From Prevotella sp. (GTDB lineage: Bacteria > Bacteroidota > Bacteroidia > Bacteroidales > Bacteroidaceae), in NCBI GenBank assembly GCA_015060555.1, contig SUYG01000013.1:9174-73173 (forward strand): a DNA stretch of 64,000 nucleotides. The letters are read 5' to 3'. Below, in pieces: positions 1 through 64,000 of the stretch. The notes beneath the pieces were generated by a model. That model saw nothing but the letters and a program-made list of their open reading frames with translations, searched no databases and had not been told where the DNA came from. The first letter of the stretch is position 1. Each line of letters starts with the position of its first letter. The position numbers and the translations under genes were made by a program.

Positions 1-1012
1 GATTAATGCTCCTCGCGTGTTCCACTTCCTCCATCGCAGTGTCGAGTGTCCAACTCTCAGGGGCTTTGTCCATTGACACATGGCGGAATATCGCATTCGC
101 ACGAGAGTAATAGATGTCTTCGGGGTGTGAGGCAGCTTTCATTCCAGCCGCCCATACAGCTTCTGCTTCGTCGTAGCGACGGAGGTCTGCCAGCATTTCT
201 GCTTTCATCGTGTAGCCATTGGCTTCGGTGGGGAACAGGGTGAGGTAGTCCTCGACATAAGAGAGGTACAAGGTGGTGTCACGCGTACCCGTTAGATAAA
301 TAAAACTGTGTGCCTGAGTGGCTTCACCCGGCAGTGCTTTCTTCATTGGAATCGCCTGATAGTCCGAAGTGGCAGCGGAGAGGGCGTGCGTGTGCAGGCT
401 GTCGGCAAAAAGCGCTGAAACGGCGTAGCTGCAAGTATCCTTGGCCATAGCTGCCATCTGGAGAAGACCTATGACATCACCTGTCTCGTTCATGACGGGG
501 CATGATGTCCACTTTTCGGGAACGCGTATGGGCAGCGTGTAATAGGAATAATGTTCATTAAATGTGGAGACGTCCGTGATAGTGCTGGAAATAGCATGAC
601 TGTTGTTAGAGGAATAGGGAAGGATGAAGACCTTGGCACCCTTCTGGGAATCATCAGAAGCCAGCGTGAGCGATACCGCTTTTTTTGCAGACACTTTGAC
701 TTTCACAACATCATACAGCGAGTTGGCGCCCATGATAGATTCCACTGGCCATTCATTGCCGGAAGCATCAAAAACCGCAGCTCGCACAGCACCCTGAAAA
801 GAATGGTAGTCGGAAAGCACGATGCCGTCGGGATGGATGAAAAAGCCGTTTGTGGTGTGAAGCATCTGACCATCAGCACCATAAGTGATAATACTTAGCA
901 TCGCCTTATGAGCCTTTTTCTGCCATTTCGGAGCTTGTGCAAAGAGGGTAGTCGAAGCAACGAGGAATAAGAGCAGCAAGAAGCTGCGGTGAAGTTCAAA
1001 GTGTTTGGGCAT
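1..1012 (-). CDS. secreted chymotrypsin-fold/TPR-like protein, partial (3' end runs off the window)
   Basis: The minus-strand frame is open from the ATG at 1012 to position 1; I checked it triplet by triplet and found no in-frame stop. It is absent from the ORF track because it has no stop in the window. The N-terminus MPKHFELHRSFLLLLFLVASTTLFAQA is signal-peptide-like. GFFIHPDGIVLSDYHSF and CPVMNETGDVIGLLQ resemble the His region and a degenerate Ser region of trypsin-like peptidases. It overlaps the recN stop by 17 nt. Confidence 0.7.
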   Translation of the reverse strand, partial: MPKHFELHRSFLLLLFLVASTTLFAQAPKWQKKAHKAMLSIITYGADGQMLHTTNGFFIHPDGIVLSDYHSFQGAVRAAVFDASGNEWPVESIMGANSLYDVVKVKVSAKKAVSLTLASDDSQKGAKVFILPYSSNNSHAISSTITDVSTFNEHYSYYTLPIRVPEKWTSCPVMNETGDVIGLLQMAAMAKDTCSYAVSALFADSLHTHALSAATSDYQAIPMKKALPGEATQAHSFIYLTGTRDTTLYLSYVEDYLTLFPTEANGYTMKAEMLADLRRYDEAEAVWAAGMKAASHPEDIYYSRANAIFRHVSMDKAPESWTLDTAMEEVEHARSIN

Positions 1013-2678
1013 GAGAGAGAAGTGATTTTGCGTTCTCAATGGCGGCATCTGTCAGTTCAGCACCGCTAAGCATATGGGCGATCTCGATGATACGTTTCTC
1101 GGCATCAAGGTGTTCGATATGACTGGTAGTGCCTTCGTCATCATCAAGTTTAAAGACACGATAGTGATGGTTTCCCATCGCAGCAATCTGCGGGAGATGT
1201 GTAATGGAGATGACCTGACGACCCTCGTCGCCCATGGTTTTCATCATAGTGGCCATCCGTTCTGCAATATGTCCGCTAACGCCGGTATCTATTTCATCAA
1301 AGATGATGGTAGGCTGATGTACGGCTGTACTGATAAGTGCTTTGAGGGACAGCATGACACGGGCAATCTCACCGCCGGAGGCAATATCAGCGATGTCCTG
1401 TAGCTGACCATTCTTGTTGGCGCAGAAAAGGAAATTGACACTATCCAGACCGGTGGTTGATGGCTCAGGACGCTCGTTGATGGTGATGTGGAACTGCACG
1501 TTGGGAATTCCCAGTGGCACAAGTAATTCCTTCATCTTCTTTTCCACTTCTTGAGCCGCTTTCTTGCGGAGTCCTGTCAAGCGAGTGCCTTGCTTCATGA
1601 GGGCCCGCTTAGCCTGCGCGCTAGCATTACGTAACGCTTCTAACTGCTCGTCGCTATTGTCGATGAGAGCCAGCCTTCGTCGGAAGTCTTCGGCGAGGTC
1701 TAAAAGTTGCTGCTCGCTCTGGACATGATGTTTCTGTTGGGCGCTATAGAAGCTGCTGAGCCATTCGTTGACAACCTCCAGTCGAGCTGGATCTACGTCA
1801 ACCTGAGTGGCCTGTGTGTTGAGTTCCGATGCGATATCCTTGAGTTCAATGTGACAGTTGTTAATCCGTTCTGTCAGTTCATCGGCAGCGGGCAAGAGGG
1901 AAGCAATGCTGCTAAGCTGACGTTCTACATCGTGAAGTGTCTGCAGTACACCGCTCGTAGTGCGCTCATCACCTTGCATAAACTGTTCGGCAGTCCACAG
2001 CGCCTCGCGTATTTCCTCAGCGTGCTCAAGCATCTGCTGTTCCTGTTCCATTTCTTCCTGTTTGCCAATCTCCAGTTGAAGGTCATCCAACTGTTGTAGC
2101 TGAAAGCGCAGGTAGTCTTCATCCTCACGGCCACGAGCAAGGGATGACTCGGCATCCAGCAAAGCGCGCTGTGCTTGATGATAGGCATCAAAGAGGGAGC
2201 GATAGCTTTGCAATTCCTGCTGGTCGTGGGCAATGATGTCCACCACGTTGAGCTGGAAGTTCTCCTGACTCAACAACAGGTTCTGGTGTTGAGAATGGAT
2301 GTCAAGTAGTTGGCTGCCCAGCGTGCGGAGTTGTACAACCTGCACAGGAGTATCATTGATGAAAGCACGACTTTTACCGTTGTCGCTTAATTCTCTGCGT
2401 ATAATACAACTATGGCCATCGAAGTCTATGTCATTATCCTCAAAGAAAGACTCCATTTGATAACCTGTGAGATCGAATTCGGCTTCGATGATGCAGCGTT
2501 TTGCGCCAGACTTAATCATTCTAGCTTCAGCACGTCCGCCAAGGAGCAGACCGATAGCTCCCAGCAGGATGCTCTTGCCAGCTCCCGTCTCACCAGTGAT
2601 TACAGAGAATCCACGTTCGAACTCCATTCGGAGTTCGCTGATGAGGGCGTAATTTTGTATGATGAGGGATTGCAGCAT
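996..2678 (-). CDS. recN: DNA repair protein RecN
   Basis: 560 aa. N-terminal SMC-type Walker A ITGETGAGKSILLGAIGLLLG, a long coiled-coil middle, a C-terminal ASGGEIARVMLSLK signature and IIFDEIDTGVSG Walker B. Confidence 0.93.
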   Translation of the reverse strand: MLQSLIIQNYALISELRMEFERGFSVITGETGAGKSILLGAIGLLLGGRAEARMIKSGAKRCIIEAEFDLTGYQMESFFEDNDIDFDGHSCIIRRELSDNGKSRAFINDTPVQVVQLRTLGSQLLDIHSQHQNLLLSQENFQLNVVDIIAHDQQELQSYRSLFDAYHQAQRALLDAESSLARGREDEDYLRFQLQQLDDLQLEIGKQEEMEQEQQMLEHAEEIREALWTAEQFMQGDERTTSGVLQTLHDVERQLSSIASLLPAADELTERINNCHIELKDIASELNTQATQVDVDPARLEVVNEWLSSFYSAQQKHHVQSEQQLLDLAEDFRRRLALIDNSDEQLEALRNASAQAKRALMKQGTRLTGLRKKAAQEVEKKMKELLVPLGIPNVQFHITINERPEPSTTGLDSVNFLFCANKNGQLQDIADIASGGEIARVMLSLKALISTAVHQPTIIFDEIDTGVSGHIAERMATMMKTMGDEGRQVISITHLPQIAAMGNHHYRVFKLDDDEGTTSHIEHLDAEKRIIEIAHMLSGAELTDAAIENAKSLLSHAQTL

Positions 2679-3578
2679 TCAATTCTTGATTTTCTCCCAA
2701 TAAGTGTTCTGCGAGGGATTGATACGGAAGAGAATGTCATAGACGGCTTCGCGATCCTTGGAACTGCCCTGCCCGCTGAAGATGCTTACCAACTCATCGC
2801 GTTTGTAGTCGGTGAAGATCTGGGGGAGCATACTTAACGATTTGTTCTCATGAGCCGTCTTCAGCAGATTCAAGGCCTCGGTAATCGTAGCACGCGCAGC
2901 CTCAGCGTTATCCGCCATTTGGTCAAGACCGGTGCGGTAGTAGGTATATTGCAGTTGACGGAACGGTTCTAGCGCACCGTCGAGATAATCATTGACGATG
3001 GCATAGCGGTTCTTAGTATCGTCGAAAGCTTTCCAGCCGGCGAAGCCCAGCATCTCTGCGTTGTTGCACACGTCCTGTGCCATCTGCAACACCTGAGTTC
3101 CACCCATGGGAGACATCGCGTCCATATCCATCCCTATAAGCAGGTAGGCCCAGTAAGCAATCATTGCCGTCAGGTTGTTGTCCACCTGTTCCGGCCTCCA
3201 TTCCAGCTGGTCGAACTCTTGGAATGAAAAGTTAAAGTCCTTGTCCGTCATGCTGAACACGGTTGTCGTGTAGGATGAGTTAAAGACCGGACGTATTCCA
3301 GCCACAATCAAACTGCCTTTAAAGGAGTTGTCTGTCTCGCTGTATGTGTCTATGGTGATGTTGAAGGTACATTGTATGCGTTCGAAATCGCGGTACTTCT
3401 GATTGGTCCAAGCATGTTCGTTCAGCAGACGTGTGACCTTGTTCTCCAAAGCATCGAAGACACCCGACTTGGTGTTAGACACTTGAGTACGGTTGATGCT
3501 CACTTTTGCGTTCAGCTCCTGTGACTGAACACTCCAGCTGATGAGCCATAGCGCTATGAAGAAAAGGCCCTTTCTCAT
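2679..3578 (-). CDS. DUF4835-type protein (PorD-like, T9SS-associated family) with signal peptide
   Basis: 299 aa with signal peptide MRKGLFFIALWLISWSVQSQ. It sits between coaBC and recN, which is the usual Bacteroidales position for the DUF4835 family. Its start overlaps the coaBC stop by 4 nt and its stop abuts the recN start. The family assignment is from memory of this synteny, not from a search. Confidence 0.6.
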   Translation of the reverse strand: MRKGLFFIALWLISWSVQSQELNAKVSINRTQVSNTKSGVFDALENKVTRLLNEHAWTNQKYRDFERIQCTFNITIDTYSETDNSFKGSLIVAGIRPVFNSSYTTTVFSMTDKDFNFSFQEFDQLEWRPEQVDNNLTAMIAYWAYLLIGMDMDAMSPMGGTQVLQMAQDVCNNAEMLGFAGWKAFDDTKNRYAIVNDYLDGALEPFRQLQYTYYRTGLDQMADNAEAARATITEALNLLKTAHENKSLSMLPQIFTDYKRDELVSIFSGQGSSKDREAVYDILFRINPSQNTYWEKIKN

Positions 3579-4765
3579 AAGATACTGACGAGATGGTTGA
3601 TGATGTCGCAGGCTACCTCTTTCTTGGATTTTAGAGGGTAGGGGATCTGCGTTGTCGGCGTAACGATAGTCACTTTATTCGTGTCGTGCTGGAAACCGGC
3701 ACCTTTGTCCTGCAAGGAGTTGAGTACGATAAAGTCCAGATTCTTGCGGCGAAGTTTCTCCTGCGCATGTGGAAGTTCATTGTGAGTCTCAAGGGCAAAG
3801 CCCACAAGACGTTGGTCTTCGCGTTTCATCTCACCTAATCCTCTAGCAATGTCCGGCGTCGGTTTCAGCCTCAGTACAAGACCGTCACCTTCCCGCTTAA
3901 TCTTCGTGTCGTTGACCTGGTCTGGTGTAAAGTCGGCGACGGCAGCACAGAGGATGCCGGCATCGGTTGTCGGGAAGAGATGGCTGGCTGCCTCCCACAT
4001 CTCTTGAGCACTTTCTACGTGGGTTACGGTTATAGCCGGCAATGAGGTTGTACACTGTACGGGACCGCTGACGAGCTCTACATCAGCACCACGACGTGCA
4101 CATTCCTCAGCCAGCGCGTAACCCATCTTCCCACTGGAATAGTTGCCGATGAAGCGGACGGGGTCAATGCGCTCGTAGGTGGGTCCTGCGGTTATCAGGA
4201 TGCGACGGCCGGAAAGAGTCTTCTCGCTTTCATGAGATGGAAGATGTCCTAAGACAAATTCTGAAATCTTCTCAGGTTCTTCCATGCGACCTTTGCCAAC
4301 AAGGTGGCTGGCCAGTTCGCCGCTTGCAGGTTCGATGACGGTGACGCCGCGTTGGCGTAGCAGCTGCAGATTTTCCTGGGTGGCAGGGTGTGCCCACATA
4401 TCAAGATCCATGGCGGGAGCAATGAACACTGGTGCCTTCATCGAGAGATAGGTTGTGATGAGCATATTATCAGCAATGCCATGAGCCATCTTGCCGATGG
4501 TGGATGCCGTAGCAGGAGCAATAACCATCGCATCGGCCCACAGTCCCAAATCTACATGACTATGCCATGTACCGTCGCGCTGTGAGAAGAAGTCACTGAT
4601 GACAGGTTTTGATGTGAGCGCTGACAGGGTTATCGGGGTGATAAACTCCTTGCCTGCGGGGGTAATCACCACTTGCACTTCATGGCCTTGTTTCACGAAC
4701 TGGCGAATGAGTGTGCACGCCTTGTAGGCAGCAATGCTTCCTGTGATACCTAAGACGATGTTCAT
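3575..4765 (-). CDS. coaBC: bifunctional phosphopantothenoylcysteine decarboxylase / phosphopantothenate-cysteine ligase
   Basis: 396 aa. N-terminal flavoprotein motif GITGSIAAYK, and a C-terminal DFP/CoaB-like half (ITAGPTYERIDPVRFIGNYSSGKMG). Confidence 0.92.
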   Translation of the reverse strand: MNIVLGITGSIAAYKACTLIRQFVKQGHEVQVVITPAGKEFITPITLSALTSKPVISDFFSQRDGTWHSHVDLGLWADAMVIAPATASTIGKMAHGIADNMLITTYLSMKAPVFIAPAMDLDMWAHPATQENLQLLRQRGVTVIEPASGELASHLVGKGRMEEPEKISEFVLGHLPSHESEKTLSGRRILITAGPTYERIDPVRFIGNYSSGKMGYALAEECARRGADVELVSGPVQCTTSLPAITVTHVESAQEMWEAASHLFPTTDAGILCAAVADFTPDQVNDTKIKREGDGLVLRLKPTPDIARGLGEMKREDQRLVGFALETHNELPHAQEKLRRKNLDFIVLNSLQDKGAGFQHDTNKVTIVTPTTQIPYPLKSKKEVACDIINHLVSIL

Positions 4766-4827
4766 CCCTTAATGGTTAACCTAATGTATTATATGGTTAC
4801 TCTGCTTATACGTAATATATTTATCCG

Positions 4828-5601
4828 TTACTTGGACTTGCTGCTGAGCGCTATCTCTGTGAGAACCTGCTTGGTGTTTCGGGAGAAATCACCTTGCATA
4901 ATCCAGCTGAAGTAGCCAGGGTCGCGACGCAATACATCCTGCACGGCCATCCCTTTGTACTTGCCGAAGTTGAAGACTGGCACATGCTGGTCGTCATATA
5001 CAATTCGTCCTGCGAAATCCACGTTGTGGTCGCGACGCGAGTATTCTGCCAGGAAATCCATATTGTTCTGCAATATCTCGGGATAGTAATCGAGCTGTGC
5101 ACAAAGCACCTCATAGGTGGCTTTTGTGTCGGCCAATGCAGAATGGGCGTCTTCCAAGTTCTTGTGGCAGTAGAACTGATAGGCAGCTATGAGTGTGCGT
5201 CGCTCCAACTTGTGGTAGATATTCTGAACATCTACGCGGCGACATTTGCTAAGGTCTGCCTGATTCATTCCTGCACGCAGAAACTCTTCTGCCAACATCG
5301 GGATGTCGAAGTGGTTAGAATTGAAACCGCCTAAATCACATCCTTGCATGAACGCCCAAATGTCTGCTGCTACATCAGCAAATTTGGGACAGTCGGCCAC
5401 GTCGCTGTCATAGATGCCATGCACTTTTGATGCTTCTTCGGGGATGTGTATGCCAGGGTTAATTCTCATCACCTTGGACTCCTCGTTACCATTTGGGAAT
5501 ACTTTCAACAAGCATATCTCCACAATGCGGTCGTTAACGGTGTCGGTGCCAGTTGTCTCCAAATCGAAGAAGACGATGGGGTAATCTAATTTCAGTTTCA
5601 T
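4828..5601 (-). CDS. DEDDh 3'-5' exonuclease (DnaQ/epsilon-like)
   Basis: 257 aa. ExoI motif VFFDLETTG, an ExoII-like region FNSNHFDIPML and ExoIII HSALADT. It lies directly downstream of dnaN. Confidence 0.85.
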   Translation of the reverse strand: MKLKLDYPIVFFDLETTGTDTVNDRIVEICLLKVFPNGNEESKVMRINPGIHIPEEASKVHGIYDSDVADCPKFADVAADIWAFMQGCDLGGFNSNHFDIPMLAEEFLRAGMNQADLSKCRRVDVQNIYHKLERRTLIAAYQFYCHKNLEDAHSALADTKATYEVLCAQLDYYPEILQNNMDFLAEYSRRDHNVDFAGRIVYDDQHVPVFNFGKYKGMAVQDVLRRDPGYFSWIMQGDFSRNTKQVLTEIALSSKSK

Positions 5602-5604
5602 ACA

Positions 5605-6729
5605 TTAGTCATTAAGCATCATGGGCATCAGCAGCATCAGGATTTCTTCACCTTCCTTTTGCTCGGAGGGTGTGATGATGCCGGCACGTCCAGGATCAGC
5701 CAACTCGAAGCAAATCTCGTTGCCTTCGAGATTGCCCAAGATATCTAACAGCAATGTGCCTTTGAAACCGATGTTCATGGCAGGTGCGTCATACTCGCAA
5801 ATCAGGCGTTCCTCAGCCGATGTGGAGAAATCGATATCTTTACCGCTAACCGTGAGCATATCCTTCTTGAACGCCAACTTAACCTGAGCACTGCTTTGGC
5901 TGCTGAACACCAATACGCGCTTGAGTGTAGATATGAGTGCGGCACGGTCAATGGTGGCCTTATAGGGATTGTTCTGCGGAATCACACTGTTGTAATTGGG
6001 GTAGCGGCCATCGATGAGACGGCAGGTGAGAGTGAAGTCGGGAGTCTCCACGCGTGCTAATTTGTCATTAAAGGCCAAAGTCGCAATGGCATCGCTTTTC
6101 TGCAAGAGACTTTTTAGGATGTTCGCCGGCTTCTTGGGCAGTATGAATCCAATCTGCTGCTCGCTCGTAATGGAGAAATCCTTCTTACGAACAAGTTTAC
6201 GGCCATCAGTGCCCACGAAGACCAAACACTCTGGCGTGAAATCAAAGTAGATACCAGTCATTACAGGACGAATCTCATCATCGGCCGTAGCGAAGATGCT
6301 CTGGTTGATGCCGTTAAGAAGCACATTCTGGCGCAGCTCAAAGTGTTGAACATCGGTGTCAACGCTGTGGGGCGAGGGATATTCGTCGGCACGCTCGCCG
6401 ATAATCTTAAAAGTACCATTCTGGTAGGTGCCAACGACTTCCATACTGTCAAGATTCACGTCCAGCGTGATGGGCTGATCTGAGATTTCCTTGAGGGAGT
6501 CTTGGATGGTCTTGGCCTTGATGCAGAAGCGGGCGTTGGAGTCACTCTCAATTAGCTCCACGCTGGTGATAAGCGTTGTCTCGCTGTCTGAGGCTGTGAT
6601 AGACATTTTTTGTCCATCGACATCGAACAGATAGCAGTCCAGAATGGAGAGAGAGTTCTTGCTGTTGAGCACTCGGTTGATAGAGGTGAGGCGGCTGAAC
6701 AGGGCCGCGCTGGAAACTTTAATCTTCAT
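5605..6729 (-). CDS. dnaN: DNA polymerase III beta sliding clamp
   Basis: 374 aa. Three-domain clamp length and typical N-terminus MKIKVSSAALFSRLTSINRVL...LDCYLF. Confidence 0.92.
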   Translation of the reverse strand: MKIKVSSAALFSRLTSINRVLNSKNSLSILDCYLFDVDGQKMSITASDSETTLITSVELIESDSNARFCIKAKTIQDSLKEISDQPITLDVNLDSMEVVGTYQNGTFKIIGERADEYPSPHSVDTDVQHFELRQNVLLNGINQSIFATADDEIRPVMTGIYFDFTPECLVFVGTDGRKLVRKKDFSITSEQQIGFILPKKPANILKSLLQKSDAIATLAFNDKLARVETPDFTLTCRLIDGRYPNYNSVIPQNNPYKATIDRAALISTLKRVLVFSSQSSAQVKLAFKKDMLTVSGKDIDFSTSAEERLICEYDAPAMNIGFKGTLLLDILGNLEGNEICFELADPGRAGIITPSEQKEGEEILMLLMPMMLND

Positions 6730-6792
6730 GTGATGATGATATGATTGTTATTTTATGAGTCGAATCAGAGCGTCTTGCATTATAAAACCGAG

Positions 6793-6800
6793 CAAAATTA
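6793..6800 (-). promoter_or_regulatory. candidate Bacteroidetes -7 box (TAATTTTG) for dnaN
   Basis: The reverse complement of caaaatta matches TAnnTTTG, about 60 nt upstream of the dnaN ATG. Confidence 0.4.
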
Positions 6801-6864
6801 GGAACTTTTGTTCGAATAGGCAAAAAAAACAGCCAAAAATTAGCAAAACTCGCGGAGAAATGGC

Positions 6865-6872
6865 TATATTTG
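6865..6872 (+). promoter_or_regulatory. candidate -7 box (TATATTTG) for the DUF3127 gene
   Basis: TAnnTTTG match about 78 nt upstream of the ATG at 6950. Confidence 0.4.
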
Positions 6873-6949
6873 CAACGCTTTTCAACGAAAGCATCCTTTT
6901 TGACGTAGCATTTCATCAATTAATCATCTTCATAAACCCATTTTTTCAC

Positions 6950-7396
6950 ATGGAATTATCTGGTAAAATTATCATGGTCCTCCCTGAGCGCGGAGGTGTT
7001 TCACAGCGCTCCGGCAGTGAGTGGAAGGTAGCTTCCTATATCTTGGAAACGATGGAGCAGTACCCCAAGAAGTGTTACTTTGAAGTCTTCGGAACTGACC
7101 GCATTGCCAACTTTAACATTCAAGTAGGTCAGATGCTCACTGTAAGTCTTGATATTGATGCTCATGAGTTCAATGGTCGTTGGTACAACCAAATCCGTGC
7201 ATGGAAGGTCGTGCCTTACGATCCCAATGCCATAGCAGCTCCAGCTGACGCCAGCGCCGCCTTTGCCGGTCAGTCGCCCTTCCCGCCTGCGCCCACGGCT
7301 GAACAAGCAGCTCCTGTTGCAAGTGCGGCTCCCGCTGCTCCCGCTGCTCCCGCACCTGCTTTCACCGGTGATAGCACTGACGACCTGCCGTTCTAA
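6950..7396 (+). CDS. DUF3127-type small protein with Ala/Pro-rich acidic tail
   Basis: I use the internal start MELSGKIIMVLPERGGVSQRSGSEWKVASYILE rather than the track start at 6755, because the upstream part runs through the promoter region. The OB-like N-terminal domain and the low-complexity tail ending DDLPF are typical of DUF3127. Confidence 0.7.
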   Translation: MELSGKIIMVLPERGGVSQRSGSEWKVASYILETMEQYPKKCYFEVFGTDRIANFNIQVGQMLTVSLDIDAHEFNGRWYNQIRAWKVVPYDPNAIAAPADASAAFAGQSPFPPAPTAEQAAPVASAAPAAPAAPAPAFTGDSTDDLPF

Positions 7397-7446
7397 TAAC
7401 TGATACCTTAATTATATTGACAGGAGGCCTGCTGCATGCGGGCCTC

Positions 7447-7977
7447 CTATCGTTTCCTTTCTGCTGTCGTTTCTTCGTCCGAGCAGCCTGCGGTGCGTAG
7501 AATCATGGTTGTGGCACCGATGGTGATGATAGTGCCGTCCTCAATGCGCAGTCGTTCGTTGTCGCGCAGAATGGTATTGCTCACAAAAGTACCTGTGCCA
7601 TCAGGTGTAGCATCACGAATTGTGTAAATAAATTGTCCAGTGCGGTTGCGGCTAACATTGATAATACAATGTGTGGTATCAACGCTTGGATCTGTGGTCT
7701 CGATGGGAAGATTGATGTCACAGCCTTTCACATAACGGCCAATGACGTTGTCGCCTAAACCGAGAGGGAGTGTCTGTTCAAAATGGAACACGTTTTCGAT
7801 AACAAGGATTGAGCCGCAATCTACAGCCTCTTTTTCTGCTTCCTGGGAAGTACCAATGCGAATACCGAACTGCTTGCGGCAATCGGGACATTCAAAGACC
7901 AAGGTCTCTCCTTTCTTGTAGCGTGTTTCGTCGAAGGTGATGTAATGATTACATTTAGGGCAACGAACTTTCTTCAT
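7447..7977 (-). CDS. zinc-ribbon plus FHA domain protein
   Basis: 176 aa. N-terminal CPKCN...CPDC zinc ribbon. C-terminal FHA-like pattern: IGRY..., THCIINVS, DGTGTFVSN, EDGTIITIG. The start overlaps the upstream gene's stop by 4 nt. Confidence 0.7.
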   Translation of the reverse strand: MKKVRCPKCNHYITFDETRYKKGETLVFECPDCRKQFGIRIGTSQEAEKEAVDCGSILVIENVFHFEQTLPLGLGDNVIGRYVKGCDINLPIETTDPSVDTTHCIINVSRNRTGQFIYTIRDATPDGTGTFVSNTILRDNERLRIEDGTIITIGATTMILRTAGCSDEETTAERKR

Positions 7978-8972
7978 AGCTTCATAACCCAGCTGGATGC
8001 GAACTCCTTACCTTCGTGGTGCAGCAATGCGTTGCGGTTATAGGCCTCTGTCTCGTCGGCATATCCACCAAGGACTACACGCAGCATCTTTCCATTGTCA
8101 AAAATTTCTGCGTTCTCATAGCCGCGGAGCTGCAGATCGGCCACATAGCGTTCGGCGTTCTTGATGCTGACATTACTTGCAACAACGATGGCATACTTAG
8201 CCTGGGCAGATGCCGGTTTGGCGGCTACAGTCTCAGCCTTCACAGCCTGCTCCACTATGGGTGCCTGTATAGCAGTCTTTGTGGTTCCCGTTGGTGTGAT
8301 GACAGTCATCTTCGCGGGGGCTTCCTTTACGTTCTCCACAGGTGGGATCATGGAAGCCTGCTGTGTAAGCCGCTTGTGATGAGTACGGATGGGCGGTGCA
8401 AAAAGGACGCATAGCAGGACAACTGCAGCAACAGTAGAAACATAGCGCAAAGAACGACGGCTGATGCGAATGACAATGTGCTTGTCGGTATCGGTAAAGC
8501 CTTCAGATGCTGTCTTGTGCTTGTCAGCGAGTTTGTCGCGGCGCTGTAATGTTGTAAGCTTAGACATTGAGAAGGCATCCAAACCGTAATAATCCGGTGT
8601 GGTGATGCCGGCTTGACATGCCGAAAAAGTCATTTTCCCGTCTTCATCCTGTGTGAAGATGCCGATGGTACCAAAGTCCGTCTGACCGTCAGCCAGCAAC
8701 TGCTGGCGTAGTTGCAAAACCATCGCCTGAATCAAGCGCTTGGCGTCGGGGATAGGACATTGATGTACGGCTCTCACGACATCCACCAAAAGGCCATCGT
8801 CCTCAGTCAATGCAGGATTGAATCTCACAACGCGTCTGGGAGGGAAGAAAAGTTCTTCACTTTCTGCTCGCTGGGCGTTGCTGGAATGTGTTACGAAAGC
8901 ACCAAATTGTGGCACTATCACGCAATTATGCGTGAGCAACAAATACTCAATATGTTGAGATAGGCTGTTCAT
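7974..8972 (-). CDS. HU-like (HU-CCDC81 type) N-terminal domain / SPOR C-terminal domain protein
   Basis: 332 aa. N-terminus IEYLLLTHNCVIVPQFGAFV, a central TM segment VSTVAAVVLLCVLFAPP, and a C-terminal SPOR-like region KYAIVVASNVSIKNAERYVADLQLRGYENAEIF...VVLGGYADETEA. Confidence 0.7.
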   Translation of the reverse strand: MNSLSQHIEYLLLTHNCVIVPQFGAFVTHSSNAQRAESEELFFPPRRVVRFNPALTEDDGLLVDVVRAVHQCPIPDAKRLIQAMVLQLRQQLLADGQTDFGTIGIFTQDEDGKMTFSACQAGITTPDYYGLDAFSMSKLTTLQRRDKLADKHKTASEGFTDTDKHIVIRISRRSLRYVSTVAAVVLLCVLFAPPIRTHHKRLTQQASMIPPVENVKEAPAKMTVITPTGTTKTAIQAPIVEQAVKAETVAAKPASAQAKYAIVVASNVSIKNAERYVADLQLRGYENAEIFDNGKMLRVVLGGYADETEAYNRNALLHHEGKEFASSWVMKL

Positions 8973-9068
8973 CGCTGCAAAGGTATGACATTCTTTTCAA
9001 ATATCCATATTATTTTAAAAAAAATATCATTATTTTCTTGAACTTTTGTCTTTTTTACATTTCTTGTA

Positions 9069-9076
9069 TATCTTTG
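9069..9076 (+). promoter_or_regulatory. candidate -7 box (TATCTTTG) for the addA-like operon
   Basis: TAnnTTTG match about 95 nt upstream of the ATG at 9172, with a TTTG about 20 nt further upstream. Confidence 0.45.
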
Positions 9077-9171
9077 CAGCCAATTGACCACTTTGTAGTT
9101 TCCTCACGCTTGAGTTGCATTGCGCTCTTGAAAAGATAACGTTGTAATCCCAATAAAATAATACCAATCAT

Positions 9172-12100
9172 ATGGCTTCACTCACCGTTTACAAAGCATC
9201 AGCAGGTTCCGGAAAAACCTTCACGCTGGCCGTACAATATATCAAGCTTCTCGTCTTGGCAGACGAGAATGGAGAGTATGCCCGCATCCTTGCTGTCACG
9301 TTCACGAATAAGGCCACAGCCGAGATGAAGGACCGCATTCTCAGCCAACTCTATGGAATCGGCCATTCGCTGCCTTCCAGTCAAGTGTATTTCAAGGCTT
9401 TGAAGGATGCCTTAACAGAGAGCATTGTGGGTGAAATCTATTCAGATGATGAGATCCGCCGACGTTGCCGTTTTGCCCTGCACCAGATCCTGCATGACTA
9501 CAACCGCTTCCGTGTTCAAACCATCGACGCCTTCTTCCAGACCATCCTCCGAGGTCTTGCTCATGAGCTGGGTTTGACAGCCAACCTTCAGGTTGAGATT
9601 TCCGACACCGAGGTGCTGTCGAAGGCCGTAGATCGGATCGTGGAACGTCTGCAGGATGAACCGCAGGTCTTTGAGTGGCTCTACAGCCTTGTGCGTGACC
9701 GTATAGCTGGCGACCAGCGCTGGGATGTCACGCGTGAGGTGAAGAACTTCGGGCGTGCCATCTTCAACGAAGATTATCTCATGCGCGGCGATCAACTGCG
9801 TGAGCGCCTTAACGACACGGCCTTTATGCGTGATTTCATACGGAAGTTAGAGACCATAGAGAGCGATGCCGTTGAGGAAGTCAAGGGTTTTGGCATCGGT
9901 CTTGAACAACATGTTTACAATGCAGGTTACTCCTTTTCAGACTTCTCTAATGGCCAGACGTTACGCACATTCGTGGAGCACCTGAAGGCCGGAGAAACGA
10001 CTGTAGAAATCGGAACGCGTATTCACGGATGGGCGAACGACCCGCTGGCACTCCTAAAGAAAGCCGACCGTGTTGGCGCCATGCTTGAACTAGCAGATGA
10101 GGTAAGCGGAAACCTCTCAATGATTATCAACCGTTTACAGGTTATTCAATATGCGATTAATAGCGCTCGTTTAGCGTTGGCACACTTGAAATCATTATGC
10201 CTTTTGGATGCCATCAATCGCGAGGTGACAGCCATCAATGCTGAAACCTCACGTTTCAATCTGGCCAAGACCCCCATTCTCCTCAGCCAAATGGTTGGAG
10301 AGAGTGATGCACCCTTCGTGTTCGAGAAAATCGGTGCAATGCTGCACCACGTCATGATTGATGAATTTCAAGATACTTCGCGTCTGCAATGGAAGAACTT
10401 CCGCGCCCTGCTCATTGAGAGCCTGGCCAAAGGTGGCCGCAACCTCATCGTGGGAGATGTCAAACAAAGCATCTACCGATGGCGTGGCGGTGACTGGCGC
10501 ATACTGGGCGACATCGAGCGCACGCTGACACCACCGCCTGTTGTCCACAACCTTGACACGAATCGCCGCAGCGCCTCCACGATTATTCATTTCAACAACG
10601 AGTTCTTCCAGGATGCCGCCAAGCGGTTGGATGAGGTCTCAATAGAAGAGTCGCGCCTGTTGCCTTATGCTTTCTCCTTTGCCCACGCCTATGGGGATGT
10701 CGTACAGCAGACACCTGGTGCTGACCCCGGCTTCGTTTCGCTCTCACTACTCAACAGCAGCGACTATGCCAAGCGCGAGGAATGGGAGCCTGAGATTCTT
10801 AACGACCTCAAGCAGCAGATTCGCGACCTCCATCAGCAAGGTCTTCCTTATTCCTGCATGACCATACTCGTGCGCAACAACAGTGACATGCAGCCTGTCA
10901 TCGCCTCCTTTGCCGAAGACACGGATATGCCGCCCATTGTCAGCGATGAAGCTTTCCTGCTGGCTGCCTCTCCGGCCATCAACCTGCTCATAGCTGCGCT
11001 GCGTGTGTTGGACGATGCCACGGACACTATCTCTGCCTATTATCTTCGCACTCATATCAAGGACTATCCCGCCGAGGGACTCGACCCGCAGTTATCACGT
11101 CTTCCACTCTACGAACTGCTTGAGACGCTTTACCGCGAACTGCACCTCGACAGAATCGCACACCAGGATGCCTATCTCTTCGGCTTCTTTGATGCCGTCC
11201 TCGACTTCCTTCACAACGAATCTGCGGACATCCATTCCTTCCTCGCCTTTTGGGAAGAACGTCTCTCCCGCCAGGCCATTCCAGCCGGGCAGGTCAATGG
11301 TATCCGCATTATCACCATTCACAAAGCCAAGGGGCTGGAGTTTCACACTGTCTTTATGCCATTCTGCACTTGGGCATTGGAGCGTGACCGTGCCACCGAC
11401 CTGCTATGGTGCTCCCCATCGGTTCCGCCCTATGACAGCCTGAATCTCCTGCCCATTACGCCCAACGCCAAGACCGCCCCGAATTCCGTTTTCGCCCGTG
11501 AATATGCCGAGTCTCATCTCCTCTCGCGTCTCGACGAGCTCAACGCTCTCTATGTAGCCTTCACACGTCCCGTCAAGAACTTCTATGCATGGGCTGTAGG
11601 CAATGCAGAAGACCTCAACAAGAGTCGTCGCACCGTGGGGGACCTTATCGCTGCCGTGCTTGCAGGCAGTTGTGTAATGGGCGAGCCTATAGTCTCCACG
11701 GGAAATGCCTCGCGTGAAGCCAGTTCTGCCGAGCAGATGAAAAACCGAATGACGCCAGAGCCAACCCCCTTGGACATCCAGATGCATAGCTATCCGCTGT
11801 CGGCCAGCTTCCGGCAAAGCAACCGATCGCAGCAGTTCATTGCCTCGCTCACCGCTGACGATGCCGAGGAGGTTGAAGCTTCAGAACACTATCGCCAGCA
11901 GCAGTACATCGAGACGGGACGCCTCCTGCACAGCGTGCTTCAGCAGATTCATAAGCTGGAGGATATGCCGCGCGTGTTGGACAATCTGGAACATGAAGGT
12001 GTCATCTCGCGCAATGCAGCCGACGGCACCTATGTCAGCGTGCGCCGTAGCGATATAGAGGCTTGGTTCTCTAAGGGATTCGATGACCCCAAGATAGCCT

Positions 12101-12378
12101 CTTGGTTTTCTGACGACTGGACGATTTTCAATGAATGCTCTATCATCAGCGCCAATCCCGAGACGAAAGAGATGGAGACACATCGTCCCGACCGCGTGAT
12201 GGTCTCTGCAGACGGCTCACAGGTCGTTGTCGTCGATTTCAAGTTCGGGCGCCACCATCCCGACTACGAGCAACAAGTCCGCAACTACATGCAATTGCTC
12301 TCTCAAATGTATCCTTCTGCCCACATCGAAGGCTACCTCTGGTTCGTTTATTCTTCCCGAGTACAAGTAATCGTTTAA
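9172..12378 (+). CDS. AddA/RecB-like UvrD-family helicase with C-terminal PD-(D/E)XK nuclease
   Basis: 1068 aa. Helicase motifs ASAGSGKTFTL (Walker A), MIDEFQDTS, VGDVKQSIYRWRGG, IHKAKGLEF and YVAFTRP. The C-terminus has HRPDRVM...VVVVDFKFG...QVRNYMQLL (D...D/E-x-K...Q..Y). Confidence 0.85.
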   Translation: MASLTVYKASAGSGKTFTLAVQYIKLLVLADENGEYARILAVTFTNKATAEMKDRILSQLYGIGHSLPSSQVYFKALKDALTESIVGEIYSDDEIRRRCRFALHQILHDYNRFRVQTIDAFFQTILRGLAHELGLTANLQVEISDTEVLSKAVDRIVERLQDEPQVFEWLYSLVRDRIAGDQRWDVTREVKNFGRAIFNEDYLMRGDQLRERLNDTAFMRDFIRKLETIESDAVEEVKGFGIGLEQHVYNAGYSFSDFSNGQTLRTFVEHLKAGETTVEIGTRIHGWANDPLALLKKADRVGAMLELADEVSGNLSMIINRLQVIQYAINSARLALAHLKSLCLLDAINREVTAINAETSRFNLAKTPILLSQMVGESDAPFVFEKIGAMLHHVMIDEFQDTSRLQWKNFRALLIESLAKGGRNLIVGDVKQSIYRWRGGDWRILGDIERTLTPPPVVHNLDTNRRSASTIIHFNNEFFQDAAKRLDEVSIEESRLLPYAFSFAHAYGDVVQQTPGADPGFVSLSLLNSSDYAKREEWEPEILNDLKQQIRDLHQQGLPYSCMTILVRNNSDMQPVIASFAEDTDMPPIVSDEAFLLAASPAINLLIAALRVLDDATDTISAYYLRTHIKDYPAEGLDPQLSRLPLYELLETLYRELHLDRIAHQDAYLFGFFDAVLDFLHNESADIHSFLAFWEERLSRQAIPAGQVNGIRIITIHKAKGLEFHTVFMPFCTWALERDRATDLLWCSPSVPPYDSLNLLPITPNAKTAPNSVFAREYAESHLLSRLDELNALYVAFTRPVKNFYAWAVGNAEDLNKSRRTVGDLIAAVLAGSCVMGEPIVSTGNASREASSAEQMKNRMTPEPTPLDIQMHSYPLSASFRQSNRSQQFIASLTADDAEEVEASEHYRQQQYIETGRLLHSVLQQIHKLEDMPRVLDNLEHEGVISRNAADGTYVSVRRSDIEAWFSKGFDDPKIASWFSDDWTIFNECSIISANPETKEMETHRPDRVMVSADGSQVVVVDFKFGRHHPDYEQQVRNYMQLLSQMYPSAHIEGYLWFVYSSRVQVIV

Positions 12379-12397
12379 CCACACCTTATTATATATA

Positions 12398-15199
12398 ATG
12401 ACATCCTTTCTACAATCTGTTGCCAAGTCTATGCTGGAACGCTTCGGCACCAACCTCAGCCAACTCGTAGTTGTCTTCCCCGGCAAACGCGCCAGACTCT
12501 TCTTGGATCAGGCCCTCGTCGAAGCTTCCGACGTTCCCGTGTGGACACCGACCTACCGCACCATCAGCGAACTCTTTGCCGAGGCATCTCCCTATACGCT
12601 GTGCGACACCATTGATAGCGTCTGCCGCCTCTATCGTATCTATGCCGGCCATGTCCCAGAACCCCAGACGCTGGATCAGTTCTACAACTGGGGCGAAATA
12701 CTGCTGTCCGACTTCGACGACATCGACAAGCAGCTCGTGGATGCGCAGAGTCTATTCACTAATATCCGCGACTTGCACGCCCTCGATGACAACTCATATA
12801 TCACACCCGAGCAGGAGCAAGCTCTGCAGTCCTTCTTCAGCAACTTCTCCCTTGAGCAGAACTCGCAGCTCAAGGAACGCTTTCTGCAACTGTGGGAACA
12901 CCTGCCGGCTATCTATGCAGACTTAAACGCCTCTATGCGCACCGATGGTCTGCTATACGAGGGTGCCCTTGAACGTGATGTCATACTGAAGCTTAAAAAT
13001 AAGAGTTCTATAAATTCTCTTTGCGACGAAGACAAGACCTATGTCTTCGTGGGGTTCAATGTCCTCAACGCCGTCGAGCAAGCACTTTTCGACGAGCTAC
13101 AACATCGCAATCAGGCGCTCTTCTATTGGGATTACGACACCTTCTATGTCAATTCCACCGGCACCTCGCACGAAGCAGGCTTTTTTCTGCGCCGCAATTT
13201 GGAACGCTACGGCAACGCACTCCCGTCCGAATACTTCGACAACTTCCGCAAGCCCAAGCAGTTCACCTTCATTACCACTTCCAGCGAGAATGCTCAGGCA
13301 CGCTACCTTCCGCAATGGCTCTCCGAGCACCTCACACCGCAGGGAAATCACACGGCCGTTGTTCTATGCAACGAACAACTCCTGCAGCCTGTCCTCCATG
13401 CCATCCCGTCAGACGACACCCCCCTCAACGTCACCATGGGGTTTCCGCTTGCCGACACGCCTGTCTATAGTTTCCTCCTGGCGCTCACCGAGATGCAGGC
13501 CGAAGGCTACGACGCCTCCGTACAGCGTTTTCGCCAGTCTGCCCTGCGCCGTGTGAAAGCCCATCCATACGCGCAACTTCTCGAGGAAAGTCGTTGGCTG
13601 CAAGTGGCGGGGCAGGGGAGTGCCTTACTCACATATCTTCTGGGCATCATCACTGACCTTGCACCCCATCTCAAGGATGACCTCATCGCCTCGGAATCCA
13701 TCTTCCGCGTTTACACTTGTGTAAACCGTCTCATTGACTTGATGTCAGGCAGTCAGCCGCTGCTCGATGTCAATGCGCAGACGTTGACGCGCCTCCTGCG
13801 CTCAGTCCTTCGCTCCGAGACAATTCCCTTCCATGGCGAACCCGCCATCGGACTTCAGGTGATGGGAGTCCTCGAAACACGTGCCTTGGACTTTCGCAAC
13901 ATCTTGATGCTCAGCGTCGGCGAAGGCTACCTTCCCAAGAAGGTGACAGACAGCAGTTTCGTTCCTTACTATCTCCGTGAAGCCTTCGGTCTCACCACGC
14001 TCCACCACAAGATAGCCGTATATGCTTACTATTTCTATCGTCTCATCCAGCGTGCCGAGCACGTAACATTTGTCTATAACGAGAGTAACGCCGGCACACG
14101 GCAAAACGAGATCTCGCGTTTCCTGCGACAGCTTCTGGCAGAGACAGACTTTCCCATAGAACACCGTGTCCTGCAGGCAGCCAGCTATGCCCCAGGACAG
14201 GAGGACATTGTCATCCCCAAAACACCCGAATTGATGCTTCGCCTGCGTGGATTCTATGACAACCATGGGCGTCAGGGCAAAGACCGCCGCAATCTCTCGC
14301 CATCAGCACTGAACACCTACACTTCCTGTCCGCTCAAGTTCTACTATCGCTATGTCGAGGGGATGCGCGTAGATCCCGACCCAGCAGATGGCTTGGACGC
14401 CATCCTCTTTGGAGAAGTCTTCCACAAGGCTGCCGAGCTACTCTACCGCCATCTTACCTCTGCTGGTGATGTCGTGCGTGCTCAAGACCTTGACCCCTTT
14501 CTTGAAATGGAGGGACAACGTCTGGATCCCTTCGTGCGTCAGGCCTTCCTCGAGGAGTTCTTCCATGATCAGCCCGAAGAGTACCGAGGAATTCTCTTCA
14601 TTGCGCGTCGTGTCATCAATACCTACCTACTCCAGCTCCTGCGCCACGACCGCCGTCTCGCACCCTTCCGCATCTTGAACCTCGAAGAGCGCAGGTCCAA
14701 GACCATCATCATTCATGATATGGAGATAGACCTGGGCGGCATCATCGACCGCCTTGATCTCGTCTCCGATGAGCAAGTGCCTGGCGGACAGGCTGTGCGC
14801 GTGGTTGATTATAAGACTGGCGGACGTCCAGAAGCCGTCAGTTCCCTCGATTTGCTCTTTGCCGACAGCGACCAGAAGGCTCACTACTACTTCCAGACTC
14901 TCCTCTACGCCTCCATCGTTGCAGAACAGCAGTCTTTGCCCGTCACCCCCTGCCTCTTCTATGTGCACCGCTCAGGTGCCGAGGACTACAGTCCAAAGCT
15001 CCGCCTCGGAGGGCAGTACATCCAGGACGTCTCGCAACCTCTCACACGCGATGACAGCGCCCTCACCCTCAAAGCCGCCTATTGGGAACGTTTGGAACAG
15101 CTTATCTTCGACATCTTCAATCAGGACATCCCCTTCACCCAAACCACACACCTCGCCACCTGCGAGAACTGCGACTTCCGTAACCTCTGCGGACGGTAA
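12398..15199 (+). CDS. AddB-like PD-(D/E)XK nuclease family protein with Fe-S staple cysteines
   Basis: 933 aa, immediately downstream of the AddA-like gene. C-terminal nuclease motifs GGIIDRLD...VRVVDYKTG...FQTLLY. Cysteine pattern SCPLKFYY ... CENCDFRNLC (C-Xn-CxxCx5C), as in AddB iron-sulfur nucleases. Confidence 0.8.
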   Translation: MTSFLQSVAKSMLERFGTNLSQLVVVFPGKRARLFLDQALVEASDVPVWTPTYRTISELFAEASPYTLCDTIDSVCRLYRIYAGHVPEPQTLDQFYNWGEILLSDFDDIDKQLVDAQSLFTNIRDLHALDDNSYITPEQEQALQSFFSNFSLEQNSQLKERFLQLWEHLPAIYADLNASMRTDGLLYEGALERDVILKLKNKSSINSLCDEDKTYVFVGFNVLNAVEQALFDELQHRNQALFYWDYDTFYVNSTGTSHEAGFFLRRNLERYGNALPSEYFDNFRKPKQFTFITTSSENAQARYLPQWLSEHLTPQGNHTAVVLCNEQLLQPVLHAIPSDDTPLNVTMGFPLADTPVYSFLLALTEMQAEGYDASVQRFRQSALRRVKAHPYAQLLEESRWLQVAGQGSALLTYLLGIITDLAPHLKDDLIASESIFRVYTCVNRLIDLMSGSQPLLDVNAQTLTRLLRSVLRSETIPFHGEPAIGLQVMGVLETRALDFRNILMLSVGEGYLPKKVTDSSFVPYYLREAFGLTTLHHKIAVYAYYFYRLIQRAEHVTFVYNESNAGTRQNEISRFLRQLLAETDFPIEHRVLQAASYAPGQEDIVIPKTPELMLRLRGFYDNHGRQGKDRRNLSPSALNTYTSCPLKFYYRYVEGMRVDPDPADGLDAILFGEVFHKAAELLYRHLTSAGDVVRAQDLDPFLEMEGQRLDPFVRQAFLEEFFHDQPEEYRGILFIARRVINTYLLQLLRHDRRLAPFRILNLEERRSKTIIIHDMEIDLGGIIDRLDLVSDEQVPGGQAVRVVDYKTGGRPEAVSSLDLLFADSDQKAHYYFQTLLYASIVAEQQSLPVTPCLFYVHRSGAEDYSPKLRLGGQYIQDVSQPLTRDDSALTLKAAYWERLEQLIFDIFNQDIPFTQTTHLATCENCDFRNLCGR

Positions 15200-15232
15200 G
15201 CCATTCTAAAACACTCCATGGAGTAAACGACT

Positions 15233-15447
15233 ACGCCCTATTGGGTATTCGCGTTTTCTCCATACCTTTTCGGCCGAAACCCTATACCCTTTTGGCCGAT
15301 ACCCTATACCGTGTTGGGCGGATCACCTTGGTGATCCACTCAGAAGAGCAAGGTCTTCAAACTGAAGGAGCAAGGTCTTCTGGTCGAAAGAGTAAGCTCT
15401 TCTGGTCGAAAGAGTAAGCTCTTCAGGCAGAAGGACAAGACCTTAAA
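15233..15447. repeat. composite intergenic repeat module, copy 1
   Basis: Direct repeat GGCCGA(A/T)ACCCTATACC x2. Palindrome GGATCACCTTGGTGATCC at 15320-15337. The core CCACTCAGAAGAGCAAGGTCTTCAA..GGAGCAAGGTCTT is shared with 35741-35805. This is followed by the 22-nt unit CTTCTGGTCGAAAGAGTAAGCT repeated exactly at 15377-15398 and 15399-15420. Confidence 0.85.
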
Positions 15448-15452
15448 GAAAG

Positions 15453-15480
15453 AACCCCGCCGTCACACGACAGCGGGGTT
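15453..15480 (-). terminator. stem-loop (AACCCCGC/GCGGGGTT), possible terminator
   Basis: 8-bp GC-rich stem with a 12-nt loop. On the minus strand it is followed by TCTTTCTTT, downstream of the lipoprotein gene. It may also act for addB on the plus strand, but there is no T-run on that side. Confidence 0.4.
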
Positions 15481-15535
15481 CTGGTGTAAGATGTTGAAAG
15501 AGACATTTTACATGAGGTTCTTTATAGTCATTTTC

Positions 15536-15955
15536 TTAATTATTAATTATCAAATCAAAAGTCATTGTTTCCTCAAAAGTTGATTTTTCGTGAGTTGATT
15601 TCCAATTCTCCTCACTCCATTCTGCTGGAGAAAGAATTCTATTACCACATGATATGCTTTTGATGAAATCCCATAAAGGTTTGTGTGGTGAAATAGTAGC
15701 ATTCATTTCCGCAAATTCTACTTTGAGATGTCCGTGACTATGAAGAGTGAAGACTGTGTCGTATATTCCGATGCGACGATTATCATTATCTTCATAAATG
15801 TCATATAAATCCGAGGGAATTAAATCGTTAAATGTAATGGTTACAGTACTATCTGAAGTATTATTTATAGTATAAATAGCAGCTGCCCCTGGATCACACG
15901 CGGTTAACAATAGAACAGCAGTTAGGCAAATGAGGGTAAGAATATAATTCTTCAT
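15536..15955 (-). CDS. small lipoprotein of unknown function
   Basis: I prefer the internal start MKNYILTLICLTAVLLLTAC, which gives a lipobox L-T-A-C. The gene is visibly AT-rich compared with its flanks. I recognise no family. Confidence 0.6.
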   Translation of the reverse strand: MKNYILTLICLTAVLLLTACDPGAAAIYTINNTSDSTVTITFNDLIPSDLYDIYEDNDNRRIGIYDTVFTLHSHGHLKVEFAEMNATISPHKPLWDFIKSISCGNRILSPAEWSEENWKSTHEKSTFEETMTFDLIINN

Positions 15956-15959
15956 TATT

Positions 15960-16011
15960 TGAAAAAGGGAACAGAGTATCAGAGGTTTCAATCCCTTGTT
16001 ACTCTGTTCCC
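15960..16011 (-). terminator. rho-independent terminator of araA
   Basis: Perfect 12-bp stem GGGAACAGAGTA/TACTCTGTTCCC (15967-16011), followed on the minus strand by TTTTT. It lies 11 nt downstream of the araA stop. Confidence 0.8.
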
Positions 16012-16022
16012 TTAAAAAGAAA

Positions 16023-17558
16023 TTACTTCAACGCTTTATTAAACATGTAGTAAACCTCGTTGTTGCGGAGGGTCTGCTTGAAGTCGGCGATGTTGGTCTG
16101 CTTGTTGATCTTGACATACTCGATGCCGCAGATCTCAGCGAAGTCCTCCCAGTACTCCTCGGTGATGTCGTAGGAGAAGGCGCTGTGGTGTGTGCCGCCA
16201 GCGAGAATCCATGCAGCTGCACCAATCTCGAAGGTGGGCTGGGGGATCCACAGTGCGCTGGCCACGGGCAGCTTGGGCATGGGCTTCGGCTCGATGCACT
16301 CAACCTCCTGAGAGATGAGACGGAAGCGGTTGCCGAGATCCACAACGGTAGCTTTCAGGCCGGCACCGGTCTTGGAGGTGAACACGAGGCGGGCGGTCTG
16401 CTGCTTGCGGATACCGATGCCGAGGAAGTGTACCTCGAGCTTGGGCTTGTCCTCGACAGCAATCAGCGGGCAAACCTCAAGCATGTGGCTCTGCAGGCAG
16501 GAGCTGCGGTCGCCGGCGAAGTTGAGGGTGTAGTCCTCGAGGAAGGAGCAGCCAGTGGGCATGCCCTGCTGGATGACCCAAAGGGTGCGATAGAGGCAGG
16601 CGGTCTTCCAGTCGCCCTCAGCACCGAAACCATAGCCCTCAGCCATCAGACGCTGGCTGGCAAGGCCGGGGATTTGGTCGAAGCCGCAGAAGTTGGGATC
16701 GTCGATGTCGGCATCGCCGAGGTCGTCGAAGTTGGTGGTGAAGGCTGTAGCGCCCTCATCCTTCAGCACACGACGCAGTGCAATCTCAGCCTTGGCAGCG
16801 TTGTGTACCTTCTCCCAATATACCTTTTCGCCGCTCTCATCAATCTTGATGGTGTAAAGCTTCTTGTACTCCTCGACAAGGGCGTCAGCCTCGGCGTCGG
16901 TGACCTTCTTGTAGTAGTCCATGAGGCTGCTGACGGGGTAGTAATCGACGTGGTAGCCGAGGCGCTGCTCGAACTCTACGCGGTCGCCGTCGGTGACAGC
17001 CACGTTGTTCATGTTCATACCGAACATGAGGCAGCGTACGTTGTGTGCATCAGCAACGCCGGCAGCTACGCGAGCCCACACGGCAATCTGCTTCTGTGCC
17101 TTCTCATCCTTCCAGTAGCCGCAAACGACCTTGCGAGCCACGCGCATGCGGGTGCAGATGTGTCCGAATTCGATGTCGCCGTGAGCGCTCTGGTTGAGGT
17201 TCATGAAATCCATGTCGATTTCACCCCAAGGAATCTCGGCGTTGTACTGTGAGTGGAAGTGCAGGAGAGGCTTCTGCAGCTGCTGCAGGCCCTTGATCCA
17301 CATCTTAGCGGGTGAGAAGGTGTGCATCCATGTGATGATACCTACGCACTTCTCGTCGTTGTTGGCAGCGAGCATCACCTGCTCCACTTCCTTGCTGGAG
17401 TTGGCTGTGCCCTTATAAACAATTTTCACGGGGATGTTGCCGCTCTTATTGAGGCCTTCAACCATTTCCTTGGAGTGAGCGTCAACAGCAATGACTGCGT
17501 CACCTCCGTAGAGCAACTGTGCACCAGTTACCCACCAAATCTCAAAGTTTTCAAACAT
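16023..17558 (-). CDS. araA: L-arabinose isomerase
   Basis: 511 aa. The N-terminus FEIWWVTGAQLLYGGDAV and overall length are typical of AraA. It is clustered with araD. Confidence 0.92.
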   Translation of the reverse strand: MFENFEIWWVTGAQLLYGGDAVIAVDAHSKEMVEGLNKSGNIPVKIVYKGTANSSKEVEQVMLAANNDEKCVGIITWMHTFSPAKMWIKGLQQLQKPLLHFHSQYNAEIPWGEIDMDFMNLNQSAHGDIEFGHICTRMRVARKVVCGYWKDEKAQKQIAVWARVAAGVADAHNVRCLMFGMNMNNVAVTDGDRVEFEQRLGYHVDYYPVSSLMDYYKKVTDAEADALVEEYKKLYTIKIDESGEKVYWEKVHNAAKAEIALRRVLKDEGATAFTTNFDDLGDADIDDPNFCGFDQIPGLASQRLMAEGYGFGAEGDWKTACLYRTLWVIQQGMPTGCSFLEDYTLNFAGDRSSCLQSHMLEVCPLIAVEDKPKLEVHFLGIGIRKQQTARLVFTSKTGAGLKATVVDLGNRFRLISQEVECIEPKPMPKLPVASALWIPQPTFEIGAAAWILAGGTHHSAFSYDITEEYWEDFAEICGIEYVKINKQTNIADFKQTLRNNEVYYMFNKALK

Positions 17559-17566
17559 TTTTTAGT

Positions 17567-17620
17567 GGCCCCTCTCTTATCCCCCACAGGGGGGAAGACC
17601 AATAGGGACAATGGGTCTAT
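17567..17620 (-). promoter_or_regulatory. conserved structured leader element, copy A (ends 8 nt upstream of the araA ATG)
   Basis: Sense sequence: ATAGACCCATTGTCCCTATTGGTCTTCCCCCCTGTGGGGGATAAGAGAGGGGCC. It is near-identical in architecture to 21833-21885 and 26059-26111. Proposed pairings are AGACC/GGTCT, C5/G5, and loop CCCT with downstream AGGG. Confidence 0.7.
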
Positions 17621-17635
17621 AGTTAGTAAATAAGA

Positions 17636-17998
17636 TTAATTGTTCGTTTGTTTCTTTCTCAATTCCAGTCTCACACAGTAGCTCCACGTTCCGAAACCGT
17701 ACCACCCACTCGACCAGCTTTCGCCTAGACGGAGAGTGATGTCCTGACGGTAATGCTTGTCGGTGTAGAGATGCACGGCCTCATCGTCGGCACTTAGGAA
17801 ATAGAATGTATATGACTGGTAGCCGCCATAGCTGGCGGAGCCCTTTTCCGGCTGCCATGCCGGCGAATTATTCTCGATGAGTTTACTGACGTCACAAGTA
17901 TAGACATCGATGCCGCCCATGTCACGTCCGGTCACCTCACATTCTTTAGAGCTTTCTTCCTTGAGGACAAGCTCGTAGTCGTTCCAATTTACCGCCAT
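17636..17998 (-). CDS. hypothetical cytoplasmic protein, paralog 1 (ara operon)
   Basis: I chose the start MAVNWNDYELV. There is no signal peptide. It shares Y.G.Y.(Y/F)TF ... GE(S/W)W(S/T)SGWY..G.W with the adjacent ORF. It lies between araD and araA on the same strand. Confidence 0.6.
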   Translation of the reverse strand: MAVNWNDYELVLKEESSKECEVTGRDMGGIDVYTCDVSKLIENNSPAWQPEKGSASYGGYQSYTFYFLSADDEAVHLYTDKHYRQDITLRLGESWSSGWYGFGTWSYCVRLELRKKQTNN

Positions 17999-18021
17999 AG
18001 TTGCATATTGTGTTAATAACA

Positions 18022-18447
18022 TTAAATCAGTCCGTTGCGTACTGCGTATTCCCACGCGTCATGGTCTATCTGCTGCATGGTGCGGACGCCATCGGGCAGC
18101 TCGCTCACGGGATAAGTGGCCTCTATGGTGCTGATAGTGATGCGGTGTCGCCACTCGCCCTCTTCATACCAGCCCGATGTCCACTCGCCAAAGATGTCGA
18201 GCTGGACTTCCTCTTCACCATCGCGCTCCACCTTGAGCCTTACAATGTTACCGGCACCGAGGAACGTGAAACGATAGCTGCCAGCGTAAGGCGAATGGTA
18301 GAAGCCGCCGTGGCGGTTCCACTCAATCTGCTGCCCATCCTTGAGGTCTTTGATGTGCAGTCGCCAGTCATCGTTGGTGATGGCTTCGTCTTTATGCTGT
18401 TTCTCGGCGAAGAGGCGCAGATCCCATTCTTTCCACTTTGTGTCCAT
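18022..18447 (-). CDS. hypothetical cytoplasmic protein, paralog 2 (ara operon)
   Basis: I chose the start MDTKWKEWDLRLF; the track start at 18498 is also possible. It contains PYAGSYRFTF...FGEWTSGWYEEGEW, which matches paralog 1. Confidence 0.6.
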   Translation of the reverse strand: MDTKWKEWDLRLFAEKQHKDEAITNDDWRLHIKDLKDGQQIEWNRHGGFYHSPYAGSYRFTFLGAGNIVRLKVERDGEEEVQLDIFGEWTSGWYEEGEWRHRITISTIEATYPVSELPDGVRTMQQIDHDAWEYAVRNGLI

Positions 18448-18498
18448 AATTGTTCCGGTTTTAAAATTATGCTTTGTTTGAGCGTGCCCGTTATGCAA

Positions 18499-19209
18499 TT
18501 AGTGTTTCTGACCTTTCTGACCGTAGTAGGCGTTTGGTCCGTGTTTACGCATGTAGTGTTTCTCGATGAGGAGCGGGTTCATGGTAAGTTCGGGGTTCAC
18601 GCTGAAGGCGATGAAGGCCATCTTGGCGCATTGCTCCATGACCTTGGCGTTATACACGGCATTGTCGGGAGAGGTACCCCAGGAGAACGGACCGTGGTTC
18701 TTCACGAGGACGGCGGGCGTGTGGTCGGGGTTGATCTTGCGGATATTCAGGATTTCATCCACGATGACATTACCTGTCTCCAGCTCGTACTGACCCTTAA
18801 CCTCTGCCTCCGTCATATCACGTGTGCAGGGGATGTTCTGGTAGAAGTAGTCGGCGTGGGTTGTGCCGATATTGGGAATATCGCGACCAGCCTGTGCGAA
18901 GGCGGTGGCATAGGTGCTGTGTGTGTGCACGACGCCTTGGATGTTGGGGAAGGCCTTATATAATACAAGGTGTGTGGGGGTGTCGGATGACGGATTGAGG
19001 TCGCCCTCGACCACCTTGCCGCTTTCGAGGTCCACGACAACCATGTCGCTGGCTTTCATCTCGTCGTAGCTGACGCCAGAGGGCTTGATGACCACAAGAC
19101 CTTTCTCTCGGTCGATGCCTGAGACATTGCCCCAGGTGAAGATAACGAGGCCTTGCTTAACCAAGTCAAGGTTGGCCTTGAATACTTTCTGCTTGAGTTC
19201 TTCTAACAT
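18499..19209 (-). CDS. araD: L-ribulose-5-phosphate 4-epimerase
   Basis: 236 aa class II aldolase/epimerase. Motifs [18 protein letters not shown] and [15 protein letters not shown]. Confidence 0.9.
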
Positions 19210-19222
19210 GGGATGTTTTTAT

Positions 19223-19323
19223 AGTTTAAAGTTTATGGTATAAAGTTTAAAGAGTTCAAGATACTTAAAAGTCCAAAAAGGTTTAAGAAGTTCAAGAGGT
19301 CCTAGAGCGTAAGAACCTCTAGG
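19223..19323 (-). repeat. (CTTTAAAC/CTTGAAC)n array plus CCTAGAG/CTCTAGG hairpin between the NUDIX regulator gene and araD
   Basis: Sense sequence: CCTAGAGGTTCTTACGCTCTAGG ACCTCTTGAACTTCTTAAACC...CTTGAACTCTTTAAACTTTATACCATAAACTTTAAACTATAAAAACATCCC-ATG. The same repeat type occurs at 40781-40830 and 59700-59750. Confidence 0.75.
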
Positions 19324-19325
19324 GT

Positions 19326-20042
19326 CTAAAGCTTAAAGACTTGAACCTCCTTGTAAGCCCGTTCGTTGAAACGATAGAGGACGGCTCCACGCTTGGAGTT
19401 GACCTTGTCTATTTCTGATGTCTTCTCAATAAAGTGCATCTCGTTGACACGCTTGCGGAAATTGCGCTTGTCGATGCTTTCGCCCAAAATAGCTTCATAG
19501 AGTTGCTGCAGTTGTGTAAGCGTGAACAGAGGAGGTAGGAGATGGAAACCGACAGGACGCGAAGGAATCAGCGTGCGCAGTCGGCGTAGGGCCACATCCA
19601 CCATCTCCATGTGGTCGAAAAGCAGGATGGGCAACTTGTTGACATCTTCCCAATAGGCTGAGTTCTGATAGGTCAAATCCATGCTCACCTTCTCAATATC
19701 CACCAGCGCAAAGTATGCGATGGAGATAACGCGGCTCCCCGAATCGCGATGAACGGAACCGAAAGCACCAACCTGTCGCATATAGATATCGTGGAGCCCT
19801 GTCAGCTCTTTAAGAACGCGCTGTGCAGCATCTTCAATATCTTCGTCGCGATTCACGAATCCACCCATGAGCGACCATTCACCTTGTCGAGGCTCAAAGG
19901 GTCGCTTTTGTAGCAGCAACTTGAGTTTCCCTGCTTGGAAGCCGAAGATGATACAGTCGACTGCCACGTGGAATTTAGGATATTGTTGATAGAATAATGT
20001 TGTCATGTAGTTAGTAGTGTCAGTTCCCCTTTTCATTATCAT
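19326..20042 (-). CDS. NUDIX-domain transcriptional regulator (AraR-like)
   Basis: 238 aa. Nudix box GGFVNRDEDIEDAAQRVLKELTG plus a C-terminal winged-helix-like tail. NUDIX-type AraR regulators are known in Bacteroides arabinose loci. The exact start (20042, 20036 or 20006) is uncertain. Confidence 0.75.
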   Translation of the reverse strand: MIMKRGTDTTNYMTTLFYQQYPKFHVAVDCIIFGFQAGKLKLLLQKRPFEPRQGEWSLMGGFVNRDEDIEDAAQRVLKELTGLHDIYMRQVGAFGSVHRDSGSRVISIAYFALVDIEKVSMDLTYQNSAYWEDVNKLPILLFDHMEMVDVALRRLRTLIPSRPVGFHLLPPLFTLTQLQQLYEAILGESIDKRNFRKRVNEMHFIEKTSEIDKVNSKRGAVLYRFNERAYKEVQVFKL

Positions 20043-20102
20043 CAGTGAGATGTTGATAACATCAGGAGTGGAGTAGGAAGCTCCACTCCTGATGTGTAAG
20101 TA

Positions 20103-21827
20103 TTACCAGAAGTACCAGTAGAAGCAAGCGCAAAGACCCACGACAACAAGCGTGCCGATGATGTCGAAGGCGCCCCAGCTCTCCTTGATGGATTTCTTGA
20201 AGTCGGGTGTGAAGGTGATGGCATCAATCTGTTCCTGGCTGGGAGCCGGTGTGAACAGGGATACTGCATAGATGAACACGAGCAGGAACACCAGCAGCCA
20301 GCACTCAAAGACAAGCCAGTTGGTCTGCCAGAACCAAGCGGTGTTCTCCCAGAAGGCTCCTTCCATAGTGGCACGACCTGTGTCGGTGATGACATTGGTG
20401 ACCAGACGCAGCATTCCGATGAGGAAGCCAACAATCATGGTGTATTCACCAGCCTTCGGCGTTACCTTCTTACTGAGAATACCACATGCGAAGACAACAA
20501 CCATAGCAGGAGCCAGCAGCGACTGGATACCCTGGAGATAGTTGTACAGTGTGTCCATGCCCATCATAATAGGCAGCCATGCAAAGCCGAGAATCACGAC
20601 AACGACAGTGGCGATACGGCCTGTGAGCACATAGTGAGCCTCGCTCATGCCCTGCTTCAAAGGCTTGTAGAAATCTTCTACAAAGAGGGTGGCACAGCTG
20701 TTGAAGAAAGCTGCCAGAGAAGCAACGAGGGCGCAAATGAAACCGATGGTGACGATACCCTTGATACCTGCGGGCAACACCTGTTGAACCATAATGGCAA
20801 AGGCTGCGTCGGTCTCGCTCAGGTCGAAGGTTCCCTTCTCAGCCAGCGCAGCGGCTATCATACCAGGAATGAGGAACATGAAACAAGGCAGCACCTTGAA
20901 GAAGCCGGCTGCAATGGTACCGCGACGAGCACGCTTCATCACCTCTGCATTGTCCTCACCAGGGACCTGACCGAGCACACGCTGAACAATGTGCTGGTCG
21001 GTGCACCAGTACCAGAAACCGATGATGCAGGCACCCAGGAACACCACGAAGCCCGGGTACTCCTGATACATGGAGTCGCCTTCTTCCCAGTGAAACATGT
21101 GTGTGGTGCCGTAGCCATTGTTGAGCTGGCCGCAGTAGTCCATCATGCTGGTCCAACCTTCGACGATGCTGCCGCCGCCCAGGGTTGCGAGACCTAGGAA
21201 CAGAACCAGGAAGGAACCGATAATGAGAATCGGGGTCTGGATGGAGGAGAGTGTCATCACACCCTTCATGCCACCGAAAACAGTGAACACGGCGGTGATG
21301 AGAATCAAGCCAATAGCACCGTACCAGAAGTTAAGGCCCCAAAGGTACTTGAAGAAGATACCACCCGTCAAGGCTGTCACACTCACCTTTGTAAGGATGT
21401 AAGCCACCAATGTAATAACGGAGAGCCAGTAGCCTGTACGCTTGGTGTAACGGAACTTGAGGAAGTCAGGCATCGTAATAATTTTCCCCATCTTGTTGAT
21501 AAGAAACTGATAGAAGGGAACAAAGAGCCAGCCGAGGATGAGGATCATCCAACCCTGCATCTCCCAGTGGGCCATTCCCACACCGCTCTTTGCACCTGTT
21601 CCGGCGAGACCTACGAGGTGCTCGGAACCGATGTTGGCAGCAAAGATTGCCATACCAATGACGTACCAAGGTTCGCCCTTACCAAAGAGGTAAGCACTTG
21701 AGTCTTCGCCTTTCTGAGCTTTCTTGTCTTTGACGATAGCATGATATACAGCCCATATCACGCCAACGAGGCCGATGGCGAGAACCGCCCAGTCGAGCCA
21801 AATGAATTCAGTGGAATTCCAATTCAT
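20103..21827 (-). CDS. sodium:solute symporter family (SGLT-like) sugar transporter
   Basis: 574 aa with about 14 hydrophobic segments and SSS-family sequence character (GAANIGSEHLVGLAGTG, RRGTIAAGFFK). Confidence 0.85.
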   Translation of the reverse strand: MNWNSTEFIWLDWAVLAIGLVGVIWAVYHAIVKDKKAQKGEDSSAYLFGKGEPWYVIGMAIFAANIGSEHLVGLAGTGAKSGVGMAHWEMQGWMILILGWLFVPFYQFLINKMGKIITMPDFLKFRYTKRTGYWLSVITLVAYILTKVSVTALTGGIFFKYLWGLNFWYGAIGLILITAVFTVFGGMKGVMTLSSIQTPILIIGSFLVLFLGLATLGGGSIVEGWTSMMDYCGQLNNGYGTTHMFHWEEGDSMYQEYPGFVVFLGACIIGFWYWCTDQHIVQRVLGQVPGEDNAEVMKRARRGTIAAGFFKVLPCFMFLIPGMIAAALAEKGTFDLSETDAAFAIMVQQVLPAGIKGIVTIGFICALVASLAAFFNSCATLFVEDFYKPLKQGMSEAHYVLTGRIATVVVVILGFAWLPIMMGMDTLYNYLQGIQSLLAPAMVVVFACGILSKKVTPKAGEYTMIVGFLIGMLRLVTNVITDTGRATMEGAFWENTAWFWQTNWLVFECWLLVFLLVFIYAVSLFTPAPSQEQIDAITFTPDFKKSIKESWGAFDIIGTLVVVGLCACFYWYFW

Positions 21828-21832
21828 AAATG

Positions 21833-21885
21833 GAGCCCCCCTCTTATCCCCAAAAGGGGAAGACCATATAGGGGTTTGGGTCTAT
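21833..21885 (-). promoter_or_regulatory. conserved structured leader element, copy B (ends 5 nt upstream of the SSS transporter ATG)
   Basis: Sense sequence: ATAGACCCAAACCCCTATATGGTCTTCCCCTTTTGGGGATAAGAGGGGGGCTC. Confidence 0.7.
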
Positions 21886-21955
21886 TGTTACTAATAATTA
21901 TTTTTCGTTTTTGAGTAGCACGACTTCTACCTTAGGGAAGGGTAGGAGGGGAGCA

Positions 21956-23437
21956 TTATTTTCTTTGCTTCCAAAGTTTGGTCATATCCTCAAGTGTCTT
22001 TCCCTTGGTCTCGGGTACGAGTTTCCACACAAAGAGGGCTGCGAGGATACAGATGATGCCGTAGAGGCCATAGGTGAACCAATGGCCGAAGTCATCGCCT
22101 TCTGTGAGATGCATATTAAACATCGGCACAAAGGAGCTGGAGACAATGAAGTTGAAAATCCATTGGAAAGCTACAGCAATGGCGACGGCACCACCGCGTA
22201 TCGTATTGGGGAAGATCTCTGCAATGAGAACCCAGGTAATGGGTCCCCATGAGAACATGAAGGAAGCGGCATAAACCATGATGGAAGCTGCAGTGACGAA
22301 TTCCAAGCCTTCGTGTCCAAAGGTGATGGCTACGCCGAACGCTCCAATGGCCATACCCAAGGATCCCCAAATGAGTAGCGGTTTACGGCCCCATTTCTCA
22401 ACAGTAAAGATTGCCACAAGCGTGAAGAGGATGTTTACCACACCCATGAAGACTGTGATAATCATCGGGTTCTCCATTCCCATGTCGCCGAAGATGCGGG
22501 GGGCGTAGTAGAGGACGGCATTGATACCTACAGCCTGTTGGAAAACGCTGAGCATAATACCGACGAAGATGCACATGGCACCGTAGGTCATTAGTTTCTC
22601 GGTCTTCACAACCATCGTGTCCTTGATGTCTTGAAGAATTTGAGCGGCTTTGACGCTGCCGTTGATCCTAGCAAGAATACGCTGTGCCACATCATCACGA
22701 CCGATGCTAACCAGATAGCGTGGCGTCTCAGGAACGAAGCAGATGAGAAGGGCGAAGAGTCCTGCGGGAACCGCTTCGGAGCCAAACATATAGCGCCATC
22801 CCGTGGTGACAGTCCACTGTGCAGCAGGAGTGATGGCAGCAATGCCCTTGCCCATCTCTTCAACCAATGGCTGAATGTGGTCGCCCAGGATGAAGAAGTT
22901 CACGAAATATACCAACAACTGACCAAAGATGATGGCAAACTGGTTCCAGGATACGAGCATTCCACGAATCTCAGAGGGTGCTACCTCACCAATATACATG
23001 GGGCAGATAGCAGAAGCCAAGCCTACGCCGATACCGCCGATGATACGATAAATGTTGAAGGTGATAAGCAGGGAGAACGTAGGAGTGCCGTATTCAAAGA
23101 ACAAGAATTCGGGCTGCATACTGCCCAACGCGGAGATGAAGAACAGCAGTCCCGCAATGATGAGTGAACGCTTGCGGCCAAGGTTGGTTGCTAAGAAACC
23201 GGAGAGTGCTGAGCCGATGATGCAACCAATCAGTGCCGATGCAGAGGTAAAACCATGCCAACCGTCGGTGTAGGTAAAATCCTTGGCCTCCATGAAGAAA
23301 GCCTGCAGGCCTTTTTCGGCGCCAGAGATGACCGCCGTGTCATATCCGAAGAGCAGTCCTCCGAGGACGGCAACCATTACGATGCCAATTAGATATCCTC
23401 CACTGCCTTTGACGTTTTGAGTCATAATTATCAACAA
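21956..23437 (-). CDS. MFS sugar porter (XylE/AraE-like sugar:H+ symporter)
   Basis: 493 aa. Sugar-porter motifs LFGYDTAVISGA, GRKRSL, PETPRYL and PETKGKTLE. The start may instead be the Met 4 codons downstream. Confidence 0.85.
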   Translation of the reverse strand: MLIIMTQNVKGSGGYLIGIVMVAVLGGLLFGYDTAVISGAEKGLQAFFMEAKDFTYTDGWHGFTSASALIGCIIGSALSGFLATNLGRKRSLIIAGLLFFISALGSMQPEFLFFEYGTPTFSLLITFNIYRIIGGIGVGLASAICPMYIGEVAPSEIRGMLVSWNQFAIIFGQLLVYFVNFFILGDHIQPLVEEMGKGIAAITPAAQWTVTTGWRYMFGSEAVPAGLFALLICFVPETPRYLVSIGRDDVAQRILARINGSVKAAQILQDIKDTMVVKTEKLMTYGAMCIFVGIMLSVFQQAVGINAVLYYAPRIFGDMGMENPMIITVFMGVVNILFTLVAIFTVEKWGRKPLLIWGSLGMAIGAFGVAITFGHEGLEFVTAASIMVYAASFMFSWGPITWVLIAEIFPNTIRGGAVAIAVAFQWIFNFIVSSSFVPMFNMHLTEGDDFGHWFTYGLYGIICILAALFVWKLVPETKGKTLEDMTKLWKQRK

Positions 23438-23447
23438 CTTTTGTCAA

Positions 23448-24638
23448 TTATTTAATAGAGAACTTATAAGCGCAGTGGCTGCGATATGTCTCGTCGGGTT
23501 TCAGGTTGGCAGTAGGCCATTCGGGATGGTGAGGTGTGTCGGGGTATTTTTGGCTTTCCAGACATACGCTGACATGCTTCGGGTACTTGACACCGTGTTT
23601 GCGAAGGATGTTGGCATCGCGACCTACACCCTGGAAGTTACCTGTATAGACTTGGATACCAGGCTCATTGGTGAATACCTCAAGGAAAATGCCCGTCTCT
23701 GGGCTGTAAAGGCTTGCAGCCACCTGTGTGTCATCACCGCGATAGGTGTCCATATCATAAGTATTCAGGCAGAAGTTGTGATCCACGCCGCCTGCATTCT
23801 TGATCTGATCGAAGGTCGTGTCGTTGATAATCTCGTCCAGTGCACGGGGGGTGCGGAAGTCAAACGGAGTACCCTCTACAGGAGCAATCTCGCCCGTGGG
23901 AATATAAATGAGGTCCGAAGGTGTGAAGTTGTCGGCGTTCACATAGAGAACCATATTGGTGCCTTCACGGGAGAAGTCGCCGTTGAGGTTGAAATAGCTG
24001 TGGTTAGTCTGGTTGATGACAGTTTCCTTCGTAGTCGTAGCTTCCCATGTAATGTCGAGGGTGTTGTCATCGGTCAGTGTGTAGGTGGTGATGGCTGTCA
24101 CTTCACCAGGGAAGCCGTTATCGCCATCGGGGCTGACGATAGTCAACTTTAGTGTCCGGTCATCAATTTGCTCCGCATCATAAACCTGATACTGCCAGCC
24201 CGTGGGACCGCCGTGAAGGGTGTTTGTGCCATCGTTGGCAACGAGCTCATAAGTTACGTCACCCACGGAGAAAGAGTGGTTAGCAATGCGGTTGGCGTAG
24301 CGACCGATGCTGGCACCGTAATCGCTGGGTGAGTTAACGGCATCGGCATACTGCTTAACGTTGTCATAACCCAAGACAACATCCGTCATTTTACCGTTGC
24401 GGTCAGGAACCATGATACTGACGACACGTCCACCGAAGTTGGTGATGCAAACTTCCATGCCAGAGTCATTCTTCAACGTGTAGAGGGCGGTGACTTTTCC
24501 ATTGATGGTGTCAGAGAACTGCTCGGGATCGAGTCCGCTGAGCGTGGGTTCCACTGTGGCTGGCTTTTGCTCATTACAAGCTGCCATGAGTACAATGGCT
24601 GCTGCCATCGAAACAAAACCTTTCACGATAGTCTTCAT
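23448..24638 (-). CDS. galM: aldose 1-epimerase (mutarotase) with lipoprotein signal
   Basis: 396 aa. Lipobox signal MAAAIVLMAAC. Mutarotase motifs IGRYANRI, NTLHGG and NHSYFNL. Confidence 0.85.
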   Translation of the reverse strand: MKTIVKGFVSMAAAIVLMAACNEQKPATVEPTLSGLDPEQFSDTINGKVTALYTLKNDSGMEVCITNFGGRVVSIMVPDRNGKMTDVVLGYDNVKQYADAVNSPSDYGASIGRYANRIANHSFSVGDVTYELVANDGTNTLHGGPTGWQYQVYDAEQIDDRTLKLTIVSPDGDNGFPGEVTAITTYTLTDDNTLDITWEATTTKETVINQTNHSYFNLNGDFSREGTNMVLYVNADNFTPSDLIYIPTGEIAPVEGTPFDFRTPRALDEIINDTTFDQIKNAGGVDHNFCLNTYDMDTYRGDDTQVAASLYSPETGIFLEVFTNEPGIQVYTGNFQGVGRDANILRKHGVKYPKHVSVCLESQKYPDTPHHPEWPTANLKPDETYRSHCAYKFSIK

Positions 24639-24724
24639 GATTGTGAGTGTTGTTAGTTTATTAATAGTGATTGATTTTTCTTTTTGGTACGATGAAAAAG
24701 GGCATTCATGTCCCTAATTCGCCT

Positions 24725-24732
24725 CAAAGATA
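24725..24732 (-). promoter_or_regulatory. candidate -7 box (TATCTTTG) for the lipoprotein-galM/transporter operon
   Basis: The reverse complement of caaagata matches TAnnTTTG, about 87 nt upstream of the ATG at 24638. Confidence 0.45.
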
Positions 24733-24827
24733 GTGCTTTTTTATTTAAGTAGTGTCATTTTCACACTTTTTTTTTCGATTTGTGTGGTGTTTTTTTTGAA
24801 AAAGTACCCTTTAGTAGACGTTTGAAC

Positions 24828-24861
24828 ATAAAATGGAGCCCTGAAACGACTTCAGGACTCC
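24828..24861 (-). terminator. rho-independent terminator after galK
   Basis: Minus-strand RNA GGAGUCCUGAA-GUCGU-UUCAGGGCUCC forms an 11-bp stem with one G-U pair, followed by AUUUUAUGUU. It lies about 28 nt downstream of the galK stop. Confidence 0.65.
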
Positions 24862-24889
24862 ATAATAAGAGGTGTAAGACAGGGATTAC

Positions 24890-26050
24890 TTAACAGAGCT
24901 TGCGAGCACCGTCGCCGATGACAACATCAATGATCACGGGTTCCTTGCCAAACTTAGCCTTGAACTGCTCCTTGGCAGCCTTCACAAAACTGTCATAGTA
25001 GTGCTCGTCAACGAGGTTGATGGTGCAGCCGCCGAAACCGCCGCCCATGATACGTGAACCAGTCACGCCCTGCTCCTTGGCGATGTCATTGAGGAAGTCG
25101 AGTTCTTCGCAGCTGACCTCGTATTCCTTGCTCAGGCCATAGTGAGTTTCGTACATCATTTTACCGACGGTCTCGTAGTCACCCTTCTCCAGAGCGTCGC
25201 AGACAGCCAACACGCGCTCGCGCTCGCCGATGACGTAGCGTGCACGCTTGTAGTCCTCTTCACTAATCTTTGCCTTCACCTCATCGAGCTGCTCATAGCT
25301 GGCATCGCGCAGGCTCTCCACCTCGGGATGAAGCTCGTGGATAGCGGCTGCAGCGCGCTCGCAGCTGAGACGACGGTCGTTGTAGGGTGAGCCTACGAGG
25401 GCGTGCTTCACATTACTGTTCACCAGCACGAGCTTGTAGCCCTTCGGGTTCCAGGGGAAGTAAGCCACTTCGCCGCTGCGGCAGTCCATGCGCATGAGAT
25501 GGCCTGCCTTTCCGAGGCAGGAGATAGCTTGGTCCATGATACCGCAGTTCACGCCGATGTACTTGTGCTCGGTACGCTGTCCAACCTTTGCCAGCTCCAA
25601 GCGGTCAATCTTGTTATCACCAAAGAGGTCGTTCAAGCCGAATGCAAAGCAGCTTTCGAGAGCGGCAGAAGAGCTCATGCCTGCGCCAAGGGGCACATCA
25701 CCAGCAAATGCAGCGTTGAAACCCTCCACGGGAACACCCAGCGCCATCATCTCGCGGCATACGCCGAAGATGTAGCGAGCCCAAGTAGCCTTGGGGCCTG
25801 CGGGATCGTCGAGAGAGAACTGCACGCGGTCCTTCAGGTCAATAGAGTAAACATCCACATTGCGAGAGCCGTTGGGCTTGATTTCAGCAATCATGCCCTG
25901 CTCCACGGCGCCAGGGAACACAAAGCCGTTATTATAGTCAGTGTGCTCACCGATGAGGTTGATACGGCCGGGAGCAGCATAAACACTTCCTGTGCTGCCA
26001 TCGAAATGCTTGATGAAGCGGCTGCGGACATCTTCAATTGTAAGTTTCAT
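24890..26050 (-). CDS. galK: galactokinase
   Basis: 386 aa. GalK signature GRINLIGEHTDYNNGFVFP and the GHMP kinase motif PLGAGMSSSAAL. Confidence 0.93.
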   Translation of the reverse strand: MKLTIEDVRSRFIKHFDGSTGSVYAAPGRINLIGEHTDYNNGFVFPGAVEQGMIAEIKPNGSRNVDVYSIDLKDRVQFSLDDPAGPKATWARYIFGVCREMMALGVPVEGFNAAFAGDVPLGAGMSSSAALESCFAFGLNDLFGDNKIDRLELAKVGQRTEHKYIGVNCGIMDQAISCLGKAGHLMRMDCRSGEVAYFPWNPKGYKLVLVNSNVKHALVGSPYNDRRLSCERAAAAIHELHPEVESLRDASYEQLDEVKAKISEEDYKRARYVIGERERVLAVCDALEKGDYETVGKMMYETHYGLSKEYEVSCEELDFLNDIAKEQGVTGSRIMGGGFGGCTINLVDEHYYDSFVKAAKEQFKAKFGKEPVIIDVVIGDGARKLC

Positions 26051-26058
26051 AGTTTTAA

Positions 26059-26111
26059 GGGCCCCTCTCTTATCCCCCGAGGGGGAAGACCAAATAGGGG
26101 CTTGGGTCTTT
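26059..26111 (-). promoter_or_regulatory. conserved structured leader element, copy C (ends 8 nt upstream of the galK ATG)
   Basis: Sense sequence: AAAGACCCAAGCCCCTATTTGGTCTTCCCCCTCGGGGGATAAGAGAGGGGCCC. Confidence 0.7.
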
Positions 26112-26172
26112 GTTGATATTTTGAATAGTTGTAGTTAACGGATTGTACGCCTCATGTTTTTTGGGGAGAGGT

Positions 26173-27462
26173 TTAGTCAACGGGAATGTCGGTGTTGACA
26201 TTCTTGTGACCGATGAGGGCGTAATAAAGGATATAAACAGCGCAGAGCAGGGGCACCCAGTAGGAGATGAGGTAGCTGCCTGTCCAGTCTGCAACGAGAC
26301 CCTGAATGGCCACCATGATGGCGAAGCCCACTACCATTGTCATGAACGCGCCGGAGGCGATAGCGGTGTATTTGCCGAGACCTTCCGTGGCAAGGTTGAA
26401 GATGCCACCCCACATCACGCTGGCACAGAGGCCGACGAGCAGGAAGCAGAAGATACCCACGGGCACGTTACCCCACAGGATAGCCATATTCGTGTAGTCG
26501 ATACCGGGAACGCTCACGGCCACTGTGGTGGGAAGATAGATACCTGCCAGAAGCAGGATGATGGCGAGACCGCTGACGAAGGTCATCATAGCCTTGGTGC
26601 TGACCTTACCACCCACGCTGGCACCGACGAAACGACCGATGAGCATGAAGAGGAAGTAGATGGATCCCAGCGTGCCGACATAGCCTGCATCCATAGCGAG
26701 ACCTGGGGTTGGAGCGTCTGCAGCTGCTGTCAGATACTGGAGAATGAAACCAGGAATACCCATTTCAATGCCACCGTAAAGGCCGATAGCGAGGATGCCA
26801 AGGTTGAAGTGGCGGAAAGAGAACGCGCTGTGAGGATCTTTCTCGCCGTCCTTCTTCTCCACGGGCTGCTGGGGTTCTTCTATTTTGGTGAAGAAGATGA
26901 CGATGAAGGCAATCACAAAGATAGCTAACGCGATCATCAGTGCGGGGGTGGCATCAGAAATTTTGGCCTTAGCAGCATCACCGATGAGTGCACCCATAAT
27001 GATGTATACTGCAACGGCTGCTGTGGAGTTAAACACACCACCCGTCTGGATGAGCTGGTTACCCTTGTTACCACCACCGCAAAGGATGTTCAGCATAGGG
27101 TTCACAACGGTGTTAAGGATACACATACAGCATCCGGAGATGAGGGCGCCGCAGAGATAAACGGCCATACCACCCCAACCGGAGAGCCACTGCACGAGGA
27201 TACCCGTGATACCCACCAGCAGGCCGATGAGTGCAGTACGCTTGTAGCCCCATTTCTGAATCATCATACCAGCGGGAAAGCCCATGATCAGGTAGGCACC
27301 GAAGTTTCCGTAGTTACCAATCATAGCCATAAAGTTGGTGGTACCGAATTGGTTTTTCACGATGACACCCATGGGCGAACACAGGTTCGTCACAAAGGCA
27401 ATCATGGCAAAGAGGGCAATCATCACAATGATTGCGCCCCATTGTTTTTGTTGATTACTCAT
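26173..27462 (-). CDS. MFS transporter, FucP / glucose-galactose permease family
   Basis: 429 aa with 12 hydrophobic segments. The N-terminus and loop pattern resemble the L-fucose:H+ symporter family. It lies between galM and galK. Confidence 0.75.
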   Translation of the reverse strand: MSNQQKQWGAIIVMIALFAMIAFVTNLCSPMGVIVKNQFGTTNFMAMIGNYGNFGAYLIMGFPAGMMIQKWGYKRTALIGLLVGITGILVQWLSGWGGMAVYLCGALISGCCMCILNTVVNPMLNILCGGGNKGNQLIQTGGVFNSTAAVAVYIIMGALIGDAAKAKISDATPALMIALAIFVIAFIVIFFTKIEEPQQPVEKKDGEKDPHSAFSFRHFNLGILAIGLYGGIEMGIPGFILQYLTAAADAPTPGLAMDAGYVGTLGSIYFLFMLIGRFVGASVGGKVSTKAMMTFVSGLAIILLLAGIYLPTTVAVSVPGIDYTNMAILWGNVPVGIFCFLLVGLCASVMWGGIFNLATEGLGKYTAIASGAFMTMVVGFAIMVAIQGLVADWTGSYLISYWVPLLCAVYILYYALIGHKNVNTDIPVD

Positions 27463-27503
27463 AATTTGTTATTTGGTATGTATATAAGTGATTTCTCTTA
27501 AAG

Positions 27504-28583
27504 CTACTTCTCAACGCCAAACTTGTATATTGTAGTTTGCGTGTATTCCTCACCGGGAGCCAAAACGACACCGGGGAAGAACGGACGGTTGGGGCTGTCG
27601 GGGAAGTGCTGTGCCTCGAAGCAGATGGAGGAGCGACGGGGGAAGGTGGCACCGTGCTGGCCGGGATAACCTGTTGCCCAGTTGTCAGTATAGACCTGAA
27701 CTCCGGGCTCTGTTGTATAGACCTCCATCGTTCGACCTGTGTGAGGATCGAAAATCTTGGCGGCATAGCTAAGTTCGCCAGGCTGGCGCTTGTTGAGAAC
27801 GAAACAGTGGTCGTAGCCGGCGCCGTTACGGGTCTGCTCGTCGTCGGCATCAATCTGGTCGCCTACGGCGTGCATCGTTGTGAAGTCAAAAGGAGTACCT
27901 TTCACCGCACGAATCTCGCCAGTAGGAATGCTGGTGTCATCGATGGGCACGAAGAAGTCGGCATTGATCTGGCATTGCAGGTCCATGATGTCAGGCGTTG
28001 GATTAGCGATGCCCGAAATGGAGAAGAAACCGTGGTTGGTAAGATTGATGATGGTTTTCTTGTCCGTTGTGGCCTTGTAGTCGATAACCAATTCGTTATC
28101 ATCAGTCCAACGGTAGATAACCGTGATGTCGAGGTTGCCGGGAAAACCTTCCTCTCCGTCCGGCGAGAGATAATGGAGGGAAAGTGTCTGTGCGTCGGTC
28201 TGTGTTGCATCCCATACGCGAGCGTGGTAGCCTGTTGGTCCGCCGTGCAAGTGGTTGGGGCCGTTGTTGATGGTGAGGCTGTACTCTTTGCCGTCGAGTG
28301 TGAATTTACCTTTGCAGATGCGGTTGCCATAGCGACCAATCAACGTGGAGAGGAATGGCTCTGGACTTTCTACAACGCCCTTGATGGTGTCATGCCCTTG
28401 AATGACGTTGGCAATCTTGCCGTTTTTGTCGGGAACCATGATGGCAACGAGCGCGCCACCATAATTGGTGATGCAGACCTCATTTCCAGCCTTGTTGACA
28501 AGGGTGAACAAATCGGTCTGTTTCCCTTGGATAGTGGACTGAAAATCTTCACGTTTCAGCCCCGAAAGTTTGCTTACTTCCAT
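27504..28583 (-). CDS. galM: aldose 1-epimerase (cytoplasmic galactose mutarotase)
   Basis: Mutarotase motifs IGRYGNRI, NHLHGG and NHGFFSI. I prefer the start MEVSKLSGLK at 28583, because the track start at 28619 lies inside a partial -7-box-like TTAATTTG. Confidence 0.85.
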   Translation of the reverse strand: MEVSKLSGLKREDFQSTIQGKQTDLFTLVNKAGNEVCITNYGGALVAIMVPDKNGKIANVIQGHDTIKGVVESPEPFLSTLIGRYGNRICKGKFTLDGKEYSLTINNGPNHLHGGPTGYHARVWDATQTDAQTLSLHYLSPDGEEGFPGNLDITVIYRWTDDNELVIDYKATTDKKTIINLTNHGFFSISGIANPTPDIMDLQCQINADFFVPIDDTSIPTGEIRAVKGTPFDFTTMHAVGDQIDADDEQTRNGAGYDHCFVLNKRQPGELSYAAKIFDPHTGRTMEVYTTEPGVQVYTDNWATGYPGQHGATFPRRSSICFEAQHFPDSPNRPFFPGVVLAPGEEYTQTTIYKFGVEK

Positions 28584-28740
28584 AGGTAAATGATTTTGAA
28601 TTGAACAATCATACCGCAAATTAAGTCAAAAAGTTCGAGCGAACCAAGTCTTTTTGCAAAAAGAAACGTAAAAAATGCTTAAATCATCCTTAACATGCAT
28701 TTTCTTGCCTTTCTTTCTTGGGCTATTAGTCAAGAATCTG

Positions 28741-28748
28741 TAACTTTG
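28741..28748 (+). promoter_or_regulatory. candidate -7 box (TAACTTTG) for the aminotransferase gene
   Basis: TAnnTTTG match 39 nt upstream of the ATG at 28787. Confidence 0.5.
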
Positions 28749-28786
28749 CACAGTTTTTTGTAAATAGAAGGAAAATAGTCCTGTTT

Positions 28787-29992
28787 ATGCCTAAGATATC
28801 AGTCCGCGGTTATGAAATGCCGGCTTCCCCGATTCGCAAGTTGGCCCCTCTTGCCAATGCTGCAAAGCAGCGTGGCATCCATGTCTATCATCTTAATATT
28901 GGTCAGCCCGACCTGCCCACGCCTCCGGCAGCCCTCAATGCCATTCGGAACATCGACCGTACTATCCTCGAGTATTCCCCTTCCCAGGGCTATCTCAGCT
29001 ATCGCGAGAAGTTAGTTGATTACTACGCAAAGTATAAAATCAATGTTACGCCCGATGACATCATCATCACTAGTGGGGGTTCCGAGGCCGTTCTTTTCGC
29101 TTTCCTCTCATGTCTGAATCCTGGTGACGAGATTATTGTGCCCGAGCCTGCTTACGCCAACTATATGGCGTTTGCCATTTCAGCTGGTGCTGTTATCCGC
29201 ACTGTCACTACGACCATTGAAGAAGGCTTCTCACTGCCCAAAGTGGAAAAGTTCGAGGAACTCATCAATGATCGCACGCGCGCGATTCTTATATGTAATC
29301 CTAATAATCCGACAGGATACCTCTACACACGTCGTGAAATGAACCAGATTCGCGACCTCGTGAAGAAGTATGACCTCTATCTCTTTTCCGACGAAGTTTA
29401 TCGCGAATTCATCTACACAGGTTCTCCCTATATCTCTGCCTGCCATCTCGAAGGTATCGAACAGAATGTGGTGCTTATCGATTCTGTGTCGAAGCGCTAC
29501 AGCGAGTGTGGTATTCGCATCGGAGCCTTGATTACGAAAAATGAGGAGGTGCGTAAGGCTGTGATGAAGTTCTGTCAGGCTCGTCTATCTCCTCCACTCA
29601 TCGGACAGATTGCTGCAGAGGCATCTCTTGACGAAGGTGAAGAGTACTCGCGCGAAGTCTATGACGAATATGTTGAACGTCGCAAATGTCTTATTGATGG
29701 TCTGAACCGCATTCCCGGCGTCTATAGTCCTATACCCATGGGCGCATTTTACACGGTGGCCAAGCTGCCTGTGGAAGATGCCGAGGACTTTTGTGCCTGG
29801 TGTCTGCGCGACTTCAACTACGAGGGTGAAACCGTCATGATGGCACCTGCGGCGGGTTTCTATACCACTCCCGGACTGGGCCGAAATGAAGTTCGTCTGG
29901 CCTATGTTCTGAAGAAGGAAGACCTTACGCGTGCCCTTTTTGTCTTAAGCAAAGCCCTCGAAGCATACCCGGGGCGGAAGTATGAGGGCTGA
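28787..29992 (+). CDS. class I/II PLP-dependent aminotransferase (aspartate aminotransferase-like)
   Basis: 401 aa. Motifs PIRKLAPLA, NIGQPDLPTP, NPNNPTG and SVSKRYSECGIRIG (PLP lysine). Confidence 0.85.
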   Translation: MPKISVRGYEMPASPIRKLAPLANAAKQRGIHVYHLNIGQPDLPTPPAALNAIRNIDRTILEYSPSQGYLSYREKLVDYYAKYKINVTPDDIIITSGGSEAVLFAFLSCLNPGDEIIVPEPAYANYMAFAISAGAVIRTVTTTIEEGFSLPKVEKFEELINDRTRAILICNPNNPTGYLYTRREMNQIRDLVKKYDLYLFSDEVYREFIYTGSPYISACHLEGIEQNVVLIDSVSKRYSECGIRIGALITKNEEVRKAVMKFCQARLSPPLIGQIAAEASLDEGEEYSREVYDEYVERRKCLIDGLNRIPGVYSPIPMGAFYTVAKLPVEDAEDFCAWCLRDFNYEGETVMMAPAAGFYTTPGLGRNEVRLAYVLKKEDLTRALFVLSKALEAYPGRKYEG

Positions 29993-30003
29993 GGGTTTTA
30001 TGG

Positions 30004-31326
30004 TTGAGGGATTTGTCCTTTAACCTCCCCAAACCATACGCCATCCTCCATAAACCAAAATCCTTAAACATTAAGCTAAGCTTGTCCTTCGAATACTCCA
30101 TAGCCCGCCGATTATATGGCCATCGCGATGAAGGCCGTCGGCTATCTCGACCTGCGGTACGCATTGCCATGTGGGGCGTTGCAGTGGGGCTTGCGGTGAT
30201 GATTCTCTCTGTGGGCATCATCATTGGGTTTAAGCGTGAGATACGTCAGAAGGTCATAGGCTTTGGAGGCCACATTGAGGTCATCAACTATCGTAGCCTT
30301 TACAGTGCAGAGGCACAGCCGATAGTTGTCAACGACACACTCATGAGGCGCCTGTCCGCATTGGAGGGCGTACAGCATGTGCAGCGCTTTGTCACCAAGA
30401 CAGGAATGCTGAAGACCGATGCGAACTTCAAGGGAGTCGTCTTCCGTGGTGTTGCCCATGAATACGACACCACCTTTCTGGCCGCACACCTGTGTGAAGG
30501 GCGCATGCCCCGTTTTTCTGCTACCCAGGTAAGCAACGAAATACTCATCTCCTCCTTGATATCTAAAGAACTGGGGCTTCACGCTGGCGATAAAGTTTTC
30601 GCCTATTTTTTCTCGGAACAGGTGAAAGCACGACGCTTCTTCATTTCCGGCATCTATGAGACACATCTTAAGGAATTTGATAACGCCCTCATCTTCACCG
30701 ACATGGCGACCACGCAAAGCTTGAATGAATGGCGCGCAGACCAATGTGCCGGTGCTGAGCTGATTATCGATGATTTCAGTCGCTTGGAAGATTGTACAGA
30801 CCTTGTCCGTCAACTAGTGAATCGCACCACGGACATCGACGAGAATCAATACAGCACCCATGCCATCACAGAATTATATCCCAGCCTCTTCTCATGGCTT
30901 AAGCTCTTAGATACCAACGTCTATGTCATCCTGTTGCTTATGATCGGCTTGAGTCTGTTCACGATGACGGCAGGTCTGCTGATTATCATCCTCGAGCGCG
31001 TCAATTTCATCGCTGTGATGAAATCACTTGGCGCCTCCGACACTCAGGTGCGGCACATTTTTCTGCATTTTGCAGCGATGTTGATAGGGCAGGGGTTAAT
31101 CTGGGGCAATGTTCTCGGCATAGGTCTCTCGCTGTTACAACAGCATTTCGGTCTCGTACGTCTGGACCCATCCATCTACTATGTTGCCACGGTTCCCATC
31201 GATTTGCAGTGGTGGTGGATTCTGTTGTTGAACATCGCTACGTTGTTAATCACCATTTTCGTTCTCATTGTGCCTAGCCATTTGGTATCCAGAATTCACC
31301 CAGCTCAGGTGATGCGTTTCGAGTAA
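30004..31326 (+). CDS. FtsX/LolE-like ABC transporter permease
   Basis: 440 aa. SFEYSIARRLY N-terminus, a large periplasmic loop and a C-terminal FtsX-type 3-TM bundle (MKSLGASDTQVRHIF). The start codon is uncertain. Confidence 0.75.
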   Translation: MRDLSFNLPKPYAILHKPKSLNIKLSLSFEYSIARRLYGHRDEGRRLSRPAVRIAMWGVAVGLAVMILSVGIIIGFKREIRQKVIGFGGHIEVINYRSLYSAEAQPIVVNDTLMRRLSALEGVQHVQRFVTKTGMLKTDANFKGVVFRGVAHEYDTTFLAAHLCEGRMPRFSATQVSNEILISSLISKELGLHAGDKVFAYFFSEQVKARRFFISGIYETHLKEFDNALIFTDMATTQSLNEWRADQCAGAELIIDDFSRLEDCTDLVRQLVNRTTDIDENQYSTHAITELYPSLFSWLKLLDTNVYVILLLMIGLSLFTMTAGLLIIILERVNFIAVMKSLGASDTQVRHIFLHFAAMLIGQGLIWGNVLGIGLSLLQQHFGLVRLDPSIYYVATVPIDLQWWWILLLNIATLLITIFVLIVPSHLVSRIHPAQVMRFE

Positions 31327-31352
31327 TTTCATTAAAATACAAATTAGAAGAT

Positions 31353-32213
31353 ATGGAAAATGTTCTATTGTCTGTCAAGGAATTAGAAGATCGTCTCATA
31401 GACCTTGCCTTTGCCGAGGATATCGGCGATGGCGACCACACCACATTGTGCTGCATTCCCGCTGATGCAATGGGAAAGAGCAAGTTGCTCATCAAGGAGG
31501 AAGGCATCTTAGCAGGTATCGAGGTGGCTAAGGAAGTTTTCCACCGCTTCGACCCCGAGATGCAGGTGGAGGTGTTCATCCAGGATGGCACCCATGTGAA
31601 GCCCGGTGATGTCGCCATGATTGTCACGGGCCGGGTGCAAAGCCTGTTACAAACAGAACGCCTGATGCTCAATATCATGCAGCGCATGTCAGGCATCGCC
31701 ACCATGACCAACAAGTATGTGAAGCGTCTTGAAGGCACCAAGACTCGCGTCCTCGACACCCGCAAGACCACGCCCGGTATGCGTATGCTTGAGAAGGCGG
31801 CGGTGAAGATTGGCGGCGGCGTGAACCATCGCATCGGACTCTTTGACATGATACTCCTCAAGGACAACCATGTGGATTTTGCCGGAGGTATTGAGAACGC
31901 CATCAATCGTTGCCATGAGTACCTGAAAGCCAAAGGCAAGGACTTGAAGATAGAAATCGAAGTTCGTAACTTCGACGAGCTTAACCGTGTACTCGCCATG
32001 GGTGGTGTGGATCGCATTATGCTTGACAACTTCACGCCCGCAGACACCAAGAAGGCTGTTGAACTCATCGCAGGCCGCTATGAGACCGAGTCCAGCGGTG
32101 GCATCACTTTCGACACGCTTCGCGACTATGCCGAATGCGGCGTCGATTTCATCTCGGTCGGTGCTCTCACCCATAGCGTGAAAGGCCTGGATATGAGTTT
32201 CAAGGCCTGCTGA
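31353..32213 (+). CDS. nadC: nicotinate-nucleotide diphosphorylase (carboxylating)
   Basis: 286 aa. Motifs DTRKTTPGMR, GGGVNHRIGLFDMILLKDNH and LDNF. Confidence 0.9.
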   Translation: MENVLLSVKELEDRLIDLAFAEDIGDGDHTTLCCIPADAMGKSKLLIKEEGILAGIEVAKEVFHRFDPEMQVEVFIQDGTHVKPGDVAMIVTGRVQSLLQTERLMLNIMQRMSGIATMTNKYVKRLEGTKTRVLDTRKTTPGMRMLEKAAVKIGGGVNHRIGLFDMILLKDNHVDFAGGIENAINRCHEYLKAKGKDLKIEIEVRNFDELNRVLAMGGVDRIMLDNFTPADTKKAVELIAGRYETESSGGITFDTLRDYAECGVDFISVGALTHSVKGLDMSFKAC

Positions 32214-32232
32214 AAATGAGAAAAAAGGCGGA

Positions 32233-34656
32233 ATGAAAAGTAAAAAAAATACGTTCCATGATGCCTCTCTGGGGTGGTCTGCTTTTGGGACTTTGCTCAA
32301 AAGTAATTCTTATTTTTCACTTTTCACTCTTTCATTTTTCATTCTACTGACCTATAGCGTTGAAGCGTTAGGTCAGAAGACTATCTACGTGGAGCGTGAC
32401 CTGAAGGAGGTCACCGTCAAGCCTAAGAAGCAGCGCTATAAGCGTAAAGGTAATCCTGCCGTGGAGCTGATGCGTAAGGTCATTGACGCCAAGGCCAACC
32501 ATTCCTTGGAACAGAATGATTTCGTCAGCTATTACAAGTACCAGCGCGTCACCACAGGCTTCGACAATATTTCGCAGCACAAAGCCGACTCCATGAAGCT
32601 GCTCCAGCATCCGCTCCTGAAACAGCAGGTGGAGTACTGCCCGCAGACGGATAAATACATCCTTCCGCTACACTACGTCGAAACAGCTACCCATCACCTC
32701 TGGCGTCGCGAACCCAAGATTGAGCGCAACTATGTTCTGGGAACCAACAGCGAGGGCGTCACAGACCTCCTGCCCATTGGAGATGAGGTCAACACCGTAG
32801 TCCAAAGCCTCTTCACCGACATCAACATCTACGATGATGTCATCGATTTCCTTTCACGCCGCTTCACAAGCCCCCTGTCCTCGCGAGCTGCCATCTCCTT
32901 CTTCCAATTCTTTATAGAGGACACCGTTGAGGTGGACAGCAAAGCTTGTATTCAAGTCAGTTTCGTTCCCCAGAATCCCCAGGACTTCGGCTTCAGCGGG
33001 CGTCTGTGGATTCTCAACGACAGCACCTATCGCGTACATAAAGGTCTTCTACATCTGCCGCTGCGTTCCAGTGTGAACTATGTCAACGCGCTGACCATAG
33101 AGCAACGCTTCACAGACCTTCCCAACGGACAGCGCGTGTTGCAGACCGACGACCTTTTTGCCGAACTCGGCATCATCAAGGGGCACCGTGCTGCCTTCGT
33201 GCATAGAGCCACAAACTACACCTCCATCAGCACCGATACAATCCCCGACGAGGCTTTTCGAAAGAGTGATAAACTGCGAGAAGGGACAACCAATGTCGAA
33301 GACCCGGACTTCTGGGCACGACATCGTGTGGATACACTCTCGAAAGCAGAGGGCCGTTTGTCGGACGTGGTAAACTCTTTCCAGCAGTTGCGCGGCGCCG
33401 GCTTCTTCCTCTATGTTATGCGAGCCGTCATCAACAACTATTTCGAGACCTCGCGCTATACCAATGAGAGCAAAATTGACATCGGGCCTGTCATGTCCAT
33501 GTACTCTAACAACTTCATCGACGGTCCGCGTGTTCGCCTTGGCTTTCAGACTACCGCCAAGCTCTTGCCCAAGCTCTTTTTCAAGGGCTATGCTGCCTAC
33601 GGCTTCCGTAGCCGCAACTGGTATGGAATGGGCGAGGTGGAGTATTCGTTCCTGCGCAAGAAGGAAGCGCCCCATGAATTTCCACGCCACAGTATCACCG
33701 CACAGTTCCGTCAGGATGTCTTCAGTCCTGCCGACATGATGTGGCAGCATGGGCGTGATAAAGACAACGTGTGGACAAGTTTCAAGACGCAGGATGTCAC
33801 GCACATGATGTTCCAGCGCCACTTCCTACTGCGCTACGAGTATGAGACCAACAACCACTTGGACTTTAAGTTCCAGGCCAAGCACGCGCGTATCACCCCC
33901 TGTGGCGACCTCTTCTATCGCCGCCTCGACGGTGAGATGGTAGAGCACCTCTACACCACCGACCTGATGCTGTCATTGCGCTGGGCTCCAGGTGAGCAAA
34001 TCATCAACTCCAAGCAACGCCGCCACTATGTAAACCGCAACAATCCCGTTTTCACGCTCTCACACACCTGCGGCATCAAGGGTATCCTCGGCAGCGACTA
34101 CAACTACAACGTCACAGAACTCACCGCCTACAAACGAATCTGGCTTAATTCCTACGGCAAAATCTCGCTTAACCTTCGCGGTGCCGTGCAGTGGAATCGT
34201 GTTCCATTCCCCCTCTTGCTTATGCCTGTGGCCAACAACTCCTACATTATCACGCGCGATATGTTCTGTATGATTAACAACATGGAGTTTATCAACGACC
34301 GCTATCTCTCGTTCCAGGCTGAGTGGGACCTCTCGGGCAAGCTGTTCAACCGTATTCCGCTGCTTAAAAAGCTCAAGCTGCGCGAGGTTATTGGCTTTAA
34401 AGCCCTCTATGGACATCTCTCAGCCAAGAACAACCCCGCTCTGCATCCCGGTGACCACGACCTTTTCGAGATGCCCTCGCGCGATGGTGTTCCCATCGTT
34501 CATGAGATGGGTAATGTGCCCTATATGGAACTCAACGTAGGTATCCATAACATCCTCAAGATTATTCGTATAGACTACGTCTATCGAATCAACTACCATG
34601 ATTTCCCGGGTGTCAAGAAGCATGGTGTCCGTTTCGCCCTCGAGTTCGATTTCTGA
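32233..34656 (+). CDS. DUF5686-like large beta-rich envelope protein
   Basis: 807 aa with an N-terminal hydrophobic signal/anchor. The KGNPAVELMRKVI motif and the position after nadC are as I recall for Bacteroidales DUF5686 proteins. The CarboxypepD_reg-like N-domain usually present in that family appears to be missing. Family recall is unverified. Confidence 0.55.
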   Translation: MKSKKNTFHDASLGWSAFGTLLKSNSYFSLFTLSFFILLTYSVEALGQKTIYVERDLKEVTVKPKKQRYKRKGNPAVELMRKVIDAKANHSLEQNDFVSYYKYQRVTTGFDNISQHKADSMKLLQHPLLKQQVEYCPQTDKYILPLHYVETATHHLWRREPKIERNYVLGTNSEGVTDLLPIGDEVNTVVQSLFTDINIYDDVIDFLSRRFTSPLSSRAAISFFQFFIEDTVEVDSKACIQVSFVPQNPQDFGFSGRLWILNDSTYRVHKGLLHLPLRSSVNYVNALTIEQRFTDLPNGQRVLQTDDLFAELGIIKGHRAAFVHRATNYTSISTDTIPDEAFRKSDKLREGTTNVEDPDFWARHRVDTLSKAEGRLSDVVNSFQQLRGAGFFLYVMRAVINNYFETSRYTNESKIDIGPVMSMYSNNFIDGPRVRLGFQTTAKLLPKLFFKGYAAYGFRSRNWYGMGEVEYSFLRKKEAPHEFPRHSITAQFRQDVFSPADMMWQHGRDKDNVWTSFKTQDVTHMMFQRHFLLRYEYETNNHLDFKFQAKHARITPCGDLFYRRLDGEMVEHLYTTDLMLSLRWAPGEQIINSKQRRHYVNRNNPVFTLSHTCGIKGILGSDYNYNVTELTAYKRIWLNSYGKISLNLRGAVQWNRVPFPLLLMPVANNSYIITRDMFCMINNMEFINDRYLSFQAEWDLSGKLFNRIPLLKKLKLREVIGFKALYGHLSAKNNPALHPGDHDLFEMPSRDGVPIVHEMGNVPYMELNVGIHNILKIIRIDYVYRINYHDFPGVKKHGVRFALEFDF

Positions 34657-35508
34657 TTACCGCTTTTCTACGAACGCTTGAATGCGGGGAAGTTCCCGTT
34701 CAGCCAGTTCTCTGCCAAGGGCATAGGTCTCGCGCATCCGGCTACGGCTGTGTGAAAGATGTCCTATGGGCAGCGTCTGTTCAGGGCACAGAACAAGTGC
34801 GTTGCCTGCAGCCTGCTGTTCAGCTACATAGCGTAATTCCGCGTTGTACATCTCGTGACGCCGTTCCCAGATATCCAGGAGCACAGGGTAGCATCGCAGT
34901 ACGCGACGGATAAACCATAGGTACTTCAGGGGCGTCTTCTGGTAGTTTGCGGGTTGTGTCAGAATGACCACATTACGTTCAAAGCCCTGTTGCTGGAAGT
35001 ATTGAAGGGGAATGGAGTCAGCGATGCCGCCATCAAGCAGCTGTTGCCCTCCGATGCTCACAATCTTCGAGACGATGGGCATTGCCGAGGATGCCAGAAT
35101 CCAGTCCAACATCTCCTTGCGGAATTTGTCGAAACGCTGATAGACAGGCTCGCCGCTGTCAACGTCGGTAGCCACCACGTGGAACTCCATAGGGCTGTGG
35201 TCGAATGCGTCTATATCAAACTTATCCAGGTGTAGGGGTAGGGTATAGTATGCGAAGCGCGGACCGAAGATGCCCCCGGTGGTCAACAGCGACCACAGAC
35301 TGCAGTAGCGCAGATCATGGGCATAGCGTAGGTTGTAGCGTAGCACACGCCCTGCCTGACCGCTTTTGTAGTTACAGCCGAAGCATGCACCTGCCGACAC
35401 GCCCACAACGCCGTCGAATGCCACGCCATGTTCCATGAGCACGTCCATTATGCCAGCCGAGAACAGCCCTCGCAGGGCGCCGCCCTCCAGCACTAAACCT
35501 GTCTTCAT
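34657..35508 (-). CDS. patatin-like phospholipase
   Basis: 283 aa. Motifs GGALRG (oxyanion hole), GVSAG (GxSxG) and LDGGIAD (catalytic Asp). Confidence 0.85.
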   Translation of the reverse strand: MKTGLVLEGGALRGLFSAGIMDVLMEHGVAFDGVVGVSAGACFGCNYKSGQAGRVLRYNLRYAHDLRYCSLWSLLTTGGIFGPRFAYYTLPLHLDKFDIDAFDHSPMEFHVVATDVDSGEPVYQRFDKFRKEMLDWILASSAMPIVSKIVSIGGQQLLDGGIADSIPLQYFQQQGFERNVVILTQPANYQKTPLKYLWFIRRVLRCYPVLLDIWERRHEMYNAELRYVAEQQAAGNALVLCPEQTLPIGHLSHSRSRMRETYALGRELAERELPRIQAFVEKR

Positions 35509-35533
35509 CGTTGTGTTCCAGTCTTTCTGCCGC

Positions 35534-35541
35534 CAAAGGTA
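35534..35541 (-). promoter_or_regulatory. candidate -7 box (TACCTTTG) for the patatin gene
   Basis: The reverse complement of caaaggta lies 26 nt upstream of the ATG at 35508. Confidence 0.45.
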
Positions 35542-35617
35542 CGCATTATTTCCGAACCGACAGCAACAGAATGCCTCTTTTCTGCATTAAACCCAGAAAT
35601 GTTTTTTGGCGAAAAAA

Positions 35618-35967
35618 CTCTCATTCCCTCAAACTTGTTGTATATCAAGCCATAGAGGCTGAGAGAATGCTGAGAGAAAGCTGAGGGAATGAGGGAAATG
35701 GTCGAAACCCCTATGGTAAAAACGGCTACACCCTATAGGGCGTAGGGTGGATCACCATGGTGGCCCACTCAGAAGAGCATGGTCTTCAAGGTGGAGGAGC
35801 AAGGTCTTGACCCTATTGCATGAAGGACTTGACCCTATTGCATGAAGGACTTGACCTTATTGCATGAAGGACTTGACCTTGTTACTTTTCCTCATTCTCT
35901 CAGCCTTTCCCTCAGCATTCTCTCATCCCTTATGAGTTGACAATCAACAAGTATGAGGGAATGAGGG
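35618..35967. mobile_element. MITE-like non-coding element (composite repeat module, copy 2) with ~80-bp terminal inverted repeats
   Basis: Left arm CTCATTCCCTCAAACTTGTTG...GAGAGAATGCTGAGAGAAAGCTGAGGGAATGAGGGAAA. The reverse complement of the right arm is CCCTCATTCCCTCATACTTGTTG...GAGAGAATGCTGAGGGAAAGGCTGAGAGAATGAGGAAAA. The interior holds the shared core GGATCACCATGGTGGCCCACTCAGAAGAGCATGGTCTTCAA..GGAGCAAGGTCTT. It also holds the 22-nt unit CTTGACCCTATTGCATGAAGGA in 3 full copies plus 1 partial copy (35806-35885). It has no ORF. Confidence 0.75.
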
Positions 35968-36102
35968 AAAAAGAAGATGAAAAGATTATTTCGGGAAACT
36001 GCTCATAGCAAGTATAGCGACGACCTTCTCCACCTACTTCTGGAACTCGACGGTGTGGAGGTTGAAAGCATAGAATAGGATGCCACAACATCCATATAGC
36101 TC

Positions 36103-43815: not shown

Positions 43816-46191
43816 TTAGCCCAAAATGGTAAACTTCGCAAAACGAAGGAGCAACTGCTTGTTTCCGACATTGTCGAATGCTACAGTGGCTTTGGCATCA
43901 ATGCCAGTTCCAGAGAGCGCAGTAATGGTGCCTTGACCAAAGCGTATATGTTCAATGCGTGTTCCCACCTGAAGTGTTCCGGCAGCTGTCTGTGTCTGTG
44001 AGACAACTTGTTCTTGTGCTGCCGCAGGACGAGCGCCTACGAAAGACGTTCTGGCGCTGCTGAATGATGTCCGTGAACTTGTTGATGAAGATGGTGAACT
44101 TGTTGATGAACCACGTGTGGTGCTGTTCGTTGAAGCGTAAGACGTTTTTGTTCGCTGTGGTTGCGACCATTCGTCGTCGAACGACAATCTGGCGAAGCTA
44201 CGCGGACGTGGGGGCGCTGACGATTCATTTTCTTGCTTCACGAAACGCGCGTCGATGTCGTTCAGGAAACTGCTGGGAACACAGAACTCGCTCTTGCCAT
44301 AGCGATAACGGTTTTGTGCGTGTGTGAGAAAACAAAGTTCCTCGGCGCGTGTGATAGCCACGTAGAACAGGCGTCGTTCTTCTTCCATTTCGCGTGGCGA
44401 CGAAGACGCCATCTGATTTGGGAACAGGTTCTCTTCCATTCCTACGATAAACACAGCCTTGAATTCCAAGCCCTTAGCGGCGTGGATTGTCATCAGTGAC
44501 ACCTTTTCCGTCTGATCATCATCGCTTTCGTCGAGGTCGCTGATTAGTGCCACTTCCTGCAGATAGTGCGTCATAAAGATGCGGTCACTCCCCTCTTCCT
44601 CTCCCCTATCATCAACAAATTGTTGTATGCCGTCCATCAATTCCTGCAGGTTTTCTTGCCTTGAAATATCCTCTGGCTCGTGACCACTAAAGATGTCTTT
44701 CATGACGCCTGATTCTTGTGCAATACGCTTACCAAGGACAGCGGCATCATCTTGATTTACAACGCTTCTAAATCCTTCTATCAGTTGTACAAAAGCGTAA
44801 ATCTTAGCCTCTGTACCACGATTCAGCCCCACGTTATATGCTGCAGGATTCGAGAGCACCTGCCACACGCTGATGCCTTGTTCCGAAGCCGCTGTGAGCA
44901 CCTTCTGCACGGTCGTTTGTCCAATGCCGCGTACAGGATAGTTGATGACACGCTTGATAGCTTCCTCATCGTTGGGGTTCACCGCCAGCCTGAAGTAAGC
45001 AATCATGTCTTTAATCTCCTTACGTTGATAGAACGAGAGGCCCCCATAGATGCGGTACGGAATATCCTGCTTGCGGAAGGCTTCTTCGAAGGTACGGCTC
45101 TGGGCATTGGTGCGATAAAGGATGGCGATGTCATTCCATGGGATATGGTCGTAGTTGTTGAGGTTCAGCACCTTACGTGCAACGCCAGCAGCCTCTTCCA
45201 GGTCGCTGTAGAAACTGTAGATGTGGATGGGATCACCCTTGCTCTTCTCCGAATAGACCTCCTTGTAGATTTGTCCTCGGTTGTGTTTGATGACGCTGTT
45301 GGCAGCGGCAACGATGTTCTGTGTTGAACGGTAGTTGCGTTCCAGTTTGAAGAGCCGTGAACCTTGGTATAACTTTTGGAAGCTGAGGATGTTGTCGATG
45401 TTGGCTCCACGAAAGCTATAAATGCTCTGTGCATCGTCGCCGACCACGCAAACCTTCTGCTTGTGCTGTGTCAACTGCCACACGATGGCGTGTTGGGCGT
45501 AGTTCGTGTCCTGGTACTCATCCACGAGTACGAACTCGAAGCGGTCCTCGTATTTGGCAAGGATTTCAGGGTAATGTGCAAAGAGCAGATACGTATAAAG
45601 CAGGATGTCATCGAAGTCCAGGGCGTCAGCCTGTCGGCAGCGAGCCCAATAACGCCTGTAGATTTCTCCCGTAGCCGGAATCTTGCTGGCCTGGTCAGCT
45701 TTGTAGAGCTGCGGGTCGCTTTGGTACTGTGCAGGCAGTATCAATCGGTTCTTGGCAGATGAGATATGGCTGAGGACGTTACCAGGCTTATACACTTTCT
45801 CGTCGAGCTGCATCTCACGCACAATTGTCTTGATGAGACTTTTGCTGTCGGCAGCGTCGTAGATGGTGAAATCCGAACTGAACTTGATGGCCTCATGCTC
45901 CACGCGCAGGATTCGTGCAAAGATGCTGTGGAATGTTCCCATCCACAGCCGCTGTGCCTGCTCGCCTCCCACCTGCTGTGCAATGCGCTGCTTCATCTCA
46001 TCGGCAGCCTTGTTGGTGAAGGTCAGTGCAAGGATGCCCCATGGTGCCATCCCTTGGCTGAGCAGGTAGGCAATCTTATAGGTTAGCACACGCGTCTTTC
46101 CCGATCCCGCTCCTGCAATCACCAGCGACGGTCCGTCGAGATATTCCACCGCCTCACGCTGGGCCGGATTCAGTTCATCAAGATTTATCAT
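43816..46191 (-). CDS. ATP-dependent DNA helicase UvrD/PcrA family
   Basis: 791 aa. Motifs LNPAQREAV, AGAGSGKTRVL, VDEYQDTN, VGDDAQSIYSFRGA, IHAAKGLEF and YVAITRA. It has a Ser/Thr-rich linker and a C-terminal Tudor-like domain (VGTRIEHIRFGQGTI). Confidence 0.9.
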   Translation of the reverse strand: MINLDELNPAQREAVEYLDGPSLVIAGAGSGKTRVLTYKIAYLLSQGMAPWGILALTFTNKAADEMKQRIAQQVGGEQAQRLWMGTFHSIFARILRVEHEAIKFSSDFTIYDAADSKSLIKTIVREMQLDEKVYKPGNVLSHISSAKNRLILPAQYQSDPQLYKADQASKIPATGEIYRRYWARCRQADALDFDDILLYTYLLFAHYPEILAKYEDRFEFVLVDEYQDTNYAQHAIVWQLTQHKQKVCVVGDDAQSIYSFRGANIDNILSFQKLYQGSRLFKLERNYRSTQNIVAAANSVIKHNRGQIYKEVYSEKSKGDPIHIYSFYSDLEEAAGVARKVLNLNNYDHIPWNDIAILYRTNAQSRTFEEAFRKQDIPYRIYGGLSFYQRKEIKDMIAYFRLAVNPNDEEAIKRVINYPVRGIGQTTVQKVLTAASEQGISVWQVLSNPAAYNVGLNRGTEAKIYAFVQLIEGFRSVVNQDDAAVLGKRIAQESGVMKDIFSGHEPEDISRQENLQELMDGIQQFVDDRGEEEGSDRIFMTHYLQEVALISDLDESDDDQTEKVSLMTIHAAKGLEFKAVFIVGMEENLFPNQMASSSPREMEEERRLFYVAITRAEELCFLTHAQNRYRYGKSEFCVPSSFLNDIDARFVKQENESSAPPRPRSFARLSFDDEWSQPQRTKTSYASTNSTTRGSSTSSPSSSTSSRTSFSSARTSFVGARPAAAQEQVVSQTQTAAGTLQVGTRIEHIRFGQGTITALSGTGIDAKATVAFDNVGNKQLLLRFAKFTILG

Positions 46192-46230
46192 ATATGACTA
46201 TATATCGTTCAATACTCAACACCTACCCAC

Positions 46231-46953
46231 TTACTCATCATCTGCTTTCAGAGCGTCCAAATCGATGATACGCAGCTGCAGCGCTCTCACAACCAGACGT
46301 GTTGCGTTGACACCGCTGCGCTCGTTCTCTGGGAAGAGTCGGTTGACGAGATCCACCTGACGTTTCTCCAGGCTCTTGACGCCGAAGGGCATCCCTTTGA
46401 GGTTGGCTATCATGTCCTTGGTGTAGCCCAGGGCCAAATGCCGCAGGAAACGCTCGTCGTACTCGTCGATGTCAAAGTCGATGACGGCGTCAGTGCGGCG
46501 TGTCTCGTTGATCACGCTCTTCTTGAAGCGTGCCACAATCTTTTCCAGTATCGGTTCGTTGAAAACCAGGCGCTTGCCGCTCATCACCTGTCGCACATCG
46601 TTGCGTGTGAGCAGTTCGCCCGTCTTCAGGATGATGCCGTCGGCCCCTGCCGTCAGCACATCTACCCACAGGCGTTCGTTGAGAATCTCGCCGGTGAAGA
46701 TCAACACCTTCACATCGGGATATCGAGTGTGCACCTGCCGGCAGATGTCCACGCCCACCGTTGTGGAACCGCCCAGTCCCAAATCCAGGAGCAACAGGTC
46801 TGGCAGCTGCTGCCGCATCAGCGACCACAGCTCGCTCTCGTTCATGGCAGTCCCAAGGATTTCGGCTTCAGGGATATCCGATCGAAAGATTTCCTCAGTG
46901 CCCTTGAGCTCTAACTTCACGTCTTCTACAATAATGACTTTAAACGGTTCCAT
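46231..46953 (-). CDS. response regulator (receiver domain plus divergent C-terminal helix-turn-helix-like domain)
   Basis: 240 aa. Receiver motifs VIIVED, LLLLDLGL (phospho-Asp) and KVLIFTG. The C-terminal ~90 aa is only weakly LuxR/GerE-like. Confidence 0.75.
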   Translation of the reverse strand: MEPFKVIIVEDVKLELKGTEEIFRSDIPEAEILGTAMNESELWSLMRQQLPDLLLLDLGLGGSTTVGVDICRQVHTRYPDVKVLIFTGEILNERLWVDVLTAGADGIILKTGELLTRNDVRQVMSGKRLVFNEPILEKIVARFKKSVINETRRTDAVIDFDIDEYDERFLRHLALGYTKDMIANLKGMPFGVKSLEKRQVDLVNRLFPENERSGVNATRLVVRALQLRIIDLDALKADDE

Positions 46954-46999
46954 ATATTGTTAATATCAATTTACTATTTATAGAATTACAATTTATGTA

Positions 47000-49900
47000 C
47001 TATTTTATTTTTGGGCTACTTGTGTTGCTACTCCCCTCGCCCTTTGGAGTGGAGCCGGGTGTGGGGCTTACCACCAGTGGCAGTGTGAACCACAAAGCGT
47101 GCCCCTCGTCGAGTGCTTCGGCTGCGATGCGACAGCCAGGATGTCCCAGGAACGTGTCATGTTCGCGTATAATCTGCTTGGCCACGAGGAGTGGGATGGC
47201 TTGTTCATGAGGCATAAACAGTTCCTGCAGCGCCTCTGGTGTGAGCGTCAGGAACGGGTTGCTGAGCGTGAAGCGTGCAAAGGAGCCGTCGATGGCTGCC
47301 GTCAGCTGCAGGGGCAGGTGTTCCAGCGTACCACTCCCCTGCCCTTTCGTCAAGGAGATTTCAGCTTCCAGGAGCATCTCTATCAGCATCTGCAGCAGGT
47401 CGGGGTCGCCTCGGAACTGATTTGTTCCCAGACGGTTGTCTATTTCCAACATTGTGTCCACCTGTGCCTTTCGGGCTATGACCTGGCAGCGTTGGGGCAG
47501 TGCTGCCATGAAATCCTCGGGGGCAATGTTGCGACGACGGAAGTTGAGTGCTTCCGACTGGCGTACAGCCTGCTCGCTCAAGAGCGAATGAACCTCCTTG
47601 TAGTAATCCACCGTCTCGCTGAGCGTGTCCAGCAGCGAGGGTGTTGCCGTCGTATCGTCAGACAGGCGTACTGCCAGCTGCTGAATGCGGCCCGGATAGT
47701 ACATCGTCTCATGCTTGATGGTGGAGAGACAGTTGTCGATAATCTGGTTCTGCACATGCAGGCGTTCCTCCTCGTAGAGGCGCCTGTTGTGCTCATCCTC
47801 AGCCAGTTCGATGTCCGCCTCGCGTTGCAGGCGTTCAGCCTCCTTGACTTGTTGCAGTTGTTGTAGCTGCTGTTCGTTGAGGTTCTTCATTGCCTTACGG
47901 AACTTCGTGCGAGGTCGCAGCCACAGGAAATAGAACGACAGCAGGCTCGTCAGAATCAACATCACCAGCATCACCAGTCCAATGCGGTCCCGTTCATGAT
48001 CGCGGTCGGACTGTTCGCAGAAGGCTTCGAGCGTCGGGTCTTGGTTCGTCAGTTTATAGAGTCTGGTGTAGGTGCGATTGTTGAAGCGGTACAGCGGCCA
48101 GTCGTGCAGTGCCAGTGCTGCTACTGCGATTTCATTGCGCAGTCCCAGCAGCAGCGAGTAGTCCATCGGTTCCTGGCGTTGCCACCAGAGAATCTCCAAC
48201 GGCTCCAGTCCCGTATCGGACAGCGACAGACGCTCGTGTGTGTTGCGATGGTGTGTTACGTGGTTGCGGCTGATGACCTTGAAAGCGCTGTCTGCGTAGG
48301 CGATAGCGTCAGCATAGCGACCGCTCACATTACATTCATAGACGGAGTCTGCGAGGGCATAGACCTGTGACGTCTGGCGCGAGTTGTCGTGCGCAGCCTT
48401 CGTCTGTGCCGCCATGTTCTCGGGCAGCGACCACAGGAGCAAAACCATGAGCACTGCTTCCACCACTCGCGGCAGTCGGAACCAGAATCGGCTCCCCTCT
48501 CCTATGCTGCTGTCGATGCCCATCTGGCATACGCGGAACAGCGGATTCGTCTTGCGGTATTTCTCTATGATGCCCTTGCAGTTCATCAGCCCGAATCCGA
48601 ATCCCTTCTCGCTCTTCTCTTCTTCGCCAATCTTGGAGGCATCATAAACCTTGTGTGTCAGAATGAGTTCGATGTCCTCTTCCGTGAGGCCTACGCCCGT
48701 GTCCTGCACGGAGAGTTCCACGAAGGCAGCGCCGTCCTCCTCGTCGGCCATTGCGCTGATGCTGACGGTGCCGCCCTCGGGCGTGAACTTGCGTGCGTTG
48801 TCCGCCAGCGTGTTCAGCATGAACAGCGTCAGAGCGCGATCGGCCTTGACGCAGAGTTCCGTGGGTTCTATGCAGAGTTCCAGCCCTTTCTGCTCATAGG
48901 CAAAATGGCTCTTTGAGAGGCTGTCGAAGAGCGGCTGCAGGGAGAACGACGAGATGTGCAAGCTCAGCTGCCCCTGCTCCATCTGAATCCAGTCTGTCAG
49001 CAAGTCGTTGTAGCGGGTGATCTGGTCTGTGAGCTCTCCGATATATGTCAGTGAGGCTGTGTCGGGTGTGGCGTGTTTCTTCATGCGCTGCACCTCATGG
49101 ATAATGCGGTCGAGGAAGGGGACAATGCCCATCACCAACTGCAGTTTGGCACGTTTTTCCACATTCAGACGTTTGTCGCGCAACAGGCGTAGCTCCGTGG
49201 CAGCCTGCTGTTCCTGCAGCGTCTCCTGCGCCTCCATCTGTTGCTGCTGCAGGGCGTCGGCCGTCGTCTGTATCTCATGCAGCCGTTGCTGCAGCTGGCG
49301 TTCGTCTGAGACACGACGGCGGCGCCATGTGCGAGCCAGGAGATAGACCAGCAGACATGTGAAAACTGCCATCGTCACGATGATGATGAGCATCAGCCGC
49401 TGACGGTCGCTGCGTATTTTCAGCTGTTCCACGCGGCTCTCCAGTTCAGCATCCTCGCGCGTGTCTGCCAGCAAGTCCAGATAGGCGTTGCGGTTGAAGT
49501 CGCTTTCGGCCTTCATGTCGAGGGCGCTGTAGGCCACGGACATCTGTTCGCGGATGTTGGCAATCCACATCGGCACCGTCTTCTGATGGGTGTTCATCTG
49601 CCAGTCCACGCACTCCAGTGCGCAGTCGAAATAGCTGATGGCCTCAGGATAGTTGCCTGCGGCAAAAGACAGCTCCCCCAGCGTGCGCAGGGCATTGGCC
49701 TTTTGGTACAGGTCGTCGTAGCTCACGAAAGTCGTCAATGCCGCCTCTGCCATCTGCATCGCAGGGTTCTCCGTGCCGAAACTCGTCTCCAGCACGTGCA
49801 CAACCTCGGGCTGTCGTTTCCTGACAATCTCCAGGCGTGCAGAGTCCGCGAAGAGCGTGGCCAGCGATTGCTCGGCGTTGGCCTCGAAGAAGAGGTAGCC

Positions 49901-50617
49901 GTCGCGACGCGACACCCAGAAGCACTGCAGCAGGTAGTCAAACTCCTCGCTGGCCACGGCAACGGGGTCATGCTGACGGCTGAGTCCGCCTGAGCCTCGC
50001 ATATAACTGTAGTAGAGCCACTGTGCCGTGTCGCTGGCCAGCAGGCAGAAGGGCTCGGCGGCGTCGATCTCCTCGATGGCGCGTTCCTGTTGGTCGAGGT
50101 AGTAGAAATAGGTGGAAGCGACGATGTGCATGTCACCGCTGCCGTACTCCAGACGGCGACGCCGGTGTGGCGACAGCTTGCGTTTGCGCGACGTGAATTT
50201 GGAGAGATACTGCTGGGCTTGCGTTCGATGGCGGAAGAAGGCGAGGTTGTCGCTGGTGCGCTGTGCCACGCGCATCTGTGTCACGTCAGCCACCAAACGC
50301 TCGATGGGGTCTGACGTCAGCGCTTCCACCTGCAGTGTCAGTTGCAGCGTGCTGTCGAAGTCCATCTTTTGCAGGCGCTCAAACGACAAGTGGTTCAGCG
50401 CCTCGGCTTCACCTTCGACGTAGCTGATGCGGCGTGCCTCCTCCAAGGCCAGCGTAGCCCATTTCCTCACGGAGTCCACCTGTCTGTAGTGCCAGCGATA
50501 GGCAATCTCGTTCAGGGAATCTACGCGCTGCTCGGCGACACCCGTAGATGCCTTACGTCCCGTGCAGCTCACGAACAGAGCTGCGCAGGCGAGAACCCAG
50601 AGGTGTGCTGCTTTCAA
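47000..50617 (-). CDS. tandem (double) sensor histidine kinase with lipoprotein signal and TPR-like sensor region
   Basis: 1205 aa with signal LACAALFVSC. Module 1 has a TM segment, a coiled coil, the H-box-like IIHEVQRM, and a canonical ATPase core (LNTLADNARKF, DTGVGL, GFGFGL). Module 2 has two more TM segments, a coiled coil, the second H-box-like STIKHETMYYP, and a degenerate C-terminal ATPase-like domain without G-boxes. This resembles the Bacteroidales DUF5112/DUF5113 kinases as I recall them. Confidence 0.75.
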   Translation of the reverse strand: MKAAHLWVLACAALFVSCTGRKASTGVAEQRVDSLNEIAYRWHYRQVDSVRKWATLALEEARRISYVEGEAEALNHLSFERLQKMDFDSTLQLTLQVEALTSDPIERLVADVTQMRVAQRTSDNLAFFRHRTQAQQYLSKFTSRKRKLSPHRRRRLEYGSGDMHIVASTYFYYLDQQERAIEEIDAAEPFCLLASDTAQWLYYSYMRGSGGLSRQHDPVAVASEEFDYLLQCFWVSRRDGYLFFEANAEQSLATLFADSARLEIVRKRQPEVVHVLETSFGTENPAMQMAEAALTTFVSYDDLYQKANALRTLGELSFAAGNYPEAISYFDCALECVDWQMNTHQKTVPMWIANIREQMSVAYSALDMKAESDFNRNAYLDLLADTREDAELESRVEQLKIRSDRQRLMLIIIVTMAVFTCLLVYLLARTWRRRRVSDERQLQQRLHEIQTTADALQQQQMEAQETLQEQQAATELRLLRDKRLNVEKRAKLQLVMGIVPFLDRIIHEVQRMKKHATPDTASLTYIGELTDQITRYNDLLTDWIQMEQGQLSLHISSFSLQPLFDSLSKSHFAYEQKGLELCIEPTELCVKADRALTLFMLNTLADNARKFTPEGGTVSISAMADEEDGAAFVELSVQDTGVGLTEEDIELILTHKVYDASKIGEEEKSEKGFGFGLMNCKGIIEKYRKTNPLFRVCQMGIDSSIGEGSRFWFRLPRVVEAVLMVLLLWSLPENMAAQTKAAHDNSRQTSQVYALADSVYECNVSGRYADAIAYADSAFKVISRNHVTHHRNTHERLSLSDTGLEPLEILWWQRQEPMDYSLLLGLRNEIAVAALALHDWPLYRFNNRTYTRLYKLTNQDPTLEAFCEQSDRDHERDRIGLVMLVMLILTSLLSFYFLWLRPRTKFRKAMKNLNEQQLQQLQQVKEAERLQREADIELAEDEHNRRLYEEERLHVQNQIIDNCLSTIKHETMYYPGRIQQLAVRLSDDTTATPSLLDTLSETVDYYKEVHSLLSEQAVRQSEALNFRRRNIAPEDFMAALPQRCQVIARKAQVDTMLEIDNRLGTNQFRGDPDLLQMLIEMLLEAEISLTKGQGSGTLEHLPLQLTAAIDGSFARFTLSNPFLTLTPEALQELFMPHEQAIPLLVAKQIIREHDTFLGHPGCRIAAEALDEGHALWFTLPLVVSPTPGSTPKGEGSSNTSSPKIK

Positions 50618-51846
50618 CTCTTCTTTTTCTTCAGGATTCTGTCGATTTCGTCGAACTCCTTACCCATGTTCAGGTGCAGGTAGATGCGATAAAGCGCAGG
50701 TGCCCAGCGCTCCTGGTCGTCGGGTGTCAGCTTTCGAACCTGCTCCATCGGCTGTCGTGCCAGCTGATAGAGTTTGCGTAGGGTGGCCTGGTCTTTGCGG
50801 AACTGCGGATTCTTCAGGTCTGTGCAGGCTGTATCGGCGAAAGCCGTTGCGATGTTCAGCGCTGCTATACCTTTATTATAATATGCGTTCACGTGATCGG
50901 GTGCCAGCGCCAGACACGAGTCGCAGGCGCTGATGGCCTCGCTGTCGCGATGCAGCTTCAGGAGCATCAGGCTCTTGGCATACCAGAAGAGCGCCACCGT
51001 GTCTGCCACGTGTGTCATGGAGTCGGCCAGCGCGAGTCCCTCTTCCCACTGTGATGTCCGCGTGTAGTAGTTGAGCAGATGTGTGAAGAAGAACTGGTTG
51101 TTGGCGTAGGAGCGTATGCCCTCGTGCAAGGCATCCAGCCATCGTGCCGTGTCGCCCTTGTTCTCCCATGCCCTCGCCACATATTCCTGCACGAGGTCGC
51201 TGCGCTGCCCTGCACGTTTGGCCAGTTCGGCATGTTTGAGAACACCGTTGATGTTCCCCTCCTTCTGTGCTGAGAAGACAGCCAGATAGGATGTCATCGG
51301 CACCTGCACGTCCTTCTCCAGCAGCGAGTCCTGCGCGAAGATGGGGTGTCCGGCGGTAGCAAGGTAAGCATCGAAGTAGTCGTAGGCTTTTTGTGTCTGT
51401 CCGTGCTGATAGTACCACTTGCCGCCCGTGAGCAGGTTGCTGCGGTAGGGGGCCAGCATCTCGCGGTAGCGGCGACGTCCGGAAAGGTCCACCTTCCCTT
51501 TTTCGTTGGGCTGTGCGCCCACGCTGTCCGCCATGGTCACGAGCGTGAAGATGTCGCGTATGGAACTGAAGAAGACCACCGTGTCATACGGCTTCTTCAG
51601 ATACAGTTTCACGTTCTCCGCTTCGTTCACGGCCTCGCTGCACTGTGCAGCCAGCAGGAGGCACTCGACACGTTTTTTGTGTCGAGTCTCCGGCTTGGCA
51701 GCTTCGGCGAGCAGGCTCTGGCGCCACTTCTCAAGTTGCTCGCGTTTCTGCGGCCTCTTGAGTCCGTCCTTGACGGTGCGTGTGATTTTCTCCGCCAGAA
51801 CAGGCGTGCTCAGCACGATAAAAACTATGAATAGGATTTTTTTCAT
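50614..51846 (-). CDS. secreted TPR-like protein (paralog of the upstream TPR gene)
   Basis: 410 aa with signal MKKILFIVFIVLSTPVLA. It is helical-repeat rich. Both start and stop overlap the neighbouring genes by 4 nt. Confidence 0.7.
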   Translation of the reverse strand: MKKILFIVFIVLSTPVLAEKITRTVKDGLKRPQKREQLEKWRQSLLAEAAKPETRHKKRVECLLLAAQCSEAVNEAENVKLYLKKPYDTVVFFSSIRDIFTLVTMADSVGAQPNEKGKVDLSGRRRYREMLAPYRSNLLTGGKWYYQHGQTQKAYDYFDAYLATAGHPIFAQDSLLEKDVQVPMTSYLAVFSAQKEGNINGVLKHAELAKRAGQRSDLVQEYVARAWENKGDTARWLDALHEGIRSYANNQFFFTHLLNYYTRTSQWEEGLALADSMTHVADTVALFWYAKSLMLLKLHRDSEAISACDSCLALAPDHVNAYYNKGIAALNIATAFADTACTDLKNPQFRKDQATLRKLYQLARQPMEQVRKLTPDDQERWAPALYRIYLHLNMGKEFDEIDRILKKKKS

Positions 51847-53120
51847 TCAAGCAGTTTGTCCATTTCCGCCTGCTTAGCTTTGTTGCCTATGATGTAATAG
51901 ACGGTGGAGAGGCGGCCTGCCCACTTGTGAGGATTGTCGGGCTCCAGTTCCTTGACCTTCAGGAAGTAAGGCTCAGCCTTGGCATAGGCAGCCTTCACGG
52001 GCTTCACGGCCTCCTTGAACTGGGCGTCGGTCATCTTCTTGCCGCTGAGGGCTTCGTTGATGTCGTAGCCATGGTTGCTCCAGCATACGCCAGCGTTGAA
52101 GTAGGCATCAGAGTATTCGGGATCGGTCTCGATGGCCTTGTCAAAGAAGACCACGGCCTCCTCGTACTTCTTGTCGTTCATCAGCACCAGACCCTTGGCA
52201 TAGTTGCCCAGCTTGCTGTTGGGGTCGGCAGCGATGATGTCGTCGGCGAAGGACTGTGCCTCGGCGCTCTTGTCTTTGTTGAAGTAGTAAGCCATCATGT
52301 TCTGTGCCACGCCCTCGTTGGAGGAGGGGTCTTCGAGCACAATTTCGCGGCCCACCTTCAGCCACTGCACGGTGTCGCCTGATTCATACAGAGCAGCCAG
52401 ATAGAGCTGGTTCACCTGGCTCTTCTCCTGAGTGTATTCACGGGCCTTTGGGATGAACTCGTTGAAGGCCTTGTAGTCCTTGGCGAAGTAGGCGCAGAGG
52501 CAGGTGAAGTAGGCTATCTGCGGTGTCATCTCGTCGTTGGCCAGCGTCTCTGCGTCGGCACCGAGGATGGTGTAGGTCTGGGGGTAGCTCATCCAGCGGC
52601 GGAAGGCATCGAGGGCCTTGGCGTGCTGACCGTTCTGGAAGAACATCTGACCGCAGAAGGCGATGTATTGGCGGAAGCGGATGACATCAATCTTGTTGAT
52701 GTTCGTGTAGGGGTCTTTGTCGCCCTTCAGGCCCAGGGCCTGCGTTGCCTTGTAGCACTCCTCCATGGCATCCAGAGCCTTGTAGATGTACTCTGCGAGG
52801 GCTGCAGTGTCCGTGGGCTGCTTCTGGATGACATTGTCAAGCAGCGGGGCGAACTTGAACTTATAGAGCTGTGCCTGGATATCCCATGCATTGGCCAGTT
52901 CCTTCTTCGTCTCGGGGCTGGTGAAGGTGGGCTGCAGCATGTCCAGACATTCCTGCATCTTCTGGTTCATCTGTGCCGTTTCCTTCTCTGTGCGCTCGTG
53001 GTTGGCCACGAGATTCTGGACTTCATCTTTCAGGTCGCGAGCCTTGCGCACGACTTTGTCCTGTGCAACAGCCGTTCCGGCTACTGCGAACAATGCTACT
53101 GCAAATAAGATTTTTTTCAT
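51843..53120 (-). CDS. secreted tetratricopeptide repeat protein (TprA-like, gyrA-adjacent)
   Basis: 425 aa with signal MKKILFAVALFAVAGTAVAQ. TPR-like repeats include YEEAVVFFDKAIETDPEYSDAYFNAG. A TPR protein next to gyrA is a recurring Bacteroidales arrangement, as I recall it. Confidence 0.75.
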   Translation of the reverse strand: MKKILFAVALFAVAGTAVAQDKVVRKARDLKDEVQNLVANHERTEKETAQMNQKMQECLDMLQPTFTSPETKKELANAWDIQAQLYKFKFAPLLDNVIQKQPTDTAALAEYIYKALDAMEECYKATQALGLKGDKDPYTNINKIDVIRFRQYIAFCGQMFFQNGQHAKALDAFRRWMSYPQTYTILGADAETLANDEMTPQIAYFTCLCAYFAKDYKAFNEFIPKAREYTQEKSQVNQLYLAALYESGDTVQWLKVGREIVLEDPSSNEGVAQNMMAYYFNKDKSAEAQSFADDIIAADPNSKLGNYAKGLVLMNDKKYEEAVVFFDKAIETDPEYSDAYFNAGVCWSNHGYDINEALSGKKMTDAQFKEAVKPVKAAYAKAEPYFLKVKELEPDNPHKWAGRLSTVYYIIGNKAKQAEMDKLLE

Positions 53121-53180
53121 TAGTTTATTAAGTTAGGTAATCAAATTGTTAGACAAATGGATTATTGATTGGTTTAAATA

Positions 53181-53365
53181 CCACAGATTACACAGATTCA
53201 ACAGATTCATGTTCTCTTGTAATCAAATTTTTATCTGATATTTCACGGATTCCTGAGCGAAAGGCTTCGCAGCTTTCGAATGCCAGCGCCGATATCATCT
53301 GCGAAATTTTCAAGTTAATTGAATTCTATAGGACTTATAATCAGTGTAATCTGTGAAATCTGTGG
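53181..53365. repeat. inverted repeat built from CACAGATT units, flanking a ~130-nt spacer in the gyrA 3' region
   Basis: Left arm: CCACAGATTACACAGATTCAACAGATT (53181-53207). The reverse complement of the right arm (53339-53365) is CCACAGATTTCACAGATTACACTGATT. The right arm ends 8 nt from the gyrA stop. Confidence 0.8.
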
Positions 53366-53372
53366 TTTACTT

Positions 53373-55931
53373 TTATTGTTGATCGTCGCGGTCGAGGGTC
53401 ACCGTCTGCCCGTCGCTCATTTCTGTGGGCTCAGGGATGTCCTTGGCACGTGCTTCTTCGGGCAGTTCTTCCTCTTCCTCGTCCTCCGTGGTGGGAACGA
53501 TGCAGACGTTGGCGATCACGTCGCCGCGCTTCTGCAGTTCGATGAGTTTCACGCCCTGAGTGGCACGCCCCTGAATCTTGATGTCTTCGAGGTGCATGCG
53601 CAGTGTCACGCCGCTCTTGTTGATAATCATCAGGTCCTCGTCGTTGGTGACACTCTTGATGGCCATGAGCAGACCCGTCTTCTCCGTGACCTCCAGCGTC
53701 TTCACGCCCTTGCCGCCACGGTTGGTGATGCGGTAGTCCTCGACATCGGAGCGCTTGCCGTAGCCCTTTTCGCTGACCACCAGGATGGTCTCCTCCTCGG
53801 GCTTATCGACCACCACCATGCCGACGACTTCGTTGCCCTCGCCTTCGAGGGTGATGCCGCGTACGCCGGTGCTGTTACGTCCCATCGCGCGTACCGTATT
53901 CTCATTGAAGCGCACGGCACGACCCATCTTCGAGGCGATGACCACTTCGTTCTCGCCGTTCGTCAGTGCCACATCCACCACGCGGTCGCCCTCGTTGATG
54001 TTGATGGCGATGACGCCGTTCGTGCGCGGACGGCTGTAGTTGGCCAGCGACGTCTTCTTGATGGTGCCCTCGCGTGTGCAGAACAGCACATAGTGGCTCT
54101 CGTTGAAGTCCTTGTCGTTGAGCTTCCTGATGTAGAGGCATGCGTTGATGCTGTCATCGGGCTCTATGTTGAGCATGTTCTGGATGGCGCGACCCTTCGA
54201 GGCCTTGTTGCCTTCAGGGATGTCATACACCTTCAGCCAGTAGCAGCGACCCTTCTGCGTGAAGAACAGCATCGTGTTGTGCATCGTGGCACGATAGATG
54301 TGTTCGATGAAGTCGCCGTCGCGTGTGGCAGAACCCTTGGCGCCCACGCCGGCACGGCCCTGAGCACGGAACTCAGCCAGCTGGGTGCGCTTGATATATC
54401 CGAGGTGCGAGATGGTGATGACCACTTCATCATCAGCGTAGAAGTCCTCTGGGTTGAATTCTTCACTTGAATACACAATCTCGCTGCGACGGGGATCGCC
54501 GAAGCGCTCCTTCACCTCGATGAGTTCGTCCTTGATGACCTTCCAGCAGAGGGTGTCGTCGGTGAGAATCTGGTTGTAGTATTCGATCTTCTTCATCAGC
54601 TCGTCGTACTCGGCGTGCAGTTTCTCCTGCTGCAGGCCGGTGAGCTGTGCCAGACGCATATCCACGATGGCCTTCGACTGCAGCTCGTCCAGCTTGAAGC
54701 GCTCTTCCAAGCGTTTGCGGGCCTCTTCGGGTGTCTTGCTGGTCTTGATGATCTGCACCACCTCGTCGATGTTGTCGCTGGCGATGATCAAGCCTTCCAG
54801 GATGTGTGCACGCTCCTCGGCCTTGCGCTTGTCGTACTCCGTGCGGCGGATGACCACCTCATGGCGATGCTCCACGAAACACTGGATCATGTCGCGCAGC
54901 GTCATCAGCTTCGGACGACCATTCACCAGTGCGATGCTGTTCACGGAGAACGAGGTCTGCAGCTGTGTCATCTTGAACAGCTTGTTCAGCACCACGTTGG
55001 CGTTGAAGTCGCGCTTCACGTCGATGACGATGCGCATTCCCTCGCGGTCACTCTCGTCGTTGGCATTGGAGATGCCCTCGATCTTGTGCTCGTTCACCAG
55101 GTCGGCGATGCTCTTGATGAGCTCAGCCTTGTTCACGCCGTAGGGAATCTCGCTCACCACGATCTTGTCGTGCTGCTCGCCCGGCTCAATCTCGGCGCGT
55201 GCACGCATCACCACGCGTCCGCGACCTGTCTCATAGGCCTCGCGCACGCCCTGCATACCATAGATGAACGCGCCCGTGGGGAAGTCAGGAGCCGGGATAT
55301 AGTGCATCAGGCCCTCCACGTCGATCTCGGGGTTGTCGATGTAGGCGATACAGCCGTCGATGCACTCGCCCAGGTTGTGGGTCGGGATGTTCGTGGCCAT
55401 ACCCACGGCAATACCCGTGGCGCCGTTCACCAGCAGGTTCGGGAACAGCGTAGGCAGCACGCTGGGCTCCTTCTCCTTGCCGTCGAAGTTATCGACCATG
55501 TCCACCGTCTCCTTCTCCAGGTCCTGCATCATAGCCTCGCCCATCGATGCCAGACGTGCCTCGGTGTAACGCATAGCAGCGGGGCTGTCGCCATCCACGG
55601 AGCCGAAGTTACCCTGACCATCGACAAGCGTATAACGCATGTTCCAGTCCTGTGCCAGACGCACCATGGCGAAATAGACACTGCTGTCGCCGTGGGGGTG
55701 ATAGTGACCGAGCACATTACCTACGGTGCGGGCGCACTTACGGTAGTCTCTGTCATGGGTGTTGCCATCCACGCGCATACCGTAGAGGATACGTCGGTGT
55801 ACGGGTTTGAAGCCGTCGCGAGCATCGGGCAGCGCACGTGCCACGATGACGGACATCGAGTAGTCGAGGAACGAGCTCCGCATCTCGCGCTCGATGTCCA
55901 CTTTGATAATTCTGTCTTCTGAATCTTGCAT
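53373..55931 (-). CDS. gyrA: DNA gyrase subunit A
   Basis: 852 aa. Motifs ARALPDARDGFKPVHRR, HPHGDSSVY (QRDR region) and AAMRYTEARL (catalytic Tyr). It has C-terminal beta-pinwheel repeats and an acidic tail. Confidence 0.95.
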   Translation of the reverse strand: MQDSEDRIIKVDIEREMRSSFLDYSMSVIVARALPDARDGFKPVHRRILYGMRVDGNTHDRDYRKCARTVGNVLGHYHPHGDSSVYFAMVRLAQDWNMRYTLVDGQGNFGSVDGDSPAAMRYTEARLASMGEAMMQDLEKETVDMVDNFDGKEKEPSVLPTLFPNLLVNGATGIAVGMATNIPTHNLGECIDGCIAYIDNPEIDVEGLMHYIPAPDFPTGAFIYGMQGVREAYETGRGRVVMRARAEIEPGEQHDKIVVSEIPYGVNKAELIKSIADLVNEHKIEGISNANDESDREGMRIVIDVKRDFNANVVLNKLFKMTQLQTSFSVNSIALVNGRPKLMTLRDMIQCFVEHRHEVVIRRTEYDKRKAEERAHILEGLIIASDNIDEVVQIIKTSKTPEEARKRLEERFKLDELQSKAIVDMRLAQLTGLQQEKLHAEYDELMKKIEYYNQILTDDTLCWKVIKDELIEVKERFGDPRRSEIVYSSEEFNPEDFYADDEVVITISHLGYIKRTQLAEFRAQGRAGVGAKGSATRDGDFIEHIYRATMHNTMLFFTQKGRCYWLKVYDIPEGNKASKGRAIQNMLNIEPDDSINACLYIRKLNDKDFNESHYVLFCTREGTIKKTSLANYSRPRTNGVIAININEGDRVVDVALTNGENEVVIASKMGRAVRFNENTVRAMGRNSTGVRGITLEGEGNEVVGMVVVDKPEEETILVVSEKGYGKRSDVEDYRITNRGGKGVKTLEVTEKTGLLMAIKSVTNDEDLMIINKSGVTLRMHLEDIKIQGRATQGVKLIELQKRGDVIANVCIVPTTEDEEEEELPEEARAKDIPEPTEMSDGQTVTLDRDDQQ

Positions 55932-56051
55932 TGGTAGTGATGATTATTGATTTTGTATAAATTTTTCCTTCTTGGTAAATCCTTTTCGTGCGTCAGAGGG
56001 CAAATTTTGCGCCTTTTCGGCCATTTGGCACTCCATGCCCCTAAAACCGCA

Positions 56052-56059
56052 CAAAGGTA
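56052..56059 (-). promoter_or_regulatory. candidate -7 box (TACCTTTG) for gyrA
   Basis: The reverse complement of caaaggta lies about 120 nt upstream of the gyrA ATG. Confidence 0.45.
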
Positions 56060-56307
56060 CAACAAATCCCCCACCCCACAAAATCTTTTCCGCTAAAAGT
56101 AGTTAACAAACCCACATTTCATCCAGATTCGCCCGCACACCTATATATGTGTTGCTTGTTCGCTCGCGACCGAACGACCAACACGCCCTACCATTCCGTC
56201 CTGAAGACCTTGCTTCACTTGTACTGATATCGGTTGACACTCAGTCGTGCCCTCACGGCGTTACGCCATTACGCCATTACGCCGTACCATTTGGAAAAAA
56301 ACAAAAT

Positions 56308-56480
56308 CGCGTTGCACCGTTGCAGCGTTGCAGTTAAAAACACAGTACTGGAAAAAGTCAAAACTAAACCCTACTTATATATTTATATATATATAAATAT
56401 ATATATATAAATATATAAGTAGAATTAAATCCACCCCATGAAACACCCTTTTATGAACTGCAACGCTGCAACGCGCAACG
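56308..56480. repeat. nested inverted repeat: triple CGTTGCA(N) arms flanking a 52-nt AT-only palindrome
   Basis: Left arm: CGCGTTGCACCGTTGCAGCGTTGCAGTT (56308-56335). Right arm: AACTGCAACGCTGCAACGCGCAACG (56456-56480), with 18 nt perfectly complementary. The centre, CTACTTATATATTTATATATATATAAATATATATATATAAATATATAAGTAG (56371-56422), has 25/26 arm positions complementary when checked base by base. Confidence 0.9.
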
Positions 56481-56564
56481 CTCCCTCCTCCCCTATTTCC
56501 TGTCTTTTCCTGTCAGAGGTTGACTGCATTTAGGCCTTTTAATTTAACAATTGCCTACCCATAC

Positions 56565-56651
56565 GGAAAAGGTTGACACTTTCTTCCGGATTTGGTTGCC
56601 CGTTTTCCTGAAAGGGTTGTCTCTTTTCCTTAGAACGTTGTCTTCCGACGG
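56565..56651. repeat. four imperfect direct repeats with ~21-22 nt period (GGTTG-N4-5-TTTCCT type)
   Basis: The four units are GGAAAAGGTTGACACTTTCTTCC, GGATTTGGTTGCCCGTTTTCCT, GAAAGGGTTGTCTCTTTTCCT and TAGAACGTTGTCTTCCGACGG. Related TTTCCTGTC x2 and GGTTGAC motifs occur at 56496-56525 and 56232. Confidence 0.7.
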
Positions 56652-56914
56652 ATATTGTTTACTTTTCATCTGTTTTTGTTTACTTCGTACTGAAACAAGC
56701 CATTCGACCCCGAGACGATGAAACTGATATTCAAAAAGCGGAGATAGTACGGGATACGTAAAAGCCTGGGAACTCAGCCCTGCTCTGAGAGGCAGCAATC
56801 AGAAACAAGGGCTCTTTTATAAGAACTACACGGGGACATCGTACGCGAACAAAGTTTTTTCTCTTTAGGAATCATTTTATCCCCTATTTCTTTTTCTCTT
56901 CACATTAAATGTAG

Positions 56915-56922
56915 TACCTTTG
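56915..56922 (+). promoter_or_regulatory. candidate -7 box (TACCTTTG) upstream of the condensation-like gene
   Basis: TAnnTTTG match 67 nt upstream of the ATG at 56989 and 9 nt upstream of a short upstream ORF ATG at 56931. Confidence 0.45.
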
Positions 56923-56988
56923 TGCCCAACATGGCCGCCAGCGACGGTTGTGACATCAACACAAAGTATAAACTAAAGACACAGAACA

Positions 56989-58269
56989 ATGTATAAATAC
57001 AACCCTGACAGCTATCTTCTTTACGGGACGTCAAAGAGCCCGCGCCCGAGTTTTCCCATTCGCATCCGTGTGGTCATGAACGAGGCCGTGAGGGGCGCTG
57101 TCCTCAACAGCGCTGCCCAGAGAGCCATCAGGCGCTATCCCTATTTCGCCGTTCGCGTGGAGGTGGACTCCACAGGAAGCTATGTACTGCAGCCTAACGG
57201 GCAGCCCGTTGTCGTGTGTCCCACGCAGAAGAAGAACCCGGCCCTCGGTTCGGCAGAGGCGAACGGCCACCTGTGCTTCATAGATTATGTGGGCTGCGAC
57301 ATCTTCTTCAACATCCACCACTCTCTGACGGGTGCCGCCGGAATGCTGGAGTGGATCAAGACCACCCTCTACGAATATGTCTGCGAGGCCTACGGCGTCA
57401 AGCCCGACAGCGAGGGCATCCGTCTGGCCGATTCGCCGCTGCTGCCGGGTGAGACGGCCTACCCCGACGCGGCTTCGCTGCCCGACGTGAAGATCACGTT
57501 GCCGTTTGCCGACCGCGAGGCACATTACTTCCAGAAGGATTATGTCATAGGTGCCCTCTGCCCCTTCTACACGCCGCAGTACTACACCTTCGACATCGAA
57601 CAGGAGGCGCTGCTGTTCTATGCCCGCGAACACGGCGGCACCCCCGCCAGCGTGATGGCTGTGCTGATGATGCGAGCCGCCGACATGGTGCTGCCGCAGA
57701 AGGCCGCGACCATCGTTGCCGGCATCACGCACAACTTCTGCGACGACCTGGGCTGTCCCAATTCCTACCGCGACCTGGTGAAGCTGCTGTATGTCCCCTA
57801 CACCCGAGATATGGCCTCATGGTCCATGGACGCGTTGTCTGCCTTCACGCGCAAGACGATGGTCGAGCAGCGCACACCCGAGAATGCTGCCGCCGAGCTG
57901 CGGCGCGTGGTGGCCGACTACGAGGTCACGGACACGCTGCCCACGCTGGCCGACAAGCGCAAATATAATATGACGCACGCGCGCTACGTCAGCCAGCCCC
58001 GCGCTACGTTCAACATCAGCTACGTCGGCCACCAGCAATGGGGAGGACTGGAGCCCTACGTCCGCGCAGCCTACACCCTTGCCGAGGGGCATTTCATGCT
58101 AGAAGTGGTAAATGTCGGACGTCATTTCTGCGTCAGCTTCTTCCTGATGACTCCCGGCCACAAGTACATCCGCAGCTTCCGCCAGGCGCTCGACGCCGAG
58201 CACATCCCCTACACCCTCAACGGTCCCTTCAAGAAGCACCTGCCCGGCGTGGTGCTGCCAAATCAATAA
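56989..58269 (+). CDS. condensation/CAT-like acyltransferase superfamily protein (HHxxxG variant), function unknown
   Basis: 426 aa. FNIHHSLTGAAG resembles the HHxxxDG catalytic motif of condensation, WS/DGAT and PapA5-like enzymes, with Gly in place of Asp. The two-lobe length fits. Assignment is by motif only. Confidence 0.5.
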   Translation: MYKYNPDSYLLYGTSKSPRPSFPIRIRVVMNEAVRGAVLNSAAQRAIRRYPYFAVRVEVDSTGSYVLQPNGQPVVVCPTQKKNPALGSAEANGHLCFIDYVGCDIFFNIHHSLTGAAGMLEWIKTTLYEYVCEAYGVKPDSEGIRLADSPLLPGETAYPDAASLPDVKITLPFADREAHYFQKDYVIGALCPFYTPQYYTFDIEQEALLFYAREHGGTPASVMAVLMMRAADMVLPQKAATIVAGITHNFCDDLGCPNSYRDLVKLLYVPYTRDMASWSMDALSAFTRKTMVEQRTPENAAAELRRVVADYEVTDTLPTLADKRKYNMTHARYVSQPRATFNISYVGHQQWGGLEPYVRAAYTLAEGHFMLEVVNVGRHFCVSFFLMTPGHKYIRSFRQALDAEHIPYTLNGPFKKHLPGVVLPNQ

Positions 58270-58287
58270 CTCAAAAAAACATCCATC

Positions 58288-58569
58288 ATGAGCATCATAG
58301 AAATCATCCTCCTCTACCTTGCCGCCATCAACGTGTTCACGCTGCTTGTGTACGGCTGGGACAAAATCAAGGCGAAGCGTGGTGGATGGCGTATTCCCGA
58401 GGCTACGCTGCTGATGCTGGCTGTCGTCGGCGGCAGCATAGGCGCTACGCTGGCGATGGAATGGTTCCACCACAAAACCCGTCATCGCAAATTCACCATC
58501 GGTATCCCCATCATCATCATGCTGCAAGTAGTCCTCATCGGCTACCTCGCTTACAGCATCGGAGACTAA
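58288..58569 (+). CDS. DUF1294 small membrane protein
   Basis: 93 aa. Motifs YGWDKIKAKRGGWRIPEATLL and GGSIGATLAMEWFHHKTRH are characteristic of DUF1294. Confidence 0.8.
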   Translation: MSIIEIILLYLAAINVFTLLVYGWDKIKAKRGGWRIPEATLLMLAVVGGSIGATLAMEWFHHKTRHRKFTIGIPIIIMLQVVLIGYLAYSIGD

Positions 58570-58714
58570 GAGGACGCGAGTGGTGAGGGCGGTGGATTAG
58601 TATCCCGACTCGATTTGCCTACGCTCTCACGAGTTAGGTGCTGCTTTTGCCCGCTGCAGCCCTCTTCTGCGCAGCTTGTCTTCGCTTTAAAATGGGGGCA
58701 AACCCTTCATTTTA

Positions 58715-58795
58715 TAAGGTCAAGGCCTTCACGCCGTAAGGCCAAGGTCTTCACGCCGTAAGGCCAAGGCCTTCTGAGAGGAGAGTGGGAAGGGA
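58715..58795. repeat. composite repeat module, copy 3 (inverted orientation): 22-nt tandem repeats plus a CTGAGAGG...GTGGGAAGG core remnant
   Basis: CAAGGCCTTCACGCCGTAAGGC (58721-58742) and CAAGGTCTTCACGCCGTAAGGC (58743-58764), followed by the partial CAAGGCCTTCTGAGAGG. The reverse complement CCCACTCTCCTCTCAGAAGG resembles the CCACTCAGAAG core of copies 1 and 2. Confidence 0.7.
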
Positions 58796-58964
58796 GATAA
58801 AAGATATCTTCTGCCCACGCACCATCATGGGCAACGCCCATGAAGGCGGCGAGAAGGATGAAGTAGTAATGTATGTGTTTCATATCGCAGGTTGACAGCA
58901 GCATGGCAGTTAACCGATATCATCAAATCGGCCTTCAGACAGAGACATTCAGGCGGGAGATGAC

Positions 58965-59693
58965 CTACGCCTCGGCATTGAAGTAGTCGTTGAGCGCAGC
59001 AATCGCACTCCCCTCTTTATTAGGCAAATCCCTGATGAGCTTGCCCTTCTCCAAGAGGAGGATGCGCGTGGAGATATCCGAGACGAAGGAGAGGTTGTGG
59101 CTGGAGATGAGGACGGTGGTGCCCAGCGTGCTGTTCATCTCGGCTATCATGCGGGCCACGACAATCTGCGACGATGGGTCGAGGTAGTTGAAGGGCTCGT
59201 CCAACAGCAACACCTTGGGATGAATGAGCATGGCACCGATGATGCCTATCTTCTGACGGTTGCCTTCGGAGAAGTCATGCAGGTACTTCTTCGTGCCCAG
59301 AATCTCGTCGTGCATGAGCGGACGGAACGTTTCCAGCCGTTCGCGCAGGAGTTCGTCGGAAATGCCATAGAGGTGTGCGATGAAGGTGAAGTACTCCTCG
59401 GGCGTGTAGAAGTCAATGAGGAAGCGGCCGTCGATGAACGAGCCGGTGTAGTACTTCCACGCTTCGCTGCCGCCTTTCTGGGGCGCGGGCGCTGCCACGT
59501 CGATGTCGTTGGAGAAGACCTGACCGCTGTCGGCCTTGATCAGGTCCAGGATGAGGCGCAGAAGGGTGGTCTTGCCGGCACCGTTGTTGCCGACGAGGCC
59601 TACGAGTTCGCCACTCTTAATCGTGAGTTCGGGCAAGTCCAATGCCACTTTCTCACCATAACATTTCTTGAGATTTTCGATTCGGAGTTCCAT
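58965..59693 (-). CDS. ABC transporter ATP-binding protein
   Basis: 242 aa. Walker A GNNGAGKTT, signature-like FSEGNRQKIG and Walker B LLLDEP. Confidence 0.88.
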   Translation of the reverse strand: MELRIENLKKCYGEKVALDLPELTIKSGELVGLVGNNGAGKTTLLRLILDLIKADSGQVFSNDIDVAAPAPQKGGSEAWKYYTGSFIDGRFLIDFYTPEEYFTFIAHLYGISDELLRERLETFRPLMHDEILGTKKYLHDFSEGNRQKIGIIGAMLIHPKVLLLDEPFNYLDPSSQIVVARMIAEMNSTLGTTVLISSHNLSFVSDISTRILLLEKGKLIRDLPNKEGSAIAALNDYFNAEA

Positions 59694-59699
59694 TATGTT

Positions 59700-59779
59700 G
59701 TTTCAAGTTTCAGGGTTCAAGGAGTTCAAGGAGTTTAAGGAGTTCAAGGGTAACCCCTTCGCCCTTCGGAGAGGGGTTG
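59700..59779 (-). repeat. (CTTGAACTC/CTTAAACTC)n array plus AACCCCT/AGGGGTT hairpin between the membrane-protein gene and the ABC ATPase gene
   Basis: Sense sequence: ...AACCCCTCTCCGAAGGGCGAAGGGGTTACCCTTGAACTCCTTAAACTCCTTGAACTCCTTGAACCCTGAAACTTGAAACAACATA-ATG. Confidence 0.75.
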
Positions 59780-59793
59780 GGGGTGAGGCTTTT

Positions 59794-61251
59794 TTATTCA
59801 GCTAACCATCGCTCCATGATCTGATAGCGGCGGCGATGCCAGATGGTGGATATCCAATGAATGTAGGGGCGATGCAGCAGGATGCCGAGGATGCCGAGGC
59901 CGCCGACGAGAAGATGGGCATAGAGATGCGGCAACAGGAAGTAGGACGCATAGTAGATGCCCATGGGGATGAACATAACAAAGGAGAAGACGTTGATCTG
60001 CTTGTTGGCGCCCTGGTAGTTGAAGAAGGCGGAGGCAAAGAGATCCATACGGCTGCTGTAGAGGCACGTGGCCATAAACGGCAACACGAAGATGCCGCAG
60101 CTGAACAGCAAGGTGCACAGGAGCGTCCAGAACGACATACCAAGCCACAAGACGCAGGGAAGAATCAACAGGGCCATCGCGCAGCAAATGGCACAGAAGA
60201 ACACGTACTTGCGGCGAAGGATGCCCTCCACGGGCCAAGGCTTCGTCCAGATGCCGGAGCAGAAGTTGGCCTCGCAGCCCATCACCCATTGTGCCAGGAT
60301 GATGCTGGGGAGGGCGATGCCGAACATGAGCATGATGTTGACACCGTTCATGTCCTGCTGGATGGTGTCCTGCTGTTGCATATAGGTGTTCAGCAGGAAG
60401 ATGACCACGATTAAGAAGAAGCTGACACGCAGACGCTTGCTGCGCAACAGCTGCACCCACTCGATGCTCCACAGCGACACCTGACCCAGTGAGCGTACGG
60501 TGGTGGTGACGGGGGCGTGGGTCTCCTCATTATGGTTCTTCATGCGTGAAAAGTAGCGATGCAGGATGAAGCAGACGAGACTATTGAACAGGATGAGCAG
60601 CAGCGAGGCCACGAGTGTGCTCCACTCCGTAGCCATCGGCACAACGGGCTCCGAGGGATCGTCGGCAGCCAAGCCGATGACCACAAAAGCCACGCCGGCA
60701 AGCACATAGACGAGGAAAAGCCAGAAGAGGTAGCCGAAGGCCAGCGGCAGCGTATATTGGTTACCCGGTGCACGACGCCAGCAGTTCTGCAGGAGGGCGT
60801 TGACAAGGGTGCAGGTGTAGGCAGCTACAAAGGTCAGCAGCGCAAATGCAAAGGGCATAAATAGCAATGCCGCGAAGCTGATGGCCAGCGGCAGCATCCA
60901 TTGCAGGAAGCCCACCTTCGTGTCCACCAACACCAGCAGCGCCCATTCGCGAGGCGTGATGGGGCGTGAACGCAGGTAGTCGTCCATCTCCACCGGCGAG
61001 CGCCGCCAGAAGAGCTTCATCATCATGTCGCCCGGGATGATGCTGACGGCCAGTAGCGGCACCAGCGAGATCAGGGGGAAGGGGATTTCGCCGATGCCGC
61101 CAGTCTCGTCGAGAGCGTGCTTGACCCCAAGGAGGACAAAGACAAAGAGCCCGAAGAAATAGGCGCCGATGAATACGTCTTTCCATGTGAAGGCACGGCG
61201 TTTCTGCACCATCCACAAACGGAACAGTTCTTTCGTTGCTGTCGTAATCAT
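59794..61251 (-). CDS. polytopic membrane protein, probable permease partner of the ABC ATPase (DUF5687-like)
   Basis: I chose the start MITTATKELFRLW at 61251, because a TACCTTTG -7 box at 61276-61283 lies inside the longer track ORF. The protein has about 12 hydrophobic segments and I recognise no motifs. The DUF5687 recall is unverified. Confidence 0.6.
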   Translation of the reverse strand: MITTATKELFRLWMVQKRRAFTWKDVFIGAYFFGLFVFVLLGVKHALDETGGIGEIPFPLISLVPLLAVSIIPGDMMMKLFWRRSPVEMDDYLRSRPITPREWALLVLVDTKVGFLQWMLPLAISFAALLFMPFAFALLTFVAAYTCTLVNALLQNCWRRAPGNQYTLPLAFGYLFWLFLVYVLAGVAFVVIGLAADDPSEPVVPMATEWSTLVASLLLILFNSLVCFILHRYFSRMKNHNEETHAPVTTTVRSLGQVSLWSIEWVQLLRSKRLRVSFFLIVVIFLLNTYMQQQDTIQQDMNGVNIMLMFGIALPSIILAQWVMGCEANFCSGIWTKPWPVEGILRRKYVFFCAICCAMALLILPCVLWLGMSFWTLLCTLLFSCGIFVLPFMATCLYSSRMDLFASAFFNYQGANKQINVFSFVMFIPMGIYYASYFLLPHLYAHLLVGGLGILGILLHRPYIHWISTIWHRRRYQIMERWLAE

Positions 61252-61275
61252 AATGTGTTGATATGAATTTGGCGG

Positions 61276-61283
61276 CAAAGGTA
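61276..61283 (-). promoter_or_regulatory. candidate -7 box (TACCTTTG) for the membrane protein/ABC operon
   Basis: The reverse complement of caaaggta lies 25 nt upstream of the ATG at 61251. Confidence 0.45.
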
Positions 61284-61380
61284 CAGCTATTTTGACATTT
61301 TTTAAGCACTTCAACCGTTAAAACCTCTTAATATGTTTAAACTTCGACGGGAGAATCATGTCATGTATTCAATTTTGAAG

Positions 61381-61388
61381 TAACTTTG
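61381..61388 (+). promoter_or_regulatory. candidate -7 box (TAACTTTG) for the TolC/adaptor operon
   Basis: TAnnTTTG match 38 nt upstream of the ATG at 61426. Confidence 0.5.
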
Positions 61389-61425
61389 CGCGGTTTTTAA
61401 CAAGGACAACACATTAGAATCATCA

Positions 61426-62757
61426 ATGAATACACGAAAAATTCTTCTCACACTGGCGCTGCTGCCGGTGGCGGCAATGGCACAGACGTGGTCGCTACAG
61501 CAATGTCTGGACTATGCCACAGAACACAACATCACGATTCAAAAGAACCGTCTCTCTGAGCAGGACGCCCTCGAACAGCTGAAGCAGAGGAAGGCGGCAC
61601 TCTTCCCCACCCTATCCTTTTCCATGAGTCAGAGCCTCGGCTACAGACCCTTCCAGGAAGCCACGGTCATCGTGCAGAACGGTATGGCCACCAGCACCAA
61701 CAACAAGCTCACCGAGAACGGTAGCTACGGACTGAATGCCAACTGGACCATCTGGGACGGAGGCATCAACCGCAAGAATATCCAGGCACAAAAGGTGCAG
61801 ACGGAGATCTCCGAGGTGCAGACCGACCAGTCCCTGAAGACCATACAGGAGAAAATTGCACACCTCTACGTGCAGATTCTCTACACCATCGAGGCCCAAC
61901 GTGTCAACGAGCAGCTCGCAGCCACCGCAAAGAAGCAATTAGAGCGCGGACAGGAACGTCTGAAGGTGGGCGATCTGGCCAAGGCCGATGTGGCACAGCT
62001 GGAGTCGCAGTATGCCACTGCCCAGTACGACGTGGTGAACGCCGAGTCGCAGGTGGCCGGCTATAAGCGCCAGCTGAAGGAACTGTTGCAACTGGACATC
62101 ACACAGCCCTTTGATGTGTCGGCCGACGAGATGGACGACAGCCGAGCCCTCGCCCCCATTCCTTCTAAGATGGAAGTGTTCGAGCAGGCACTGCTCTCAC
62201 GTCCTGAGATACGTGCGGCTGAGCTGCAGCAGGACGCTGCCGACGTGCAGCTGAACATCGCCAAGCGCGGCTATTACCCCACCATCAGCATGAATGCCGG
62301 CATCGGCGACAGCCACTACAGCGCCTCGGACGACAACCTCGGACGTCAGCTCAAGCTGAACCTGAACGGAAGCATCGGCCTCGGCGTGAGTGTGCCCATC
62401 TTTGACCAGCGCCGCAACAGGACGGCCGTCAACCGCGCGAAAATTGCCAAGACGAGCGCTGCCCTCGACCTGCAGGACAAGCGCACGACGCTGGGCTCTA
62501 CCATCGAGAACCTGTGGCTGGAGGCTACCACCTCGCAGCAGCGTTTCATCAGTGCCGATGCAGCCTTGAAGAGCATGGAGACCAACTACGAGCTCATCAA
62601 CGAGCAGTTCAAGGAAGGACTCAAGAACATCGTGGATTTGCTGCAGGCACGCGACAACCTGCTGAAAGCCGAGCAGAACAAGCTCCAAAGCAAATACACC
62701 ACCATCCTCAACACCCAGCTGCTGAAGTTTTATCAAGGCGGGCTGATTGAAATCTGA
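61426..62757 (+). CDS. TolC-family outer membrane efflux protein
   Basis: 443 aa with a signal peptide. The motif SLQQCLDYATEHNITIQ and the duplicated helical/beta repeat layout are typical of the outer membrane factor family. Confidence 0.88.
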   Translation: MNTRKILLTLALLPVAAMAQTWSLQQCLDYATEHNITIQKNRLSEQDALEQLKQRKAALFPTLSFSMSQSLGYRPFQEATVIVQNGMATSTNNKLTENGSYGLNANWTIWDGGINRKNIQAQKVQTEISEVQTDQSLKTIQEKIAHLYVQILYTIEAQRVNEQLAATAKKQLERGQERLKVGDLAKADVAQLESQYATAQYDVVNAESQVAGYKRQLKELLQLDITQPFDVSADEMDDSRALAPIPSKMEVFEQALLSRPEIRAAELQQDAADVQLNIAKRGYYPTISMNAGIGDSHYSASDDNLGRQLKLNLNGSIGLGVSVPIFDQRRNRTAVNRAKIAKTSAALDLQDKRTTLGSTIENLWLEATTSQQRFISADAALKSMETNYELINEQFKEGLKNIVDLLQARDNLLKAEQNKLQSKYTTILNTQLLKFYQGGLIEI

Positions 62758-62830
62758 GCTGAGAAAAAGAGAAGATGAGACAAGCGTAAAATAAATAGGA
62801 AACAAATACAAAGAAAAGACAAAGAACAAT

Positions 62831-63994
62831 ATGAGACACTACATTCATTTTGCATTGTTCGCTGCGGCAATAACCGTACTCACCGCCTGCGGTTCCAAGC
62901 CCACGGCTGAATACCAGACGACAACGGTGGAGAAGGGAAACATCTCGACCACCGTCACGGCCACAGGAACCATCGAGCCCGTCACGAGCGTGGAAGTGGG
63001 TACACAGGTCAGCGGCATCGTCGCTAAGATCTATGTGGATTACAACTCCGAGGTGAAGGCTGGGCAGGTCATCGCTGAACTTGACCGCACCAACCTCCTC
63101 AGCAACCTCGAGAGCCAGCGTGCCAACCTCACCAGCGCCGAGGGAACACTCGCTTATCAGACCGCTAACTTCGAGCGCCACAAGGCTCTTTACAATAAAG
63201 GATTAATTAGTGCCAACGAGTTCGAGCAGGCCCGCCTCTCCTATGTCCAGGCACAGCAGCAGGTGAACACCGCACGCCAGAGCGTGAAGCGCGCACAGAC
63301 GGATCTCGGCTATGCCACCATCACCTCGCCCATCAACGGCGTGGTGCTGAACAAGGCCGTCGAAGAGGGACAGACTGTGGCTGCCTCCTTCAGCACCCCT
63401 ACCCTGTTCACCATCGCACAGGATCTCACAGATATGCGAGTGATTGCAGATATCGACGAGGCGGACATTGGCGATGTCAAGGAGGGCCAGCGCGTCACGT
63501 TCACCGTGGATGCCTTCCCCAATGACACTTTCCAGGGTCAGGTCACGCAGGTGCGCCAGCAGGCCACCACGGAGAGCAATGTCGTCACCTACGAAGTGGT
63601 CATCAGCGCTCCCAATGCCGACCTGAAGCTGAAGCCGGGTCTGACAGCCAATGTCACCATTTTCACCCTGGAGAAGAACGATGTCCTCACCGTCAGCGCC
63701 AAGGCCCTGCGCTTTGCGCCCAACGAGGCGCTCATCGCAGAGGACGAGACCATCGAGGGCTGCGAGGCTCCCCATAAGCTGTGGGTTCGCAAGGGTAAGA
63801 CCTTCAAGGCCATCCCTGTGGAGACGGGCGTCACCAACGGCACCACCACCGAGATAGTCTCGGGCATCGCTGCCGGCACGGAAGTGCTCGAAGATATGGA
63901 GTTCGGCGGTGCCGCGGAGGATGCTTCTGCCCAGCAGAACAAGAACCCGTTCATGCCCGGACCGCGTAATAACAATAAGAACCAGAAGAAGTAA
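62831..63994 (+). CDS. efflux transporter periplasmic adaptor subunit (HlyD/MacA-like)
   Basis: 387 aa with lipoprotein signal FAAAITVLTAC. It has a lipoyl-like hairpin (AELDRT...coiled coil...ITSPINGVV) and a beta-barrel domain. It lies downstream of the tolC-like gene. Confidence 0.88.
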   Translation: MRHYIHFALFAAAITVLTACGSKPTAEYQTTTVEKGNISTTVTATGTIEPVTSVEVGTQVSGIVAKIYVDYNSEVKAGQVIAELDRTNLLSNLESQRANLTSAEGTLAYQTANFERHKALYNKGLISANEFEQARLSYVQAQQQVNTARQSVKRAQTDLGYATITSPINGVVLNKAVEEGQTVAASFSTPTLFTIAQDLTDMRVIADIDEADIGDVKEGQRVTFTVDAFPNDTFQGQVTQVRQQATTESNVVTYEVVISAPNADLKLKPGLTANVTIFTLEKNDVLTVSAKALRFAPNEALIAEDETIEGCEAPHKLWVRKGKTFKAIPVETGVTNGTTTEIVSGIAAGTEVLEDMEFGGAAEDASAQQNKNPFMPGPRNNNKNQKK

Positions 63995-64000
63995 TGGAGA

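Follow-up and report, generated by a model that had tools for sequence, protein, structure and literature searches.

A portable start-codon-proximal RNA pseudoknot family in rumen and gut Prevotellaceae

Among the closest described systems are the mycobacterial interspersed repetitive units (MIRUs), which are 40-100-bp direct tandem units whose small ORFs overlap the neighbouring stop and start codons, with translational coupling. MIRUs, reportedly described by Supply et al. 1997, resemble the Prevotellaceae element reported here in that both are short dispersed repeats, intercistronic in operons, oriented as their flanking genes and variably present between strains. However, the Prevotellaceae element is a single GC-rich pseudoknot with upstream stop codons 7-234 nt away and no consistent ORF. 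REP/BIME, ERIC and Correia sequences, along with other small palindromic repeats and MITEs, offer a second comparison, as they too are small, structured, dispersed, variable, co-transcribed and able to affect mRNA fate, and are built of modular hairpins with inverted ends. Families of the REP/BIME type are usually high-copy (hundreds per genome for REP/BIME itself) and found in both orientations, at 3' ends, between convergent genes or at arbitrary intergenic sites, whereas the Prevotellaceae element is low-copy, strictly in sense, fixed in its spacing to the start codon, and a pseudoknot rather than a simple palindrome. REPs carry a GTAG or CGTC head (PMC3733652); the element consensus contains neither. 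In REPs the head adjoins a simple palindrome, and a RAYT transposase is associated with them. A MITE-like presence/absence polymorphism between relatives was observed both in araD-araA spacers and for a coding insertion in Ugd.

The Rickettsia palindromic elements (RPEs), reportedly described by Ogata et al. 2000, are comparable in that a sister form of our family, ~90 nt long, sits in frame in conserved protein genes and adds a peptide of ~30 aa. This comparison reaches into another phylum, and the Prevotellaceae element is much shorter. Moreover, the copies in the 64-kb stretch of Prevotella sp. DNA analysed here (the window) represent a non-coding, start-codon-proximal form, which to our knowledge has no counterpart among RPEs. 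In architecture, the element recalls the preQ1-II and SAM-II/V riboswitches, which likewise form a compact H-type pseudoknot with a 3' purine tract at the Shine-Dalgarno (SD) position, paired with a pyrimidine loop just 5' of the start codon. Those riboswitches are ligand-specific, serve one pathway, are conserved at orthologous genes and operate in SD-using bacteria; in contrast, the Prevotellaceae element precedes unrelated genes, is optional, occurs in a lineage with SD-ignoring ribosomes and has no match in Rfam.

Three window copies and their fold

The window contains three copies of the element, each ~53 nt long, on the minus strand and 5-8 nt upstream of the ATG of araA, of a sodium:solute symporter (SSS) gene and of galK. 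Rereading of the sequence bore out the coordinates, strand and sequences given for them in the original prediction. With filters off, the covariance model returned exactly three matches in the window (73-78 bits; 73.1, 77.6 and 75.1 for copies A, B and C) and nothing else above 8 bits, and the chance expectation in shuffled windows was ~0 matches for the 28-nt 5' pattern and 0.18 for the 17-nt 3' pattern, which argues for one conserved element rather than chance similarity. The downstream genes, all on the minus strand, are araA (16023..17558; L-arabinose isomerase, 511 aa; Pfam AraA_N, AraA_central and Arabinose_Iso_C), the symporter gene (20103..21827; 574 aa; Pfam SSF) and galK (24890..26050; galactokinase, 386 aa; Pfam GalKase_gal_bdg and GHMP_kinases_N/C). 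The same layout, including araA, emerged when genes were called independently on conspecific contigs (L199-L202).

On the mRNA strand, each copy folds into an H-type pseudoknot in which AGACC and GGUCU form P1, and P3 arises between the P1 loop, GCCCCU, and an (A/G)GGGGC tract further downstream; the long loop holds P2, a C-run/G-run hairpin, together with a conserved purine linker, AUAAGAG, or its variant UUAGAG. Copy A (17567-17620, minus strand) lies 15 nt after the upstream stop codon and ends 8 nt before the araA ATG (17558-17556). Its P1 is formed by AGACC (17618-17614) and GGTCT (17600-17596), its P3 by GTCCCT (17609-17604) and AGGGGC (17573-17568), and its P2 by UCCCCC/GGGGGA (17595-17590 and 17585-17580) around a CUGU loop, followed by the linker UAAGAG (17579-17574). 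Copy B (21833-21885, minus strand) ends 5 nt before the symporter ATG (21827-21825), with P1 at 21883-21879 (AGACC) and 21865-21861 (GGTCT), P3 pairing (A)CCCCU (21875-21870) with GGGGG (21840-21836), and P2 pairing CCCC (21859-21856) with GGGG (21851-21848) around a UUUU loop. The 70 nt that separate it from the stop codon of a Sugar_tr MFS gene (21886..21955, minus strand) start with GCUCCCCUC and a small hairpin (CUACC...GGUAG) and end in the AU-rich flank AAUAAUUAUUAGUAACAAU. Tentatively, judging from its sequence, the start of this spacer resembles a reverse-orientation module (GCCCCCC, linker, hairpin) found just after the upstream stop codons of other filled loci. Copy C (26059-26111, minus strand) lies 61 nt after the upstream stop codon and 8 nt before the galK ATG (26050-26048); AAGACC (26110-26105) and GGUCUU (26091-26086) form P1, GCCCCU (26101-26096) and AGGGGC (26066-26061) form P3, and CCCC (26085-26082) and GGGG (26077-26074) form P2. 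In the window copies, P3 and P2 together give a nested fold with a free energy of -18 to -22 kcal/mol, which is contained in the nested minimum-free-energy structures of copy A (-20.4 kcal/mol) and copy C (-22.5 kcal/mol). The thermodynamic z-scores of the element were ~0, and C and G runs pair in shuffled sequences too; hence, stability alone is no evidence for the fold.

Covariation, on the other hand, supported the pairings that had been proposed for P1, P2 and P3, all of which showed compensatory changes once divergent copies were included. Among 44 covariance-model matches, whose alignment cells are not phylogenetically independent (L028 and L055 are near-duplicates), two-sided changes were detected in 14 of 17 pairs, including five of the six in P3, even though P3 had been left out of the search model. 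None of 500 shuffles reached any of five covariation measures, and sliding the pairing in control alignments lowered the paired fraction from 90.7% to at most 73%. Compensatory variants include ACGCC/GGCGU and CCUCCCC/GGGGAGG in the arg operon, UGACC/GGUCA and CCUUU/AAAGG in L127, GCUCCU/AGGAGC in L159 and GUCCCU/AGGGAC in L061. In the 79 exact-core copies, covariation was not significant because the search pattern fixes 21 nt and the remainder barely varies. Within P3, G·U cells outnumbered A·C cells by 71 to 5 in one alignment (A2) and by 22 to 4 in another (A4), an excess showing that selection acts on this helix in the mRNA strand. The covariation of P1 and P3, together with this sense-strand bias, supports assignment to the H-type RNA pseudoknots. 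The covariation could nevertheless reflect selection on the propagating master copy of a mobile family rather than function at each locus.

The same data bear on the possibility of a DNA-level operator, in which the inverted repeats AGACC/GGTCT and C-run/G-run would be sites for a dimeric regulator; the window cluster does contain an NrtR/AraR-like regulator gene, recognized by Pfam. We regard this possibility as very unlikely, given that the compensatory changes keep pairing while altering the sequence, the preponderance of G·U over A·C cells singles out one RNA strand, P3 pairing is meaningless for duplex DNA, and the downstream genes of the family are unrelated. Several other candidates were rejected. 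P2 is followed by AUAAGAG and the G-run, with no U-run, which speaks against an intrinsic terminator and against a promoter/terminator reading alike. Internal AUGs vary in both occurrence and frame, contrary to an internal uORF or translational coupling. A self-cleaving ribozyme with a pistol-like P1-loop pseudoknot was also considered and seems unlikely, as the topology differs and Rfam gave no match.

Family distribution, placement and optional presence

A scan of GTDB genomes with a 21-nt search pattern yielded more than 118 exact-core matches, nearly all in Prevotellaceae MAGs. In all 87 exact-core copies that have P1, and are thus full-length, the element is in sense orientation and an ATG follows 11-18 nt after GAUAAGAG, with the end of the P3 3' strand 3-12 nt (mode 6-8) from the ATG; the fixed spacing and consistent orientation first noticed in the window thus held for the whole full-length set. 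At least 68 of 79 assessable copies have a same-strand gene ending 7-234 nt upstream, with the longest ORF taken as the neighbour, which amounts to a MIRU-like intercistronic, operon-oriented placement. None of the full-length copies lies between convergent genes or after a terminator. The apparent restriction to sugar genes, by contrast, is true only inside the window. Family members also precede genes for GH57, amt, GSIII glutamine synthetase, argG, argC, argD, groEL, acrB, yebC, acyl-CoA dehydrogenase, a frdB-like protein, dNK, ugd and others, in addition to araA, SSS and galK genes. The original prediction held that copies in both orientations, at arbitrary distances from genes of unrelated function, would mark a plain REP- or BIME-like repeat. 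The functions proved to be unrelated, but orientation and distance are fixed, and the sense placement of all 87 full-length copies just 5' of an ATG, together with the low copy number, sets the family apart from generic REP/BIME sequences. Rfam 15 gave no match at gathering thresholds in the whole window and none overlapping any copy at E<=10 between 15000 and 29000, in agreement with the earlier impression that no named RNA motif corresponds to the element, and our literature searches, which covered its sequence, the encoded peptide, Prevotella MITEs and REPs and surveys of structured RNAs, turned up no account of it. It is well supported that the three copies are members of an undescribed, dispersed family of ~55-60-nt G/C-run RNA pseudoknots in rumen and gut Prevotellaceae, and equally that copying has brought the element before many unrelated genes, as a portable cassette rather than a gene-specific regulator.

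The araA locus provided a view of how optional the element is. In a sample of 75 araD-araA spacers chosen without regard to the element, it was present in seven and absent from 68, and filled and empty loci were interleaved, with the same spacer filled or empty among loci whose araA genes are 88-92% identical. Such sparse and interleaved occupancy shows that the element is optional, and patchy presence at orthologous spacers implies that the host gene has no need of it. Presence/absence between close relatives points to a portable start-codon-proximal element and not to a sugar-sensing riboswitch. A riboswitch for sugars or sugar phosphates of arabinose and galactose catabolism, the reading implied by the ligand probing that was initially proposed, would suit the three window genes (araA, a sugar symporter gene and galK) and the resemblance of a pseudoknot with a conserved unpaired linker to small pseudoknot riboswitches. 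It is already contradicted by the gene distribution, as the downstream genes of the family also include ones for nitrogen and amino-acid metabolism, chaperones, efflux, nucleotides and fermentation. The 68 araA orthologues without the element, the lack of an Rfam match and the occurrence of the module inside ORFs weigh against it as well. Taken together, the diverse downstream genes, the occupancy of seven among 75 araA loci and the in-ORF 3' module argue for a copied portable element, and sugar sensing appears highly improbable.

The 3' module of the element also occurs inside genes, as in-frame insertions of ~30 aa in Ugd, ArgC and many large ORFs. This in-ORF form is ~90 nt long and palindromic, consisting of an inverted module, a spacer and the module; its inverted ends, GGCCCCCUC...GAGGGGGCC, each have an adjacent hairpin. 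The 3' half of the window element is the same module, while its left end is reduced to the GCCCCU within the P1 loop. Ugd proteins of relatives with and without the insertion measure 457-477 aa and 437-439 aa, respectively. As a separate observation, gene callers at times extend ORFs through the element (P0008; argC).

These features bring to mind a purely selfish MITE- or REP-like repeat, that is, non-autonomous mobile DNA whose hairpins serve transposition and which persists at start codons because so compact and self-contained a fold does almost no harm when inserted there, with no function for the host. The polymorphism of the araD-araA spacers, the unrelated downstream genes, the tandem arrays of units at L053 and L073, the variant features common to copies within one genome (two copies each in L121 and L027, and the arg operon of L028/L055), and the ~90-nt coding insertions with their inverted partner modules all agree with such an origin. 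Nevertheless, a neutral repeat should accumulate between convergent genes or after terminators, where no copy was seen, and it would hardly be confined to one orientation and a 10-nt window of ATG distance in 87 of 87 full-length copies. Copy number is low as well, with three copies in 64 kb and 10 matches in 750 kb of related metagenomic DNA. At orthologous loci, the core has diverged less than synonymous sites (71% identity versus 49% at 4-fold sites among the element-blind araA copies), and gene-specific subtypes are common to different species, with a P1-loop similarity of 0.76 between copies that precede the same gene in different genomes and of 0.67 between copies that precede different genes. 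The G·U bias likewise speaks for selection on the mRNA strand. The viral contigs scanned had no match to the element, and the filled and empty araD-araA spacers were too diverged, with extra modules inside, for insertion boundaries or a target-site duplication to be defined. On balance, we consider a purely selfish repeat doubtful, though a serious contender.

A possible gate on translation initiation

Bacteroidia initiate translation without SD pairing and need A-rich, unstructured leaders. Empty araA leaders conform to this rule: G accounts for 0-8% of the bases at each position, and A reaches 84% at -13. In filled leaders, G rises to 54-91% between -9 and -16, and A falls to 4-9% at -12/-13. 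The element thus puts a paired G-tract in place of the A-rich, G-free leader typical of Bacteroidia, where initiation has been found to require little structure and A residues at -3, -6, -12 and -13 (PMC13000457). In Prevotella bryantii, nothing changes when an SD sequence is added, removed or lengthened, while structures of -5.2 and -11.1 kcal/mol over the SD region lower protein levels ~8-fold and >100-fold, respectively, and a -9 kcal/mol hairpin at -21 is not inhibitory (PMC3155529). By analogy with these reporter data, occlusion of the initiation region by the element is plausible.

Our preferred reading, to which we assign a probability of roughly 45%, is that of a cis-RNA cassette, spread by copying and constrained in its structure, by which translation initiation is gated or throttled; we infer its mechanism by extrapolating from artificial hairpins in one Prevotella species. 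The folded pseudoknot would replace the A-rich, G-free, unstructured leader needed by Bacteroidia ribosomes and would tie up positions of about -7 to -16, the SD-like GAGGGGG tract, in a GC helix whose other strand is the anti-SD-like loop CCCCU, so that initiation at the downstream cistron may be throttled or gated. If P3 opened, the remaining hairpins would end near -20, a position harmless in P. bryantii, which would make P3 a natural on/off element. P3 might be opened by temperature, by a protein or helicase or by a global small molecule, or might open through simple equilibrium. Genes such as araA, galK and groEL, and all cistrons of an arg operon, need to be expressed, which fits poorly with a strong constitutive block in front of them, unless the gate opens readily.

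Other roles at the same position were also considered. The element could act as a positive initiation module, its G-tract (GAGGGGG, or AGGAGG in the arg-operon variant) serving as a real SD sequence for bS21-less ribosomes with a free anti-SD, or its pseudoknot recruiting S1 or the 30S subunit in the manner of a small IRES. The G-tract is indeed located at -9 to -16, variants read UUAGGAGGGGG and GGGGGAGG, and the partner of the tract is CCUCC-like, as in classical SD-sequestering switches; in Flavobacterium johnsoniae, bS21-free ribosomes translate the SD-bearing rpsU (PMC9976891, PMC13000453). This role nonetheless seems quite improbable, as SD changes in P. bryantii were without effect (PMC3155529), no more than the four nucleotides GAGG are available in the canonical form and these are paired, and conservation of the module extends to copies within ORFs, where an SD role is impossible. 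The element might instead be an intercistronic cassette for mRNA processing or stability, with an endonuclease cutting the AU-rich flank (UAAUAACUAA) 5' of P1, the pseudoknot forming a protective 5' end of the downstream cistron, and, at some loci, a reverse C/G hairpin after the upstream stop codon shielding the upstream 3' end, thereby uncoupling the stabilities of operon segments. The mostly intercistronic placement between co-directional genes, the conserved AU-rich flank directly 5' of P1, the lack of a U-run after P2, which makes it no terminator, and the reverse modules directly after the araD stop codon in L121 and L122, with similar sequence after the Sugar_tr stop codon before copy B, are consistent with such processing. 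However, AAUAAC-type AU-rich sequence is also typical of empty leaders and so may not be part of the element, no reverse module precedes copy A, and the tight 3-12-nt spacing to the ATG is left unexplained; a processing cassette is accordingly rather unlikely in our view.

The translational gate can also be conceived more broadly, although we hold this broader version to be improbable. A self-propagating gate of the SD-blind Bacteroidia would be a mobile cassette that equips any gene downstream of its landing site with an SD-like G-tract, restrained within a pseudoknot by a loop resembling an anti-SD. It would place translation of that gene under a global cue, be it temperature, a second messenger, a helicase or RNA-binding protein, or the pool of bS21-free ribosomes with liberated anti-SD, while its module would also spread into coding sequences as tolerated in-frame peptides.

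Whatever its role, a conserved and very stable G-rich pseudoknot over positions -7 to -16 of dozens of central-metabolism genes runs counter to the initiation rules of Bacteroidia, and the element provides a natural handle on how the ribosomes of these bacteria cope with, or exploit, structure. Annotation is affected too, since gene callers sometimes carry ORFs through it. The in-frame insertions in Ugd and ArgC may extend to Bacteroidota the phenomenon, known from Rickettsia, of selfish DNA residing within protein-coding genes. Should the element prove to gate translation, bacteria that dominate the rumen and gut would possess a portable module for post-transcriptional control, and Prevotella genetics would gain a ready-made part.

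Position and downstream genes of the full-length element

The three minus-strand copies of the element lie at 17567-17620 (copy A), 21833-21885 (copy B) and 26059-26111 (copy C), ending 8, 5 and 8 nt before the ATG of araA, a sodium:solute symporter gene and galK, respectively, and following the stop codon of the upstream same-strand ORF by 15, 70 and 61 nt, so that the sequences and the intercistronic setting described in the original prediction were found unchanged. Exactly these three copies were recovered from the 64 kb by a covariance model run with filters off, essentially no partial element patterns being expected in the window by chance, and the same gene layout surrounded them in independent gene calls on same-species contigs. 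Rfam 15 returned no match at gathering scores, nor at E<=10 across 15-29 kb, in agreement with the proposal that no named RNA motif was involved, and no description of the element was found in Rfam or in the literature searched.

Scanning one genome per GTDB species for the exact pattern GGTCTTCCCC-N2-10-GGGGATAAGAG yielded at least 126 matches in at least 118 stretches, those listed being nearly all from Prevotellaceae MAGs of rumen or gut origin (Prevotella, Alloprevotella and RGIG MAGs labelled Bacteroidaceae), with a few evident chance matches (Hahella, Methanoregula, a Kiruna bin). The matches listed fall into a full-length form and an in-ORF form. At least 87 of them are built in full like the window copies, running from an AU-rich flank through AGACC, 2-4 nt, GCCCCU, 3-5 nt, GGUCUU, C4-6, a loop, G4-6, AUAAGAG and GGGGGC to a short spacer and the ATG. 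All 87 full-length copies among the matches listed are in sense orientation with the ATG 11-18 nt past GAUAAGAG, which leaves 3-12 nt, most often 6-8 nt, between the end of the P3 3' strand and the start codon. The downstream ORFs start at normal N-termini of known protein families, and in 68 or more of the 79 copies that could be assessed a same-strand gene stops 7-234 nt upstream (median ~55 nt). The fixed orientation and start-codon spacing that had been proposed are real.

The downstream products among the matches listed are L-arabinose isomerase (araA, 27 copies), GH57 (15), SSS symporter, galactokinase (galK) and a 57-aa HTH protein (6 each), ammonium transporter (amt, 5), acyl-CoA dehydrogenase (4), AcrB, YebC, an aminotransferase, an FrdB-like Fe-S protein, a fucose-isomerase-like protein and dNK (2 each), and GSIII glutamine synthetase, GroEL, a GT4/GT5 glycosyltransferase (starch-synthase domain), an MFS transporter and an α/β-hydrolase-like (UPF0227) protein (1 each). 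The covariance model added divergent copies before argG, a neighbouring ORF, argC and argD in one arg operon (stretches L028/L055), amt (L016), galK and an MFS gene (L027), ugd (L032/L062/L076) and others. The restriction to sugar genes is an accident of this window, since the same element also precedes amt, GSIII, GroEL, AcrB, YebC and arg-operon genes, and sugar-specific regulation is not supported by these unrelated genes across genomes. A sugar riboswitch is contradicted by the same distribution and is exceedingly improbable; the fold resembles that of SD-sequestering pseudoknot riboswitches, but the element lacks their gene association and orthology.

Gain and loss in araA spacers and insertion into coding sequences

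A metagenome protein scan with the window AraA gave 80 loci at 71-96% identity, 75 of them with usable upstream regions; because the scan was protein-based, this set was blind to the element. Seven upstream regions contained it (L120, L121, L122, L127, L132, L140, L159), and the other 68 were plain AU-rich spacers. The spacer to the araA ATG measures 34-50 nt in empty versus 80-249 nt in filled loci, six of the seven filled loci share the araD-like upstream gene of the empty ones (L132 has a different gene), and the closest araA relatives of filled loci (88-92% nucleotide identity) are empty. The element is not a fixed araA feature. Only 10 covariance-model matches occurred in 750 kb of these loci, so the family is low-copy. 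Copies within a genome have variant features in common (two nearly identical copies in L121, a GGUCCU/GAAAGAG pair in L027, ACGCC/GGCGU in the arg operon), and P1-loop subtypes show an identity of 0.76 before the same gene in different genomes, against 0.67 before different genes. Together with the patchy araA spacers, these patterns indicate that the element is copied within genomes, gained and lost per spacer, and long retained vertically.

Immediately after the upstream stop, a reverse-orientation module (GCCCCCC, linker, C-run/G-run hairpin) occurs at L121:4857-4905, L122:4881-4910 and, tentatively, window 21925-21955 (minus), so that such a filled spacer runs from the stop through the reverse module, an AU-rich stretch and the pseudoknot element to the ATG. 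This arrangement suggests either a composite element or a 3'-end hairpin. A processing or stability cassette, cut in the AU-rich flank and protected at its 5' end by the pseudoknot, is supported by these stop-adjacent modules but leaves the ATG spacing unexplained, and we regard it as quite unlikely.

Several other features were observed around these spacers. Between the araD-like aldolase gene and araA, window 17636-18498 (minus) holds two small ORFs (~141 aa and 120-128 aa) with no Pfam match, conserved on same-species contigs L199-L202; in most related metagenome loci araD lies immediately before araA. AT-rich short tandem repeats occupy promoter-like spacers at window 19218-19300 and 40777-40838 (TTTAAAG/TTTATAGTATAAAG types, 7-14-nt periods) and, outside the window, upstream of araA in L130, L148, L149 and L170 (CAATTATCAATTATCAACTATCAATT types); one lies between an NrtR/AraR-like regulator gene and an araD-like gene. 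Three intergenic arrays of 22-nt tandem units (window 15262-15448, 35730-35883, 58696-58776), each unit holding a small inverted repeat (e.g. GAAAGAGTAAGCTCTTCTGGTC), are a repeat family distinct from the pseudoknot element; two of these sites have a common ~45-nt leader before the array (15301-15379 vs 35730-35808, 85% identical). Two or three units of the element itself stand in tandem (60-70-nt period) directly before the start codon at L053:2374-2468 and L073:5799-5978; in the Alloprevotella variant, the 3' end, GGGGUCUU, repeats the GGUCUU of P1.

The remaining listed matches lack P1 and do not adjoin start codons; ~25 lie within long ORFs, mostly on the opposite strand. Their frame is always open, encoding (A)PLLSPQGGKT...PLGE...EGA or, in the other orientation, GSSPLGGIRG / G(D)KRGA. 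Here an inverted partner, made up of GGCCCCCUC, a linker and a hairpin, lies ~20 nt upstream of the 3' module (C-run hairpin, AUAA, GAGGGGGCC), and the two form a palindromic element of ~90 nt that adds ~30 residues in frame; C-run hairpin, AUAAGAG and GGGGGCC are shared with the window form. Protein comparison shows these elements to be insertions in bona fide enzymes. Ugd of L062 is longer by ~30 residues than the K. pneumoniae enzyme of solved structure (query 62-99 vs chain 92-99). Close homologues measure 437-439 aa without and 457-477 aa with the insert, which varies in length and is flanked by KYLA and L(T/F)ATLDG. A comparison of the same kind gave ~40 extra residues in ArgC of L055. 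Insertions occur in ugd (L062:5468-5528, L032:7506-7577, L076:915-974), argC (L055:3129-3206, L028:130-208) and many further large ORFs (L017, L063, L086, L097, L115, L048). The coding form behaves like Rickettsia palindromic elements and, by this analogy, would be an RPE-like phenomenon in Bacteroidota. One gene caller ran a Ugd ORF (P0008) through the element. At the front of argC (L055:2858-4021, minus), a variant is followed by no canonical start codon and shares the frame of an ATG upstream of it (MTNIHNAQTTNTPNGSSPLGGTRGGLKVGILG...); its linker, ACACGAG, is missing the usual UAA/UAG, and the variant may be translated as an N-terminal extension.

RNA structure and selection on the mRNA strand

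Covariation was not significant on the pattern-selected alignment, in which the helices hardly vary. Across 44 covariance-model hits including divergent copies, two-sided changes, in cells that are phylogenetically dependent, affected 14 of the 17 proposed pairs; none of 500 column shuffles attained the observed value on any of five covariation measures, and sliding the 3' partners by 1-3 columns reduced pairing from 90.7% to 40-73%. P3 was outside the search model, and its covarying pairs (5/6) therefore provide an independent test. Variants comprise ACGCC/GGCGU, AACCC/GGGUU and UGACC/GGUCA for P1 (consensus AGACC/GGUCU), CCUUU/AAAGG, CUCCC/GGGAG and CCUCCCC/GGGGAGG for P2 (CCCCC/GGGGG), and GCUCCU/AGGAGC, GUCCCU/AGGGAC and CCUCC/GGAGG for P3 (GCCCCU/AGGGGC). 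Part of the signal could stem from selection on the source copies of a copied family. The P3+P2 folding energy (-18 to -22 kcal/mol) did not surpass that of shuffles, as runs of C and G pair in any case. The originally predicted P1/P2/P3 model is supported by these sequence comparisons. A DNA operator is contradicted by the covariation pattern and scarcely credible.

In P3, sense-strand G·U cells exceeded A·C, the equivalent of G·U for a helix on the other strand, by 71 vs 5 and 22 vs 4, indicating selection of the helix on the mRNA strand. Core identity in the element-blind araA set was 71%, compared with 49% at four-fold degenerate sites of adjacent araA codons. A purely selfish MITE- or REP-like repeat would account for the patchiness, the unrelated host genes, the units in tandem (L053, L073) and the insertions into coding sequence, but it leaves unexplained why 87/87 full-length copies among the matches listed have the sense orientation and the start-codon spacing, why the element is absent from neutral sites, why it is better conserved than synonymous sites and why G·U is favoured on the mRNA strand; we consider it unlikely. 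The element is small, structured, dispersed and co-transcribed like REP, ERIC, Correia and MITE sequences, but departs from them in copy number, orientation and position, as anticipated by the view that it was no plain REP. Mycobacterial MIRUs are alike in position and orientation, but their coupling ORFs are missing here. We class the element as a dispersed structured repeat acting, or at least residing, in cis on mRNAs.

The initiation region and a possible role of P3

Bacteroidia initiation depends on A at -3, -6, -12 and -13 and on low structure (PMC13000457). Empty araA leaders are of this expected type: G makes up 0-8% at each position between -30 and -1, and A makes up 80% at -3, 85% at -6 and 84% at -13. 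Leaders that contain the element retain A at -3 (69%) and have G at 54-91% from -9 to -16, with A at only 4-9% at -12/-13. In Prevotella bryantii, the SD sequence is without effect, structures of -5.2 and -11.1 kcal/mol over the SD region lower protein ~8-fold and >100-fold, respectively, and a hairpin of -9 kcal/mol placed at -21 causes no inhibition (PMC3155529). A positive SD-like or IRES-like role in initiation is disfavoured by this SD-blindness and by conservation of the same module inside ORFs, making it very unlikely.

When formed, P3 would cover precisely the sensitive zone with a GC helix; when open, the remaining P1 and P2 hairpins would end at about -20, in the harmless zone. From this geometry and the artificial P. 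bryantii constructs, we tentatively infer, with a probability of about 0.45, that the cassette acts through P3 to throttle or gate translation initiation at the downstream cistron. The unusual property of the element is its strict start-codon-proximal placement in an SD-blind phylum.
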